A DNA stretch of 64,000 nucleotides from Candidatus Poribacteria bacterium (GTDB taxonomy: Bacteria; Poribacteria; WGA-4E; PCPOR2b), in the NCBI GenBank assembly GCA_963665285.1, contig OY762266.1, positions 685,758-749,757 on the forward strand, written 5' to 3'. The translations under genes and the position numbers were made by a program. Position 1 is the stretch's first letter. Each line of letters starts with the position of its first letter. Of this stretch, positions 1 through 64,000 are shown piece by piece. The notes below the pieces were generated by a model. It saw only the letters and a program-made list of their open reading frames with translations, had not been told where the DNA came from and made no database searches.

Positions 1-1079
1 TGAAGTTCCTCTCCCGTGGCAAGTGGGACGCCGATGTGGTTGCTAAACATCTGATTAAGTTGCTGCAAGGGTGCTTTGCCAACTGGGTCTACGTTTACGA
101 TGAGACCCAAGTGATAAAGACATCAGACAAGCAATTTGGACTTCACTTTTTTAGAAATCATCGCTACCACAAGCGCAACAGAAATCAATCGAAGTTTCAC
201 TCAGGACATCAGTTTGGCGCATTGGGGTTGCTTTGTAGCACGGTTACGGAGACGATACTGTTTCCCGTTTGGGTGAACCTGATATGTCCCAAGACAAAGC
301 GAGATAGCAGCAACGCTGTTCTGAAGCGGATATGCACGCACATTCCCCGTGGACTGATTATCTTTGACCGGGGGTTCAATCGGCGCAAAGTGTTTGCCTG
401 TGTGCTTAAAGCCGGGCATCATCTGTTGTGTCGTGCCAAGTCCAATGCGGTCTTCTATCGATTGGCTGATGTAGCTAAGGGTTCCAAACGGGGACGTCCC
501 AAGAAGTATGGCAAACGCTTACACCTGCCATATCTACGGTATGCAACGATTCACATTGACAACAAACGGTATGCCATCGCATCGGTAGAAGCACTTACTA
601 AAATGTGTCCACAGCCGGTGCGTCTGGTGGTGATACGAACCCGACCCAAAAAAGCTAAGTCGTTTCGATACTTCTGTGTGTACACCACTGACTTGACTCT
701 GGAGTTATCTCAGATTGTGCGATATTATCAGAAAAGATGGACCATTGAGACCGCTTTTCGGGACGTTAAACAACACTTCGGGTTTGACCAATATCGGGTC
801 AAATCCAAAAAAAGCATCAGTCGATGGGTACAACTCAGTTTTGTCGCTGTTTGTCTGACCCAATTGGTCTTTACCATCATTGCTAACACAAGCCAGCCAA
901 TAACCGTCGCGCGGGTGTGTCAGGAATTGGGCATTGATTGGTATCGACCTAAGAAGTTGACACGCGGATTGATGGTGCGCTATCTACGCGATTTAATTGG
1001 TAGACGACTATTTTCTGCGACAACTTCGCAGAAAAGTAAATCGCCCAATATTCAACAAACCTGTGACACAGACGCATGA
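1..1079 (+). CDS. IS701/IS4-type DDE transposase, 5'-truncated by the window edge
   Basis: Frame is open from nt 3 (KFLSRGKWDADV...). DDE motifs YVYDET, IIFDRGF and YQKRWTIETAFRDVKQHFG. Confidence 0.85.
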   Translation, partial: KFLSRGKWDADVVAKHLIKLLQGCFANWVYVYDETQVIKTSDKQFGLHFFRNHRYHKRNRNQSKFHSGHQFGALGLLCSTVTETILFPVWVNLICPKTKRDSSNAVLKRICTHIPRGLIIFDRGFNRRKVFACVLKAGHHLLCRAKSNAVFYRLADVAKGSKRGRPKKYGKRLHLPYLRYATIHIDNKRYAIASVEALTKMCPQPVRLVVIRTRPKKAKSFRYFCVYTTDLTLELSQIVRYYQKRWTIETAFRDVKQHFGFDQYRVKSKKSISRWVQLSFVAVCLTQLVFTIIANTSQPITVARVCQELGIDWYRPKKLTRGLMVRYLRDLIGRRLFSATTSQKSKSPNIQQTCDTDA

Positions 1080-1106
1080 AGCCAAAACAAATTGTCCAAA
1101 CTACAG
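1..1106 (+). mobile_element. IS701-like insertion sequence, right part
   Basis: Transposase followed by a plausible right end ...TTGTCCAAACTACAG then TAG. The left end is outside the window, so the boundary is unconfirmed. Confidence 0.55.
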
Positions 1107-1130
1107 TAGCCTTTTAGGAGAGCGAGGTAA

Positions 1131-2117
1131 ATGAGAACAAGGGTGAATGAAACGGTCGGTGGAACGTTTAACCAGAACCTTGTTGAAGAGCCGATCGAAG
1201 ATACGGAGAACTATGAAGGTAACGATGAGTGGGCAACGCCGTCAGAGAATGATGCGCCAACGCTTCAAATTGATGCATTAAGCACTTGGCTGCAGACGGT
1301 TTCCACGCACGGACTTCTGTCTAGAGAGCAAGAAATTGAGCTTGCGAAGCGGATTGAACAGAACGATGAAAGTGCGCGTGATGAGTTGGTCCAGGCGAAC
1401 TTGCGCTTAGTGGTTTCAGTCGCAATGAAGTATCAAGGACATAATGTCCCCCTCGAAGATCTCATCCAAGAGGGAAATATCGGGCTGATGCGCGCAGTCA
1501 GTAAATTCGATTATCGGAAGGGATTTAAGTTTAGCACCTACGCCATTTGGTGGATTCGGCAGGCAATCATGAGAACGCTCGATAACTGTTCGCGTTCAAT
1601 CCGTCTCCCATCTTATGTCGTTGCAAAGGCGAGCAAATTTGATTCGGCTTACGCAGACCTCAGCCAAACACTTCACCGTGAACCAACAATCGAGGAATTA
1701 TCCGAGGTACTAGAGTTGACGGATAAACAGATCGAGGATCTATTGGTTCTCAATTCGGGTACAATCTCGCTTGACCTACCCCTCAACGATGAGAAGAACT
1801 CAACCACCTTGCGAGATATTATTGAAGATCCCCAAGCGAATCCAGAAGCCGGTCCAATTGCGGATTTGGTGGAAGGGGATTTGGTGGACACGCTCCTCAG
1901 TAAATTGAAAGCGAGAGAACGAGAAGTAATAAAGATGCGATTTGGTCTTGAAGATGGCGAGGAAAAGACTTTACGTGAAATTGGGGAGAAGATGGATGTC
2001 ACAAGGGAACGGATCCGACAATTGGAAATTGAGGCAATCGCTCGTATAAAACGTCTGTACGACGAGGCAGGGGAACTTCGGCTGGCGAAGGATGCGTCAA
2101 GTTGTCCGGCTGCGTAG
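1131..2117 (+). CDS. RNA polymerase sigma-70 factor, RpoD/RpoS-like, lacking region 1.1
   Basis: [12 protein letters not shown] (1.2), [44 protein letters not shown] (2), [16 protein letters not shown] (4); upstream RBS-like GAGG. Confidence 0.92.
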
Positions 2118-2144
2118 TAGTTACCAACACTTTAAGGAGAGATA

Positions 2145-2777
2145 ATGAAGAATCTGCTGAATAAATTAAAACAGAAACAACCTCAAACGGCAGACGATGC
2201 CACACTGCTTACTGTCACCGATGCTGCCAAGGAGAAGATTCGATCGGTGATTGAAGACCAAGGGATGGAAGTTGAAGGGCTGCGCATTAGCATCAATGGC
2301 CGTTCCGCATCAGCGTTTGAGTATGGGCTAGGTCTCGAAGTTGAGCTTGATCCAGGTGATGTTGTGGTTGATTGCGGCGATTTCAAGGTTTTGATTGATC
2401 CGGAAAGTGCTGAAAACCTAAAGGGGGCAATCATTGATTATGTGGAAGACCTGAATTCAAACGGTTTCAAGATCGATAACCCAAACACACCGACATGGGA
2501 TAATCCCAAAGCCCAAGCGATTCAGCAACTCATCGACGAACGGATTAATCCGGCGGTTGCATCGCACGGGGGGCAGATCGATTTACTGGATGTTACAGAC
2601 GATTCCATCTACATCCACATGGGTGGCGGCTGCCAAGGGTGTGGGATGGCAAACGTCACATTGAAGCACGGCATCGAGGGGATGATTCAAGAACATTTCC
2701 CCGAAATTAAGAATATTATTGATACCACCGACCACGCCTCCGGCACGAACCCTTATTACGAATCGAGTAAAGGGTAA
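2145..2777 (+). CDS. nfuA: Fe-S cluster carrier NfuA
   Basis: Degenerate A-type carrier N-domain plus NifU C-domain INPAVASHGG...GGGCQGC...DTTDHASGTNPYY; AAGGAG RBS. Confidence 0.88.
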   Translation: MKNLLNKLKQKQPQTADDATLLTVTDAAKEKIRSVIEDQGMEVEGLRISINGRSASAFEYGLGLEVELDPGDVVVDCGDFKVLIDPESAENLKGAIIDYVEDLNSNGFKIDNPNTPTWDNPKAQAIQQLIDERINPAVASHGGQIDLLDVTDDSIYIHMGGGCQGCGMANVTLKHGIEGMIQEHFPEIKNIIDTTDHASGTNPYYESSKG

Positions 2778-2883
2778 CGAGGGGCTGTAATTGTCCGCTA
2801 ATGGGTAGTTTTGGTCAATTGCGGGCGAGGTGGTTTCGCCTCTACTGTTTTTCGCATGAGTCATCCGCTTTAGGGAGGTTGTC

Positions 2884-3558
2884 ATGTTTAAGCGTCGATT
2901 CATGTTTTATATTGTTGTGGTGGCTGTGCTTTTTAGTGGCTATTTGGGATATAGGTTTTACGAACACCGCGTTAAACCGACACCAGCAGCGAAGGCAATG
3001 CAGTTTGAGGCTAACGAGACTGATCGTGTGTTTTTAGAGCGAGCAGAACCTGTAAGCCAACTGCCAAGGGATCTCGTAAAGCAATCTCCATTACTGATCA
3101 CTCCTGTGTGGACGTATACGCCGCAGAAATGGGATAGTGGTGCTGTTGATTCGGTAAACGCTATTGCCTTGGCGACCGATGCCGTAGGGTTTGAAGCAAC
3201 CAAGCTGCCGGACGGAAAAGCATACCGACTTCCGGCACCAGAAGAAAAGACACTTCTCGCGGGGGACGTAATCAGCGCTGAAGAGGTAATTTATAGAATC
3301 TTCACAACCCCGGAGAACGCGCCTGAAATTCCTTTCGATGAACCAATCTTTCGTCATGATGTCCCGCTGTCGGAAGACCCTCCGATTCCCTACCCATTGA
3401 TAGCGAAGTTTCTTAATAAACAGGATGATACCTCTTTAACAGCACTCACAGATTGGATAAAATCGGTAGGCGGAGCAGCCCGGGCGCAATCATTAATTGA
3501 GGCAGCGGGGCTATCGGATTCTATACGGATTGAAACAGTGACTATTCTCCGTCGATAA
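2884..3558 (+). CDS. Hypothetical protein with N-terminal membrane anchor
   Basis: 224-aa ORF, GGAGG RBS, hydrophobic N-terminus. Confidence 0.7.
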   Translation: MFKRRFMFYIVVVAVLFSGYLGYRFYEHRVKPTPAAKAMQFEANETDRVFLERAEPVSQLPRDLVKQSPLLITPVWTYTPQKWDSGAVDSVNAIALATDAVGFEATKLPDGKAYRLPAPEEKTLLAGDVISAEEVIYRIFTTPENAPEIPFDEPIFRHDVPLSEDPPIPYPLIAKFLNKQDDTSLTALTDWIKSVGGAARAQSLIEAAGLSDSIRIETVTILRR

Positions 3559-3669
3559 AGGCAAGCGGAAACGAGAAACGTGAAGATAATTCTGATGATA
3601 AGACGCCAGAGCAATAATTCTCTGTAAGGGCAGATCGCTGTATCTGCCCCTATTTTCTCAAGGGTCAAA

Positions 3670-5193
3670 TTGATGATGAAACGTCCGGGAGCAATATTAC
3701 TCATTTCCTGTTATGAACTAGGACATCAGCCTATCGGTCTTGCCTCCCCACTTGGATTTCTTGAGCGCGCTGGATATACGCCGGACGTGATGGACATCGC
3801 TGTTGAAACCTTCGATGTGGAAAAAGCTGCCCCCGCAGAATTTGTTGGGATCTGTGTGCCGATGCACACCGCCCTCCGTTTAGGTGTCCATGTCGCAACC
3901 CGCCTTCGCAGAATCAATCCGACCTGCCACATCTGTTTTTACGGTCTCTACGCCTCGCTGAACGCTGAATACCTACTCCAACATCATGCCGATTCAGTCA
4001 TCGGTGGCGAATATGAAACACCGATGGTCGAATTGGTTGACTCCCTTGCAGATAGCACTCATATCGAGATAGCGGGTGTCCTCCGACGCGAGGATGCCGA
4101 ATCACTTCAAGATACCCCGGAATCCAAACCGCTGCTGAGACCTTCACACAATAGGGTAAGCGTTTATAAACCGCGCAGCGATTCGTCTGGCGAACCCCTC
4201 GCCGTGCCGATTCGGAAACGATTGCCACCACTTGACAATTATGCACACCTTGAACAGGATGGTGTCGCCCATATCGCCGGTTATGTAGAGGCAAGCCGTG
4301 GGTGCAAACACCTTTGTCTCCACTGCCCCATCCCACCAGTTTATGAGGGCAAATTCTCCGTCGTGCCGAAAGAGATTGTGCTTGAGGATATTCGAGCGCA
4401 AGTCGATGCCGGTGCAGCGCATATCACATTCGGCGATCCTGACTTCCTGAATGGTCCCAAACACGCGCTTCGGATTGTTCAATCCATGCACGAAGCGTTT
4501 CCGAACCTGACCTTCGACTGCACAACTAAAATTGAGCACCTCCTGAAACATCGTGCCCTCCTGCCGGAACTCCGCGATTGTGGTTGTATCTTCATTGTTT
4601 CCGCTGTTGAATCGCTCAACGACACGGTACTTGACAACCTGCAAAAAGGGCATACATGCGCGGACGTTTTTGATGTCATTGATCTTTTGAAGGAGGTTGG
4701 GATTGCCATTCGACCCTCACTTGTTCCGTTCACGCCGTGGGAGACCCTCGATAGCTATCTATACCTCCTCGACTGTGTTGAAAGCAAAGGGCTAATCGAT
4801 CATATCGATCCCGTACAGTACGCGATTCGGCTGCTTGTTCCGCCCGGTTCTTCTTTGCTGTCCCGACCATCTATTCAACCGTATCTTGGGGCACTCGATC
4901 AGGAGTCCTTTACCTATCGCTGGAACCACCCTGATCCGCGAATGGATGAACTCCACAAAGCGGTCAGTGTCGCCGTAGAGAGCGCGTCGCAGATCGATGA
5001 AGATGCGTTTGTAACCTTCCATCGGGTGCACAACCTCGCGTATGCCTCAATCGGTAAAGAGGAATCCTCCGTTGTGTTCCCAATGGATTTTGAGCCTGAT
5101 CGAAAGCGACCGCCTCGCCTGACTGAAGATTGGTTCTGCTGAGCGGAACCAACACAGGGTCAGTTAGACCCACTCAACCATAGTGAATTCTAG
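3670..5193 (+). CDS. CUAEP/CCAEP-tail radical SAM selenoprotein (B12-binding-like N-domain); Sec at TGA 5140-5142
   Basis: SRGCKHLCLHC (CxxxCxxC). Reading through TGA gives WFC-U-AEPTQGQLDPLNHSEF to TAG 5191-5193. SECIS-like hairpin follows the TGA. Confidence 0.85.
5157..5171 (+). promoter_or_regulatory. Putative bacterial SECIS hairpin
   Basis: GGGTC-AGTTA-GACCC; stem starts 14 nt after the UGA, with G at loop position 2. Confidence 0.7.
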
Positions 5194-5346
5194 AAACAGG
5201 TAGACACTTCTCCAGTAGGCATTGCAGGAGAGTCGTTTTGTGGGAGGGAAATCTTCTAAGTTTGCCTGCGAAATCAGAGGTGTCCGCATAATCGGGGTTG
5301 AAAACCCCTCCCACAGCGTCCAAACAGTTATGAACTTTGCTATAGT
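5179..5346. repeat. MITE/REP-like intergenic element between convergent genes
   Basis: CATAGTGAATTCTAGAAACAGGTAGACACTT matches the reverse complement of ~15988-16018; internal GTGGGAGGG...CCCTCCCAC inverted pair. Confidence 0.5.
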
Positions 5347-5351
5347 GCGAC

Positions 5352-6641
5352 TTACGCCATTAGTTTTTCGATTTCATCAATTGTCTTCGGTACGGCTGCT
5401 GTTAGGACTTCACAGCCGGACTCGGTGACCAGAATATTGTCCTCAATCCGCACACCAATTCCCGAATACTCCGGTGGAATGTCTTCGCTATCAGGATCAA
5501 TGTAGAGTCCCGGTTCGACCGTCATCACCATTCCCGGTTGGAAGGTTCTGTGTTCTTCCCCCTCCCGCGTTTTTGCCACGTCGTGAACCTCTACCCCCAG
5601 CATGTGTCCGACGCTGTGCATATAAAATTTTCGATATTCCTGTTCCTCGATTATCTTTTCTTTCTCTCCGACCAATAACCCTAACTCCAGCATTGCTTCA
5701 GTCAACATCTCTACCGCCTTCTGAGCAGGATCACCAATCGAGACGCCGGGACGAATGCTTTCGATAATCTCGCACTGGGCATCAAGCACCGACTGGTAGA
5801 TTGCCCGCTGCGGATCTGTAAACTTGCCGTTGGCGGGAAATGTTCGCGTTATATCGCCGCAATAGTATTGGTATTCGCATCCCGCATCAATGAGTACCAA
5901 ATCACCATCTTCGATTTGGCAGTCGTTTGTCGTATAGTGCAGGGTCGTTGCGTTTGCGCCTTTCGCTACAATCGTGAGAAATGCGGGACCTGTACCGCCG
6001 TTCTTCCGATAGATTGAGTCAATCAGGCTTTCCAACTCATATTCGTATATGCCGGGGCGAACCGCCCCCATTGCTGTCATGTGTGCTTCAACACTGATGT
6101 CTACCGCTTTGCGAATCCGTCCGAGTTCCGTTTCATCTTTGATGAGACGCATTCCGGCAAGGAGGTCGGTAGGGTCAATTAAGGTGGTAGGTCCCGTTCC
6201 CTCGCGCAAACGATGCCGTCTATACCCCTTGAGAAGTTCAATAATTTTCTGATTGAAAGCATCGTCCGCACCGAACCCGTAGTATAGCCGCTCCGATGTC
6301 CCGATATATTCGGAGATTTTTTCGTCAAATTCCTCAATAGGATAGGCTTCATCTGCGCCGAAACGTTCCTTTGCACCTTCGACACCGGCGCGCTTGCCGG
6401 TCCATACCTCCTGTTCAGGGGCACGGGGACGGACAAATAAAACATATTGATGTTCAGGGTGATCTGGGGCAATGACGCAAACCGCCTCCGGCTCCTCAAA
6501 GCCGGTTAAGTAGTAGAAATTGGCGTCTTGACGGTATCTATATTCGGTCGAGTGGGTGCGCATTGCCTGCAATGCACTGGGAAAGATTGCAACCCCTCCC
6601 GCTATTTTTTCCATAAATGCTTTGCGTCTATGCTCGTGCAT
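5352..6641 (-). CDS. pepP: Xaa-Pro aminopeptidase (aminopeptidase P)
   Basis: YRYRQDANFYYLTGF N-domain; LIDAGCE, DITRTFP, HSVGHMLG..VHD, TVEPGLY, GVRIED metal motifs. Confidence 0.92.
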   Translation of the reverse strand: MHEHRRKAFMEKIAGGVAIFPSALQAMRTHSTEYRYRQDANFYYLTGFEEPEAVCVIAPDHPEHQYVLFVRPRAPEQEVWTGKRAGVEGAKERFGADEAYPIEEFDEKISEYIGTSERLYYGFGADDAFNQKIIELLKGYRRHRLREGTGPTTLIDPTDLLAGMRLIKDETELGRIRKAVDISVEAHMTAMGAVRPGIYEYELESLIDSIYRKNGGTGPAFLTIVAKGANATTLHYTTNDCQIEDGDLVLIDAGCEYQYYCGDITRTFPANGKFTDPQRAIYQSVLDAQCEIIESIRPGVSIGDPAQKAVEMLTEAMLELGLLVGEKEKIIEEQEYRKFYMHSVGHMLGVEVHDVAKTREGEEHRTFQPGMVMTVEPGLYIDPDSEDIPPEYSGIGVRIEDNILVTESGCEVLTAAVPKTIDEIEKLMA

Positions 6642-6792
6642 ATTTGCTTTCTCCTTCTATTGATAACTATAATTGAGATTGATCGACATTATAGCATAAT
6701 CCCCAAGGCAGCCGAATCAAAAAGAAAGCGTCGGGATTCGGAGATCCCTCCTACAGGAGAATTAAATGAGGCTACTAATGAACCAATTTGCG

Positions 6793-6821
6793 TTGCAGGT
6801 TTTCGTCAGATTTGCTATAAT
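6793..6821 (+). promoter_or_regulatory. Putative sigma70 promoter for the adenosyltransferase gene
   Basis: TTGCAG-17 nt-TATAAT with extended -10 TG. Confidence 0.55.
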
Positions 6822-6848
6822 GACAAAAAATGGGACGGGGGCTGAAGC

Positions 6849-7412
6849 ATGAAAATCTATACCAAAACTGGAGACACCGGTGAGACAGGGCTTTACGGTG
6901 GGACACGGGTGTCTAAAGACGCGATGCGCGTTGAGGCTTGCGGGACGGTTGACGAACTTAACGCCTGCATCGGGTTCGTGAGATCGCAGATTCAGGACGA
7001 GGAAATCGACGCAATTCTCCATCGGATCCAAAACGAACTCTTTGATATCGGGGCAGATCTCGCAACATTGGAGTCGCACCCGAAGGCAGCAAGCCTGCGA
7101 ATCCCGCCAACCTTGACCCCTGAACTAGAAAGAGAGATTGACCGGTTTGGCGACCAACTTCCACCGCTAAAACAGTTCATTTTGCCCGGTGGTGCAGCGG
7201 GTGGTGCAGCGGTTCACCTCGCCCGAACTGTTTGCCGTCGCGCCGAGCGGTGTGTTGTCACGCTTGTTAAAGGGGAAGTGGTAAATCCAGAGGTGATTAT
7301 TTACCTTAACCGGCTCTCCGATCTGCTATTTGTACTTGCCCGCACAGTCAATCACCGGTCAGACGAATCGGAACCTGTTTGGGAATCGCAGACGGAACGG
7401 GCGAAACCGTAA
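6849..7412 (+). CDS. pduO: ATP:cob(I)alamin adenosyltransferase, PduO type
   Basis: KIYTKTGDTGETGL, GTVDELN, FILPGG, ARTVCRRAER, YLNRLSDLLF. Confidence 0.93.
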   Translation: MKIYTKTGDTGETGLYGGTRVSKDAMRVEACGTVDELNACIGFVRSQIQDEEIDAILHRIQNELFDIGADLATLESHPKAASLRIPPTLTPELEREIDRFGDQLPPLKQFILPGGAAGGAAVHLARTVCRRAERCVVTLVKGEVVNPEVIIYLNRLSDLLFVLARTVNHRSDESEPVWESQTERAKP

Positions 7413-7513
7413 GGGTCACATTTATGTAGGGATCGTGGGCTTCTCGGTCAGGATATATTGTAGCTGCCCGATTCATCGGGTATCGTAACTCACAACCCAT
7501 ACAAGGAGCAAAC

Positions 7514-8650
7514 ATGAACAACTCAAAAATAGATCGTATTGAATGCGTACCACTTATTGGCACCCGTCCGCGGCAAGCGGGGTGCAACTCACGCCTACAG
7601 GTACACGGGCTGCATGTCAGACCTCCCATCGCACGTATCACGACCGATGACGGTGCGATTGGTTTCGGTCTATCGCGTATGTCTGAGGAGGACGCCGCAG
7701 GGCTCGTCGGTGCTCCCTTGAGTGAGGCGTTTGACTCCGAAAACGGTGTCAGTGAACGCTTCCGTGCGCTCGAATACCCGCTCTGGGATCTCGCCGGAAA
7801 GCTGGCTGGAAAGCCGGTGTATGAGATGCTTGGTGGCAAACCCGATGCGGATGGTGTTTTCCGTGCACGCTGTTACGATACGTCGCTGTATATCGATGAC
7901 CTGCATCTAGCAGATGATAACGAAGCGGCTGCGTTGATTGCTTCCGAAGCGTTAGAAGGCAAAGCACGGGGACACAAAGCATACAAGATTAAGGTGGGAC
8001 GCGGTGCGATGCACATGCCGCTTGAACAGGGGACCCATCGCGATATTTTGGTGATCCGTGCTGTCAGGAATGCCGTTGGTCCCGATGCTACCATCCTGAT
8101 TGATGCCAACAACGGCTACAACCTGAACCTGACCAAGCAGGTGTTGAGTGAGACCGCTGAGGCAAAGGTGTATTGGATGGAGGAGGCTTTCCACGAGGAC
8201 GGCAGCTTCTACGCGAATCTGAAAGAGTGGCTCAATGCGGAAGGTATAGGGACGAAGATCGCTGATGGAGAGGGTGGTGCTTCGCTCAATCTGCTCCAGT
8301 GGGCGGAGGAGGGCTTGGTCGATATTGTCCAGTACGACATCTTCCACCCCGGTTTCTCCCGTTGGCTAGAGCTCGGACCCCAACTCGACGCATGGAACGT
8401 CGGTTCCGCACCGCATCACTACGGCGGGCATTACGGCAACTATGTGTCGTGTCACCTCTCTGCGGCTATTGAGGGTTTTGAGTTTGCCGAATGGGACGAA
8501 GCCGATACACCCGGCTTGGATGACTCCGGTTATTCAATATCTGATGGTCTGGTCAGCGTTCCTAGCTCGCCGGGTTTCGGTCTCAATCTGGACGAGGAGA
8601 TCTATGCCCGCGCCGTACAAGAGAACGGATTTGATGTTCGGGCGGCGTAA
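7514..8650 (+). CDS. Mandelate racemase/muconate lactonizing enzyme family protein
   Basis: LWDLAGK..GKPVYEMLGG, KIKVG, IDAN, WMEE, DGE enolase-superfamily motifs. Confidence 0.85.
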   Translation: MNNSKIDRIECVPLIGTRPRQAGCNSRLQVHGLHVRPPIARITTDDGAIGFGLSRMSEEDAAGLVGAPLSEAFDSENGVSERFRALEYPLWDLAGKLAGKPVYEMLGGKPDADGVFRARCYDTSLYIDDLHLADDNEAAALIASEALEGKARGHKAYKIKVGRGAMHMPLEQGTHRDILVIRAVRNAVGPDATILIDANNGYNLNLTKQVLSETAEAKVYWMEEAFHEDGSFYANLKEWLNAEGIGTKIADGEGGASLNLLQWAEEGLVDIVQYDIFHPGFSRWLELGPQLDAWNVGSAPHHYGGHYGNYVSCHLSAAIEGFEFAEWDEADTPGLDDSGYSISDGLVSVPSSPGFGLNLDEEIYARAVQENGFDVRAA

Positions 8651-8679
8651 TGCGTAAGGCGCAAAAGGCGATTGGGCTT

Positions 8680-8713
8680 CTAGTAGGGAATGCAGATCTG
8701 CATTCCCTACTAG
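8680..8713. repeat. Perfect 34-bp palindrome (REP-like or terminator)
   Basis: CTAGTAGGGAATGCAGA-TCTGCATTCCCTACTAG, 30 nt after the racemase stop. Confidence 0.7.
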
Positions 8714-8796
8714 TCTACTAGCGGGCAGACGGAAGATTCAAAAATGTCAGCACACTAACTAATCTCCAAAGAAATTGTCATTGCGTGGGACAAAAT

Positions 8797-9522
8797 ATGA
8801 ACAGACCAAACCAATCCGAGTCTGAAAACGACCTAAATGCAGTTTTTGAAAAAATCCAAGAGATAGCAGCAAAATCAAACGATGGTGATTATATCTATCG
8901 CGGCGAACCTGAACACTATCCAAAAGTTTCATCAAGCCTTTGGCGCGAATGTAGTAAAATATTGGGCATTGACCAATTTGATATAAAGGTTATCCAAGAT
9001 CAAATGCTGGAAGTGGTTAAAAGCTATACCCGCTATACCCCCGAAACAGAAGACTTTGAAATCTTAACCGAACTCCAACACTACGGCGGTCAAACCAACC
9101 TGATAGACTTTACAACTGACTTTCTAATTGCCCTCTTTTTCGCCTGCGATGGTTCTTATAAAACCCGTGGTAGGGTTATCCTGTTCCAAAAAACTGAGGA
9201 GAAAACCAAAGAATATGGAATCGAGGAACCTCGGAATCCGCAAACCCGTGTCATGGCACAGAAAAGTATATTCGTTCAACCGCCCAAGGGCTTTATTGAA
9301 CCAGAACAATACAAGACAATCACGATCGCAAAAAAACTCAAACAACCTATGTTAGACTACCTACGAAAGCATCACGGTATATCTACTAGAACTATCTACA
9401 ACGACCTCCATGGATTTATAAGAAACCAGAGCATCCATCAAGAGACATACATGGCACTTTATAAGGGCGCGACGCAGCCGCGCGAGGACAATTTAGGTTT
9501 TGATCAGATGGATTCCCATTAA
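8797..9522 (+). CDS. FRG domain protein
   Basis: YIYRGE, LQHYGGQTNLIDFT...ALFFAC, RVMAQKSIF. ATG 8797 preferred over GTG 8785. Confidence 0.85.
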   Translation: MNRPNQSESENDLNAVFEKIQEIAAKSNDGDYIYRGEPEHYPKVSSSLWRECSKILGIDQFDIKVIQDQMLEVVKSYTRYTPETEDFEILTELQHYGGQTNLIDFTTDFLIALFFACDGSYKTRGRVILFQKTEEKTKEYGIEEPRNPQTRVMAQKSIFVQPPKGFIEPEQYKTITIAKKLKQPMLDYLRKHHGISTRTIYNDLHGFIRNQSIHQETYMALYKGATQPREDNLGFDQMDSH

Positions 9523-9541
9523 CACAACGGAGGATCAAAGA

Positions 9542-10435
9542 ATGGAGACACGATCAACGCAGACGCATTATGATGAGGCAATCAAGCACTATACCCAAGC
9601 AATTGAACTGAAACCCGATTTTGCAATAGCCTATAATAACCGCGGTATTACATACTGTGATAAAGGTGAGATTAAACGTGCCCTCGAAGATTTCAACAAA
9701 GCTATAGAACTGAAACCCGATTATGCCAAAGCCTATAACAATCGTGGGCTTGCTTACCGTAATAAAGGGGATTACGATCGGGCTATTGATGACTTAAACA
9801 CGGCGATAAAATTAAACCCCCAGCTTGCTGAAGCTTACAATAGTCGTGGACTTGTTTACCGCAACAAAGGCGATTTAGACCGCGCCATTCAAGACTATAA
9901 CAAAGCCATAGAACTGAAACCTGCTTTTGTCGAGCCTTATAACAATCGTGGAGTGGCTTACAGCAGCAAAGGCGATTATGACCGGGCTTTTGCAGACTTA
10001 AACATGGCGATAGACCTGAACCCCCAACTTGCCGTACCCTATAGCAATCGTGGAGTGGCTTATCTCCAAAAAGGGGATTATGACCATGCTATTGAAGACT
10101 TGGATACGGCAATACAACTGAAACCCCATTATGCCAATACCTATACCAATCGCGGGGTAGCGCACTACAAAAAAGGCAAAATTGCTGACGCTATCAAAGA
10201 CTATACCCAAGCAATAGAACTAAATTCTCAGCTGGCCGTGCCCTATGGCAATCGCGGCGAGGCGTGGTTACACCTGAAAAGATGGGATAAAGCTAGAGAA
10301 GACCTGATGACCGCCAAGGATATGGGGGCGGATGTTATTGCCGTGTTTCGCGATGATCACGGAAGTATCAAGAACTTTGAGCGAAAATATAAGGTTAAAT
10401 TACCGGACGACATCGCTGATATGCTGACACCCTAA
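9542..10435 (+). CDS. TPR repeat protein (~7.5 repeats)
   Basis: 34-aa AYNNRG..Y..KG.YD.AI.D...AI.L.P repeats; GGAGGA RBS before ATG 9542. Confidence 0.88.
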   Translation: METRSTQTHYDEAIKHYTQAIELKPDFAIAYNNRGITYCDKGEIKRALEDFNKAIELKPDYAKAYNNRGLAYRNKGDYDRAIDDLNTAIKLNPQLAEAYNSRGLVYRNKGDLDRAIQDYNKAIELKPAFVEPYNNRGVAYSSKGDYDRAFADLNMAIDLNPQLAVPYSNRGVAYLQKGDYDHAIEDLDTAIQLKPHYANTYTNRGVAHYKKGKIADAIKDYTQAIELNSQLAVPYGNRGEAWLHLKRWDKAREDLMTAKDMGADVIAVFRDDHGSIKNFERKYKVKLPDDIADMLTP

Positions 10436-10533
10436 AGGATGTTCGTAAACCACTGCAATATGCCCGGAAAGGATTGTTGTGATGAAGGGAAAGATTGCCG
10501 AAACTCACCACAATCGAAGGAAAGGGATTCACT

Positions 10534-10839
10534 ATGAAACGCTTCAGCGTTGTCTTTGTGTGCCTATTAATTTTTGTCGCATGTCAGAAAACGCTCAGTA
10601 CTAGTGAAATCATGAATTCTTGGATGGGACACCATATCTCGGAAGTAATTCAGAGTTGGGGCCCCTACCAATAGGCGATCCCTGATGGTCAAGGTGGAAT
10701 GATTTACAGTTGGCAATCACCTGTTCAAGTGACAATGCCCGTCTATGGTACAATATTGAGTCGCACAGTAGTACGACATCAGACGTTTTATGTTCGACCG
10801 GATGGCGTAATATACTACTGGCGAACGCAAGGATATTAG
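10534..10839 (+). pseudogene. Small lipoprotein with an internal in-frame TAG (10672-10674); not in the ORF track
   Basis: MKRFSVVFVCLLIFVAC lipobox, then ...SWGPYQ*AIPDGQGG...FYVRPDGVIYYWRTQGY*; RBS-like AAGGGA upstream. Confidence 0.7.
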
Positions 10840-10979
10840 ATACCACTTACCGTTGAATTATCATTTATAACTGATAAGCAATGGGCGTCGAAAATGACGT
10901 GCAGGGGAAGATAGGAGAAATATTCATGGGGGTGACTTATTTCTTATCAATCTTTATCCCTGATGAAATGGAGCATCTT

Positions 10980-12584
10980 ATGCAAGACCGCAATTCAGCA
11001 GAATACCGACAGTGGAAACGAAAGGTCAAAGAACGCGATGAATATACTTGTCGCCGATGTGGAGTTGATACTAACCTTGAAGTCCATCACATCAAACCGT
11101 ACGACAAGTATCGTGTTCTTGCTACTGACGCTGACAATGGTATCATACTCTGTAGAAACTGCCATGCTCGTTTGAAAGGGAAAGAAGAAAGTACCAATCT
11201 GCTGACAATCATTAAAGAAGTTACCGGTCAACACGATAGTCGAACCGACGATCAATTACAGCGTCTTCATAGTAAATTTTGCCACTATCTGGATCGCTTG
11301 TTAGATTCAGAAAATCCAGACACAAGGAATAACATTGTTGATCAGCTAGATATGCACCTCTCAGCTTATCCTGATTCACTTAATCAGTTTCTTTCTCTTA
11401 TCCGATACCGTCTAGACACGGAAAATGGATCTGATGGAGGATTCGCCGGGCAGATGGCGACCGAATTTCTTATAAGGTACTACAAGGGTAAGGTGGTTAT
11501 TGAGAACGATAGCGAAGTATCCGAGTGGTTTCACGAAGCCGCTCAACAAGGTAGGGCAACAATGCAAACCTGCCTTGGTTGGATGTATCACCATGCTTTA
11601 ATGGTTGAACAAAACGATGAGGAGGCAGTTAAGTGGTTTCAAAAAGCCGCCCAACAGGGATATGACAGAGCTCAGTATAGCCTTGGTTGCATGTATGAAA
11701 CTGGCAGGGGTGTTGAACAGAACGATGGGGAGGCGGTTAAATGGTTTCAAAAAGCCGCCCAACAGGGATGTGACATAGCCCAATATAGCCTTGGTGGTAT
11801 GTATGCAGAAGGCAGAGGGGTTGAACCAAACAATAAGGAGGCGGTTAAGTGGTTTCAAAAAGCCGCCCAACAGGGATATGTCGAGGCCCAATATATCCTT
11901 GGTGTAGTGTATACATCGGGCTTGGATGTTGAACAAGACCATGAGGAGGCAGTCAAGTGGTTTCAAAAAGCCGCCCAACAAGGTGATACCACAGCCCAAA
12001 CTCATCTTGGTTTGATGTATGCAGATGGCAAGGGCGTTGGGCGGGACCATAAGGAAGCTATCAAATGGTATCGTAAAGCCGCTCAACAAGACTTTGCTAT
12101 AGCCCAATATATTCTTGGCGTGGTGTATACAAAGGGCTTGGATGTTGAACAGGACTATAAGGAGGCGGCCAAGTGGTTTAAAAGAGCAGCTGAACACGGT
12201 AATGCGACAGCTCAATATATCCTTGGGGTAGCGTATGTAGAAGGCAAAGGCGTTGAACAGGACTATAAGGAGGCGGCCAAGTGGGTTCAAAAAGCGGCTG
12301 AACAAGAAGACACTTCAGCCCAAAATACCCTTGGCATGATGTATCAACTTGGTTTTGGCGTTGAAGAGGACACTGAGAAAGCGGTCAAATGGTTTTGCAA
12401 AGCGGCTGAGCAAGGACACCCTCATGCACAGAATGATCTTGGTTATAGGTATGTAAACGGTTGGGGTGTTGAGCAAGACTATAAGGAAGCAGTCAAATGG
12501 TTTCAAAAAGCAGCTGAACAAGGACATGATGAGGCACAGGAAAATCTTCGTCGTTACCGTACGGAGGCGTCCACTACTGACTGA
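10980..12584 (+). CDS. HNH endonuclease fused to Sel1-like repeats
   Basis: CRRC...EVHHI...N.IILCRNCH, then ~9 36-aa Sel1 repeats (AQY.LG.MY..G.GVEQD..EAVKWFQKAAQQG). GGAG before ATG 10980; ORF open from 10881. Confidence 0.88.
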   Translation: MQDRNSAEYRQWKRKVKERDEYTCRRCGVDTNLEVHHIKPYDKYRVLATDADNGIILCRNCHARLKGKEESTNLLTIIKEVTGQHDSRTDDQLQRLHSKFCHYLDRLLDSENPDTRNNIVDQLDMHLSAYPDSLNQFLSLIRYRLDTENGSDGGFAGQMATEFLIRYYKGKVVIENDSEVSEWFHEAAQQGRATMQTCLGWMYHHALMVEQNDEEAVKWFQKAAQQGYDRAQYSLGCMYETGRGVEQNDGEAVKWFQKAAQQGCDIAQYSLGGMYAEGRGVEPNNKEAVKWFQKAAQQGYVEAQYILGVVYTSGLDVEQDHEEAVKWFQKAAQQGDTTAQTHLGLMYADGKGVGRDHKEAIKWYRKAAQQDFAIAQYILGVVYTKGLDVEQDYKEAAKWFKRAAEHGNATAQYILGVAYVEGKGVEQDYKEAAKWVQKAAEQEDTSAQNTLGMMYQLGFGVEEDTEKAVKWFCKAAEQGHPHAQNDLGYRYVNGWGVEQDYKEAVKWFQKAAEQGHDEAQENLRRYRTEASTTD

Positions 12585-12705
12585 AGCGGTCAGCGACAAA
12601 CATCAACTCAAGAATGTTAATCCTCCCATTCTTTTTCAGTCAATAGCAAAGTCGAGTTCCACAAGCACAAACTCTTTCCGCATTTCCAACCCCTCGCAAA
12701 AAAAC

Positions 12706-12734
12706 TTGCAACGAAAAATCGGATCAGGTATAAT
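12706..12734 (+). promoter_or_regulatory. Putative sigma70 promoter
   Basis: TTGCAA-17 nt-TATAAT upstream of the three-gene envelope operon. Confidence 0.6.
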
Positions 12735-12801
12735 CAGACGCTAAGGACACAAGCAGCACAAGATCCTTAAATAGGCATATACCTGAAGAGGAGTCATCCG
12801 C

Positions 12802-13245
12802 ATGTATCCATACCAAAATCACCAATTTGGATTGCGAATCGTGATTTGCTGCGTCGTGATTCTGATGGCAGCTGTTTCTCCCGCACGAGCTGCGGATCGG
12901 TCCCGTGTATTGACGATTGGGTTGTTTGCCTCCGGGGTTGCCCTGAAATTTGGAAGTGTCTTTGTCGCCAATTCGGCACAGGATACCTACGATCAATACC
13001 TATCCGCAGGTATCCAGACCGATATTGCAAAGTACCGAGACGATTACGAGACTCAACGCAATCTGAGCCTTGGAATGTCCCGAACAGGCATCGGGTTTGT
13101 TGGATTTGCGGTACTCATATCAGTCTTTGATCAACTGAACGTTATCTCCGAATCATCTGCTTCTCGCTCAGTCCAGTTAAGTTTCAAACCGAGTTATAAT
13201 CTACGAACAGGCGACGCTGCCCTCACCCTTCAACGGAAATTCTGA
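12802..13245 (+). CDS. Hypothetical exported/membrane protein
   Basis: Signal peptide (ARA-A), hydrophobic segments, terminal Phe; GAGGAG RBS. Confidence 0.7.
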   Translation: MYPYQNHQFGLRIVICCVVILMAAVSPARAADRSRVLTIGLFASGVALKFGSVFVANSAQDTYDQYLSAGIQTDIAKYRDDYETQRNLSLGMSRTGIGFVGFAVLISVFDQLNVISESSASRSVQLSFKPSYNLRTGDAALTLQRKF

Positions 13246-13249
13246 AGCC

Positions 13250-14377
13250 ATGATACTATCTCCATTTCGATCACTAGCTTTTTTTATACTTCTCATTGCC
13301 GTGAGTTTCTCCGCCGGTTGTACGGGTAATGAGGATTTCGCCAATCCGCTCGATCCGCAAAACTTGCGTACGGCCGGATCGCCAGTCGGTTTAGAACTCC
13401 TTCCCGGCGATGAGCAGGTAACAGTTTCGTGGGCAGATAACGATCATACAGGAATTATCGGGTATCGAATTTATCGGCGATTCACCGGCGATGTGGATTC
13501 GACCTTTGAGTTTGTTGGCGAGGTATTTGGGGAGAACGGTGACCGTCCAGCAACAGAGTTTATTGACACGCAGAACCTAAAAAACGACCAATTTAATGAT
13601 GTCAGTGGGGAACGTCACCGCTATATTTACCGCATTTCCTATATCGATGCAAATGGGATAGAAATCCCCGATCCAAATGCACCCCCGACCGATAGCGAAG
13701 ATCCACGCCGAATGTGGCAAACAGCTAGCGCAACGCCGAGTATTGCCCCGCCTGTCCCTAATGTCATTGTTGGCGATGATCTGGACGATTTGACCGTTAA
13801 ACTTTTTTGGCAGGACTACCAAGCACCCGACGATTTCGATCAATTCCGCGTAATTGTGTCCCAGCAGGGTTTGAGTGGTGAATTCTTACCATTTCGCCTC
13901 CGTGCCGAGCTTCCGAAAGAGCAGCCATACTTTTTTGATAAGGAATTTAGTCGGGATCACGCTGTCAAAATCTACCGTGTCGCTGCCGTTGACCGATTTG
14001 GCGTCGAAGGGGTAACAGTGATTCAAGTCGAGTCTCCCAATCTACCGCCATCACCACCACAAAATGTCCGCGCGACCTATGGGCTGCGAAGAAGTAGGTA
14101 TGATATCCGAATAGCTTGGTCAAAGAACAAGGAACCGGACGTTGCAGGCTATCTAATCTATGCCACGAAAGAAGCGAGAGGTAATCTTGTTGTTGGGCAG
14201 GATTTGATCCACCGGCGAAGAGTGAATGCGAAAGATACGAGTGTAACGTTCACCGGCGAGGGGTTTCTTCTGGACGGACAAAGGCAAGTCCCGCGCCGAT
14301 ACTTTATTACAGCGTTTGATGACACGCCTCAAGAAAACGGCAATCGGGACGAAAGTGAGATGGTTGAGGTGCGGTAA
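13250..14377 (+). CDS. Lipoprotein with fibronectin type III-like domains
   Basis: Lipobox SAGC; FANPLDP; repeated P...V.VSW...GYRIYR and Y.V.A.D patterns. Confidence 0.75.
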   Translation: MILSPFRSLAFFILLIAVSFSAGCTGNEDFANPLDPQNLRTAGSPVGLELLPGDEQVTVSWADNDHTGIIGYRIYRRFTGDVDSTFEFVGEVFGENGDRPATEFIDTQNLKNDQFNDVSGERHRYIYRISYIDANGIEIPDPNAPPTDSEDPRRMWQTASATPSIAPPVPNVIVGDDLDDLTVKLFWQDYQAPDDFDQFRVIVSQQGLSGEFLPFRLRAELPKEQPYFFDKEFSRDHAVKIYRVAAVDRFGVEGVTVIQVESPNLPPSPPQNVRATYGLRRSRYDIRIAWSKNKEPDVAGYLIYATKEARGNLVVGQDLIHRRRVNAKDTSVTFTGEGFLLDGQRQVPRRYFITAFDDTPQENGNRDESEMVEVR

Positions 14378-14419
14378 CAACGCTGATCCCGACCAAGAGA
14401 CAAACCTATAAGGACAAAT

Positions 14420-15418
14420 ATGCGACTTTTTCAGACAGCGCAGTACCGAATTTTATTGATTCTCTCCGTTCTATTTCCGCTAGTGGGAACATCTCTCTTT
14501 GCGCAAAGCCCACCGGTGACGCAGCTCAGTGTGATGCAAACTGCTGACACCTTGGGTAAAGGTGGCTACACGACTTCTGTGGGGATGTTTCAAATTGATA
14601 GAAAAAAATTGGACACGACGCCCAAGCAACCTCAGCGTGTGGTTATCGGTAATTTTGAAGGGTTACACAGTGTCGAGTTCGAGGTTAATACCTTCTTGAT
14701 ACCTGCTCGATTGACCTACGGCATTGGTGAACGATTGGATCTCGTTCTAGGAGCGACCTTCTCAACCGGGGGCACACGCAAGATTGTTCCCGATTTTTAT
14801 CGGATTGGTGACACCTACGACGTTGAAGAATCAATTGATGCTACACAAGATCGACGGGTTTATGAGCAGTCCATCTTTGATCTTGTTGTCGGATTGAAGC
14901 ATAATATAAAACCTGACCGACAGGATGGCTTGCCCGGTATATCGATCGGCGGAGAGGCACAGGTCGGATTTACCTCCGATGATCAACTTAACGCTGAGAA
15001 GGAGTTTATCGACGCTTCACCTGCGGATAGCTTTCCGTTCATGGGGATCCATACTTATCTGGTAGGAACACAGCGGTTTGGTCAGTTCATGAGGGTGCAC
15101 GCGGGTGTTGGGAGCTATCTCTCTTCCAAATCGCTCAAATCAACGGACTCATTTCAGCTAATCTGGCAGCTGGGAGCTGAAGTTGCGTTCTCGGATAACT
15201 TCTGGCTTGTGACCGATTTTTCGCGAAGACGCGCCCTCAGTGGTATTATCATCAACGATCTGATCGGTATCGGATTTCGATACAAACTTTCTGATAGAGC
15301 GGCTTTTAATATCGGTTACGCAACCGAACCGGGCTTTCAGTTCTATCTCACGGTTGGCGGCGTTAAAGACGAAGGCGTTGTTGTACCAGAGGAAGGTGGA
15401 GATGATTTACTGTTTTAG
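14420..15418 (+). CDS. Putative outer-membrane beta-barrel protein
   Basis: Signal peptide, alternating amphipathic beta strands (IGIGFRY, FNIGY, FQFYLTV). Confidence 0.6.
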   Translation: MRLFQTAQYRILLILSVLFPLVGTSLFAQSPPVTQLSVMQTADTLGKGGYTTSVGMFQIDRKKLDTTPKQPQRVVIGNFEGLHSVEFEVNTFLIPARLTYGIGERLDLVLGATFSTGGTRKIVPDFYRIGDTYDVEESIDATQDRRVYEQSIFDLVVGLKHNIKPDRQDGLPGISIGGEAQVGFTSDDQLNAEKEFIDASPADSFPFMGIHTYLVGTQRFGQFMRVHAGVGSYLSSKSLKSTDSFQLIWQLGAEVAFSDNFWLVTDFSRRRALSGIIINDLIGIGFRYKLSDRAAFNIGYATEPGFQFYLTVGGVKDEGVVVPEEGGDDLLF

Positions 15419-15435
15419 CCAAGATTGCGTAAGCT

Positions 15436-16060
15436 GTTAGGGCGTGTTGACATTTTGATAACGACGATTATGGCAGATTTTAGAATGACTTAGACCCTTC
15501 CAGTGCACAGTCAACCCCCTAAATTCCGCTCCCGATTTTATCGGGATGTACCACTTATCAGGGGGACTTTGGAAACTTCGCTAGGGTCGGAGTAGGTCGA
15601 GGTTCACATCTCGACACCAAACCGTCGATTATGGAAAATCGATCTACAGAAATGATACAAGTCAAGCCGGTCGCGATTCGGAAATCGCTTGACAGGTTAG
15701 GAAACCTGTCCCTACTAGTGCATTGTCAGGTAAATAGTAATAGGACTTACGCAGTTGAACGATGAGGTGTTGTAGTTCGATGCTTGATTGCCAATGCGGG
15801 GAAACCAGATGCCCCGCCTACGATGGGTGTGGGCCCTGAACATGTCCCGCTGCGCCCGGTGAGCCGGGCAACTACAAACTGAAGTGCGTAACTCCTATCT
15901 AAGGATTAATGAGACACTCCAGACCGGTGCGGTTAGGAAACCGCACCTACCAGGTCCGATAAATCGGGATCGAAACCGAGGGGCGAAAGTGTCTATCTGT
16001 TTTTAGAATTCATCGTAGTTTCCAATCTCCCGGTTTGCAGGGTTCCCCGTAAGTGACAAC
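15436..16060. repeat. Mosaic of MITE ends and GTAG-REP palindromes
   Basis: Contains GGGCGTGTTGACATT, a family-A end, a REP doublet (15592-15650), an IS630-like end (15715) and TAGGACTTACGCA...TGCGTAACTCCTA, all of which recur elsewhere in the window. Confidence 0.75.
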
Positions 16061-16090
16061 TTGCGCTTTAACGGTTCATAGGAGAGGACA

Positions 16091-17185
16091 ATGCAAATAT
16101 TATTCAAATTTTGGTTTCGCCGGTTTCGGCGGGTGAGCCGTAACCGTCATATTCAGCGCATCACGGTGGCAGGATTAATCGTTCTGCTCGCCATCGCTCT
16201 TAACTCTGCGTGCTTCTACTTTTTTGAAAAAGCGGCACAGTCACAGCTGACGCTTTGGGATTCCTTCTGGCTCAGTTTTACGACCATAACCACTGTAGGT
16301 TATGGAGATTATTCCGCATCAACGGTTGGGGGAAGGGTAGCAACAATGGTTCTGCTATACGGGGTTGGATTAGCTACATTCCCGTATGTGATTACTCAGA
16401 TTGTGGATACAACTGTGGAGAGAAATAACGATCGACGTCGTGGGTTGATTGATTGCCGCGACCTTGTTGAAAATCATATCATCATCGTCAATTATCCCTC
16501 CGAATTGAGGGTGGCTTCAATCATAGAACAACTTTCTTCGGATGTAGTGACAGCAGACCGCCCTATCGTTGTCTTGGCGGATAACGTAGATGAGTTACAT
16601 TTCAGCCGTCCCGATGTTTACTTTGTGCGTGGTGCACCATTGGAAGAGGAATCGTGGAAACGTGCGAACATTGAAATGGCGTACTCGGTCCTTATCCTTG
16701 CACCGCAAACCGAGGAACACGTGGCAGATGCGATTACCGCATCAACGATTTCACTCATTGAGACACTCCATCCAGATATCCGGACAATTGCTGAATGTAC
16801 GAGTATTCAACACTTGGCGATCTTCCGATCTTTCCGATGTGATGCTGTGATTCCGACGAATAATATTGCCGCGAAGGTGTTGGCGCAAGAGGTGCGTGAC
16901 CGTGGACTCGCCCTCGCGGTCCGCGAGTTGTTAACCGAAGCAGAGGGCAGTGAGTTATATAGCGAAGCGATTGAGATTGATGGGATCAACTTTGGTGAAC
17001 TGAAATCCTTACTTCTGGAGTTGAAAGCGGAGGTTATTTTGGTTGGTATTCTCAGAGACAACCAGCACATGATTAACCCGTCGTTAGACCTCCAGATCCA
17101 TCGAACAGACCGGCTCATTCTGATCGGCAATCGCCGTAGCGATTGGGAACAGATTCATGGCCAGTTGCTTAGAGTTAGAGGCTAA
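16091..17185 (+). CDS. Potassium channel with RCK (TrkA-type) domain
   Basis: TTITTVGYGD selectivity filter, 2 TM segments, C-terminal RCK. Confidence 0.9.
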   Translation: MQILFKFWFRRFRRVSRNRHIQRITVAGLIVLLAIALNSACFYFFEKAAQSQLTLWDSFWLSFTTITTVGYGDYSASTVGGRVATMVLLYGVGLATFPYVITQIVDTTVERNNDRRRGLIDCRDLVENHIIIVNYPSELRVASIIEQLSSDVVTADRPIVVLADNVDELHFSRPDVYFVRGAPLEEESWKRANIEMAYSVLILAPQTEEHVADAITASTISLIETLHPDIRTIAECTSIQHLAIFRSFRCDAVIPTNNIAAKVLAQEVRDRGLALAVRELLTEAEGSELYSEAIEIDGINFGELKSLLLELKAEVILVGILRDNQHMINPSLDLQIHRTDRLILIGNRRSDWEQIHGQLLRVRG

Positions 17186-17238
17186 TATAAACATACAGCT
17201 CTCTCGGCGTTGTGTGCCTGTTCTGAATAAGAAAATCT

Positions 17239-17715
17239 CTACGATCCCGGTCTAAACAGCGTAACCAGACAGCCGCCGATCGCGGCTAACAGGATGCCGA
17301 GGACAAACGGCCATCGTACAGCGCTCCAACCTCCCGCGGGCGGATGTAACGCTGTCGCCACCACTGCGTTGACAATCGGTGCGCCGGCGAAAACGATGGA
17401 CATCACGACGGGCGGGGTGCCTTTTGCTCCAAACGCCAAGAGGACACCGAACGCCCCCACCGCACCCACAAGCCCTGCAAGGGTTGACCAGACCAACCCC
17501 TTTGCTGGAAAAGTCCACTGAGCACCGTTGACCGCCAACATAATCGCTGAACCGATGACCGCTGTCAACAGATAGGCAATCCCGACAAAAAGAAACGCTT
17601 TGTACCGTCCATGCACCGGGTCGCTCATAGATATTTGTCCGGTATGCAGAAGGACACCGTAGAGTCCCCACGATGCAACAGTCATAAATGCAAATATTAA
17701 CCAAGTCATACGCAT
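17239..17715 (-). CDS. 5-TM half-DMT/EamA-like membrane protein, paralog 3
   Basis: Hydrophobic; SWGLYG...LAFGAKGTPPVVMSIVFAGAPIVNA. Confidence 0.75.
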   Translation of the reverse strand: MRMTWLIFAFMTVASWGLYGVLLHTGQISMSDPVHGRYKAFLFVGIAYLLTAVIGSAIMLAVNGAQWTFPAKGLVWSTLAGLVGAVGAFGVLLAFGAKGTPPVVMSIVFAGAPIVNAVVATALHPPAGGWSAVRWPFVLGILLAAIGGCLVTLFRPGS

Positions 17716-17768
17716 TAAAATCCTCCCAGATTTTCACCTCAATTAGATGTTGAGTTGGACTAGCCGTG

Positions 17769-18263
17769 CTACATTATCGGCCTATAAATTGCCACCATAC
17801 AGATGCCCAATATTACTAACTGAAAGCCGACGAGAAACTGCCAGCGTAAGCCTCCCGCTTGTGGCGTGTCTATTGCCAGAGAAAGAACCGCATTGATAAG
17901 CTGTGCACCGGTGAAGAGAATAGTCATGACCACAGCAGGTGTGCCCTGCGCCTCAAACGCCAAGAGAATGCCCAACGCAGTCGTTGCGCTGGCAACCCCC
18001 GCTAAAGTCGCCAAGACCATCCCTTTTATCGGGAAACGCCATTGGATACCTTTGAACCTCAATATGAGCACCGATCCAACAATCGCGACCAATGAATAGC
18101 CGACCCCTGCGAAAAAAAGTGTCTTGTATCGTGCTTGGGTCGGATCTGCCATTGCTATCCGGCTCGCATGGAGTAAGATACCGTAGATGCCTAGGGCACC
18201 AACCTTTATCAATGAAAACAGCAGCCAAGGTCTACGAAATATTAACAGACGTCTCCGACGCAT
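17769..18263 (-). CDS. 5-TM half-DMT/EamA-like membrane protein, paralog 2
   Basis: Colinear similarity to both neighbours; Arg-rich N-terminus. Confidence 0.72.
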   Translation of the reverse strand: MRRRRLLIFRRPWLLFSLIKVGALGIYGILLHASRIAMADPTQARYKTLFFAGVGYSLVAIVGSVLILRFKGIQWRFPIKGMVLATLAGVASATTALGILLAFEAQGTPAVVMTILFTGAQLINAVLSLAIDTPQAGGLRWQFLVGFQLVILGICMVAIYRPIM

Positions 18264-18274
18264 CCATACCCCCC

Positions 18275-18763
18275 CTATGTTCCGGGTCTATAAACTGTTA
18301 CCATATAACCGCCAATCGCTGCTGCCGCGATGCCGAAGATGAACTCCCACCGTAAGCTCCCCGGCGCCGGCGGATACAGTGTAATAGCGATAGCCGCATT
18401 GAGCACGGGTGCGCCTGCGGCACCGATGGATATAACAACAACCGGGGAGCCCTGCGCTGCGAATGCCAAGAGGTTACAGAAAATCACCCCAACAACGGCT
18501 ATTCCCGCCAGGATTCCCAGACTCAATCCTTTCATCGGGAAGCTCCACTGGGCACCATTGACTGCCAACATCACCCCGGATCCAACAACGGCTACTAACG
18601 AATACCCAATCCCTGCGAAAAGAAGTGCTTTGTATTGGGCATTAGCCGAATCGCGCATCGCTTTTTGGCCTGCATGGGTAAGAACACCGAAAATCCCTGA
18701 CGCTGTCGTTGCTATAAGTGTAAATACCAACCAAGTCATGTATATCCAAAATCCCCCTATCAA
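18275..18763 (-). CDS. 5-TM half-DMT/EamA-like membrane protein, paralog 1
   Basis: Colinear similarity to neighbours (YKALLFAGIGY, NGAQWSFP, LRWEF, YRP). Confidence 0.72.
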   Translation of the reverse strand: MIGGFWIYMTWLVFTLIATTASGIFGVLTHAGQKAMRDSANAQYKALLFAGIGYSLVAVVGSGVMLAVNGAQWSFPMKGLSLGILAGIAVVGVIFCNLLAFAAQGSPVVVISIGAAGAPVLNAAIAITLYPPAPGSLRWEFIFGIAAAAIGGYMVTVYRPGT

Positions 18764-20049
18764 CCGATATATTTTTGATAAACTGCCAGAGTTGTCTCTG
18801 CCATCATATCATCGCCAAAATCGCTATGGACTGCGTCTTTGCCCTGCTGTCCCAGTTGCTCTCGGTAGTCTCGATCGTTCATGAGTTGAGATATACCTTC
18901 TACGATAGCGTCAGGCGATTCCGGATCCACCAATATGCCCCCGCCCGTTGCTGCTATCAATTCGGGGAAAGTGCCGTGTCTGGGTTGAACAACGGGAACA
19001 CCATTGGCAAGTGCTTCTAAAATGAATAGCCCCTTGGATTCTTTGTAAGTCGTCGGTACGGATAAGATATGGAGACTGTTGAGGAAATCAATTTTCTGAT
19101 GCCGATCAACTTCGCCCCAATAGTCAAAGGCTTCTGACAAGCCCCACGCCTCGATCTGTTTGATCAGTTTCTCAAGATACGGCTCATCTTTTTTGCCGAG
19201 GTAACCGGCGACCTTGAGCTGAATTTTGTCCGATCCGACCTGATTTGTCAAGCGGTAGAACGCATCAACCAACAGATGAAGTCCTTTCTCAGGGCAGATG
19301 CGTGCCAAGTATCCGATGACAAAGGGGGATTCGGCAAGGTCCTTTTGACGCACGCCGTGCTCGCTCAAATTCAGACCGAGAGGCACGACATCAATTTTTC
19401 TCGCTGGAATATCCAAATACTCAGCCATAAAATCAGCGTAGTATTGGCAGGGGGCGATGTATCCATCCACCTCCAAAGCCCGTGCTTGTAGTAGTTTCAG
19501 GGCTCGTGATTTGTACGGCTCGATGAGATCATCGAGGAAAATGTCCTCCCCTTGGAGGGCACAGAGGATTGGAACGCCTAACGCTTTCTTCATTTCTCTT
19601 GCGAATCCTACGAACATGGAATTGGTGAGTTGAACCAGATCGGGTTGGTAGGAATCTCTCAGCCATTTGATCAACTTCGCCAGTTCCTTTTTCTGCTGCC
19701 CTTCCTCTCCCTGAAGCACCGAGACGGTAAGCGAACCGAGATCTTGCGCGCTAGTGGACGCACTGAAACGGGATAGTCCATTCAACAGCGAAGGGCGATC
19801 GAATAACCGATCAAGCATCCAAGGGGTATGGCGGAATAGTGCGGATTTCTGCTGCAGATACACATTAATGCCGCCGTAAAAGACGCGATCGATGCTAACA
19901 TCGGTTTCATCGGTGCGGATGGGCGTGTAGGTTGGAATCAGGGCGACATCGTGCCCTTTCCTCTGCAGAGCCGCAGCAAGCGTATTATCATGGATACAGG
20001 TCCCGCAGTACATCCCTGCAGCACCTGCGGCGATATAGGCGATTTTCAT
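18760..20049 (-). CDS. Glycosyltransferase family 4 (GT-B)
   Basis: YLARICPEKG, ESKGLFILEALANGVPVV (E-x7-E). Confidence 0.88.
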   Translation of the reverse strand: MKIAYIAAGAAGMYCGTCIHDNTLAAALQRKGHDVALIPTYTPIRTDETDVSIDRVFYGGINVYLQQKSALFRHTPWMLDRLFDRPSLLNGLSRFSASTSAQDLGSLTVSVLQGEEGQQKKELAKLIKWLRDSYQPDLVQLTNSMFVGFAREMKKALGVPILCALQGEDIFLDDLIEPYKSRALKLLQARALEVDGYIAPCQYYADFMAEYLDIPARKIDVVPLGLNLSEHGVRQKDLAESPFVIGYLARICPEKGLHLLVDAFYRLTNQVGSDKIQLKVAGYLGKKDEPYLEKLIKQIEAWGLSEAFDYWGEVDRHQKIDFLNSLHILSVPTTYKESKGLFILEALANGVPVVQPRHGTFPELIAATGGGILVDPESPDAIVEGISQLMNDRDYREQLGQQGKDAVHSDFGDDMMAETTLAVYQKYIG

Positions 20050-20074
20050 GATGGGTTATATGTGAAACGTGTAA

Positions 20075-20220
20075 CGTGAAACGTAAATGCACTCTTGACA
20101 TACTCCCAAACCTAAAGGATTGGGATTCTCACCCGTTCCTTTAAGGATTAGAATTGCGCTATCAACAAGGACAGCCCGACGAATCGGGTCTTACGTCCTC
20201 TCCTTCGAGGGTGGATGCCC
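20075..20220 (-). ncRNA. Predicted omegaRNA (reRNA) scaffold plus guide; boundaries approximate
   Basis: Inferred from TnpB biology: overlaps the tnpB 3' end and right end; guide would be GAGTGCATTTACGTTTCACG beyond TCAA. Confidence 0.55.
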
Positions 20221-21489
20221 CAACCCTATAGATGTTAATTGCAGCATTTCTATCACGGTCATGGATAGCACCGCAACTGTTACACTGCCATGTTCTATCA
20301 CGCAAGTTCAACGCTTCATTGACAGCACTGCAAACTGAGCAGGTTTTACTGGAAGGATACCACTTATCAATGAACCTTACGGTTACACCTTTTTTGCCAG
20401 CGATATACACCAGCGTCTTAATGAAATCGGCAAAGCCTAAATCGCTAATCTTGCGTCCCCATAGAGACTTCATGCCTTGTAGGTTTAAGTCCTCCAGTCG
20501 TATTTCATCGTATTCGTCAGTCAGTTGGTGTGCGAGTTTCCAGTGGAAATCCTCTCGTTGCCGCTCAATCTTACGGTGCTTGCGCACCAAGTCAAGCCGT
20601 GCACGTTCACGATTGTTAGATTTTTTCTTGGTTCGTGAATGGACTCGGTTAGCACGTTTAATGGCATTGAGACTGCGTTTGAAAAACAGTGGCGATTCTA
20701 TATCGTGTCCGTTATGACCGGTGAGATACCGTTTGAGACCGAAATCAAAGCCTGCGATTTTACCCGTCATGGCTCGATTGTGGTCTGGATTTTCATGGTC
20801 AGTTGTGACACAGATATAGACATCACCAACGGAATCCCGTTTGATAGTGCAACGTTTCGGACTGCCGAACACATCACGGGACTTGAAGTATTGGTAGATA
20901 CACTTTCCAATACGAATCTTGTTACCGCCAAGCAATTTCCATCCTGCTTGAAGTAGCGTGAATGATTTGTACTTGCGACGTGCCTTGAAGCGAGGACGAC
21001 CCCATTTCTTACCTGATGCACGGGCTTCAAACATTGCCTTGTAGCCTTTGTCTATTCGGGACGCTACGTCCTGTATCGATTGGCTTGGTAGTTGATTCCA
21101 GTGGGCGAACTTAGGCAACCGTTTCAGCTTAGAGATGTGATTGATTAGTCTAAACTTGCTGATATACTTGCCGTAAATCGTATAGTAACGACGCTGAAGC
21201 GCGACGCAATGATTCCACACTTCGGCGTGTCCGTCTATCGTCTTGTGCAACTCACGATTGCCGTGATTACTATACAACTTGAACTTGTAGGTTTTCATTA
21301 GGATTAGCTTTCTGGCTCTCATGTCCATACGCTTGGATGTGAGAGGCTCCACCGTGCGGTGGAGGCGTATCCTCTCACGAAAGCCAACACAAGTGTATCA
21401 TATTTCACCTGCAATTCCAAGATTAAGCTGCTAAAGCAATCTGTATCCCAAGCATGAATGCTTGGGTTTTAGACCTAAAGGTTTTTTTG
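20095..21489 (-). mobile_element. IS200/IS605-family TnpB-only (IS1341-type) element
   Basis: Minus strand: TTTAT|CAAAAAAACC left end with CCCAAGCAT/ATGCTTGGG hairpin; right end GAATCCCAATCCTTTAGGTTTGGGAGTATGTCAA. No tnpA. Confidence 0.85.
20162..21298 (-). CDS. tnpB: RNA-guided endonuclease TnpB
   Basis: MKTYKFKLY start; RuvC GFDFG, LEDL, DRDRNAA; zinc finger CSVC/CNSC. Confidence 0.92.
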   Translation of the reverse strand: MKTYKFKLYSNHGNRELHKTIDGHAEVWNHCVALQRRYYTIYGKYISKFRLINHISKLKRLPKFAHWNQLPSQSIQDVASRIDKGYKAMFEARASGKKWGRPRFKARRKYKSFTLLQAGWKLLGGNKIRIGKCIYQYFKSRDVFGSPKRCTIKRDSVGDVYICVTTDHENPDHNRAMTGKIAGFDFGLKRYLTGHNGHDIESPLFFKRSLNAIKRANRVHSRTKKKSNNRERARLDLVRKHRKIERQREDFHWKLAHQLTDEYDEIRLEDLNLQGMKSLWGRKISDLGFADFIKTLVYIAGKKGVTVRFIDKWYPSSKTCSVCSAVNEALNLRDRTWQCNSCGAIHDRDRNAAINIYRVGASTLEGEDVRPDSSGCPC

Positions 21490-21522
21490 ATAAATCTATA
21501 CCATTTCTGAAGATTCAAGGGG

Positions 21523-22371
21523 TTATTGAGCCTTCACACAACGAAATCCTATGACCTCAGCCACGTTTGTCGGTGGATCGCCGCTGCGAAAGGAGACACG
21601 CAGTGCTGCTGGATAAGAGCTCCACGAAGCACCACGTAAACTGCGATGGGTTTTAATGTTTGTAAAATTATCTATAACCCGGTCAACGGTAATGGCACCA
21701 GAGAGCGGATTCTCACAGGGAGAACAAACATAGAAATCGTCATGATACTCATCAAGACACCACTCCCACACATTGCCCACCATGTCGTATAAGCCGTAAC
21801 CGTTGGGGGGATACGTACCCACAGGTGTGATATTACTATCATTAGAGTTGTAGTAGTTCGCCTTGCTTCTATCTAATTCATTGCCCCATGGATACTTTTT
21901 CCCTGGCAAGCCGCCCCGCGCTGCGTACTCCCATTCTGCTTCTGTTGGTAGCCGCTTTCCTGCCCATTCAGCGTAAGCCATCGCCGCATACCAACTCACA
22001 TATACGACCGGGTGGTTCGCCTTCCCGCTAGGGTATTCGTTCCCATTCCAAAGTGCCAAGTACCACCCCTTGTGGAATGCCTTATCAATGCGGTCCTTTT
22101 GCCACTGTGGGTTGGCATCGACGAACTGCTTATATTGGACGTTGGTGACCTCATATTTGTCTATGTAGAACGCGTCAATGGAGACGGTATGGACAGGCTG
22201 TTCATTGGGAGACTCCTCTGAGGCAACGCTCCCCATCTGAAACTCGCCTGCGGGAATCAGCACCATGCCCTCCGGCGCAACAGGGACTGGGTGGAGCACC
22301 TTAACGCCACAACCTCCAATGAAAAAACAGGTAGTGATTAGTACAAAACAACTCAATCTGTTGAAAATCAT
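21523..22371 (-). CDS. Formylglycine-generating enzyme (FGE-sulfatase/SUMF1) family lipoprotein
   Basis: IPAGEFQMGS, YEVTN.QY, RLPTEAEWEYAARGG, NGYGLYDMVGNVWEW, GFRCV; lipobox IGGC. Confidence 0.9.
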   Translation of the reverse strand: MIFNRLSCFVLITTCFFIGGCGVKVLHPVPVAPEGMVLIPAGEFQMGSVASEESPNEQPVHTVSIDAFYIDKYEVTNVQYKQFVDANPQWQKDRIDKAFHKGWYLALWNGNEYPSGKANHPVVYVSWYAAMAYAEWAGKRLPTEAEWEYAARGGLPGKKYPWGNELDRSKANYYNSNDSNITPVGTYPPNGYGLYDMVGNVWEWCLDEYHDDFYVCSPCENPLSGAITVDRVIDNFTNIKTHRSLRGASWSSYPAALRVSFRSGDPPTNVAEVIGFRCVKAQ

Positions 22372-22560
22372 ATCTGGTAGATTTTATAATTGAATTCTCC
22401 TTTAGTATAGATGACACCAGCCCGTCCCAACAATCTTCCTTGACGATTACCAATCGTCTTGTGATGGTCTTATTACAGATCTCGCTGGCTCTAGATTATC
22501 GTATATAGAGGAATCTGTAGATCTGCTAATTTGACGGGAGCGTAGGAGATTTTCAATCGC

Positions 22561-24051
22561 TTATGAATCCGCTGTCTTCACTTCCGATGGGAAGAATTTC
22601 TGGATTACCGTTGGATCTGGCGGTTTACTTATCAGGGAACCGATAATCATTACCACAGCGGAGACACCGAGAATAATTGCGACAGGCATGATGCCGGTGC
22701 CACCTACCGTGTAACCGGGTGCCTGCCATCCTTGAATAAAGAAATATATCCATAACACAACAACGCTGATCACAGAGGCGAAAGCACCGTATTTGGTGCT
22801 GCGCTTCCAGAAAAGTGCAGCGAGGACGATTGGGAAAAGCGATGCGAATCCTGTGAAAGACCAGACAGCAAGTTTGAAGATACTCCGGTTGAGAACAAGG
22901 GAAAGCAGGTAGGTCAGGCAAAGTATCCCAAAGACAAAAAGCCGTCCAACCAAGACTTGCCCCTTTTCGCTCATTTCGGTCTTCGTGGATTCCGGTCGGA
23001 ACCTGTAATAACGGACAATATCGTGCGTAAACATACTTCCGATGGAAAGCGATTGGGAATCGAGAGAAGACATAATCGCTGCAAAGACACCCGCACCGAG
23101 AAGTCCCGCGAGCGCGCCGGGCGCATGACGTTGAATCATCTGAACCAAAACTGAATTGGCTTCAGGTCCCTTGAGTCCCGGCACATCTACGCTTCCCAAA
23201 ATTCCGAGTAGCACGCTCGGAATCCATACGATTGCAACACAGATTGGATACAGCATCACGGGATAACGAAACGTCCCCGCACTTTTTGCTGTGAGCCAGT
23301 GCATGAATATGTGAGGAAACATCCCCACCGACAGTGGAATGCAGGTATAGGTTAGCAGTTCCAGCGGCTTGATGTGAACCTTTTGAATCAATAGATCTGG
23401 TGCCGCCTTTGCCAAGCTAGCTGAAAGTCCCCCCATTTTATGCACGATGATAAAAAACGTTGCTCCACCGAGCGTCATGAAAACAAGTGTTTGAAAGGTG
23501 TTTGCCCAAGCGGTCCCGCGTACTCCACCGTAGCAGACGTAGATGAAAACCACAGCACAAACTAGCAATCCACCGAGCCACTGTGGGATCTGTCCTTTCG
23601 TAATTTGATGCAAGGTGATGCCACCGCCCATCACGCCGATCAACAGGTACGGAACGATAAGCGCGACAATGACGACAAATAGCAGCAGTCCTAACCCATT
23701 GCTGTCCCACCGCTCTCTGAAGTATTGCACCTGCGTAAAATAGCCGTGCCGCTTCCCAATCGCCCATAATCGGGTGCCAACAAAAAAGAAGACGCACGGA
23801 GCAATCAAGGCGGTAGAGGAAGCCATTAGGGCGAAAACACCGATTCCTCGATGGTAGGCTTCACCCGAAGCACCGAGGATAGAGAAGGCGGTCATGTTCG
23901 TGCCAAACAGGGACATCAATAGCACAAATGGTCCGATGGTTCGACTAGCAACGAAGTAATCTTCGCCGGTGCCGCGAAAGAATTTATGGCTCACTGTGCC
24001 AACAATCAGCACAAGTCCCAAATATGCAAAGATAACAGTGATAACTATCAT
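22561..24051 (-). CDS. Sodium:solute symporter family protein
   Basis: EDYFVASR, GGVRGTAWANTFQ, AAIMSSLDSQ, LFWKRSTKYGA. Confidence 0.9.
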   Translation of the reverse strand: MIVITVIFAYLGLVLIVGTVSHKFFRGTGEDYFVASRTIGPFVLLMSLFGTNMTAFSILGASGEAYHRGIGVFALMASSTALIAPCVFFFVGTRLWAIGKRHGYFTQVQYFRERWDSNGLGLLLFVVIVALIVPYLLIGVMGGGITLHQITKGQIPQWLGGLLVCAVVFIYVCYGGVRGTAWANTFQTLVFMTLGGATFFIIVHKMGGLSASLAKAAPDLLIQKVHIKPLELLTYTCIPLSVGMFPHIFMHWLTAKSAGTFRYPVMLYPICVAIVWIPSVLLGILGSVDVPGLKGPEANSVLVQMIQRHAPGALAGLLGAGVFAAIMSSLDSQSLSIGSMFTHDIVRYYRFRPESTKTEMSEKGQVLVGRLFVFGILCLTYLLSLVLNRSIFKLAVWSFTGFASLFPIVLAALFWKRSTKYGAFASVISVVVLWIYFFIQGWQAPGYTVGGTGIMPVAIILGVSAVVMIIGSLISKPPDPTVIQKFFPSEVKTADS

Positions 24052-24060
24052 TGTAGGTCT

Positions 24061-24294
24061 CTACTCGTCTGTATCTTCGTCTTGAAGATGACTAGGCCAA
24101 GCATGGTTAATTGTCAGTGCCATCAATACAGCTGCTGCGACACAGTATCCGATGTGATAGAGCAATCCAATAGGCAATCGGAGCACCATTCTTGGGCTAT
24201 CCCAGAACCAGAAATCGTTGTGAAACAGAAATAATACAACGAGTGCAATATAAAGAATCCACCGGGAAGAAGTCTTTCTCATTTGGTCCCCCAA
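24061..24294 (-). CDS. Small SSS-associated membrane protein (DUF3311-like); start may be ATG 24282
   Basis: Two TM segments, HNDFWFWD..LPIGL, directly upstream of the symporter. Confidence 0.7.
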   Translation of the reverse strand: MGDQMRKTSSRWILYIALVVLFLFHNDFWFWDSPRMVLRLPIGLLYHIGYCVAAAVLMALTINHAWPSHLQDEDTDE

Positions 24295-24297
24295 GCT

Positions 24298-25110
24298 TCA
24301 TGAGAATGAGGCTGTGATAATCTGCAAGAGCGCGGTTTTCTCATCATCATCAATTCCTTCAGATAGTCGCGCGGCAGCAACGCAGGGTTCCCAACGCGCA
24401 ATCGTTCTGTGTGAAACTGTGCACATCTGGGTGTAATGTTCCAGATAAGCCTCGTAAAACAGATAACGCAGCTCGGTAATTTTTTGGCGGCGTAGCTCAT
24501 CCGTGGCAGGCAGTAATCCGCCGGCACGAAGGAGTAGGGTTGTGCGAGCAACATCCGCCAACGGGTTTCCTTGCGTAGCATCTATCCAATCAATGATAAC
24601 AGGTTGTTTAGCCGTTATCAAGATATTATCTGGATGAAAGTCACCATGGCAGAAGACACTATCCTCCGGATGTTGATTGAGATCGGTCAAGATGGCTTCT
24701 TTTATCTCTAGGGTTAATCCGGGTGCACTTTGAATTTTACGCTGTAACTGGCGACGTTGCGAAGGCAGTTCGGAGGCAGTGTGTGCATGCATATCAACTT
24801 GTAACTCGGCTAGGAGACGTGCGTATGGAACAAGCTTTTGAGGATCAGCAAGTATCGCTTCCACCATGGTTACACCGTGCACTCTTTCAAAAATGATACC
24901 TTGGCGGTTTTCAACAGTGATCGTGTCAATGACCGCGGGTGTGTTCAGACCTGCGTCATGCGCGATAGAAGCGTAGACAGCTTCTTGTTCAGCTAACCCC
25001 GGTGAGGCATCTTCATGGTACAGTTTGAGAATTTTATTATCATCCCATTCGAAAATTTCGCCCGTTGCTCCTTCGGCAATGCGTGGGTACTTGATCATAG
25101 ATAAGACCAT
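24298..25110 (-). CDS. Aminoglycoside phosphotransferase/choline kinase family protein
   Basis: HGDFHPDNIL, IIDW, GNPLADVAR. Confidence 0.85.
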   Translation of the reverse strand: MVLSMIKYPRIAEGATGEIFEWDDNKILKLYHEDASPGLAEQEAVYASIAHDAGLNTPAVIDTITVENRQGIIFERVHGVTMVEAILADPQKLVPYARLLAELQVDMHAHTASELPSQRRQLQRKIQSAPGLTLEIKEAILTDLNQHPEDSVFCHGDFHPDNILITAKQPVIIDWIDATQGNPLADVARTTLLLRAGGLLPATDELRRQKITELRYLFYEAYLEHYTQMCTVSHRTIARWEPCVAAARLSEGIDDDEKTALLQIITASFS

Positions 25111-25249
25111 CTCTTTGTCGTAATCTATATAATGATTTCCAGATAGAGGATAGGGCTATTCAGTTTTCGGCTTTTTAACCATTTTGCTTGAAAAGTTGCA
25201 AATGGGAGATTGCGCTATCGGGATTTGGACATCCTTCCTACAGTAAAAC

Positions 25250-25415
25250 TGTGGTAAATTTTAGAATTACTTATACACTGCCAATGCCGATGTACAGATT
25301 AGGCAATCTGTACCCACAAACAACCCCCTAAATCCCCCTTATCAGGGGGACTTTTGATGCTTCACCAAGGTTGGAGTTATTGGTAAATGTCCACTTATTT
25401 CTCTAATTCACCATA
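25250..25415. repeat. MITE-like family A copy
   Basis: TGGTAAATTTTAGAATTACTT...CCCCCTAAATCCCCCTTATCAGGGGGACTT...CTAATTCACCATA; other copies at 41101, 44283, 44447, 57431, 57719. Confidence 0.8.
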
Positions 25416-25434
25416 AATGAGCCTAGATAGAGTA

Positions 25435-27453
25435 CTACTGGTATTCCAATAAAGAGTTTCTTGAACGCCAGTTGAGAAAACCGATAATTGCGACGGCAGT
25501 AAAGGCGACTAGCTGTACCCAACCGGAATGGGTGAGGAAGAGTACCATAGCGGCGGCGAGCAACCCTGCCCGTGTCCAGAGATTAAGTGGTGCGAAGCAG
25601 TAACCGGTGACGCTCGCAGCAAGTGCAACAATTCCGATGATAGCGGTCAAAATGCTTCCCGCAACAATCAAGAAACCCGCGCTTCCTCCATCCGGAGATA
25701 AAAGTAATAGCTCCGGCTTCAGTACAAACGCGTAGGGCAGTGCAAATCCCACCAACGCAAAGCGAAATGCAGCGACCCCCGTCTGCATGATACCGGTGCC
25801 AGCGATGGCTGCGGCTGTATACGCTGCCAATGCAACCGGTGGGGTTACCATCGCCATCATGCCAAAATAGAAGATAAAGAGATGGGCGGCAAGGGGCACG
25901 AATCCCAATTCGCTCAATACCGGCCCGACCAATGTCGCCATGAGCAGGTAACATACGGATGACGGTAACCCCATCCCAAGGATAATTGTCGAAACCATCA
26001 GGAGAGCGAGTGCTAAAATGCGGCTGTTTTCTGCAAGCGGTAAAAGGGTTCCCGGTAATTTTGCACCAATCCCCGTCAAAGTGACCACACCGAGAATGAG
26101 TCCCACGCAGGACGCTGCTGCAATCAGCGAAACGCCACCGTCGGCTGCTTTTTCCGTTGATTCCAACGTTCGACGAATCCCAATCCAGATTTGCCTAGTG
26201 AGAAGCAAAAATGTGTGTCTAATTAACGCTCCCATTGATGAAACATTGCTGTGTTTAACCTGTTTGATAATATTCCAGATTCCACGAATTCCTATCAGGA
26301 TCAGGATGAAAAGCAGACTGAGGCTGACTGCTCGAAACGGTGTATAGCCAAGCAACAGAAACAGAATCAGTGTAATAAACGCCACCAAAAAGACCAATCC
26401 CTCTATTCCAGCCTTCGGCTGCGGTGTTACGGTCGCACTGTCTAGAGGAACTTCGGATGATGCGCCTACGCGCTTGGCATAAAAGTGGACAATCAGAAGG
26501 AGGGCGGTATAGTAAAGAATTGCAGGAATTAAGGCAGCTTTGATGATTTCCAGATAGGTAACTGCTGGCTCGACAATTTCGAGCATCATGTAGGCACCCG
26601 CGCCCATAATCGGTGGGACCAGCGCGCCGCCTGAACTCGCTGCGGCTTCTATGCCTCCGGCAATCGTCGGTCTGAACCCGGAACTTCGCATCATTGGGAT
26701 GGTAAAGGTGCCGGTGGTGGCGGTATTGGCAACGGCACTGCCAGAGAGCGATCCCATCGCTCCGCTGCTGACGACGGCGACCTTGGCGGGTCCACCGACG
26801 CTTGAACGAAACAGACGCCTCGCAAGATTGATGATATAGCTGGTGGCTCCCGTTTTCTCCAGCAATGCTCCAAACAGAACAAAGAGGAACACGTAGGTGA
26901 ACATTACTTTCAAGGCGATGCCAAATACCCCTTGGCTATGTAGAAAGGTCTGACTGACAATCCGCTCCCAAGAATAACCTCTGTGTGGAAACAGCCAGTC
27001 GGGCATCGATTGACCGAAAGCGGCATACGCCAAGAAAGCGAGAGAGAGAATGCAAAGGGTCAAGCCGATAGCGCGGCGTGTTCCCTCCAAGACAAGGAGC
27101 AGCCCTAATAGCCCAATGACGTAGTCCACCGTAGTTCCCATTCCTGCCCGATCCCCAAGCTGCTGACCGTCAACCCAAAATCGTTTGAACAGGGGTTCCG
27201 TTTGAACTAGGATATAGCCAAAGCAGACGACCACGGCGAGCGCGAAAACAAAGTCAAGGGCTTGGAAAACAGTATGTTCTTCAAACCGACGATGGATAGG
27301 ATATTTGAGGAAAACGAGGACCAAACCCAACATGGCAAAAATCGCTAGTTGGGCTTGGGGCGAAAGTCGGGGATAGTTGACCTCTGCCAGAATGAATACG
27401 CTGAGAAGGGCGGCGCACGTCCGAAAAACGATCCGCCGGATAGATTGGAGCAT
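25435..27453 (-). CDS. TRAP transporter fused permease (4TM/12TM)
   Basis: GGPAKVAV, SGSAVANT, EAAASSGG..PPIMGAGA, LGMGLP, AAHLFIFYFG, TPPVALAA. Confidence 0.92.
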   Translation of the reverse strand: MLQSIRRIVFRTCAALLSVFILAEVNYPRLSPQAQLAIFAMLGLVLVFLKYPIHRRFEEHTVFQALDFVFALAVVVCFGYILVQTEPLFKRFWVDGQQLGDRAGMGTTVDYVIGLLGLLLVLEGTRRAIGLTLCILSLAFLAYAAFGQSMPDWLFPHRGYSWERIVSQTFLHSQGVFGIALKVMFTYVFLFVLFGALLEKTGATSYIINLARRLFRSSVGGPAKVAVVSSGAMGSLSGSAVANTATTGTFTIPMMRSSGFRPTIAGGIEAAASSGGALVPPIMGAGAYMMLEIVEPAVTYLEIIKAALIPAILYYTALLLIVHFYAKRVGASSEVPLDSATVTPQPKAGIEGLVFLVAFITLILFLLLGYTPFRAVSLSLLFILILIGIRGIWNIIKQVKHSNVSSMGALIRHTFLLLTRQIWIGIRRTLESTEKAADGGVSLIAAASCVGLILGVVTLTGIGAKLPGTLLPLAENSRILALALLMVSTIILGMGLPSSVCYLLMATLVGPVLSELGFVPLAAHLFIFYFGMMAMVTPPVALAAYTAAAIAGTGIMQTGVAAFRFALVGFALPYAFVLKPELLLLSPDGGSAGFLIVAGSILTAIIGIVALAASVTGYCFAPLNLWTRAGLLAAAMVLFLTHSGWVQLVAFTAVAIIGFLNWRSRNSLLEYQ

Positions 27454-27486
27454 AATGGTGGAAGTTGGAACGGGTGTTGTTGCCCA

Positions 27487-28224
27487 CTAGAGGGTACGAA
27501 TCCAAATGTTACGGTATCGGACAAGGTCGCCGTGGTCTTGCAGCATTATCGGTCCTTGAGCCGGATGCGGTTCGTCATAGGAGGGAGCCCGTCTGTGACC
27601 TGTTGGGCCCATAGCTGCTCGGTGGTTTTGCACCAATACGCCGTTGTGGACAACAGTGATATACGCTGGGCTGATTAGTTTCTGTCCCCCAAAACGCGGT
27701 GCGGTGAAGAAGATATCGTATGTCTGCCATTCGCCGGGCTTGCGGCAGGCGTTGACCAACGGTGGATACTGTCCATAGATTGCGGCGGTGATCCCGTCTG
27801 CGTAGGTCGGATTGTCGTAACCATCAAGCACTTGAATTTCGTAGTTGCCCATCAGAAATACGCCGCTGTTGCCCCGTCCCTGACTGTCCCCCTTTACCTC
27901 TGCCGGCGCAGCCCATTCGATGTGCAGCTGGCAGTCACCAAAGTGTTGTTTGGTCTCGATGTTGCCGGTGCGAGTGACCTCCATGTAACCGTTTTCGATC
28001 TTCCACTCGGCTGTCCCATCACGCCCTATCCACTTTGAGAGATCATTCCCATCAAAGAGGACAATTGCATCCGATGGGGGGCTGCCCGGCGAACTTTCGG
28101 CACTGGGGGTGACAATTTGTGGTTGAGGGCGCGTTCCATCGTGCACGCGCCACCTTGAACCCGGTATCATTGGTGTGTCGTCATACCCGATGGGAGCTTT
28201 GTTTGCTGGTGATTGCTGTGCCAT
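27487..28224 (-). CDS. DUF1080 (3-keto-disaccharide hydrolase-like) protein
   Basis: LFDG.DLS.W, GNSGVF, YEIQVLD, LQDHG..VRYRNIWIR. Confidence 0.88.
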   Translation of the reverse strand: MAQQSPANKAPIGYDDTPMIPGSRWRVHDGTRPQPQIVTPSAESSPGSPPSDAIVLFDGNDLSKWIGRDGTAEWKIENGYMEVTRTGNIETKQHFGDCQLHIEWAAPAEVKGDSQGRGNSGVFLMGNYEIQVLDGYDNPTYADGITAAIYGQYPPLVNACRKPGEWQTYDIFFTAPRFGGQKLISPAYITVVHNGVLVQNHRAAMGPTGHRRAPSYDEPHPAQGPIMLQDHGDLVRYRNIWIRTL

Positions 28225-28526
28225 AGTTGAATCTCCTCGTTATAGTATGTATAATGCAAGTTGCAATTTGGAAGGTACGCCTTCAGTTCAAGCTTTCATC
28301 TGGCATAGTACCCTGCTTTACATTTTTGGCGGAACAGATAATTCATTATATCTGAAATCGCTACATTTCGCAAGACTTCTGTCGCGTAAACAGAAATTTC
28401 CAACTGACAGGAATTTACTTGGAGAATCTGCGTTTTACCAACTTTTACCTTGTTATTACGGTTACCGTGTGATAAGATGGGAGAATTACACCTAGCAGAA
28501 AAATCCAGCCAATTGAGGAGTCGGTC

Positions 28527-29201
28527 ATGGCAAAACGCAATGGATTTTCGGAACTGGCGAAACTACTCGTTCGTTACCCCACCCAAGGACAGAGAGAAAA
28601 ACTGAAACAGCTGCTACTACAGGATTACACACAAGAAAACCTTATTGATTACTTAACAGGTGAAGTTGCTCCAACAGGGCAGGCAGCGGCTTACGCGCTC
28701 GGTATAGTTGGTGACACGGAAGCAATCTCCCCCTTAGCAACAGCGCTTCAGCACAGCGACCCGGATCTGCGCTCCAATGCAGAGCAGGCGTTGTGGGCAA
28801 TCTGGTTTCGCTCCGGCGATAAATCCATTGATGATATGCTTCAAAAAGGTGCCGACCATATTAAGAGAGAACAATATGCAGAAGCTGTTGACCTCTTGAC
28901 AGAAGTCACCCAAACAGCACCTGAATTCGCTGAAGGATACAACCAAAGGGCAATCGCATATTTTATGTTGGAAGAGTGGGAACAATCTATTGATGATTGC
29001 AAAAAGGTGGTTACACTTAATCCCATCCATTTTGGCGCGCTTGCCGGAATGGGACAGTGCTATCTACGGCTCGGGGATCTTCGCGAAGCACTACAGGCAT
29101 TTCAGCAAGCGTTAGAGATTCATCCGGGGCTCTATGGTGTCGCGCATACAGTTCTGCAAATTCAGGATGCGTTACAAGAGCAGGGTAGACAGAGGCGTTA
29201 G
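28527..29201 (+). CDS. HEAT-repeat plus TPR protein
   Basis: AAAYALG..G HEAT motif, ALWAIW.RSG, TPR helices (PEFAEGYNQRA). Confidence 0.82.
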   Translation: MAKRNGFSELAKLLVRYPTQGQREKLKQLLLQDYTQENLIDYLTGEVAPTGQAAAYALGIVGDTEAISPLATALQHSDPDLRSNAEQALWAIWFRSGDKSIDDMLQKGADHIKREQYAEAVDLLTEVTQTAPEFAEGYNQRAIAYFMLEEWEQSIDDCKKVVTLNPIHFGALAGMGQCYLRLGDLREALQAFQQALEIHPGLYGVAHTVLQIQDALQEQGRQRR

Positions 29202-29209
29202 GAAAGGAA

Positions 29210-30004
29210 ATGCGCCATATACGCCGCTTTGAAAATCCAATCCTCACCCGAGTAATACGCCAACAGTGGAAATTCGGGAAGATCTGTTTTGCCGTTGTTG
29301 TACAGAGTATTTTGTTGCTGGTTATCTGCCAACTTCTATTTCGCGCAAAGCTAGGGCGGTATACGGATCTCATCTTTTTGTCAGAAGCCCTACTTGCCTT
29401 GATCGTCCCGCCATATTTGGCATGTAGTGGACTCAGCAAACACTCTACACTTTTGCTATCAGCGGGTCATTTGCAATTAAGTCGAATGCGTCCCCGATGG
29501 GGCTGGATAAGCGTCATAATGGGGAGCCAGATTTATTCCTTTTGCTTCCTTGGTCTCGCAGCCCTCGTCTTTACGATTCTCATACCATCAATTAGTGACA
29601 TCACCCACCTTCAAGTGGTTCAACTACACTTGGTTTTTGGAATTTATATTATTGTAGCCGCTTCGGTTGGTGGATTGTGGTGGTGCGCGTTACGCCACGA
29701 AATCTTTGCAACAGAGGCGACATATTTAGGGTGGATCCTCCTGATTGGCGGGGTGTTTTTGCTGTCGCCGTTGGATCGTTATGTGGAAAATCTCGAACCT
29801 ATCATCCCACCATTTCTGCACCTCAACCCACTGATGGCTGTGTGTCACTTACTTGAGATCGATGTGTTTAGAACACCACACTTATACGAATTAACACCGA
29901 TCCCATCATACAGGGTTTTCTATCCGTCATGGCACATTGTTTGCGTGTGGCAGATACTGATTGGAATCTGTTGTGTTGCGATGGCACGGTGGAATCGGGT
30001 CTGA
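29210..30004 (+). CDS. Hypothetical integral membrane protein (ABC-2 permease-like)
   Basis: ENPIL N-terminus, about 6 TM segments, LNPL motif. Confidence 0.65.
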   Translation: MRHIRRFENPILTRVIRQQWKFGKICFAVVVQSILLLVICQLLFRAKLGRYTDLIFLSEALLALIVPPYLACSGLSKHSTLLLSAGHLQLSRMRPRWGWISVIMGSQIYSFCFLGLAALVFTILIPSISDITHLQVVQLHLVFGIYIIVAASVGGLWWCALRHEIFATEATYLGWILLIGGVFLLSPLDRYVENLEPIIPPFLHLNPLMAVCHLLEIDVFRTPHLYELTPIPSYRVFYPSWHIVCVWQILIGICCVAMARWNRV

Positions 30005-30031
30005 ATTGTTTGAGTTACAGGAGTTTGCAGA

Positions 30032-31423
30032 TTGAACGAAGCGAAATCTCACGGAGATCTTATCATTAGCGTTTCCGGAGTTAGAGGAACAGTTGGCAGC
30101 GCGTTGGATCCGAGCCTGTTGACCCGATTTGCTGCTGCATTCGGGACGTTGGTTGAGGGACAGACCGTTGTGGTTGGTAGAGATACACGGACATCGGGTC
30201 CGATGGCGCATCATGCTGTCCTCGCTGGACTGATTGCGACCGGCTGCAAAGTGATTGACGTGGGGATATGTCCGACACCAACAGTTTTATTTATGTCAAA
30301 GGCGTTGAATGCCGGTGGCAGCCTCGTGATTACGGCAAGCCATAACCCAATTGATTGGAATGGCATCGAATTTGCGTCGAAATCCGGCAGGCTTTTGAGC
30401 GAGGCAGAACGCGCACGCCTGATGGCGATTTATGAGTCCGGAGACTTTAAGCTAGCCCCTTGGGACAAACAGGGGGAGGTCGCGTTAATGGACACCGCTG
30501 TGGATCAGCATATCGCCGGTGTGCTCAGTTGTGATTGGATTGCACGAGATCAAACGCAATCTCATGGGCTAAAGGTTGTCATCGACTGCGGTAACGGCGC
30601 AGGAAGTGTGATTAGTCCTTCCCTGCTGAAGGCGTTGGGTTGTGAGGTCGTTGAACTGAATTGTGTTCCTGATGGCTATTTTCCGCGTCCGGCAGAACCA
30701 ACACCAGATGCGTTAGATCAGCTCTGCGAAGCTGTAAAATTGGAAGGCGCAGATCTCGGTCTCGCACACGACGGTGATGCAGACCGACTGGTGCTCGTCT
30801 CGGAGGAGGGCACCCCGTTGAGCAGCGAATACACGTTCGCTCTTGCAGCGGAATTTCTGCTGAATAAGCGAAAAGGGGATATCGTGGCTACCGTATCGAC
30901 CAGCCGTATGTTGGATGACGTAGCAGATCGGCACGGCGTGAAACTGCACCGGACGCCGGTGGGTGTTGGATTCGTCGTCGAGAAGATGCGAGAAACAGGC
31001 GCAGTCATCGGTGGCGAAGGAACAGGCGGTGTGATTTATCCGGAACTTCAATATACGACCGATGGGATTGCCTCAATAGCTGCAATTATTCAATTCCTCG
31101 CAGAGTCAAGTTCTTTAACGGTTTCGGAGGTTATCACTTCCATCCCAAGTTACGCGATATGCAAGGAGAAATTGGAAGTGCCCTCCCAACAGATCGCTGA
31201 TGTGGTGCTTCAACTTGCGATTGAAAGTTATAAGGATGAGACACTCGATCTGGCTGACGGGGTGAAACGGGTTTGGGAAGACCGCTGGGTTAATATTCGG
31301 AAGTCCGGCACAGAGCCGGTCATCCGCGTTTTTAGCGAAGCACAGACGCTCGAAGAGGCACAGTACCTTTGCAACTCGACGCTTGATACACTGAGATCTT
31401 TGATGCAACGAGCCTCTAGCTAA
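30032..31423 (+). CDS. glmM: Phosphoglucosamine mutase / phosphohexomutase
   Basis: SGVRG, TASHNP, DGDADR, RKSGTEP; context with glmS supports GlmM. Confidence 0.75.
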   Translation: MNEAKSHGDLIISVSGVRGTVGSALDPSLLTRFAAAFGTLVEGQTVVVGRDTRTSGPMAHHAVLAGLIATGCKVIDVGICPTPTVLFMSKALNAGGSLVITASHNPIDWNGIEFASKSGRLLSEAERARLMAIYESGDFKLAPWDKQGEVALMDTAVDQHIAGVLSCDWIARDQTQSHGLKVVIDCGNGAGSVISPSLLKALGCEVVELNCVPDGYFPRPAEPTPDALDQLCEAVKLEGADLGLAHDGDADRLVLVSEEGTPLSSEYTFALAAEFLLNKRKGDIVATVSTSRMLDDVADRHGVKLHRTPVGVGFVVEKMRETGAVIGGEGTGGVIYPELQYTTDGIASIAAIIQFLAESSSLTVSEVITSIPSYAICKEKLEVPSQQIADVVLQLAIESYKDETLDLADGVKRVWEDRWVNIRKSGTEPVIRVFSEAQTLEEAQYLCNSTLDTLRSLMQRASS

Positions 31424-31543
31424 CCGCTAAACTCTTTTTTTTCGTCGTGAGGAGGCTCACGTACCACCATTTTTCTTGAAACGCAAACGTCCTCCCAGCG
31501 TCAATTTTAATATATTGTTGTGCTGTATTGATGGAGGTTTATC

Positions 31544-32800
31544 ATGGTAGATGCATTGAAGTTAGTCTGCATAGGTGGCGGCACAGGCTTATCATCCCTA
31601 CTAAGCGGCATTAAACAACACACAAGTAACAGACGTTCAGGCTCAGAAACTATTGATATAGATAATCTAGCGGCGATAGTTTCTGTCTCGGACGACGGTG
31701 GCAGTTCTGGACGATTGGTTGAAGAGTTCGATGTGATTCCACCGGGGGATATTCGTCAAGTACTAGTCGCTCTCTCCAACGACGATGGATTACTAGCCAC
31801 ACTTTTTAAGCATCGTTTTTCAAGTGATGGTGATCTTGGCGGACATACGGTTGGAAATCTCCTTCTGATTGCGCTTACCGAATTAAACAGTGGCAGCTTC
31901 CCAAAAGCTATCCAAGAGGCGTCCAAATTGCTCTCCACGCGGGGGAGGATTATACCGGTCAGCCTAGATGGCACCATACTGTGCGCTGAACTAGTCGGTG
32001 GTGATATTGTGTGCGGTGAGTCCAACATCCCAGAGCGATCCAATCGAGAACCAATTCGACGCGTCTTTCTGAAACCGCGTGAGAATGGCAAACACCACCA
32101 CGATGAACCTTATGAATGCGCTGCCCATGCGGAGGCTGTGAAGGCTATCGCCAATGCAGACGCCATCATTATCGGTCCCGGAAGTTTATACACTAGCATT
32201 ATGCCCAATCTTGTGATTAAGGAGATCGCCAAAACAATCCAATCGTCAGATGCGATGAAAATCTATATCTGTAATGTGATGACGCAGCCCGGCGAAACGG
32301 ATGGATATTCTGTTAGCAACCACGTCGAAGCGATTTTGTCTCACGCTCCCGGGATATCGCTAGATTATGTCCTCGTTAATAACCAGCCGGCACCGGAAAA
32401 AATCATCGAAAGATATAGACAGAAGGAACTGTCAGGTAAGTTTGCACAGATTAAGACGCACACGGAGGAAGTACTTTCCATGCTTGAAACAACACAGGTC
32501 GAAGATTTCGCTGAAGGAAAGGCCATGGACTCCGTGCTATACCTAACAGAGTATATATCTCAACTTACCAATGAGACGAAACAGATGGCAGGACCGTCCA
32601 ATGTGCAAATATTCTATAACGCGGAACAGGATAATCTGGGTGATATGCAGATTGTAGAGGCGGAACTGATTCGGGATACCACCGAGGTTATTGATAGTGG
32701 TGGTCCGCAAACCGTGATTCGTCACCATCCCGAACAACTTGCACAGACGTTAGTCAAGGTATTGAGCGATCATCCAAAGTTTCATGAATCCGTTTCGTGA
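31544..32800 (+). CDS. yvcK: YvcK/GlmR family UDP-GlcNAc-binding protein with C-terminal insertion
   Basis: IGGGTGLS, DDGGSSGRL, PPGDIR, GPGSLYTSIMPNL, NVMTQPGET, IRHHP. Confidence 0.88.
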   Translation: MVDALKLVCIGGGTGLSSLLSGIKQHTSNRRSGSETIDIDNLAAIVSVSDDGGSSGRLVEEFDVIPPGDIRQVLVALSNDDGLLATLFKHRFSSDGDLGGHTVGNLLLIALTELNSGSFPKAIQEASKLLSTRGRIIPVSLDGTILCAELVGGDIVCGESNIPERSNREPIRRVFLKPRENGKHHHDEPYECAAHAEAVKAIANADAIIIGPGSLYTSIMPNLVIKEIAKTIQSSDAMKIYICNVMTQPGETDGYSVSNHVEAILSHAPGISLDYVLVNNQPAPEKIIERYRQKELSGKFAQIKTHTEEVLSMLETTQVEDFAEGKAMDSVLYLTEYISQLTNETKQMAGPSNVQIFYNAEQDNLGDMQIVEAELIRDTTEVIDSGGPQTVIRHHPEQLAQTLVKVLSDHPKFHESVS

Positions 32801-32874
32801 CGAAAGCATACCCCATTTTCATCCCTCCCCAACTGAACATACCCTTGATAAAGGAATAGAGAAAGGAAAGACTT

Positions 32875-34698
32875 ATGTGTGGAATCGTCGGATATATAGG
32901 AGATAAATACGCTGACTCTGTCTTGTGGACAGGATTGGAACGACTTCAGTACCGAGGATATGATTCAGCGGGGATGGCTGTCATCAGTGATGGGGAGCTA
33001 GATCTACGGAAGCGAGCAGGCAAATTACGTGAATTGGACGACTGCCTCCGTCAGGATCCGATGCGGGGTGCAATCGGTATCGGTCATACGCGATGGGCAA
33101 CACACGGAGAACCGAATGAACGCAATGCGCATCCACACACCGACGAAGGTAAGACCTTGGCAGTCGTACATAACGGAATCATTGAAAACTATCTCCCGCT
33201 CAAACTGGAGCTACAAGGACGAGGGCACCTCTTTGGATCGGATACCGACACGGAAGTGCTAGCGCACCTCGTTGAGGAAGCGATGGAGCAGGATTTTGTC
33301 GATGCTGTTTGCAGTGCACTCCAGCGGGTAGAGGGCACATTTTCAGCTGCTTTTATTCATCAACAGTTTCCGGATTGCATTGTAGTTGCGCGACGCGGCA
33401 GCCCACTCATCTTGGGGCTTGGGGAGGGAGAGAACTTCGTTGCTTCAGATGTGCCCGCATTGCTGCCGCACACCCAACAGATCGCCTATCTGGAAGATAA
33501 TCAGATTGCGGTGCTTACACGGGAACAGGTGGAGATTCAAACCATGGAGGGTGAGCAAGTTGAACCCCGCATCCATCAGATCGGATTGAGGCCTGACATT
33601 GCCGACAAAGGGGGCCACCCTCACTTCATGCTCAAGGAGATTCACGAACAGCCCAACGTCTTACGGCGGTTGCACAATATCTATGTCACCGATGAGATGG
33701 AGGTTGATTTCGGGGAATTGGGATTGAGTGATGAATTTCTTGCCCGTGTGAACAGGATCGTCATTCAAGCGTGTGGTACATCGTGGCACGCTGGACTGAT
33801 TGGCAAGTATCTGCTAGAGCAGTATGCGTACATCCACACCGAAGTGGACATCTCTTCAGAGTTTCGTTATCGCAACCCAGTTTTGGAGGGAGATACGCTA
33901 GTCATCGCTATCTCTCAATCAGGTGAAACCGCCGATACGCTTGAGGGACTCCGCAAGGCAAAGAGCAAGTTCATGCGGGTATTAGCCTTATGCAACGAGA
34001 TCAACAGTACCATCGCGCGGGAGGCAGATGCGGTCATCGAACTTCATGCAGGACTGGAGATTGGCGTGGCTTCCACCAAAGCGTATACAGCGCAGATTGC
34101 GGTGCTTGGGTTACTCGCAATGCACCTAGGCAAGCTAAAGGGGATATTACCCACTAGAGATATTCAAGATTTTCTCCAAGCTCTTAAAAAAACACCGTCC
34201 CTTATGGAGCGAGCCATTCAGCGGCAGCAGATTTGCGTCTGTGCAGAGAAATATAGCGATGTTGGCGCATACATGTTTATCGGACGAAGCTACAATTATC
34301 CCAACGCCTTGGAAGGTGCGCTCAAACTCAAGGAAATCTCATATATCCATGCAGCAGGGCATCCAGCAGGCGAATTAAAACATGGTCCTATCGCTCTGAT
34401 TAACGAAGATGTACCGGTCGTGTGTATTGCTACCAATAGCAGCATTTACCCCAAAATTGTGAGCACAATCCAAGAGATCCGCGCTCGTGACGGGGTTGTT
34501 ATTGCCATTGCGACCGAGGGGAATACAGAAATCCAGGAGTATGCACAAGAGGTACTGTACATCCCAGATATTGCAGAAGAACTTTCCCCGTTACTTGTTG
34601 CGATCCCGCTCCAACTACTCGCTTACTATACTGCTGTGCACCGGGGATGCGATGTTGACCAACCCCGAAATCTCGCAAAAAGCGTTACCGTCGAGTAG
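32875..34698 (+). CDS. glmS: Glutamine--fructose-6-phosphate aminotransferase
   Basis: MCGIVG, GHTRWATHG, SQSGETADT, ELKHGP, PRNLAKSVTVE. Confidence 0.97.
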   Translation: MCGIVGYIGDKYADSVLWTGLERLQYRGYDSAGMAVISDGELDLRKRAGKLRELDDCLRQDPMRGAIGIGHTRWATHGEPNERNAHPHTDEGKTLAVVHNGIIENYLPLKLELQGRGHLFGSDTDTEVLAHLVEEAMEQDFVDAVCSALQRVEGTFSAAFIHQQFPDCIVVARRGSPLILGLGEGENFVASDVPALLPHTQQIAYLEDNQIAVLTREQVEIQTMEGEQVEPRIHQIGLRPDIADKGGHPHFMLKEIHEQPNVLRRLHNIYVTDEMEVDFGELGLSDEFLARVNRIVIQACGTSWHAGLIGKYLLEQYAYIHTEVDISSEFRYRNPVLEGDTLVIAISQSGETADTLEGLRKAKSKFMRVLALCNEINSTIAREADAVIELHAGLEIGVASTKAYTAQIAVLGLLAMHLGKLKGILPTRDIQDFLQALKKTPSLMERAIQRQQICVCAEKYSDVGAYMFIGRSYNYPNALEGALKLKEISYIHAAGHPAGELKHGPIALINEDVPVVCIATNSSIYPKIVSTIQEIRARDGVVIAIATEGNTEIQEYAQEVLYIPDIAEELSPLLVAIPLQLLAYYTAVHRGCDVDQPRNLAKSVTVE

Positions 34699-34729
34699 AG
34701 AGTCCACAGATGTAGGAATTGGGGACATT

Positions 34730-35116
34730 TTAGCGGAGGGAATTCCACGGTGCTTCGTCGTGGACTTCGACCAACTGATAACCCTCGTCACTAATGCATG
34801 GACCCAAGATAGCGAGCAGCTTCGCAGAAGCCGAGGAGGTGTTGAACGAAGCGTGCACCACGTCCGCGGGAATGAATATCGAGTCGCCTGAACTCAACGT
34901 CCTTTTTTACTGCTCTACGGTTCCGTCAATGACGTAAATCACCTCTTCCTGTTCCGGATGCTTGTGGAAGTTGTGTCCACCGCCGGGCGATAGGCTCACT
35001 TCGATGACCACCAAGTCCTTTGCACCTGTTGTTTCGGGACGACTCAACCATGCCAAGGCACCCCAATCCAGTTGTTCGCGCTCGGCTTCCGCCGCAGGGA
35101 TAAATTTTCCACTCAT
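34730..35116 (-). pseudogene. Cupin domain protein interrupted by in-frame TAA (34907-34909)
   Basis: Motif 1 HNFHKHPEQEEVIYV, then *KRTLSSGDSIFIPADVVHASFN (motif 2) in the same frame to TAA 34730. Confidence 0.8.
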
Positions 35117-35232
35117 GATTAGTTCTCCTTCAAAATTAGGTTTACGTATTACGGATTACGTATTATCCTAATTATAGCGTTCTTACCGTATCTATGTCTA
35201 CAGTTTAATTTTGAAAAGAAAGGAAGTTTGAC

Positions 35233-36033
35233 ATGACCGATAATGAGAAGTTTCTATTTGACCTCTGGGGTTACGTCGTAATTGAGGATGTCCTTACACC
35301 GGATCAAGTCGCGCTAGCGAATGAAGCGGTTGAGCGTCACACACATCTCATCGCCAACCGTGATCCGGGTTTATCCCACGGATCTAAAGAGTTGGAAGGG
35401 GCTACCGGTCGCGGGGAGTTCCATCAAAATCCGTTGACCTTTGATCGACCGTGGTGTGAACCGTTTCGACGGATGCTAACCCATCCACGGATTATTGATA
35501 TCTTTAACGAGATATTAGGTCCCGGCTTTCGGCTTGACCACGGTCCGGGGCTTATTCAGATGATCAAGGGCACCGAGGGGCACTGGCTGCACGGCGGGAT
35601 GACCTTCGACCCAAGCCAATATCACCGATTTGAGCATGGACGAATGCAGTGTGGGCTCTGTGTCGCTTCATGGCAGCTGACGGAGGTCAATGAGGGAGAC
35701 GGTGGCTTTGCATGTGTTCCGGGCAGCCACAAATCAAATTATCGTCCACCGCAACCTGTACTGTCCACAGAGGATGGAATGGGGTGTATTCGACAGATTG
35801 TTGCGGGACCGGGTTCGGTTGTCATCTTCAATGAAGCGTTGGTGCATGGCACGCTTCCTTGGCAGCCCACCGACCGTGAACGTCGCTCAATCCTGTTCAA
35901 GTGCTCGCCCGGATTCTTGTCGTGGGGTTCACCGCACGCAGAATGCCCGATTCCCGATCCAACGCCGGAGGAATTGGCGATCTACGAACCACCACACCGG
36001 ACAGGACGCACCACGTTGGGGGAAGAAAATTAA
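35233..36033 (+). CDS. Phytanoyl-CoA dioxygenase (PhyH) family protein
   Basis: FDLWGYVVIEDVL, LHGG, GGFACVPGSHK, EALVHG. Confidence 0.88.
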   Translation: MTDNEKFLFDLWGYVVIEDVLTPDQVALANEAVERHTHLIANRDPGLSHGSKELEGATGRGEFHQNPLTFDRPWCEPFRRMLTHPRIIDIFNEILGPGFRLDHGPGLIQMIKGTEGHWLHGGMTFDPSQYHRFEHGRMQCGLCVASWQLTEVNEGDGGFACVPGSHKSNYRPPQPVLSTEDGMGCIRQIVAGPGSVVIFNEALVHGTLPWQPTDRERRSILFKCSPGFLSWGSPHAECPIPDPTPEELAIYEPPHRTGRTTLGEEN

Positions 36034-36144
36034 GGCGTGTGTGGAAGGGAAGTCCAATTGTCGACTTGTCGCGATTCGGAGATCGCTCCTACGGTGTGTG
36101 TTTCTGTAGGAAGGAAGTCCAGTTCTCGATGCTTAGGAGTCACT

Positions 36145-37857
36145 ATGAAAAAAATAAAATTTTCAGTAATGGTAGTCAGCTTATCGCTACTGTTTTTGGC
36201 AAATAGTAACGCACAAAACGCAGATATTAATGCCGATGGCGTTGTGAATATCCTCGATTTAGCACTTGTCGGTTCACACTATGGCGACCGCGTTGACACA
36301 GCGCAGATGTCGCATATAGATGTCAACAGCGACGGCATTGTGGATGTGCGAGATTTAGTAATCGTTGCCAACGTTATGAGTCGAGGTGATGTAGCTCCTA
36401 CAGGCGGTACCCTGATTTTTGGGCGTGGAGGCGATTCGCTTACCCTTGATCCGGTGCTGGTGCTTGATGGTGAATCGGCGAAAGTTTGCGACATGCTCTA
36501 CGATACGCTTATCCAATATCGAGAGGACACAACAGACATTGAACCCGCCTTGGCGGAAGCGTGGGAAAGCTCTGCTGATGGCTTGGTGTGGACATTTCAC
36601 TTACGACAAGGGGTTCAATTCCACGATGGCACCCCGTTAAACGCGGATGCTGTCGTCTTTTCGCTCACCCGCCCACAGGCAGTGTTTCGTGATTTTCAGG
36701 CAGAATTTATCAGCCAAATTACCGCGCTAGATCCGTTTACAGTTCAAATCGTACTCAAAACGCCCTTCGCGCCCTTTATCAGCATGGTTGCGGGAACATC
36801 GTTTTCTATCGTGAGTCCGACGGCTGTTCAACACTTTGAGGGTAATTTTGCCGATAACCCTGTCGGGACCGGTCCCTTCAAGTTTGTGCAGTGGGATCGG
36901 AACGACAAAATTGTGCTTGAAGCAAATGATACGCACTGGGCGGGAAGACCTTCACTTGGCAGAATCATCTTCCGCTCTATCCCTGACAACTCGGTGCGGC
37001 TTATGGAACTGCAGCAGGGCAGGCTCCATGTGATGGAATTTCCGAATCCGGACGAAATCCCCTCTATCCGGGGCGATGCACAGCTTGAACTGCTTACGCA
37101 ATCAGCCCTGAATGTAGGGTATCTGGCGATGAATATGGACAAACCGCCCTTTGATAACCTTAAGGTGCGGCTTGCGATTAACCATGCAATTAACAAAGCC
37201 GCGATTATTGAACACCTCTATCAAGGTACAGGCATCCCCGCGAAGGGTCCAATCCCGCCGGCACTCTGGAGTTATGACGATACAATTGAGGATTACGAAT
37301 ACAATCCAGAACTGGCGAAACAGCTTCTCGCTGAAGCGGGCTATCCCGATGGATTTGAGACAACGCTCTGGGCATTGCCGGTGCCGCGTCCCTACATTCC
37401 GGACGGATACGCTCTCGCAGAAGTCCTACAATCCGATCTCCAAAATATCGGCGTTGAGACAACAATCGTAACCTATGACTGGGGCACCTATCTTGCCAAA
37501 ACGGAAGTTGGAGAGCACGACATGGCGATGCTGGGGTGGATTGCTGACGAGGGGGACCCAGATAATTTCTTCTACTATCTTTTGAGCAAGACCTATGCGG
37601 AGAAGCCTGCATTTAATATCGCCTTTTATCGAAGCGATGAGATGCAGGATGTCCTCGAACGTGCTAGAACAAGCACCGATCGAAGCGAACGGATCGAACT
37701 GTATCAGCAGGCACAAGCAATCTTCCACAGAGACGCACCGTGGGTGCCGTTGGCACACGCGCAACGGCTTTTGGTTGTGGACAGGAGAGTGAAGAATCTC
37801 AGACTCGCGCCGATAGGCTGGAAATACATTCGTAGTGCATCATTGGCACCGGAGTAA
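36145..37857 (+). CDS. Peptide ABC transporter substrate-binding protein (family 5) with N-terminal dockerin-like domain
   Basis: Signal peptide from ATG 36145; DINADGVVNILDL and DVNSDGIVDVRDL; PALAEAW, FHDGTP, GTGPF. Confidence 0.88.
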   Translation: MKKIKFSVMVVSLSLLFLANSNAQNADINADGVVNILDLALVGSHYGDRVDTAQMSHIDVNSDGIVDVRDLVIVANVMSRGDVAPTGGTLIFGRGGDSLTLDPVLVLDGESAKVCDMLYDTLIQYREDTTDIEPALAEAWESSADGLVWTFHLRQGVQFHDGTPLNADAVVFSLTRPQAVFRDFQAEFISQITALDPFTVQIVLKTPFAPFISMVAGTSFSIVSPTAVQHFEGNFADNPVGTGPFKFVQWDRNDKIVLEANDTHWAGRPSLGRIIFRSIPDNSVRLMELQQGRLHVMEFPNPDEIPSIRGDAQLELLTQSALNVGYLAMNMDKPPFDNLKVRLAINHAINKAAIIEHLYQGTGIPAKGPIPPALWSYDDTIEDYEYNPELAKQLLAEAGYPDGFETTLWALPVPRPYIPDGYALAEVLQSDLQNIGVETTIVTYDWGTYLAKTEVGEHDMAMLGWIADEGDPDNFFYYLLSKTYAEKPAFNIAFYRSDEMQDVLERARTSTDRSERIELYQQAQAIFHRDAPWVPLAHAQRLLVVDRRVKNLRLAPIGWKYIRSASLAPE

Positions 37858-37900
37858 ATACTGGATTTCTTTATAGCACATACTAATAAGGAGGATAAGA

Positions 37901-38485
37901 ATGTTTAGACAAATCGTTGTTAGCCTGTTTTTGGGGTTCGTCGGACTTTGGGGAATTATGGGCATCATTGGCTGTGCTGATTTTGACATATTGATTATTG
38001 ACCTTACAGACCCTGACCCGACTGAACTTGAAGATAATGAGTGGATTGGCACATGGGCACTTGAAAGTTATCAGGGACTCAGTGTGCTAGAAACCCTTGC
38101 CGAATATGACGATTATGACGATGAGGACTGGACTTTTCTCGATGCTGATGGCTCGATCGTAGATGGAGATCTTCTAGAAATGGTTATCGCAGCGTTTTGG
38201 TCCGGTGACGGCGTTACTGGTTATGATGGGTCCATTTCCTATTCGTTCCATAACGGTGGAACAATGGCGATAGAGATTGTTATTCAGCTACAGCTGCAGG
38301 TGGAAGATGTTCAGGGGGTGCTCATTGGCAGGGATGAAATATCGGGTAGTTATGCTTTGATTGGTTCCGATTATACAACGGAAATAGCTAATGAGGTAGA
38401 GGCTGGCACGTGGCAGCGGACAGGGAATGCGCTTATACTAAACCCTGAAGGAGGAGATGGTTTGACAGTTTTGAGCAAATTGTAA
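37901..38485 (+). CDS. Acidic hypothetical lipoprotein (lipocalin-like)
   Basis: Lipobox IIGC, IGTWAL motif, AGGAGG RBS. Confidence 0.65.
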   Translation: MFRQIVVSLFLGFVGLWGIMGIIGCADFDILIIDLTDPDPTELEDNEWIGTWALESYQGLSVLETLAEYDDYDDEDWTFLDADGSIVDGDLLEMVIAAFWSGDGVTGYDGSISYSFHNGGTMAIEIVIQLQLQVEDVQGVLIGRDEISGSYALIGSDYTTEIANEVEAGTWQRTGNALILNPEGGDGLTVLSKL

Positions 38486-38517
38486 GTAGGCCGAGTAATG
38501 GAAAACTCCAACAATCG

Positions 38518-38965
38518 TCTGAATCAGGATTTTCAAGATTAGAGGATTGGCAGGAAAGTCGAAACGGAGATTGATTCACTTTTCTTCCTCCGATAGCTTG
38601 TAGGTCGGGCATCCCTGATCACAAAATCCTCTCGGACTTGCCCAACCCACTCCTCCCATCCAATCCCCGTAGGTCGAGATTCATATCTCGACACTTTTGA
38701 AGGCACGGTTTTCCTCACTTGACGTTTTGTTGTTTAATCAGGTATTGCAGCTACCGTCAACTAGTTGTATAATTAGGATTTGCGTAGTTGAACGTTGGAA
38801 GCCTCGTCGTTCGGTGATTTATCACCAAACAACATGACTCACGCCATCCGATGAATCGGGCAACTACAGTAAATCCCAAGCCTCTGCTGAAGTGCGTAAG
38901 CCCTAGAGAAGACTGAGAGGGCAAGCGTGAACTTTGAGAAAATACCAAAAAATTGCTCAACAACC
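38518..38965. repeat. Intergenic REP/MITE mosaic
   Basis: GTAGGTCGGGCATC, GTAGGTCGAGATTCATATCTCGAC, and TAGGATTTGCGTA...TGCGTAAGCCCTA shell. Confidence 0.65.
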
Positions 38966-38967
38966 TA

Positions 38968-40217
38968 GTACACTGTCAGGCAAATAATGCTTTTGTGTTA
39001 TGATAAAATCGTTTGAATTTCTGTCGTGCGTGGTTGAGAGTAAACTGCCAGTTGACCCGCACCTGTTTTCGATTGCGTGCTTCGACCCAAGCGTTGACTT
39101 GTCGTTGTAACTCCGAGACCTGCCCCATCCGCCGAGACAGGCACTGTTTTGAAAGTAAAGACAACTCAATCTCGACCATATTCAACCAAGACGCGCTTTT
39201 TGGGGTATAATACATCTCAAACCTTTGGGTCAATTCAAAGGCTTGCTTGCCGTCAAATGTTTGATAGAATGCCGATGGATTATGGGTATTGAGATTATCC
39301 TGAACTAACCGAATCTTAACCGCGTTTTGGTAATGTTGAGCGACCTTGTTCAAAAAGTGCGCATAATCGACTTTGGTTCGTTGGGTGTGCACCTCCACGA
39401 TACGTTGACCGGTTAGGGGCTCAAAGGCGATGAACAGGCTAGCTACCCCGTTGCGTTTGTAATGATAATCTTCTCGCTTGGGTTTATCCGATTTCATCGG
39501 CATCGGTGCAATTATGTCATCAATTAACTGGCAAGGTCTTTCATCAATACAGACCACCGGATACATCGGGTCATAGGGGAGTTGATATAGATGTAAGACC
39601 GTTTCCATCCGCCACAAGAACTCAGGCGTCAACTCACCGATACACCACTGCTTTTTCAGGTGAGGCTTCAATTGGTTTTTTTTAAGATGACCCCCACTGT
39701 TTCATGGGAGATAGCCTCAACGACATCTAACTCCACTAATTGGTCTGCTAACAACCGCAGCGACCACTGGCTATGTCCTTCTGGTGGGTCGCTGCAAGCT
39801 AAGGCGGTGATTTGGGCGCGTTGGTAGCCATCGAACTTCAGCGGTCTACCACAACGAGATAACTCCTCAAGCGCAGCGGCTAATCCACCGGTGGCAAACT
39901 TTTTTCGTACCCGGCTAACCGTCGATGGACTGACATCGAGTGCTTCATGAATCTGATGGTCATCCATCGCGCCGTGAGGTCGGTTTTGGTCTGCTAATAG
40001 CAGGATACGGGCGCGCGCTAACTTTCGGGCTGAGATCGTTCCCCGTCCGCAGAGGGCTTTCAGCTCCTCCCGTTGAGCGGGGGATAAGGTGACTTGATAT
40101 TTGTAGGTTGGCATCGTAGACTCCATGTGTTGACAGTGAGTTTAATCAGAACCAATAGAGGTCAATACGAGGATACCATACCTACAGGAAAAATTCAAAA
40201 CTTACATGACAGAGTAC
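38968..40217 (-). mobile_element. IS630-family insertion sequence
   Basis: IRs GTACACTGTCAGGCAA and GTACTCTGTCATGTAA (reverse complement), flanked by TA within CTAG on both sides. Confidence 0.88.
38976..40126 (-). CDS. IS630 transposase in two ORFs (39668-40126 HTH, 38976-39671 DDE) joined by a probable -1 frameshift
   Basis: TTAAAAAAAACC (A8) at the junction gives KKNQLKPH; DDE motifs CIDE, VQDNL, WLNMVEIE. Confidence 0.88.
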
Positions 40218-40375
40218 TAGGTTCTGTTGACATTTCATAATAATAGGACAATCAAGGGAAACACAGATGTATGATCCTTCGTAGGGGTTGGGTTCCCCAA
40301 CCCGTTTTTCAACGGGCGAGGAGACCTCGCCCCTACGTTTACGGGCAATTTCACATAAATGTCAACACGTCCTAG
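40217..40375. repeat. CTAG-flanked MITE (family C) carrying a GTAG-REP doublet
   Basis: CTAG-GTTCTGTTGACATTT...AAATGTCAACACGTC-CTAG; an inverted relative lies at 45664-45957. Confidence 0.75.
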
Positions 40376-41212
40376 CAACTTAGGTTAAAGTTAGTGCAAT
40401 TTTTGGGGTTGTTGAGCAATAATCTGGATTCATTGATACACTTTTGACATCAATATGGGTTTATTGATGCATCTTTCGCCCCGCTAGTGCTAAAGGTCTA
40501 CCATGCGGTTTTGAATCCTGTGAATCCTTTAATCCTGCCTGTCCCGATCTATCGGGGAGTCTGCCGATTCAGACACCCCCCACATTGCACTCCGCTGGAG
40601 CGCTGTTCTTGGACCAATCGCCCTTCTATAGACATACCGCTCCGCTGGAGCGATAAGCAATCTGGTTCTCCGGGTGATGTTCTGACGTATCACGCATTAG
40701 GAGTCACGGTTTATACACGTGCCGCCCCTCTGGGGCTAAATGCAGCAAGATCGTCGATTATGGAAAATCGACCTACAAGTTGTGGGAGAGCATCTTGCCC
40801 CGATGCTCTAATCCGCGGTTCGGTCAATACGCACATGTCGCCCCGCTGGGGCTAAAGACGGTTTGTTCTTGATCTTTCTATAAACATTCCGCCCCGCTGG
40901 GGCTGCGCTTGCTTGTGGCTGAACTTCTTTTTCTGCGAGTTAGGTTCCCGTAAGAAACTGAATGAAAAATCAGAAAACAGTTGAAGACAGAACATGAAAC
41001 AGATAGAAATTGTACAAGGTATAGTAAATTTATATTCAGTTAATTTCTATGACGGAAAGTATAGTGAAACGTCTAAACATAAATAACGAAAATCTGGTTC
41101 ATGGTAGATTATAGAATTACTTAGACACTGCCGATGCACATGTACAGATTAGGCAATCTGTACCCACAAACAACCCCCTAAATCCCTAACCCCCCTAGCC
41201 CCCCTTATCAGG

Positions 41213-42795
41213 CTTACTATTACCCATAAGTCTGTGTGTGTTTTTTTCATCAGTGTTAATTGGTTGGGTCAGGTGCTGTGTAACAGGGTAAATGCGTCGG
41301 AAATATCACTCAACCGTTGCCACCCTCGCCAGATGACAGTCACGCCCGGTTCTGGATCTGACTTGCGGGCTAAAAAACCACCGAGTTTAGCAATCCAAAC
41401 GACCACTTGAGCAACTGTTGGTAATTTCTTTGGCAAAGCGGTTGTCTTATGAGTTATACAATAAAGTGCTTTCCATTCATCATCCGTCAACACAGAGGTG
41501 CATTCAGCGTCGGGTGCATGGCGATTGTACATTGTCAACCAATAAAGCCGCCATGCAATGACACTCATTAGGGCGATATATCGTAGGAGCCGGTCTTTGG
41601 TTTCCAGACGACAGTGTTCGACTTTGACACCGGATTTGAGGACTTTGAAATAGACTTCAATTTGCCACCTCAGACTGTACCAGCGTATCCGTTGTATGGC
41701 ATCAGTAAAATCATTGACGTTGACATTAGTAATTAACAACCATTCCAGCGGGGTTGCCTTCAGCGGTGGATTGACTTCCGTCACCCAGACGACACTCACG
41801 CCAACCGGGGGTAGGTCTTGTGGGGGTAACGCCGGTTGGCGATAGGGGGGAAGTAGTGTCGTTGTTGTAAAATGAATGCTGACTGTGGCTTGTCGGGCGG
41901 GTTGATTCCCCCGAGCGGGCACTTTGACAAGTTGTTCACCGGCAGCGGGTTGACTTTGCACCACAGCCCGGAGTTGCCCCGCTTCATCATCAACATTTCG
42001 ATTGTGAGCCGCTCGGATAACGAAAGGCGTGTCTTTGGCTTGGACATAAAACTCATAAATATCGGCTTCACGGTCACAGATGGAAATCACTTCCACCCCA
42101 TCTGGGGTGTGACTTTGGGTTTGAGTTAACGCCTCAATCCATTTGTAACTCTCTTTTTCCGTCAGCGGCGCGTGGGCTTTGCGACGGTTTCGCTGGGGAG
42201 CGTCCCGAACCCAAACGGCATCGGTCAGACAGCCCAACGGTAATCCCGATTCGGTTACCACTAAAGTGGTGTGTTTGACAAACCCATAGATCTGCTGAGA
42301 CGCGGTGCCAATTGGTCCTAACCCTTCAGTCAATGGGTGATGTGTGTAATCGAGATAGGTTGTATCCTGTATGGCAAACACACGCTCATGGTCACTTAGC
42401 CGTTCAACTGTTCGTTGAAAGTGAGGAGATAGGATTTTCTCCGCTGTCACCTGCTCATTATCAAATAAACGATACGCCGCTTTGGTCGATGACCAATCCT
42501 CACAAGCAGCATTAATAGCCGATTGCGGAGAGGCTGATAATGCCGAAGCGACAGTAATCAACCGCTGAGTGAGACGTTTATCGCCTAAATCAAGTGTCTC
42601 AAACTCCTGCTGACTCCAACAGGGAGTTAACTTATTATTGGCAGTAGGCATCAGGGACTCCTATAGAGTTGGGGGGGAATCTGTATAGTCGTTTACCAAT
42701 GCCATTAAATGTATCATATTGACTTTTGCCTATCAAGCAAATACCAATGCCCACTTTGGATAGTTTTCCCCCTTCTACTTGTGGGTAATAGTAAG
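41213..42795 (-). mobile_element. IS4-family (IS50/Tn5-like) insertion sequence
   Basis: IRs CTTACTATTACCCATAAG and CTTGTGGGTAATAGTAAG; splits a family-A repeat (41101-41212 and 42796-42856). Confidence 0.88.
41269..42651 (-). CDS. IS4-family transposase
   Basis: LGDKRL..RL, KAAYRLF.N, IQDTT, CDREAD, YSLRWQIEVYFKVLKSG, LGGFL.RK.D.EPG...IWRG. Confidence 0.93.
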   Translation of the reverse strand: MPTANNKLTPCWSQQEFETLDLGDKRLTQRLITVASALSASPQSAINAACEDWSSTKAAYRLFDNEQVTAEKILSPHFQRTVERLSDHERVFAIQDTTYLDYTHHPLTEGLGPIGTASQQIYGFVKHTTLVVTESGLPLGCLTDAVWVRDAPQRNRRKAHAPLTEKESYKWIEALTQTQSHTPDGVEVISICDREADIYEFYVQAKDTPFVIRAAHNRNVDDEAGQLRAVVQSQPAAGEQLVKVPARGNQPARQATVSIHFTTTTLLPPYRQPALPPQDLPPVGVSVVWVTEVNPPLKATPLEWLLITNVNVNDFTDAIQRIRWYSLRWQIEVYFKVLKSGVKVEHCRLETKDRLLRYIALMSVIAWRLYWLTMYNRHAPDAECTSVLTDDEWKALYCITHKTTALPKKLPTVAQVVVWIAKLGGFLARKSDPEPGVTVIWRGWQRLSDISDAFTLLHST

Positions 42796-43113
42796 TCTAT
42801 AAGGGGGGAAGAGGGGGACTTTGGGAAATGTCCACTTATTTTTCTAATTCACCATAATTCCTTGTCCGGCGCAAGATTTTTTCCCTTGGAGTGAAACTTC
42901 TACGTTCATCTCCTATTTTGATCCAAGTTGCTAGTTTGACAGTCGAGTATGGAAACTCGACCTACAGTTTGTATAGCAACTCGCGTTATTTTAGCAGTAT
43001 GTCGCAGGCGGAAGGATTACAGGGCGTATTTCCTATAAAGAGATTGACGGACAGGCTCGGATTTGCTACAATTTGAGAAGGAAAATCCAATCACGAATCA
43101 GAAGAGGAAGGCA

Positions 43114-44091
43114 ATGCAAGAAGTCAAAATCGGTTTTATCGGCTGTGGCGGCAACGCCAATGGACATATGGGACGGTTGTCCGAGCTGGAGGGCGTCCGT
43201 ATCGTTGGAACGTGCGATGTTCAAGAAGAACGCGCGCAAAACGCTGCCGAGAGTTACAATGCCCAACCTTACACCAATCACAACCTCATGCTTGAACGCG
43301 ATGACCTTGATGGTATCTACCTGAGCCTTCCTGTGTTTGCACACGGAACGCCGGAGTTGGACGTAATCGAGCGGGGGTTGCCGTTTCTCGTTGAAAAGCC
43401 GGTGGCGGTCAACATGGAGATTGCACGACAGGTTGAGGAAGCGGTGAATTCCGCCGGTATTATCACCTGCGTCGGCTATCAACTGCGCTATCTGGGCTCA
43501 ACACAACTGGCACGTCAGACCCTCAGTGAGAAAACGATCAATATAGCCATCGGCAAATATTGGTCTGGCAGCGGACGCGGTGATCCGAACTCCTGGCAGC
43601 GTCAGATGAGCAGATCCGGTGGGCAGATATTAGAACAAGCCACCCACACCATCGACATGATGCGTTATCTCGTCGGTGAGGTGGAGGAGGTCTACGCAAT
43701 CAGCGCAAATCGCGTCCTGAAAGCGATTGACTGCCCCGACAATAACTGCGTAACGATGAAGTTCACCAACGGTGCGGTTGGATCATTGACCACTTCTTGG
43801 TCTTACGATTCGGCCGATTGGTCACATGCAAACGTGCTAGATATTCTGTATGAGAATCAACTCATCCACTGGGGGGTCGGCGGATTGGGTGTGAGAGAAG
43901 ATGGGGAGGTTGTCACAAAGACCGCCCCGGGACCGAGTATTGACGAGGTATTTGTCGATGCCATCCGCAGTGCGGATGCGTCCAAGATTCTCAGTCCCTA
44001 CAGCGATGCCGTTAAGAGTTTGGCGATTTCACTGGCGGCGATTCAGTCAAGTGAAACGGGAGAGCCGGTATCGGTGTCTGCTATAGGCTGA
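43114..44091 (+). CDS. Gfo/Idh/MocA family oxidoreductase
   Basis: IGFIGCG, VEKP, EQATHTID; ATG 43114 after GAGG. Confidence 0.9.
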   Translation: MQEVKIGFIGCGGNANGHMGRLSELEGVRIVGTCDVQEERAQNAAESYNAQPYTNHNLMLERDDLDGIYLSLPVFAHGTPELDVIERGLPFLVEKPVAVNMEIARQVEEAVNSAGIITCVGYQLRYLGSTQLARQTLSEKTINIAIGKYWSGSGRGDPNSWQRQMSRSGGQILEQATHTIDMMRYLVGEVEEVYAISANRVLKAIDCPDNNCVTMKFTNGAVGSLTTSWSYDSADWSHANVLDILYENQLIHWGVGGLGVREDGEVVTKTAPGPSIDEVFVDAIRSADASKILSPYSDAVKSLAISLAAIQSSETGEPVSVSAIG

Positions 44092-44186
44092 TATATCTCG
44101 GGACTGACGCAAATTTGGCAGACGGGGGTAGATTTTTTATTTTTATAGTGGATCCCAGAATTAATGAGATACTCCCAATGCACAAC

Positions 44187-44548
44187 CAACCCCCTAAATC
44201 CCCCTTATCAGGGGGACTTTGGAAACTTTGTGAAGTCTGGACGACGTATCGGGATTCGGAGATCCCTCCTACAGAAGAACCGTGGTAGATTATAAAATTA
44301 CTTATACACTGCTGATGCACATGTACAGATTGGGAAATCTATATCCACAAACAATCCCCTAAATCCCCCTTATCAGGGGACTTTGGAAACTTTGTGAAGC
44401 CTGGACGACGTATCGGGATTCGGAGATCCCTCCTACAGAAGAACCGTGGTAGATTATAAAATTACTTATACACTGCTGATGCACATGTACAGATTGGGAA
44501 ATCTATACCCACAAACAACCCCCTAAATCCCCCTTATCAGGGGGACTT
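44187..44548. repeat. Tandem duplication, ~165-bp unit, ~2.2 copies
   Basis: Unit starts at 44187, 44352 and 44516, near-identical; built from family A plus a REP. Confidence 0.85.
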
Positions 44549-44661
44549 ATGAACGCCCCACGTAAGTCCTATATCTAAGGATACGGAAGCAAAAAAGTGA
44601 AAATGCAGGGTCAGGTCTTGTGCCTGTCCTTTCCCCTAAGCAGGAGGAAGAAGGAGAAACC

Positions 44662-45654
44662 ATGAGCGAAAAGTATAAAGTTGCTATCGTCGGTTGCGGT
44701 GGGATTTCTAGGGCGCACGGAAGTGCCTCGCAAAACCTCCCACAGATCGATTTCGTCGGTGCCTGTGATGTCAAATTCGAGGCGGTCAAGAATTTTGCAG
44801 AGCAGTTCAACGTTAAAAACACTTACAACGATTTGAGACGGATGCTTGAGCAGCAGCAGCCCGACGTATTAATAGTCGCAACTTGGCCCACACTCCATCT
44901 GAAACATATCTTGGAAGGGGTCCGTAGTGGCGTGAAGGCAATCCTCTGCGAGAAACCGATTGCTATCAACGCAACCCAGCTTGAGCAGATGATTCAGGTC
45001 ACCTCATCAGCGGATGTGTTGTTGATGGAGGGGTTTATGTACCGCCACCACCCCCTGACGCTCTCCGTCAAGCAGCATATCCTCGACGGCGCGATCGGCG
45101 ATGTCCGTTTTGCGGGATCTTCCTTCTCTACTGGATTGACAGATCGAGCAAACTGGCGGCTGCGCGGCGATCAGGGTGGCGGTGCCGTGATGGATTTGGG
45201 CTGTTATTGCATCAATGTCATCCGTTATATGATTGGTGCGGAACCGCAAGCCGTCTGGGCGACCGGCAAGTTTGAACCGATTAGCGATGTGTGGGATACA
45301 CTGATTGGGACGCTCGATTTCGGCGATGGCGTTACCGGGCAATTTGATTGCAGTTTCGGTTGGACATGGCGTGAGTGCTATGAGGTAGCTGGTACGGAAG
45401 GGACAATTGTCGCGCCAAAAGCGTGGGGTAACAGCGAGGGTGAGTGTAGTTTCACGCTGATACGCGAGGGCAAGACCGAGACAGTGACGGTTGAAGGAGT
45501 CAATCCGTATGCCGCAGAACTCTTGAGCCTGTGTGAAGCCATTTCCACCGGGAAACCGCAGCTCCTGCCAATAGCGGATGCAGTGGGGAACATGCGGGTG
45601 ATTGATGGACTGCATGAGTCCGCGCACACAGGACGGCGTATCGAAATAAAATAG
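44662..45654 (+). CDS. Gfo/Idh/MocA family oxidoreductase
   Basis: VAIVGCG, LCEKP, EGFMYRHHP, GGGAVMDLGCY; AAGGAG before ATG 44662. Confidence 0.9.
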   Translation: MSEKYKVAIVGCGGISRAHGSASQNLPQIDFVGACDVKFEAVKNFAEQFNVKNTYNDLRRMLEQQQPDVLIVATWPTLHLKHILEGVRSGVKAILCEKPIAINATQLEQMIQVTSSADVLLMEGFMYRHHPLTLSVKQHILDGAIGDVRFAGSSFSTGLTDRANWRLRGDQGGGAVMDLGCYCINVIRYMIGAEPQAVWATGKFEPISDVWDTLIGTLDFGDGVTGQFDCSFGWTWRECYEVAGTEGTIVAPKAWGNSEGECSFTLIREGKTETVTVEGVNPYAAELLSLCEAISTGKPQLLPIADAVGNMRVIDGLHESAHTGRRIEIK

Positions 45655-46270
45655 CGCAAATTGCTAGGGCGTGTTGACATTTGTCAAGCTATCTGCAATC
45701 GGATGGGCGAAGTTCCCTCGCCCATTGACCAATGGGGGTGGGAAACCTCAAACCATACAGGTTGAAACGATTGTAGATTGTAGGTCGAGATTCATATCTC
45801 GACACTGAAACGTCGATTTTGGAAAATTGACCTACAGAGATCCGATGTAGTTTTTGCCGTGTGACCAAAGGGTTGGGAGACCCAACCCCTACGAAGGATC
45901 ATGCGTCTGTGCACCCTGTTGATTGTTTGGTTGTAATGAAATGTCAACAGAACCTAGCGATTGTGGGTGGCTGACAATCACTAATGTGCCGCACATGTCG
46001 CCCCGCTGGGGCTTAGGTGTTTGGAGCGTACGCTATTTCTATAAACATGCCGCCCCGCTGGGGCTTGAGATAATGAAATGTCAACAGAACCTAGTTATGT
46101 GCAGCGCGTAAAAGTAAGCGTCGAGTATGGAAACTCGACCTACAGTTAATAGCAAGTGTCGAGTATGGAAACTCGACCTACAGATTAAGTGTAGCGAAAA
46201 AATTGACCGCAATTCCCGTAGGTCGGGCATCTTGCCCGAATTACAAAGCCCCAGTGGAGCGATAGGTGTA
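45651..46270. repeat. Nested MITE/REP cluster (family C inserted in family B)
   Basis: CTAG at 45664, 45954 and 46091 delimit the inserts; flanks match the uninterrupted copy at 53780-53870. Confidence 0.75.
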
Positions 46271-46317
46271 TGGAAAACGTAACGTATAATGAAAAAGAAA
46301 ACAGCGAGGTGTAAGTT

Positions 46318-47649
46318 ATGATTACCGAACTCAGCGCGCAGAATTTCAAATCGTGGGAAAACACGGGTCAGCTGCAGATTGCGCCATTGACTGCGTTCTT
46401 CGGCGCGAATAGCTCCGGCAAAACCAGCATTTTTCAAACGCTACTCATGCTCAAGCAGACCGCGGAGCGTCCCCCAGATTGGAATGGGGTGATTGACTTC
46501 GGCGATGAGGGATCGGTGGTCAACTTATCCGGCTTCAGTGAGGTCATCCATCGACACAGATCGGGTTTAAGCCTCGACATCTCTGTAGCGTGGCAGCTGC
46601 CTGAAAAGCTGATTATTGGAGGAGGGGATATCCCCGCTCAGTCGCTGCCTCGGTCCCCGCGGAGTTCAAATCGCCTCGAAATTGGCGCGCTCTCTTTCTC
46701 AACCACTATCATCAGCGCAGGTGAAGATTCGGTTGCTGTCGATGGTTTCGGGTATATGTCCGATGGGTACGAATTTTTTGGAGTGGTGCGGGACTCTGAC
46801 AGCCAATATAAACTGATATGCCCTCCTAACTTTAAACTTCAAGGGGCATTCTCGTCTCTTCCATTTCGATGCTACGGGATTCGCGATGGATCGGCGAAAG
46901 TGCCGGACACCCCTTTCTTGTCGTTTGAGCGGGCTTTCAAAAACCTATTCTCCCGAATCCACCACCTCAGCCCGCTCCGCGAACCGCCGCGACACCACTA
47001 CGCCTATGGCGGTGAACATCCGAAAGGTGTCGGGCAGTACGGGGAACAGGCAATTGCCGCTCTGCTCTCCGGACGGATTCAACTCCTCAAAATTGATGAG
47101 CAGATACTGAAATGGTTGCAGCGACTTGAACTGATCGATTCCTACCGTCTCCAAGCTGATCCTGATGGAGAGAAGGATTACGAATTTCGACTCAAACAGT
47201 ACAAGGACGGTCCCGAAGTCCGGCTCACTGACATCGGTCTGGGTGTCTTCCAGATCCTTCCGACGCTCGCGCTCTGCTATTACCTCCCTGAAGGTTCGAT
47301 CCTCATCCTTGAACAACCGGAGGCACATCTGCATCCGAAAGCGCAGGCGGATCTGACTGATATCTTAATTGACGTGGTGAAAAATCGGAATATCCAGATT
47401 ATCCTTGAGACCCACAGCGAACATCTACTTCGACGCCTGCAGCGGCGCATCGCTGAGGAGGAAATTTCTGCGTCTGATACGGCACTCTATTTCTGCCAAT
47501 CTAACGACAGCACATCTGACATTGAACGGCTCGATATGGACGAGTATGGGAATATCAACAATTGGCCCCAAGATTTCTTTGGTGATGAGATGAGCGATTG
47601 GGGAGCAAAGAGCAAAGCTGAAATGAAGCAGCGGGGAGCAAACGAATAA
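46318..47649 (+). CDS. AAA/ABC-type ATPase with C-terminal DUF3696
   Basis: NFKSW, GANSSGKT, LILEQPEAHLHP, ETHSEH, DEYGNINNWPQDFF. Confidence 0.85.
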   Translation: MITELSAQNFKSWENTGQLQIAPLTAFFGANSSGKTSIFQTLLMLKQTAERPPDWNGVIDFGDEGSVVNLSGFSEVIHRHRSGLSLDISVAWQLPEKLIIGGGDIPAQSLPRSPRSSNRLEIGALSFSTTIISAGEDSVAVDGFGYMSDGYEFFGVVRDSDSQYKLICPPNFKLQGAFSSLPFRCYGIRDGSAKVPDTPFLSFERAFKNLFSRIHHLSPLREPPRHHYAYGGEHPKGVGQYGEQAIAALLSGRIQLLKIDEQILKWLQRLELIDSYRLQADPDGEKDYEFRLKQYKDGPEVRLTDIGLGVFQILPTLALCYYLPEGSILILEQPEAHLHPKAQADLTDILIDVVKNRNIQIILETHSEHLLRRLQRRIAEEEISASDTALYFCQSNDSTSDIERLDMDEYGNINNWPQDFFGDEMSDWGAKSKAEMKQRGANE

Positions 47650-47724
47650 TGACGCTGCAGGAATACCGGTATCTTATTCTTATCACCGACCAATATGCTT
47701 AATTTTAAGATTTGAGATAATCTT

Positions 47725-48909
47725 ATGGCAGAATACATTCAAGGGATTAATCCCCACATAGTCAGATGGGCAAGAGAACGTTCAGGGCGCACTCTAGAAG
47801 AAATCGCCAAGTACTTCAAGAAGGATGTGGACACCATTGCTGCTTGGGAATCGGGAGCAGAAGCACCAACTTATCTTCAACTTGAAAAATTGGCTGACAG
47901 ATACAAACGTCCCGTTGCCATGTTCTTCTTCCCGGAACCTCCCCAAGAACCCGATTTTGTGGGACAGCTTGCCCTCCGAAGCTCCGAAATGGAGAAACTG
48001 CCTCCAAGTATCCGTATTTTGTTGCGTCAGGCACGCGTGAGACAGCTCTCATTGATGGAACTAAATATGGGAACAAATCCTGCGGAAACGAAGATCTTCC
48101 ATGATCTTCACTCCCAACTTGATGCCTCACCGACAGAGTTGGCACAACAAGCCCGAGCGTACTTGGACATTAGCGTCGAGACGCAAGCGAGTTGGCACAG
48201 TGCAAGAGAAGCACTCGAAAATTGGCGAGAACAGGTTGAGGAAAAAGGTATCTTCGTTTTTAAGGATGCATTCCGAGACGACCCCGTGGATGGCTTTTGT
48301 CTTGTCCACGAGCAGTTTCCAATTATCTACCTCAACAATAGTAGATCGGCTGTCAGACAGATTTTCTCACTCTTTCATGAGTTAGCTCACCTCTTACTCG
48401 GTGAGAATGGTATAACACGAGGCATCAACCCTGTAGGTGAACGAATTGAGGTCTTTTGCAATCAATTTGCTGCTGAATTTCTGGTCCCACCTAGTGATTT
48501 GGAATCCCATCTCGATTTCCCGCTTTATGATAATGGCGAGATAGATAATACAATAGGGGAATTGGCAAATTACTATAAGGTGAGTCGTCCGGTCATTTTG
48601 CTGAAATTGGTTAATCGGGGTGTCTTAACATTTGAGGATTATTGGCAGAAGACAGAACAATGGACTGAGGAGTATGAATCCCGCCTAGAAGGAAGGGTCG
48701 GAGGTGAATCATCAGGCGGTGGAAACTATTATAACACCCACGCAGTGTATCTAGGCTACAGATTTATAGAACTTGCATTCAGCAGATATCATCAGGGACA
48801 ATGTTCAGTTGAAGAACTTGCAGATCATTTGAGTATCAAGGTCAAGAATTTGCCTAGGCTGGAAGATTGCCTATTGAGGAATATAGTCGCTAATGACTTA
48901 CGTGTTTGA
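47725..48909 (+). CDS. XRE-family HTH plus ImmA/IrrE metallopeptidase
   Basis: WARERSG..LEE...WESG HTH; RQIFSLFHELAH (HExxH); E.FCNQFAAEFL.P. Confidence 0.9.
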   Translation: MAEYIQGINPHIVRWARERSGRTLEEIAKYFKKDVDTIAAWESGAEAPTYLQLEKLADRYKRPVAMFFFPEPPQEPDFVGQLALRSSEMEKLPPSIRILLRQARVRQLSLMELNMGTNPAETKIFHDLHSQLDASPTELAQQARAYLDISVETQASWHSAREALENWREQVEEKGIFVFKDAFRDDPVDGFCLVHEQFPIIYLNNSRSAVRQIFSLFHELAHLLLGENGITRGINPVGERIEVFCNQFAAEFLVPPSDLESHLDFPLYDNGEIDNTIGELANYYKVSRPVILLKLVNRGVLTFEDYWQKTEQWTEEYESRLEGRVGGESSGGGNYYNTHAVYLGYRFIELAFSRYHQGQCSVEELADHLSIKVKNLPRLEDCLLRNIVANDLRV

Positions 48910-49365
48910 CACCAACAGAGTTTTAGGGTGGTTGGTAACTACTACCCTGAACAATTTCCAACTTTTTGGGAAACATTTAACCGAGCAGTAGCCATTGGAA
49001 AGATAGTTTCTGTAAGAGAGGTTCGCAGAGAACTAGAGCTCCAAGTCCATCATACCCACTTATTTGATTGGGTAGAAGGTCAAAAAGGTGTTTTTTTGCC
49101 TCCTAGCCCAGCGGAAACGCGGTTCGTCAGTGAGATCTTCTCCGTTCCGCATTTCCTAACGCTAGTGAATCAGAAAAGTCTCTTAGAGGGACGTCCCTGT
49201 GCAGACCCGTTTATTATCGCAAAAGCAGGGGTTGTAAATGGTTGTGTGGTCACAGAAGAAAACCTAACGCCAAACGCTGCAAAAATCCCAAACGTTTGTG
49301 AACATTTTGAGATTGACTGCACAAACCTCCAAGGATTCATGGAGAGAGAAGGTTGGACATTCTAG
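48893..49365 (+). pseudogene. DUF4411 (PIN-like) protein, frameshifted by a 2-nt AG duplication near 48917
   Basis: ATG 48893 MTYVFDTN is out of frame with SFRVVGNYYP...ADPFIIA...VVTEE...KIPNVC; removing AG joins them. Confidence 0.72.
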
Positions 49366-49392
49366 CTTTCTCATGGAGGGCATATCATCAAG

Positions 49393-49605
49393 ATGGTGGG
49401 AGTGGACAGCTACAATCTCGTAAAGAACACGGCAAACTGTATAAGTGATGACAAAATTGGCACAGATCGTTTTGAGAAGTTCAGCGGGCCCGAATCGTTG
49501 CCATTCCCTGCAAGAAAACATCAGAGTACCGTGGTCACGGTAATTGACCTACGGGGGAATGAGGCAATGCGGGCGCACGATTTATGGGAAACATGGTATG
49601 CTTGA
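49393..49605 (+). pseudogene. Relic of a site-specific DNA methyltransferase C-terminus
   Basis: GVDSYN...FSGPESLPF...VTVIDLRGNE resembles C-terminal motifs of type III-like Mod methylases (recalled, not searched). Confidence 0.45.
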
Positions 49606-49635
49606 ACATCTCCTTAGACTGAATAAAATTACAGC

Positions 49636-49878
49636 ATGAACCGAAGAGAAACCTTGCTCAACAGAGCTCGGCAAAACCCAAATGGATTGAAATTTAGAGA
49701 GTTTGAACGACTCATGCGCCAATGTGGCTGGACGCAACGCCGTCAGCGAGGGAGCCACCGGGCTTGGTACTCGCCCCGCCAATACAGGATCATTGTTCAA
49801 CCCAGTCGTTCTATGGCTAGAGGTTATCAAGTTCGGCAATTTCTCACACAGTACGATCAGGAGGTAGAAGATGAATAA
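49636..49878 (+). CDS. hicA: HicA-family toxin
   Basis: NP.GLKF.E...GW...RQRGSH...YQVRQF. Confidence 0.85.
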   Translation: MNRRETLLNRARQNPNGLKFREFERLMRQCGWTQRRQRGSHRAWYSPRQYRIIVQPSRSMARGYQVRQFLTQYDQEVEDE

Positions 49879-50230
49879 GAACTGCGACGACTTTGACGGA
49901 TTCGCAATCAATATCTTCCTTGATGAGGATGGTGATTATCTTGCACATCTCGTTGAACTTCCCAATGTCTCGGCTTTCGGGCCGACACCCACCGAGGCAT
50001 TAGTTGAATTAAAAGAAGCGTGGGAGTTAATGAAAGAATGTTACCACGAGGATGGTGTCCCTGTCCCAAAAGCACCGTCGCGGGAAGGATATGAGGGACC
50101 GGTCAACATCCCTGTTGATTCGCAACTTTATCACGCATTGGCGAATGAAGCGGCAACAGCGGGAATGAGCCTATACGCACTTGTAGCACAGAAATTGAAG
50201 TCAATAGAGCCTGTTGTTCAAGAAGGGTAA
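49871..50230 (+). CDS. hicB: HicB-family antitoxin
   Basis: YLA...ELPNVSAFG.T..EAL, P.P, L...A...GMSL; overlaps hicA. Confidence 0.87.
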   Translation: MNKNCDDFDGFAINIFLDEDGDYLAHLVELPNVSAFGPTPTEALVELKEAWELMKECYHEDGVPVPKAPSREGYEGPVNIPVDSQLYHALANEAATAGMSLYALVAQKLKSIEPVVQEG

Positions 50231-50233
50231 AAA

Positions 50234-51412
50234 ATGCGAACATTTATAGCCTGCCTACTATTGGGGGCATTATTGGGAATGATACCTCGTCTGTTACCCG
50301 CACAGCAGAATCAAACCGCACAAGAATCAGACGCGGAAATTGAAGTCCTCAAAAAGCGGATCTCCGGACTCGAAGACCAGCTGCAGACTGTGGAAAATGT
50401 TGAGAAGCTAGATTTGCAAGCGAGACTCGCTGATGCAAACGCGAAACTTGCTAATGCGGAGTTTGGCAAGTTTGAGAGAGAATTGAGGAATTCTAATGAT
50501 GACTGGTTGAGAAACTGGGTTATAATCCTACTAGCGTTTCTATCTGTTGTTGGGGTAGGCGTTTGGTCTTGGCTTAAAAATAGGACTAATCAATTGATAG
50601 AGACTGAAGTTGGAAAGAATATCAAGGGGTTTAAGGAGGCTGTGAAAGCGCAAGATGTAATAAAAAATCAACTAGGGATGTTAGAAAGACAATCTGTAGC
50701 TTCCGTGCTAGAGGGTGTTATTGACTACGATCTTCTGGACAAGAATCATCATCCTGGACACATTAAAGCACTCCGAGAAGAAGCACTTTTACAGGTATTT
50801 GACGATAATGAAACCTATTACCCAATACTTATATATAAAGCGGCAGAAGTTTTGGCAGCTAGGAAATCACCACGATTGATTTGTCCCTTGTTATACCGCT
50901 TAAATTTAGCCGCTGATTCAGACATAGATGCCCGCTATTTTATTAATGTACCACCATTAGCAAGACTACCAAAATGGCATGATGCTGTCAAGTTTCTGGA
51001 ATACATGCACACGCCGGAGGCTTATGAAGGACTCAACAGATTCCTCAACTACCTATTAACAGACAATCCGAAAAGTAAAAATTGGTTCCTACGCGTGGCG
51101 GTGTCTTCACTCGTTCAGGTTGGAATTAAATTGAACATGGGAGACTCGGTTCCCATACTGAAAAGGGCTCTGCTTGATATAGACAATCCTGGACACGAAG
51201 TCCTAAGTAAATTAGTTGAATATTTTGATAGATTCAACGAACCTGCGGAAATAAAAGAAATCCTGATTAACTATCTAGACAATGAGACAGCTAACATGAC
51301 CTTGCCGGAAAAGCAGCTAGCGGATCAATGCTTGCAGCTAGTGCGAAAACACGATCCTGATTTTGCAGAAAATTGGCGAGCCAGTAAGACAGCAGATAAC
51401 AGCCAAGCATAA
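50234..51412 (+). CDS. Hypothetical exported protein (coiled coil, TM, helical C-domain)
   Basis: Signal peptide, heptad region, WVIILLAFLSVVGVGVW TM. Confidence 0.7.
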   Translation: MRTFIACLLLGALLGMIPRLLPAQQNQTAQESDAEIEVLKKRISGLEDQLQTVENVEKLDLQARLADANAKLANAEFGKFERELRNSNDDWLRNWVIILLAFLSVVGVGVWSWLKNRTNQLIETEVGKNIKGFKEAVKAQDVIKNQLGMLERQSVASVLEGVIDYDLLDKNHHPGHIKALREEALLQVFDDNETYYPILIYKAAEVLAARKSPRLICPLLYRLNLAADSDIDARYFINVPPLARLPKWHDAVKFLEYMHTPEAYEGLNRFLNYLLTDNPKSKNWFLRVAVSSLVQVGIKLNMGDSVPILKRALLDIDNPGHEVLSKLVEYFDRFNEPAEIKEILINYLDNETANMTLPEKQLADQCLQLVRKHDPDFAENWRASKTADNSQA

Positions 51413-51422
51413 GGAATCCTAG

Positions 51423-53759
51423 ATGTTTGAACAATTACTAAAATACCCAATCGACATCTTCCGTCAGGGGGATTTCTATTTCGGGATCCGCTTGCCGGGG
51501 CTCATTCTGTTCCTGATCTTTGTTGGCTTGATTGCAGCGTCGATCTGGGCGTATCGAACGACGCAGGGACGGACACATCGGGGATTCCGTGGCTTTCTTA
51601 TCTTCCTCCGTACCCTCGCACTCTGTGGATTGGCGTTCTGTCTGCTCAAGCCCTTTGTGACGGTCTACCAAACCAGTCCGGACGATTCCTACCTCGCGGT
51701 GTTGTTGGATGAATCGAAAAGTATGCAGGTGACCGATTCCGTGAATCAGGAATCCCGTCTGAGCAGCGTGAACAATCTGCTCTTTGATCCTGAAGGCGGG
51801 ATCCTCAATTTGCTCAACGAGAAGTTCAAGACACGGCTTTTCTCCTTTTCTGATGTTCCTAAACGGATGACTCCCGCTGCGTTGGCAGAAGCAAATGGCG
51901 AAACCACGGATATCCCCGCTGCGCTGAATGACACATTGGACAATCTGCAAGGTGTGCCGCTATCGGGCGTCGTGATATTCTCCGATGGTGCAGATGCGAG
52001 TGGCGAAGATATCACCAAACTTGCGTTTGGGATGCGCGATCGCAAGGTGCCGGTGCACACAGTCGGGATCGGCTCACCGGAAGGAATCAAAGATATTGAG
52101 GTGGTAAAAGTTGATGCCCCACGGACGGCAGAAGAGGATTTCCCAGTCGAGATTTGGGCGACCATCCGCCGCAAGGGCTACGGTCCACGGGAGGTAACAT
52201 TGAGGCTCAGGGATGAAAATCGTGTCGTTAAGACGTTCAATGTCAATCTCAACAAAGAACGTCCGACCCGGCGCATACGCATCAAGTTTATTCCCCGGAA
52301 TCCGGGGACGCAGAAGTATATGGTAGAAATCCCGGCTGAAACCGACGAAGCTGTTCCGCAAAACAACACCAAGAAGTTTCTGTTAAAAGTTGCGCCCAGC
52401 AAGCGCGTAAAGATTTTATACGTTGAGGGCGGACTACGCAGGGAAATTGGAATCATCAGGCGTGCCTTGGAGAACGATCCAAATATCCAATTGACACTTC
52501 GATACTTCACCTCTGAGACCACTATCGGAGGCGCGAGTGACGGTACTGGACATAAATTCGATCTCTATCCAACCTCGAAAGAGGTGCTCTTTGATTACGA
52601 CGCAATTATTCTTGGAAACATAGCGGCATCAAAATTTACGAGACAACAACTTGAAAACACAGTTGAGTTTATCCGGACACGAGGCGGCGGATTCTTGATG
52701 CTTGGTGGGAAGCATTCGCTGGGCAATCACAATATGGAAGATTCCTACATCAATACACCGATTGCGCAGGTGCTTCCGGTCGAGCTTGAGTTGGGAACGC
52801 CACCAGCCCCGTCCCCGCCGATACGCAGGTTTTCGGCTCCGCCGCAACGGGGTCGGAGGTCTTCGATTCCGAAATACGCGCTACAGTTGACCGCCGAAGG
52901 GAAGGCAGATCCGTTGATGGCTCTAGCGGACGAACCACGCGAGAATGTAACGGTTTGGGAACGATTGCCGACCTTAGCTGGCTATAGCCGGGTGCAGCGT
53001 GCCAAAGCGGGGGCTACGGTCCTCGCTGTGCATCCCACGGACCGCAATGAATTCGGCAATCGGATCCTCATCGCAACCCACAACTACAACGCCGGTCGGG
53101 TCATGGTCTTCACGCCTGTCAGTCCGTGGAACTGGCAGATGCACCTATCACATGAAGATGATAGCCATGAACGCTTCTGGCGGCAAACGGCGAAGTGGCT
53201 GACAACCGTGCAGAAGGATCAGCTCAAGCTGGATATCCCAAAGACCTCCTACGCCCTGAAGGAAGCGGTGATTATCAACGCAACCGCTTACAACCACCAA
53301 TTTGAATTGACGAATCAAGCGAAAGTCCGCGCTATCATTACAGACGAAAATGGCAGAAAACGGGAACTCTCACTTGAGCAGGTGCTTGGGCAGGACGGAT
53401 CATATACGGCACGCTTTATCCCGCCTCGGCGTGGCGAGTATCGGGTGACGCTGGTCGGTACGTTAGGCGGTAAAAGTCTCGGTGAGCAGAGCGGTCTCTT
53501 TGAGGTTGCCGAATCCTACGCTGAGTTCACAAACGCAGAACTCAATGCACAATTGCTGCAAACGCTTGCCAATACCAGTGGTGGCAGGTATTATACCCTC
53601 GAAGATGCGTCACAGATGGTGAACCACATCCCGTTAGTCGAGAGTGCAACGTCGCAGCTCGTTGACGAGGAGGTGTGGGACATGCCACTCATTTTTGCAA
53701 TTGTCATCTTCCTGTTCGGGCTAGAGTGGTTTTTACGTAAACGACGCGGTTTGGCATAA
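51423..53759 (+). CDS. Membrane protein with VWA-like and glutamine amidotransferase-like (DUF1355) domains
   Basis: LLDESKSM, FSDG, GGGFLMLGG, GRVM, FWRQ, LEWFLRKRRGLA. Confidence 0.8.
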   Translation: MFEQLLKYPIDIFRQGDFYFGIRLPGLILFLIFVGLIAASIWAYRTTQGRTHRGFRGFLIFLRTLALCGLAFCLLKPFVTVYQTSPDDSYLAVLLDESKSMQVTDSVNQESRLSSVNNLLFDPEGGILNLLNEKFKTRLFSFSDVPKRMTPAALAEANGETTDIPAALNDTLDNLQGVPLSGVVIFSDGADASGEDITKLAFGMRDRKVPVHTVGIGSPEGIKDIEVVKVDAPRTAEEDFPVEIWATIRRKGYGPREVTLRLRDENRVVKTFNVNLNKERPTRRIRIKFIPRNPGTQKYMVEIPAETDEAVPQNNTKKFLLKVAPSKRVKILYVEGGLRREIGIIRRALENDPNIQLTLRYFTSETTIGGASDGTGHKFDLYPTSKEVLFDYDAIILGNIAASKFTRQQLENTVEFIRTRGGGFLMLGGKHSLGNHNMEDSYINTPIAQVLPVELELGTPPAPSPPIRRFSAPPQRGRRSSIPKYALQLTAEGKADPLMALADEPRENVTVWERLPTLAGYSRVQRAKAGATVLAVHPTDRNEFGNRILIATHNYNAGRVMVFTPVSPWNWQMHLSHEDDSHERFWRQTAKWLTTVQKDQLKLDIPKTSYALKEAVIINATAYNHQFELTNQAKVRAIITDENGRKRELSLEQVLGQDGSYTARFIPPRRGEYRVTLVGTLGGKSLGEQSGLFEVAESYAEFTNAELNAQLLQTLANTSGGRYYTLEDASQMVNHIPLVESATSQLVDEEVWDMPLIFAIVIFLFGLEWFLRKRRGLA

Positions 53760-53779
53760 TAAGATCAGATTACCGTAAC

Positions 53780-53906
53780 ATAACCCAAGTTGCTAGTTAT
53801 GGGCAGCGCGTAAAAGTTATAGTAAGCGTCGAGTATGGAAAATCGACCTACAGGTTAAGCGTAGCGAAATCCGGTTCTATCGGGGTTGTCTAGCAGCTTG
53901 CGTTAA
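53780..53906. repeat. MITE-like family B copy, uninterrupted
   Basis: ATAACCCAAGTTGCTA...TAGCAGCTTGCGTTAA termini with an internal REP. Confidence 0.7.
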
Positions 53907-53934
53907 CATATCAAAAATAGAAGGAGCTACCACA

Positions 53935-55131
53935 TTGAATCAGAATCTACCAGACGCAACAGGGCATTTCGGCGAATTCGGTGGCAGATACGCCCCGGAG
54001 ACGTTAATGTCCCCACTACTAGAGCTAGAAGACGCCTATATGTCCCTGAGAGAGGACTCCGATTTCCAAGAGGAATTTGAATATTACCTCCGCGAATATG
54101 TCGGGCGTCCCAACCCGCTATATTACGCCGAGGGTCTGACCCAAGCACTCGGTGGGGCAAAAATCTACCTGAAGCGGGAAGATCTGAATCACACAGGCGC
54201 GCACAAGATCAACAACACCATCGGACAGATCTTGCTTGCCCGACGGATGGGAAAAGATCGGATCATCGCTGAGACAGGTGCCGGACAACACGGCGTCGCG
54301 ACCGCAACCGTGGCAGCAAAGTTCGATATGGAATGCGAAGTCTATATGGGCGAGGAAGATATAGTGAGACAAGCCCTGAACGTTTTTCGCATGAGGTTGT
54401 TGGGTACAACGGTGACGCCGGTCAACTCTGGCTCATGTACCCTCAAGGACGCAATCAACGCGGCTTTCCGCGATTGGGTGACGAATGTTCGGACGACATA
54501 CTATCTAATTGGATCGGTCGTGGGACCCCACCCGTATCCGATGATCGTCCGAGATTTTCAAGCCGTCATCGGTCAGGAAGCGAGATCGCAGACCCTAGAG
54601 CAAACGGGACGATTACCAGATTATGTGGTTGCCTGTGTCGGCGGCGGCAGCAACTCGATAGGTATGTTTTACCCATTTTATGCGGATAGCAGTGTAAAGC
54701 TAGTCGGCGTTGAAGCGGCGGGGGAAAGTATACTCAGCGGCAGACACGCAGCGACCATTAGTGCCGGCAGCATTGGCGTGTTTCACGGTGCGAAGTGTTA
54801 CCTACTACAGGAAGATGACGGGCAGATCACGCCTGCACACTCGATTTCGGCGGGTTTGGATTATCCCGGTGTTGGTCCCGAACATAGCTTCTACAAGGCA
54901 ACGGGTCGCGCCGATTATGTCTCAGTCACTGATGAGGAATCGGTCGAAGGGTTCAAACTACTGTCGGAAACGGAAGGGATTATCCCTGCGCTAGAAGCGG
55001 CTCACGCGATGGCTTACATCCGCAAGCTCGCACCGACACTCGATCGAGACCAAACCATCGTCCTCTGTCTCTCTGGACGTGGGGATAAAGATGTGTACAC
55101 CATCGCCAAAGTGCTCGGCGTAGAACTGTAG
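53935..55131 (+). CDS. trpB: Tryptophan synthase beta chain (TTG start)
   Basis: [53 protein letters not shown]. Confidence 0.97.
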
Positions 55132-55170
55132 CGGAACGAACCCGATTCTCAAGGCATGAGATATAACAAA

Positions 55171-55625
55171 TTATGATAACGCAAGTTGCTACTTATAGGG
55201 AACACATCAATCTCTATAAATTTAACGGTGCTCACAGGTCAACGGAAATGGGAACAATCATTATTTTCCGCTTGGAATTGAGCGAAAAGTAACGCGCAAT
55301 GAATTGCGCTACTACGAACCCATATGCGCAGTTACATGCTGCAAAGCGACTGCGGATTAGCAAATCTCTGGCTACGAGAGGGTGGTTACGGCATAGGGAG
55401 CCTCGTATCGGAATTCAGGGCAATATGCAACTTCCGTTATGATAACCTAAGTTGCTAGTTATTGGAAATCCATCAGAACATGTAGGTCGAGATTCATATC
55501 TCGACACCAAACCGTCGATTATGGAAAATCGACCTACAGAAATGATACAATTTGCACAAACATGAGGGGCTATTGGTTTGAATATGCGGCTACTAGCAAC
55601 TTACGTTATGATAACGTAACCTGTA
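55171..55625. repeat. Head-to-tail family B shells joined by TTATGATAAC
   Basis: Junctions at 55171, 55437 and 55606; units 55176-55440 and 55442-55609 have different interiors. Confidence 0.72.
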
Positions 55626-55664
55626 GCGACCGTTGAGTCTGGCACAGCGAGGACAGAGCAGCCC

Positions 55665-57380
55665 ATGGCTAAAGGTGAAGGTTTCTCCATAACCGTTGAG
55701 CAGGATGTCCCCACCGAAATGCGCGACGGCGTACTGCTACGGTCAGACATATATCGGCCTATCGGAGCGGCAGCCTGTCCGGTGTTGCTGTGTCGCACAC
55801 CGTATGACAAGAGTCAAAACACCTACATCCAGATTGCGCGGGCGTTGGCTTCCAACGGTTACATCGCTGTCGTCCAAGACATCCGGGGGCGTGGCATCTC
55901 CGATGGAGAGTATTTCTGGCAGTTTCAGAACAACGCCGAAACCTTCGACGCACAGGACGGCTACGATACCGTCGAATGGGCAGCGGGTATCCCCGGCAGC
56001 GACGGACAGGTTGGAACATGGGGACACTCCTACCCGTCGTGGTGTATCTGGCGAGTCGCTGGAACGCAGCCTCCCTCCCTTAAAGCACTGTTTGCGAGTG
56101 GTATGTCGGCACGGCTGCTTGATCTGAACTTTGGCATATTTGAAACAGGGCGTCGCCTCCAGTGGACGCACAAGATGGCGGTCAATGCACGTCGCCGGGT
56201 AGGGGACGAGTTCGGACCCAGATCCGAGGAGGAAGCCGATGCCCAGTGGTACGAGGTGGAACGAGGAAAGTGGATCTGGTATCTGCCGTTAGACGATCTA
56301 CCTGATTATCTGTTTTCCACCCTAACTCCACTCCTCAAAACCTATCTCAGGGAGCAGGATAAGGAGTTCTGGGCGTTCCAAGAAATTTATCACAAGGTCA
56401 ACGTCCCGACATGTCAGTTGACAGGTTGGTATGACCGACTGATCGGGACGGTTGACAACTTCACAGGAATGGTAAGAGAAGGTCCCCAATCCCTCCGAAA
56501 CCAGCACCGGTTGATCGTAGGTCCGTGGGGACATAATAGCAATAATCTAACTCGGATTCAAGGACCACTCGACTTCGGTCCTGATGCAGACACCACTTAC
56601 CCTCAAGAGGTAGCTCGATGGTACGATTACCGCCTCAAGGGGGTTGACAATGGGATTGAATCTGAGCCGCCCGTGAAGCTATTCATCATGGGCGAAAACA
56701 GGTGGCGTTATGAGGATGAGTGGCCCCCTGCTCGTGCACAATACACTGAATTTTTCCTGCATAGCGATGGCTCCGCCAACACCGTGCGCGGCGATGGTAT
56801 ACTTTCTGTCTCCGAACCCACGGACGAGTCACCGGATGCGTATGACTATGATCCCAGGGATCCGGTGATGAGCCTGATGGGAATTGACGCACAAGCGGCA
56901 CCGAGAGATCAGTCCCCACTGGATGGAAGGGCGGATATTCTGGTCTACCAAACGCCGCCACTTCAAGAAGATATTGAGGTGACGGGACCGGTAGTGCTGA
57001 AGCTATGGGCGGCATCAAGCGCACCCGACACCGACTTCACCGCCAAGCTGATTGATGTGCACCCCAACGGATTAGCGGTAAACCTCACATACGGCATCAT
57101 GCGAGCACGATATCGGGACGGTTACGACAATCCGAACCTGATCGAACCGGGGCAGCCTTATGAATACACCATCCGCCTCAATCCAACCGGTATCTTGTTC
57201 CGGCGGGGACATCGAATTCGCCTTGATGTGTCAAGTTCTGATTTCCCCAACTTTGATCGCAATCACAACACCGGCGCAGATTTCTGGTCAGATACGGAGC
57301 TGCGGGTCGCGCATCAAACCGTGTTCCACAGTACGGAGTATCCGTCCCGACTCATTTTGCCGGTCATACCGAGATCTTGA
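55665..57380 (+). CDS. CocE/NonD family hydrolase
   Basis: MRDGV.L, RTPY, QDIRGRG.SDG, DGYDTVEW, GHSY, GPWGH, SSSDFPNFDRN. Confidence 0.92.
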   Translation: MAKGEGFSITVEQDVPTEMRDGVLLRSDIYRPIGAAACPVLLCRTPYDKSQNTYIQIARALASNGYIAVVQDIRGRGISDGEYFWQFQNNAETFDAQDGYDTVEWAAGIPGSDGQVGTWGHSYPSWCIWRVAGTQPPSLKALFASGMSARLLDLNFGIFETGRRLQWTHKMAVNARRRVGDEFGPRSEEEADAQWYEVERGKWIWYLPLDDLPDYLFSTLTPLLKTYLREQDKEFWAFQEIYHKVNVPTCQLTGWYDRLIGTVDNFTGMVREGPQSLRNQHRLIVGPWGHNSNNLTRIQGPLDFGPDADTTYPQEVARWYDYRLKGVDNGIESEPPVKLFIMGENRWRYEDEWPPARAQYTEFFLHSDGSANTVRGDGILSVSEPTDESPDAYDYDPRDPVMSLMGIDAQAAPRDQSPLDGRADILVYQTPPLQEDIEVTGPVVLKLWAASSAPDTDFTAKLIDVHPNGLAVNLTYGIMRARYRDGYDNPNLIEPGQPYEYTIRLNPTGILFRRGHRIRLDVSSSDFPNFDRNHNTGADFWSDTELRVAHQTVFHSTEYPSRLILPVIPRS

Positions 57381-57412
57381 CGAAAACCATACAGAGGGAA
57401 CTTAGGGGCATT

Positions 57413-58022
57413 TATGGTAGATTTTAGAATTGTGGTAGATTATAGAATTACTTAGACATTGCCGATGCACATGTACAGATTAGGCAATCTGTACCCACAA
57501 ACAACCCCCTAAATCCCCCTTATCAGGGGGACTTTGGGAAACGTTCACTTATTTGTCTAATGCACCATAATTAGACCCTCCAAACCGGTGCGGTGTCTAA
57601 TCAGAGAAAACGGGAAAACGGGAAAACCAGAAAACGAGACACGTTTGGTAGGCACTGTTTCCAACAGTGCCTATGCGGTGCGGTTGGAAACCGCACCTAC
57701 CGGGTGGGCGAAAGTGTCTTGGTAGATTATAGAATTACTTAGACACTGCCGATGCAGATGTACAGATTAGGCAATCTGTACCCACAAACAACCCCCTAAA
57801 TCCCCCTTGTCAGGGGGACTTTGGGAAATGTCCACTTATTTCTCTAATTCACCATAATTCTCTGATATAATTGTCTGAATCACGGATAAAAGCTGGTATC
57901 GGGGGCTAGGGTAAGAACGCGCAATGAATTGCGCTACTACAAACGGCGGGGCATCTTGCCCCGCCTACGGATTTGGGTCATCTCGAAATTGGTCAAAAAA
58001 CGGAAAACTGAATAGCCCTATA
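57413..58022. repeat. Intergenic mosaic with two family-A copies (57431-57569, 57719-57856) and REPs
   Basis: Direct match to 25250-25415; GAAAACGG-type 8-mer x4; GGTGCGGTTGGAAACCGCACCTAC. Confidence 0.78.
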
Positions 58023-58057
58023 GGGAACTCCCGTTTGATTGATTTGAGGAGAAATTA

Positions 58058-59242
58058 ATGATAGATGGGCCACGTGCATGTCGAGCATCGGATTTTGAAG
58101 AGATCATTGCCCTGATCAATCAGGTGTTCAGAGCAGGGACAAACCAAGATATTCGCACGGACTATCCGTTGGTATTTAACCGTGCAAAAATGGAGTACAT
58201 GCGTATCCTCAAGGTGGACGGAGTGGTCGTTGCCCATGTGCCGGTCTGGCTACGCGAGGCTGTTGTAGGGGAGGACAGTGTGGGGATTGGCATTATCAGC
58301 CCCACCGTTACGCACCCTGATTACCGCAGACGTGGATACGCCACTCGCTGCCTTCGGGACTGTATCCGCATCATGGAGGATGAGGGTGTGCCCGTGTCCG
58401 TACTATGGACGTTGGAGGCGACGTTTCCCTTCTATCAGCAGTCCGGTTGGGAGGCGGTTGGATCGCAGGGCTGGCTCTATCAGCTTCGCCCGGAGGAACA
58501 CACGCTATTCGAGAGTGGAACTTTTGACATAGTTCAATACGATCCAAGGAACGCTGATTGGTTTAATGCAATGATGAAACTCCACGATGCGGAACCGCAC
58601 CGAATCGCCCGTACTTGCGAGGAATACCACGCACTTTTTTCTCTGCCTCAAACAACAACCTTCTTGGCGATGAATGGAAGGGAAATGGTTGCTTATCTAA
58701 TGTTCGGAGAGGGAACAAACAAACCCGGATTGATTGAAGGTGAGGGCGATATGGCAGGGCTAGAGACGCTGGTCAGGCATGCGTTGTTGGAACGAGAAGC
58801 CGACTCGGAAATCCAGGTGCTTTTGCCGCTAGTCTCATCAAATCTAGGACAACTTATAGAGGAGAAGAAACCGGGTAGCGGACGACCTATTGAGGAAGCC
58901 AAAGGTGTGGGATATCAGATGATGCGCGTCAATAGCCTTGAGAAACTGTTAAGGCAAATTGAGAATCACCTGCGCAGTAGGTCAACCGGACTGCACGGGA
59001 TTATCTGCCTTGTCTGCCGTGAAACCGACGAAACTGTAACTCTCAGGTTCCGCGATGGGGAGGTTGATCTTTCGACAAAGCGATTAACAGAAACTGTGGT
59101 ATTAACCCGCCGTGAACTAACGCAACTGATTTTTGGTTCGCATCCCGATGCCCCGTCGCTTGAATTTAGTGGCGGAACGGGTGAGATCCTGAGTACAATA
59201 TTCCCAGTCTATGTCCCAATCTGGGAGTTAGATCATTCCTAA
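58058..59242 (+). CDS. GNAT acetyltransferase, Eis-like with SCP2-type C-domain
   Basis: THPDYRRRGYA, FYQQSGW, RVNSLEKLL, LTQLIFG. Confidence 0.8.
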   Translation: MIDGPRACRASDFEEIIALINQVFRAGTNQDIRTDYPLVFNRAKMEYMRILKVDGVVVAHVPVWLREAVVGEDSVGIGIISPTVTHPDYRRRGYATRCLRDCIRIMEDEGVPVSVLWTLEATFPFYQQSGWEAVGSQGWLYQLRPEEHTLFESGTFDIVQYDPRNADWFNAMMKLHDAEPHRIARTCEEYHALFSLPQTTTFLAMNGREMVAYLMFGEGTNKPGLIEGEGDMAGLETLVRHALLEREADSEIQVLLPLVSSNLGQLIEEKKPGSGRPIEEAKGVGYQMMRVNSLEKLLRQIENHLRSRSTGLHGIICLVCRETDETVTLRFRDGEVDLSTKRLTETVVLTRRELTQLIFGSHPDAPSLEFSGGTGEILSTIFPVYVPIWELDHS

Positions 59243-59264
59243 TCTTGAAGCGAGGCCTAAAAAA

Positions 59265-59783
59265 ATGGCGGCTAGGGAAATTTTGCTGCTGGGAAACCCC
59301 AAACTTTTTGAAAAGTGCGAACCTGTACAAGAGACGCAGCTGGAACAGATAAAACCTATTATCCAAGATCTGCACGACACGTTGATGGCTTTCAGGGAAA
59401 AATATAACGCAGGACGCGCCATCGCCGCACCGCAAATCGGTGCAATGAAGCGGGTGGTCTACATGCACACTGGGGAGCCGGTGGTCTTTATCAACCCTGT
59501 CTTAGATCTCAAAAGCGCGGAGATGATGGAACTCTGGGATGACTGTATGAGTTTTCCCGAACTCCTTGTGAAGGTACACCGTCATCAACGGTGTCGGATT
59601 ACGTATCGAGATGAGAACTGGGACAAACAGAGTATGGTGCTTGAGGGAGATCTCTCGGAACTCTTGCAGCACGAGGTTGACCATCTCCACGGTACATTGG
59701 CGGTGCAGCGAGCAATCGATCGCAGATCTTTCGCACTTAGAAGCCAGCGACAGTTCTTGAACCAAGAAAGGAAAACGGAGTGA
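59265..59783 (+). CDS. def: Peptide deformylase family protein
   Basis: AIAAPQIG, DDCMSFP (variant of EGCLS), QHEVDHLHG. Confidence 0.82.
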   Translation: MAAREILLLGNPKLFEKCEPVQETQLEQIKPIIQDLHDTLMAFREKYNAGRAIAAPQIGAMKRVVYMHTGEPVVFINPVLDLKSAEMMELWDDCMSFPELLVKVHRHQRCRITYRDENWDKQSMVLEGDLSELLQHEVDHLHGTLAVQRAIDRRSFALRSQRQFLNQERKTE

Positions 59784-61123
59784 ATCTTAGCGAACGTCAG
59801 AAGAGGCTGCTTAAGCGCACATTTCTGGACTACCAGCAGACAGCAGAATTTTTCAAGAATCCGCTCATCGTGCAGCGGGCGGAAGGGCTTTACTACTGGG
59901 ATGTGGAAGGCAAGCGTTATTTCGACGGCATAGGCGGGATATTTGTCGCCACGCTCGGACACAAACACCCGCGCCTTATGGCAGCGATGCAGCGACAGAT
60001 GGAAACATTGAGTTTTGTGCCCTCAATGCATGGGATTGCGGATATCACGCTGGATTTTATCGAGAAGTTGGGCGAAGTTACCCCCGGTAATTTGAACTAT
60101 ATCAAACCTTACAGCGGTGGTTCGGAGTCGATTGAATCCGCCATGAAGTTCACCCGTCAGTATTTCAAGCAGAGCGGACAGCCGGGCAAGTACAAGTTCA
60201 TCAGCCGGTATTTTGGGTATCATGGGGCGACCTTCGGTGCCATGTCCGCTAGCGGAACCGGCAAGCGAAAAACCCCGTTTGAGCCACAGATGGGGGGCTT
60301 TCTCAAGGTGTTTCCGCCTACCTACTACCGTGACCGCTTCTCCTCTTGGGAAGAGTGCAACCGCTTCTGTGCACAGATGTTCGAGGACGTGATCATCAAC
60401 GAAGATCCCGATACCGTCGCCGGCATTATCATCGAGCCAATCGGTAACACGGGAGGCATCATCACCCCAACCGCAGAGTATTTTCAGATAGTTCGCGAAA
60501 TCTGCGACCGATATAATGTCATCCTGATCTACGACGAAATTATCACCGGCTTCGCTCGGACAGGGGCTATGTTCGCAGCACAGACCTTCGGTGTGACGCC
60601 GGATATTATCTGTGGTGGCAAGGGGCTTTCAAGCGGGACAATCCCCTTGGGTGCTATGATAGCACGGGAGGACATGGGAGAGGTCTTTTACGGTCCCGCA
60701 GCGGACGACGTGAATTTTGCACACGGTCATACATTTGCAGGCAACCCGCTCGCATGCGCCGTAGGTCTCGCGGTCATAGATGAAATTCTGGAGAAACGGC
60801 TCGATCACAGAGCGCGTGAACTGGGAGATTATCTTGCATCAAGACTTGAGGGATTGAAGGAGTACGATGTTGTCCGTGAAGTGCGTGGCAAAGGTGTGTT
60901 GCGGGGTGTGGAGTTGGTAAAGGATACCCAAACGATGCAACCTTATCCTGAACTGGGAAGAGCTTTGAAACGGACTGCGCTCAAAAACGGTCTAGTTATC
61001 CGCGTTGATCCAACATGGTTTGCGGTGGCACCGGCTTTAATCGCAGAGAAATCGGATATAGATGAACTGTGTGACCTGATTGAAAAGAGCTTGATAGATG
61101 CTCTGAAGCAAGTGCAGCCTTGA
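59780..61123 (+). CDS. Class III PLP aminotransferase
   Basis: GGSESIE, GYHGAT, IYDEIITGFARTG, GKGLSSG, HGHTFAGNP. Confidence 0.92.
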   Translation: MNLSERQKRLLKRTFLDYQQTAEFFKNPLIVQRAEGLYYWDVEGKRYFDGIGGIFVATLGHKHPRLMAAMQRQMETLSFVPSMHGIADITLDFIEKLGEVTPGNLNYIKPYSGGSESIESAMKFTRQYFKQSGQPGKYKFISRYFGYHGATFGAMSASGTGKRKTPFEPQMGGFLKVFPPTYYRDRFSSWEECNRFCAQMFEDVIINEDPDTVAGIIIEPIGNTGGIITPTAEYFQIVREICDRYNVILIYDEIITGFARTGAMFAAQTFGVTPDIICGGKGLSSGTIPLGAMIAREDMGEVFYGPAADDVNFAHGHTFAGNPLACAVGLAVIDEILEKRLDHRARELGDYLASRLEGLKEYDVVREVRGKGVLRGVELVKDTQTMQPYPELGRALKRTALKNGLVIRVDPTWFAVAPALIAEKSDIDELCDLIEKSLIDALKQVQP

Positions 61124-61142
61124 CCCACTCTCAAAAAGGAAT

Positions 61143-61171
61143 TTGACACTTCTCAGAATCCATGATAAGAT
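61143..61171 (+). promoter_or_regulatory. Putative sigma70 promoter
   Basis: TTGACA-17 nt-TAAGAT with extended TG. Confidence 0.55.
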
Positions 61172-61203
61172 TTTTGATAAGGAATGTTTAAGGAGGGAAT
61201 CAG

Positions 61204-62217
61204 ATGCAACCTTTTCTCGATTCGACAGATGTTGTGAATGATGAACTTGAACTGCGAAAACGCGCAGAGCGAGATGGATACCTATTCATCCGTGGACTCG
61301 TGCCGACTGATGTGCTGGAAAACCTGCGGCGGCAGTGTCTTGAGATTGCGCGTGATGCCGGTTGGGTTAAGAAGGACACACCGTTGGAAGATGCAATCGC
61401 AGACATAGATGGCTTTTGCGTCGAACCGCAGCCGGAGTACATGGAAGTGTATTACCACATGTACAAACTCCAAGAGTTTCAAGCGTTACAACACCACCCA
61501 AACCTGATTGGGGTGATGGAGGGGATACTGGGTGAGCCAGTGATGCCACACGCACGCATCATCGGGCGAACGATCTTCCCGCAAAAGGAGGTGTTCACCA
61601 CCCCGCCGCATCAAGACTTTATCCCCATCCAAGGCACAGCAGCCACCTACACCGCCTGGATACCGTTAAGCGACATACCGCCGGAATTAGGCGGACTCCA
61701 GATTGCGTCCGGCTCGCATCGGCGCGGCATCTACGAATTTCAGCCCGCAATGGGCGCCGGTGGGATAGCGATCACCAACCCACTTGAAGGCACTTGGGTA
61801 AATAGTCCGTTTAAGCAGGGAGATGCCCTAATTTTTCACAGCATGGCGGTGCACAAAGGCGTGTCCAACTCCAGCGATCGACTCCGCATGTCAATTGACG
61901 CCCGATACCAGAAAATCAGTGATCCCATTGCACCGGGCAGCTTGCTACCGCACGCCCAGCCTGCCACTTGGGATGAGATCTACGCTGACTCCGATTGGGA
62001 TCGGGACGATCTGAAATACTACTGGCAGAAATGGGATATGGAGGTCAAGGAATACGACAATAGCTACCACGAAAAACGGGATCAGATGGGATTCGAGATG
62101 GCAGAAAAGGGTGACAAACGCGCCGTCTCGGTACTCCAACGGGTGGTCGCCCGTGACACGGATCCGGCGAAACGAGAGAGGGCAGCGGACTTGCTTGCGA
62201 CACTTGGAGCCCAATAA
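61204..62217 (+). CDS. Phytanoyl-CoA dioxygenase (PhyH) family protein
   Basis: RDGYLFIRGL, TPPHQD, TAWIPL, GSH, FHSMAVH, R.SID.RYQ. Confidence 0.9.
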   Translation: MQPFLDSTDVVNDELELRKRAERDGYLFIRGLVPTDVLENLRRQCLEIARDAGWVKKDTPLEDAIADIDGFCVEPQPEYMEVYYHMYKLQEFQALQHHPNLIGVMEGILGEPVMPHARIIGRTIFPQKEVFTTPPHQDFIPIQGTAATYTAWIPLSDIPPELGGLQIASGSHRRGIYEFQPAMGAGGIAITNPLEGTWVNSPFKQGDALIFHSMAVHKGVSNSSDRLRMSIDARYQKISDPIAPGSLLPHAQPATWDEIYADSDWDRDDLKYYWQKWDMEVKEYDNSYHEKRDQMGFEMAEKGDKRAVSVLQRVVARDTDPAKRERAADLLATLGAQ

Positions 62218-62228
62218 ATCTCGTGAGG

Positions 62229-63092
62229 TCACTTCAGATACTTGCCGACCAGCAGATCGAGCTTCTGTTTCGTTGATGCGGGCGTTCGCGTTGGATCTGT
62301 GGCGATAGACTTTTCAAGTGCTTGGGGGCAAGCACAGCCGGCGCGTTTCTCAGGGATTTTGGAGATTACATCCTTGACGATGCGTTTGGCGGTTTCCACA
62401 TTTGCGGACAAATTTTCAAAAATCAATTCCGCCGTGACAGCGTCGTGATCGGGATGCCAACAGTCGTAATCGGTGGAACATGCAAGAACACCGTAACAGA
62501 TTTCTGCTTCACGGGTAAGCTTCGCCTCTGGCGCGGCCGTCATACCAATCACATCAAATCCAAGCTGCCTGTAGACATTCGACTCGGCTTGCGTAGAGAA
62601 GGCGGGACCCTCCATACAGATATATGTACCGCCTTTATGAACGGTTGCACCAACATCGCTGGCACCGTCGTGGAGCAGTTGACTCAAGATAGGACAAAAC
62701 GGGTGGGCGAGACTGACGTGGGCGGAAAGTCCTTCACCGAAAAAGGTACTCACCCGATTCTTGGTGTGGTCATAGAGTTGATCCGGAACAACAAAGTGGC
62801 GTGGCTCGATCTCGGCTCGGAGGCTACCGACTGCGCTTACAGAGATAATCCATTCTACCCCCAAGCTTTTCAAAGCGTAGATGTTGGCACGGACATTAAT
62901 CTCTGATGGAAGCAGCCGATGCCCCACGCCGTGACGCGGTAGAAATACGATACGCGTCCCTTCGATTGTACCTAAAACTAACAAATCGCTCGGTTTTCCA
63001 AAGGGGGTATCAACCTCAATCTCTTCAACGTTTGTTAGTCCTTCCATCTGATAAAATCCTGAACCACCGATCACGCCAATCTTAACACTCAT
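62229..63092 (-). CDS. mtnP: S-methyl-5'-thioadenosine phosphorylase
   Basis: IGGSG, TPFGKPS, RHG..H, EGPAFST.AES, IGMT..PE, TDYDCW. Confidence 0.93.
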   Translation of the reverse strand: MSVKIGVIGGSGFYQMEGLTNVEEIEVDTPFGKPSDLLVLGTIEGTRIVFLPRHGVGHRLLPSEINVRANIYALKSLGVEWIISVSAVGSLRAEIEPRHFVVPDQLYDHTKNRVSTFFGEGLSAHVSLAHPFCPILSQLLHDGASDVGATVHKGGTYICMEGPAFSTQAESNVYRQLGFDVIGMTAAPEAKLTREAEICYGVLACSTDYDCWHPDHDAVTAELIFENLSANVETAKRIVKDVISKIPEKRAGCACPQALEKSIATDPTRTPASTKQKLDLLVGKYLK

Positions 63093-63289
63093 GACTTCTC
63101 CATTCTGGTTAAGGAATTAGGAAAGTGTAGACTATTTCACGTTGCCCATTCCATTTAAGTCAGTATACTTTTTATCGTTGTCGTTAACAAACCCGGAGGC
63201 ATCCCTCAGTACAGCAAAAATGCTTGTTTATTTTATCAGATCGGCACACTGTTTTCAACCGATTTTCAGCAAATAAGGAGATTCAGACC

Positions 63290-64000
63290 ATGAACGGGTT
63301 TGAAAAGGCGATCGCAAAATACAATGGAGAAGGGTTGCACAGCTCGGATATTGAGACAATTCAGGTCAATATCGGACTCAAGTGTAATCTGGAGTGCGTC
63401 CATTGTCACGTGGTCTCCTCGCCTAGACGGAAAGAGATGATGGATTGGGAAACGATGGAGCATGTGATAGCTGCTGCGGAAAAGACAAATGCAAAACTAG
63501 TGGATATTACAGGCGGCGCACCAGAAGTGCACCCACAGTTTCGTCGGTTTGTGAAGACGGTTCGGGAAAAAGGGTTCCCTGTCTTGGTGAGAACCAACCT
63601 CACTATTTTACTTGAACCCGGCTTTGAAACCTTCCCCGCTTTCTTTCGGAAACAATCGGTCCAACTCTGTGCATCTCTGCCCTGTTACCTCGAAGAGAAC
63701 GTTGACACACAACGCGGTACAGGCGTCTTTGAGGAAAGTATCATAGCATTAAAACGCCTCAATAGCTACGGGTATGGAATCGTACCCCATCTTCCCCTGA
63801 ACCTCGTATACAATCCCGTTGGTCCCGTACTGCCGTCCGATCAATCCGAACTTGAAGGGGACTACAGAGAGGAATTGCGATCAAAATACGGTATAGAATT
63901 TACCCATCTGCTGACAATTGCCAATATGCCCATCGGTCGGTTTCGTAGCGACTTGAAGCGAGAGAATTGCCTTGAAACGTATAATCAACTCCTCCGAGAT
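63290..64000 (+). CDS. arsS: ArsS-like radical SAM (arsenosugar biosynthesis family), 3'-truncated; absent from the ORF track
   Basis: AAGGAG RBS; QVNIGLKCNLECVHCHV, DITGGAPE, RTNLT, ASLPCY..ENVD.QRG.GVF, LNLVYNP, NMPIGRF; frame open to the window end. Confidence 0.85.
   Translation, partial: MNGFEKAIAKYNGEGLHSSDIETIQVNIGLKCNLECVHCHVVSSPRRKEMMDWETMEHVIAAAEKTNAKLVDITGGAPEVHPQFRRFVKTVREKGFPVLVRTNLTILLEPGFETFPAFFRKQSVQLCASLPCYLEENVDTQRGTGVFEESIIALKRLNSYGYGIVPHLPLNLVYNPVGPVLPSDQSELEGDYREELRSKYGIEFTHLLTIANMPIGRFRSDLKRENCLETYNQLLRD

Follow-up and report, generated by a model that had tools for sequence, protein, structure and literature searches.

The window analyzed here is a stretch of 64,000 nucleotides from the genome of a Candidatus Poribacteria bacterium (GCA_963665285.1, contig OY762266.1, positions 685,758 to 749,757 of the forward strand). 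It carries a gene for a radical SAM protein whose annotated stop codon is very probably read as selenocysteine (Sec). The gene, its elements and the neighbors relevant to this work are the following:

2145..2777, plus strand: NfuA-like Fe-S carrier (IscA/HesB and NifU domains), two genes upstream (domain matches)
3628..3649, plus strand: terminator-like hairpin with a T-rich tail, in the interval that separates the radical SAM gene from its upstream neighbor (consensus match only)
3673..5193, plus strand: predicted coding sequence of a CUAEP-tail, B12-binding-like radical SAM selenoprotein (sequence, translation, NF040546 match, homolog starts)
4303..4326, plus strand: CxxxCxxC motif (C212, C216, C219), ligands of the radical SAM [4Fe-4S] cluster (sequence, alignment)
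5130..5152, plus strand: 10-bp hairpin whose 3-nt loop is the TGA (MFE structure of 5125-5200)
5137..5151, plus strand: tail motif Cys490-Sec491-Ala-Glu-Pro (sequence, alignment)
5140..5142, plus strand: TGA predicted to be read as selenocysteine, residue 491 (sequence, ortholog comparison)
5157..5171, plus strand: putative SECIS hairpin, 5-bp stem GGGTC/GACCC, loop AGTTA (folding, covariation)
5352-6641, minus strand: Xaa-Pro aminopeptidase gene, convergent
6849-7412: PduO-type cobalamin adenosyltransferase

Under translation table 11, the open reading frame spans positions 3670-5142 and encodes 490 residues, its stop being the TGA at 5140-5142, within TGG TTC TGC TGA GCG GAA CCA. When the TGA is taken as U and reading continues to the next in-frame stop, the TAG at 5191-5193, a translation of 507 residues is obtained, with U as residue 491 and the C-terminus ...RLTEDWFC-U-AEPTQGQLDPLNHSEF. 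Both the sequence and the translation thus agree with the readthrough WFC-U-AEP (residues 488-494) from which the first-pass annotation of this DNA had started, and the same C[U/C]AEP motif occurs at 80 further loci. The likely start codon is the ATG at 3673, from which the product comprises roughly 506 residues; the TTG at 3670 and the ATG at 3676 are the alternatives, and the homologs begin with MMKRPG. The terminator-like hairpin upstream of the gene suggests that it is transcribed on its own here.

The translation matches the NCBIfam model NF040546, named "CUAEP/CCAEP-tail radical SAM (seleno)protein", with 684.3 bits (cut-off 500); residues 9-500 align with positions 1-467 of the 468 of the model, across the TGA, which places the protein in the named family to which it had already been assigned. 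Since this family already bears the name of a (seleno)protein, the kind is known, and the finding is less novel than first rated. As for its architecture, an N-terminal B12-binding-like Rossmann domain (PF02310, 31.7 bits, marginally under the cut-off of 32.1) is followed by the radical SAM core (PF04055, 48.4 bits) and by the C-terminal Cys-Sec tail. An AlphaFold2 model of the protein (pLDDT 86.3, pTM 0.87, with pLDDT 55-77 in the tail) gave its best Foldseek matches with B12-domain radical SAM enzymes, namely AprD4 (6fd2), TsrM (6wte) and OxsB (5ul4), at E-values of 1e-19 to 1e-15 and query-normalized TM-scores of 0.53-0.64; however, these proteins share 13-18% sequence identity with the query, and none of them bears a Cys-Sec tail. 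TokK, CysS and MiaB/RimO were further fold matches, and the PhpK, HpnR, BchE and other B12 radical SAM families scored weakly (25-44 bits). The only paper on the CUAEP/CCAEP-tail family found by literature search, a preprint by Haft (10.1101/2022.07.06.499078), terms the family uncharacterized and its function unknown, and also lists it among the few selenoproteins with a CU motif, a motif linked there to heavy-metal chemistry.

The residues conserved in the family were derived from an alignment of 69 out of 150 representatives (those of 420-560 residues with a recognizable tail; 61 of the 150 had been classed as 'other' and are mostly fragments), to which the query was added as mapping reference. 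The CxxxCxxC motif is invariant in the 29 rows ending at WFC, in 36 of the 37 CCAEP rows (the remaining one having a gap) and in the three rows with an ArsL tail, and the only other cysteines conserved family-wide are those of the C490-C/U491 pair, on which MAFFT places the Cys-Cys of ArsL, a comparison that includes just three ArsL-tail representatives. C490 is invariant, and each of the 37 CC-type representatives has a Cys at position 491. An auxiliary Fe-S cluster of the MiaB/RimO kind on the N-terminal domain was also considered, as C14, C86, C89 and C306 are conserved among close relatives (in an alignment from which the incomplete locus L090 was excluded), and it was rejected because many rows of the wider family have T, A, A/V and L at these positions.

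The comparison of orthologs bears directly on the meaning of the TGA. At the 81 orthologous loci the codon is TGA in 52 cases and TGC or TGT in 29, and the tail AEPT..Q[LF]..PL is kept in both groups; the Cys homologs, instead of ending at WFC, run on as CCAEPT..., and the residues of the AEP motif are retained in 33 to 37 of the 37 CC-type representatives. On the tree, four Sec/Cys changes are required, and L073, a Cys form, groups as the sister of L091, a Sec form. A scan of 176 genomes of the phylum found the radical SAM gene in 113 of them, every row above the cut-off showing exactly one in-frame TGA. The genome also encodes its own Sec machinery, all of it above the respective cut-offs: selA (602 bits), selB (366 bits) and the tRNA-Sec gene selC (76.6 bits) are contiguous at C1:1112918-1116458, and selD (372 bits) holds one in-frame TGA of its own. 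The alternation of Cys and UGA codons, the conserved tail and the complete set of sel genes are what the first-pass annotation, which had proposed a hidden selenoprotein, anticipated. From these data and the hairpin described below, Sec insertion at TGA 5140-5142 is predicted with high confidence, and the codon would be recoded by the SelA/SelB/tRNA-Sec/SelD system of the genome itself; the assignment of the gene as a selenoprotein of the NF040546 family is, as a whole, likewise made with high confidence. By the same evidence, it is most improbable that the TGA is a true stop, with the protein ending at WFC and the downstream similarity being non-coding or accidental: public gene calls do end at the TGA and the hairpin is weak when taken alone, but the Cys-codon orthologs continue into the same AEPTxxQ[LF]xPL tail, the hairpin covaries only among TGA genes, the Sec machinery is complete and the NF040546 model spans the codon. 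Database homologs of 488-489 residues likewise stop at WFC, that is, their gene calls are cut at the TGA.

The putative SECIS element is formed by stem arms at 5157-5161 and 5167-5171 and a loop at 5162-5166, with G as the second loop base, and 19 bases (5143-5161) separate the TGA from the loop, in agreement with the GGGTC-AGTTA-GACCC hairpin first described at this distance from the UGA. By folding energy, the hairpin of the window alone does not stand out from chance (-8.5 kcal/mol and z -0.50 for the 46 nt from the TGA on, with 56 out of 200 shuffles equal or better), so that its reality has to be judged by the comparison of orthologs and not by energy. Among 51 distinct TGA-bearing orthologs, each of the five core pairs is intact in 49-51 sequences, and two of these pairs vary by two-sided changes, with 31 UA and 18 CG rows for pair 33-41 and 41 GC and 9 AU rows for pair 32-42. 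The score for covariation amounts to 0.189 versus 0.139 in shuffles, and not one of 500 shuffles reaches 0.189. Among these Sec rows the loop AGUU(N) is invariant, while in the 29 Cys-codon orthologs the same helix is only 31.5% paired, the hairpin being absent from most Cys genes. In the selD gene of the same genome, the UGA is followed, after 11 nt, by CAGUCC-AGUU-GGACUG, with the same C-AGUU-G loop as in the radical SAM gene. The covariation, its restriction to TGA genes and the selD loop support the initial view of this hairpin as a bacterial SECIS element, which would direct the recoding from its AGUU loop. An Rfam search over the window returned no match at gathering score, and between 5100 and 5260, at E<=10, it gave one chance match to a miRNA.

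A reading of this hairpin as an intrinsic terminator that serves the convergent Xaa-Pro aminopeptidase gene, for which its minus strand was flagged as terminator-like (a 5-bp stem with the tail TGTGTTGGTT), can hardly be sustained, since the hairpin lies about 180 nt past the stop of that gene, the scan gave 2 sites versus 2.0 expected from shuffles, and the structure is kept with compensatory changes in phyla with a downstream gene on the same strand. The two roles could coexist. A further hairpin, at 5130-5152, encloses the TGA and is stronger than the SECIS hairpin; it had gone unmentioned in the first-pass annotation. This structure is mostly a by-product of the W-F-C and A-E-P codons; 49 of 51 Sec rows and 16 of 29 Cys rows form its only freely variable pair (columns 10-18).

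Information on the pathway in which the enzyme may act came from its partner genes. Outside Poribacteria, among the 38 loci with at least 2.3 kb downstream, an ATP-grasp gene is found on the same strand in 27 and a DUF169 gene in 25. Within the phylum scan (176 genomes), the ATP-grasp gene is present in 119 genomes, including all 113 with the radical SAM gene, which is never found alone, and the DUF169 family model detects its target in 105 genomes, including 99 of those 113 and often directly adjacent, although such co-occurrence counts overstate the evidence because related genomes are not independent. An apparent lack of linkage of DUF169 in Poribacteria (24 of 176 genomes with the own protein as query, E<=1e-30) proved to be an artefact of the query once the family model was used. 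DUF169 is missing from 14 of the 113 genomes bearing the radical SAM gene, including all 11 of family f2. In five planctomycete genomes, whose completeness is not given, the radical SAM gene adjoins DUF169 and a 166-residue protein of unknown nature, and ATP-grasp is found in only two of the five. In the genome studied here the three partner genes lie far apart, at 0.69, 0.38 and 3.72 Mb. The dispersed ATP-grasp and DUF169 genes are surrounded by those for a FIST protein, parts of a branched-chain amino acid transporter and a peptidase S15, as well as a MoxR ATPase, Ldh_2 and a CofH-like radical SAM enzyme; none of these neighbors could be tied in as part of the system.

The ATP-grasp protein contains ATP-grasp_4, LAL_C2 and ATPgrasp_N domains. 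In an alignment of 28 open reading frames of 380 residues or more, the Cys of its R[SA]IGGxC motif is invariant (28 of 28 copies), and in four Poribacteria genomes this codon is TGA, with the frame conserved past it. NifU-domain genes, in three different architectures, accompany 19 of the 20 Poribacteria-labelled loci and 17 of the 61 others. NfuA serves LipA and MiaB, and a NifU-type carrier could here supply or repair the Fe-S cluster. A literature search for work joining DUF169 with radical SAM enzymes found no paper. On balance, we regard it as fairly probable that the radical SAM enzyme, the DUF169 protein and the ATP-grasp enzyme belong to the same pathway, in which the last one, of the L-amino-acid-ligase type, would take over the product of the radical SAM enzyme and ligate it.

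With respect to the reaction itself, the second-best family is that of ArsL (NF040542), the radical SAM enzyme of arsinothricin biosynthesis, with 328.3 bits over residues 9-437, and the third best scores 43.6. According to two studies (10.1101/2024.02.01.577332, 10.64898/2026.04.29.721666), ArsL makes an ACP species from SAM and the cysteines of its tail bind As(III). ArsL deprived of the tail is reported to lose substrate binding while retaining SAM cleavage. The first-pass annotation had proposed, by analogy with ArsL, that the vicinal Cys-Sec tail binds a metal(loid) substrate. Of this analogy, the closeness to a characterized family and the shared Cys pattern stood, whereas the ArsL cut-off (450 bits) and tail motif were missed and neither ars nor methyltransferase genes were linked: there is no ars or arsM gene within 12 kb here, and across the 81 loci no ars, arsM, methyltransferase or other metal(loid) gene is conserved beside the radical SAM gene. 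It is plausible that the Cys-Sec tail binds a metal(loid) as the tail of ArsL binds As(III). That the whole enzyme works like ArsL is a more tentative proposal, which we put forward as a possibility with somewhat less than even prospects. Briefly, the [4Fe-4S] cluster would reductively cleave SAM, and the vicinal Cys-Sec pair of the flexible tail would keep a thiophilic atom or substrate in place in the active site while it is joined to the SAM-derived fragment. Given that the fragment in ArsL is a 3-amino-3-carboxypropyl group, the product of the query enzyme would be an amino acid.

Two other views of the enzyme have to be weighed. In thioredoxin reductase, a C-terminal GCUG motif acts as a redox-active selenenylsulfide arm, and the Cys-Sec pair might similarly deliver electrons or an H atom for completion of the radical reaction, instead of binding the substrate. 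Such a role would suit a vicinal Cys-Sec located on a flexible stretch at the C-terminus, Sec and Cys are exchanged without other changes in the tail, and no metal(loid) genes are linked. Moreover, selD above the cut-off is absent from all five Cys-form Nitrospirota genomes, for which completeness is not given, and this points to selenium as a catalytic improvement and not as a substrate, the latter idea being weakened accordingly. However, the closest characterized homolog, ArsL, binds its substrate by the tail cysteines, and the handover of a thiophilic group accounts more easily for the invariant Cys/Sec of the partner ligase, an ATP-grasp enzyme, than redox chemistry would, so that the redox role appears unlikely. 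A cobalamin-dependent (class B) radical SAM methyltransferase, acting on a small molecule or on a tail-bound atom without ACP transfer, is likewise unlikely. The N-terminal B12-binding-like domain, the weak PhpK, HpnR and BchE matches, the folds of TsrM, OxsB, TokK and CysS and the PduO-type cobalamin adenosyltransferase downstream would fit this view. Nevertheless, the PF02310 score falls just below the Pfam cut-off, the best fold match is AprD4, an enzyme that is not known to use cobalamin, the adenosyltransferase is confined to 17 closely related Poribacteria loci, and the match to ArsL scores seven times as high as that to any methylase family.

Returning to an ArsL-like reaction, the partner genes can be integrated with it into a more speculative scheme, that of an undescribed pathway formed by the radical SAM enzyme, DUF169 and a Cys/Sec ATP-grasp ligase, to which we assign a low probability. 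In this scheme, the aminocarboxypropyl group of SAM would be transferred onto the tail-bound thiophilic atom to yield a methionine-like heteroatom amino acid, which the ligase would receive by thiol-to-thiol (or selenol) transfer and incorporate into a dipeptide, so that both enzymes would use selenocysteine on the same soft atom. The pathway would extend over Poribacteria, Nitrospirota, Methylomirabilota, Rokubacteria, Planctomycetota and Acidobacteriota. In more general terms, the near-perfect co-inheritance of the radical SAM gene with the ligase and DUF169, the recoded Cys of the ligase, the NifU carriers and the Cys-form hosts lacking selD suggest that a soft atom is handled in a small-molecule pathway, with selenium as catalyst rather than substrate.

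The family and its selenoprotein status were already in NCBIfam, and the value of finding them again lies mainly in annotation, where most public calls of Sec-form genes stop at the TGA, with loss of the catalytic residue and of the tail. What is new is the link of the radical SAM gene, adjacent or co-inherited, with DUF169 and an L-amino-acid-ligase-like ATP-grasp gene, and the occurrence of TGA at the invariant Cys of the latter in four Poribacteria genomes. If the proposals made here are true, a non-canonical chemistry so far known only from ArsL would be extended, and an ATP-grasp enzyme would join the selenoproteins. The ArsL-like CUAEP/CCAEP enzyme is very widespread, and its context makes the question of its function testable.

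Comparison with known systems places these elements as follows. Within the NF040546 family, the query is a member by its full-length match, domain order and C[U/C]AEP tail, and nothing sets it apart; the Poribacteria copies have an extra, poorly modelled stretch (residues 158-174, pLDDT <50). Bacterial SECIS elements are hairpins at a fixed short distance past the UGA, with a G within the first two loop bases. The element described here resembles those of the fdhF type in lying shortly after the UGA, in its early loop G and in being kept only with the UGA, but its stem is very small (5 bp, and 7-8 bp in other phyla), it lies inside coding sequence that also specifies the conserved QGQ[LF][DG]P, and a second hairpin encloses the UGA itself. 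For the ATP-grasp partner, the nearest solved structure is the L-amino acid ligase BL00235 (3vot, E 8.5e-39), with BacD at about 1e-12, but the solved L-amino acid ligases lack a Cys at the R[SA]IGGxC position.

ArsL itself differs from the query in several respects. Its tail is RCCLKC, with three Cys (KRCC[IL][KR]C in the representatives), whereas the query tail, WFC[U/C]AEP, is acidic and offers two thiol/selenol groups; the Cys-Sec pair lies at least 16 residues from the end, unlike the terminal motif of ArsL; H66 and H328, invariant in the CUAEP/CCAEP family, are F and M/L/I in the ArsL rows; and instead of arsM/ars neighbors, it is DUF169, the ATP-grasp ligase and NifU that are linked to the query family. 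ArsL is nonetheless the closest characterized homolog, sharing with the query the xYExGxQP N-terminal motif, CxxxCxxC and two vicinal cysteines close to the C-terminus, beyond which no cysteine is conserved. A more distant parallel, of design only, since the proteins are not homologous and mer or hgc genes are absent nearby, is offered by mercury-related proteins: mercuric reductase MerA has a vicinal Cys-Cys on its C-terminal tail, and this motif, like the CU motifs of the MerB-like, HgcA and MerT selenoproteins, presents a vicinal pair of soft ligands on a mobile tail, as the radical SAM enzyme does here.

The + strand open reading frame at window positions 3670-5142 (490 aa, table 11) ends at a TGA (5140-5142) that sits in TGG TTC TGC TGA GCG GAA CCA. 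When this TGA is read as U, 16 further residues follow before a TAG at 5191-5193, giving a readthrough product of 507 residues with the C-terminus ...PPRLTEDWFCUAEPTQGQLDPLNHSEF. The start is probably ATG 3673, because homologues begin with MMKRPG. The TGA context, the readthrough and the hairpin 19 nt further on had been described accurately in the first-pass annotation, as a re-reading of the window sequence confirmed. The gene is surrounded by the following features:

sigma-70 factor, neighbour of the radical SAM gene
2145-2777, NfuA-like Fe-S carrier
2884-3558, membrane-anchored protein of no assigned function
between the 2884-3558 gene and the radical SAM gene, terminator-like hairpin
after the radical SAM gene, convergent, Xaa-Pro aminopeptidase
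after the Xaa-Pro aminopeptidase, PduO-type cobalamin adenosyltransferase

The window also carries an IS701-family transposase ORF (3-1079, running past the 5' window edge; 181.7 bits on NF049999) and two genes unrelated to the radical SAM gene, encoding an FRG-domain protein (8785-9522) and a single protein in which nine Sel1 repeats come after an HNH nuclease domain (10881-12584).

The readthrough protein matched NF040546, "CUAEP/CCAEP-tail radical SAM (seleno)protein", with 684.3 bits (cut-off 500) over residues 9-500, a match that spans the Sec position. NCBIfam thus already has a name and a selenoprotein flag for this kind of protein, and the window gene is a further member. The only mention of the family found in a literature search was a preprint on new selenoprotein families (10.1101/2022.07.06.499078), which counts the family as one of the rare Cys-Sec (CU) selenoproteins and terms it uncharacterised, in agreement with the earlier statement that the family is named and has no characterised reaction. 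Pfam Radical_SAM scored 48.4 bits, with C212, C216 and C219 as the CxxxCxxC cysteines, and the B12-binding domain 31.7 bits, slightly under its cut-off of 32.1. An AlphaFold2 model (pLDDT 86.3, pTM 0.87; tail 55-77) matched the structures of B12-domain radical SAM enzymes such as AprD4, TsrM and OxsB. Some poribacterial copies only, this one included, have about 16 residues more than shorter orthologues (window 4141-4191, residues 158-174); with pLDDT below 50 in the model, they are probably a disordered insert between the two domains.

Five lines of evidence support the reading of UGA 5140-5142 as a selenocysteine codon, and with it the proposal of a hidden selenoprotein. First, the genome, a single 6.26-Mb contig, holds all the components that were to be looked for: selA, selB and tRNA-Sec (602, 366 and 76.6 bits), which adjoin one another, and selD (372 bits), itself with one in-frame TGA. 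Second, within the phylum, NF040546 was matched above cut-off in 113 of 176 genomes, with exactly one in-frame TGA in each such row. Third, among 81 loci (the window and the best 80 loci of other genomes), the codon for residue 491 is TGA in 52 and TGC or TGT in 29, which is the predicted Cys/UGA alternation, and the tail AEPT..Q[LF]..PL follows this codon in TGA and Cys loci alike. Fourth, public gene calls end Sec forms at ...WFC (488-489 aa), and Cys forms continue ...WFCCAEPTQGQLDPL... Fifth, a tree computed from the residues that precede the codon and no others (quick IQ-TREE search, LG+G4) requires four changes between Sec and Cys, one of them in the Cys form of Schlesneria (L073), which is sister, with full support, to a Sec form of Pirellulaceae (L091).

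Two RNA elements lie at the end of the gene:

5130-5152, + strand, UGA-enclosing hairpin with a 10-bp stem, the UGA being the three-base loop
5157-5171, + strand, SECIS hairpin GGGUC-AGUUA-GACCC, loop start 19 nt past the UGA

For 5125-5200, in which both hairpins form, the folding energy is -21.9 kcal/mol (z -2.37; 4 of 200 shuffles equally good). By energy alone the SECIS hairpin does not stand out (z -0.50 for the fold that begins at the UGA; 56/200 shuffles as stable), and no Rfam model matches it. The designation "SECIS-like" was nevertheless borne out by an ungapped alignment of 52 Sec genes (51 distinct rows), in which the five core pairs are present in 49-51 rows, whereas the helix is only 31.5% paired in 29 Cys genes, with the closing pair in 5/29. 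At pair 33-41, 31 Sec rows have U-A and 18 have C-G; at pair 32-42, 41 have G-C and 9 have A-U. None of 500 shuffles reached the observed covariation score of 0.189 (0.139 in shuffles), which drops when the partners are slid. The loop bases AGUU are invariant across Sec rows, and in non-poribacterial phyla the stem reaches 7-8 bp and is clearly stable (e.g., z -3.28 at L045). The Cys form L073 (3356-3401) retains decayed remnants of the SECIS stem when set against L091 (7540-7585), so that this pair apparently represents a recent Sec-to-Cys (or reverse) switch. Read on the minus strand, the hairpin resembles a weak terminator of the convergent aminopeptidase gene; that this is what it is seems highly improbable, and the comparative data do not need it. 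As for the UGA-enclosing stem, it also forms in Cys genes, because it is forced by the W-F-C and A-E-P codons. Only one of its pairs can vary freely, that of the U of the Cys codon with the last base of the Ala codon; 49/51 Sec rows and 16/29 Cys rows have it, a contrast that is inseparable from shared ancestry, as the tree has no more than four Sec/Cys changes.

The selD gene of the same genome (G000:C1:1670324, minus strand, locus L016; context ...KTCG-U-AAK...), which itself encodes a selenoprotein, provides an internal comparison. Between its UGA and the hairpin CAGUCC-AGUU-GGACUG lie 11 nt, beginning with GCG; both the AGUU loop word and the GCG codon after the UGA are thus common to selD and the radical SAM gene. 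A loose whole-genome scan for this UGA + AGUU-hairpin design inside long open frames returned seven places only, these two included. Two additional in-frame TGAs with an AGUU-loop hairpin in long open frames, at G000:C1:3412641 (minus; FWRGAY-U-PKD) and G000:C1:2120620 (plus; ATF-U-QCE), may mark further selenoproteins, the former perhaps redoxin-like.

Clustering of the ORFs from all 81 loci revealed a conserved module consisting of the radical SAM, DUF169 and ATP-grasp genes, with NifU alongside, which is the new part added here. Outside Poribacteria, the next gene after the radical SAM gene, in the same orientation, encodes a DUF169 protein (PF02596), and the one after that an ATP-grasp enzyme carrying L-amino-acid-ligase domains (PF13535, PF18603, PF18130). 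Among 38 non-poribacterial loci with 2.3 kb or more of downstream sequence, DUF169 was present in 25, the ATP-grasp gene in 27 and a NifU-domain gene in 14. In a planctomycete/verrucomicrobial clade, DUF169 and a conserved 166-aa protein follow, the latter replacing the ATP-grasp gene (L057, L059, L060, L063, L071, L079, L082, L086, L098 and L103); this protein matched no known family, its sole match being a weak one to Invasin_D3. In the window's genome the partners are dispersed: DUF169 lies at 3.72 Mb and the ATP-grasp gene (59% identical to an operon copy) at 0.377 Mb. In the scan of the phylum's 176 genomes (radical SAM above the family cut-off; ATP-grasp orthologue at E<=1e-60), the radical SAM gene occurred in 113, the ATP-grasp gene in 119 and both in 113, leaving radical SAM alone in 0, ATP-grasp alone in 6 (2 of which hold radical SAM fragments at contig ends) and neither in 57. 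Within one genus of 40 genomes the figures were 24, 25 and 24 shared. These counts come from related, non-independent genomes, which counts against a strict partnership, as does the presence of the ATP-grasp gene in only 2/5 planctomycete genomes from the clade with the 166-aa protein. DUF169, searched with the family model, was found in 99/113 radical SAM genomes, often directly adjoining, and was missing from 11/11 genomes of one family.

Four ATP-grasp rows of the phylum scan contained one in-frame TGA each (L111-L114; G175:C3, G143:C113, G147:C1 and G135:C71), located at exactly the Cys of R[SA]IGGxC, with the frame conserved for about 115 codons further. This Cys is invariant in 28/28 full-length operon copies, and the window genome's own copy (G000:C1:377050-378276) has a Cys codon there (L108:2377); it is missing from 3vot (E 8.5e-39) and BacD, the closest ligases of solved structure. 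Given the conserved frame, the TGA-form gene is probably an unrecognised selenoprotein form. A hairpin with the loop CGAUU lies 12 nt after the TGA, seen in four sequences only. Two enzymes of one module, each relying on a Cys upgradable to Sec, would fit the handling of a thiophilic group. Selenium itself as pathway substrate, via selenophosphate, was weakened as an idea because selD is absent from 5/5 Cys-form Nitrospirota genomes. What is gained for a known family is the module and a ligase that probably has a Sec form, which give concrete experiments.

Regarding the chemistry, ArsL, the radical SAM enzyme of arsinothricin biosynthesis, is the closest characterised family by far (328 bits over residues 9-437, missing its cut-off of 450; next family, 43.6 bits). 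According to two preprints (10.1101/2024.02.01.577332, 10.64898/2026.04.29.721666), ArsL splits SAM into methylthioadenosine and a 3-amino-3-carboxypropyl species and binds As(III) through three C-terminal cysteines (RCCLKC), without which SAM cleavage stays and product formation is lost. Similar chemistry here would give an amino-acid product, which would be handed over to the ATP-grasp amino-acid ligase. Among the best 150 of 1.84 billion representatives scored, W[FY]C is the C-terminus of 38, 47 have CC[AS][EAM]P, 4 have ArsL-type tails and 61 are fragments or others. When 69 full-length rows were aligned together with the query, no cysteines proved to be conserved in the whole set except the three cluster ligands and the C490-C/U491 pair. 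An auxiliary cluster on N-terminal cysteines was discarded, since these are conserved in close relatives but not family-wide. Such a vicinal pair could also act as a redox arm, which we consider unlikely, and a cobalamin-dependent methyl-transfer enzyme, the kind of activity that the near-threshold B12-binding domain and the structural matches bring to mind, seems unlikely as well beside the much higher ArsL score. The metal(loid) idea advanced in the first-pass annotation is reasonable by analogy; no arsenic context was present among the conserved neighbours of the 81 loci. The tail differs from that of ArsL, and H66 and H328 are invariant in the CUAEP/CCAEP family and not in ArsL rows. The aligner nonetheless placed the CC of ArsL onto the C490-C/U491 pair, and because ArsL is the nearest family and shares this Cys pair, a mobile tail that would hold a soft atom at the active site, as the ArsL analogy proposed, is the best available model, if a tentative one.
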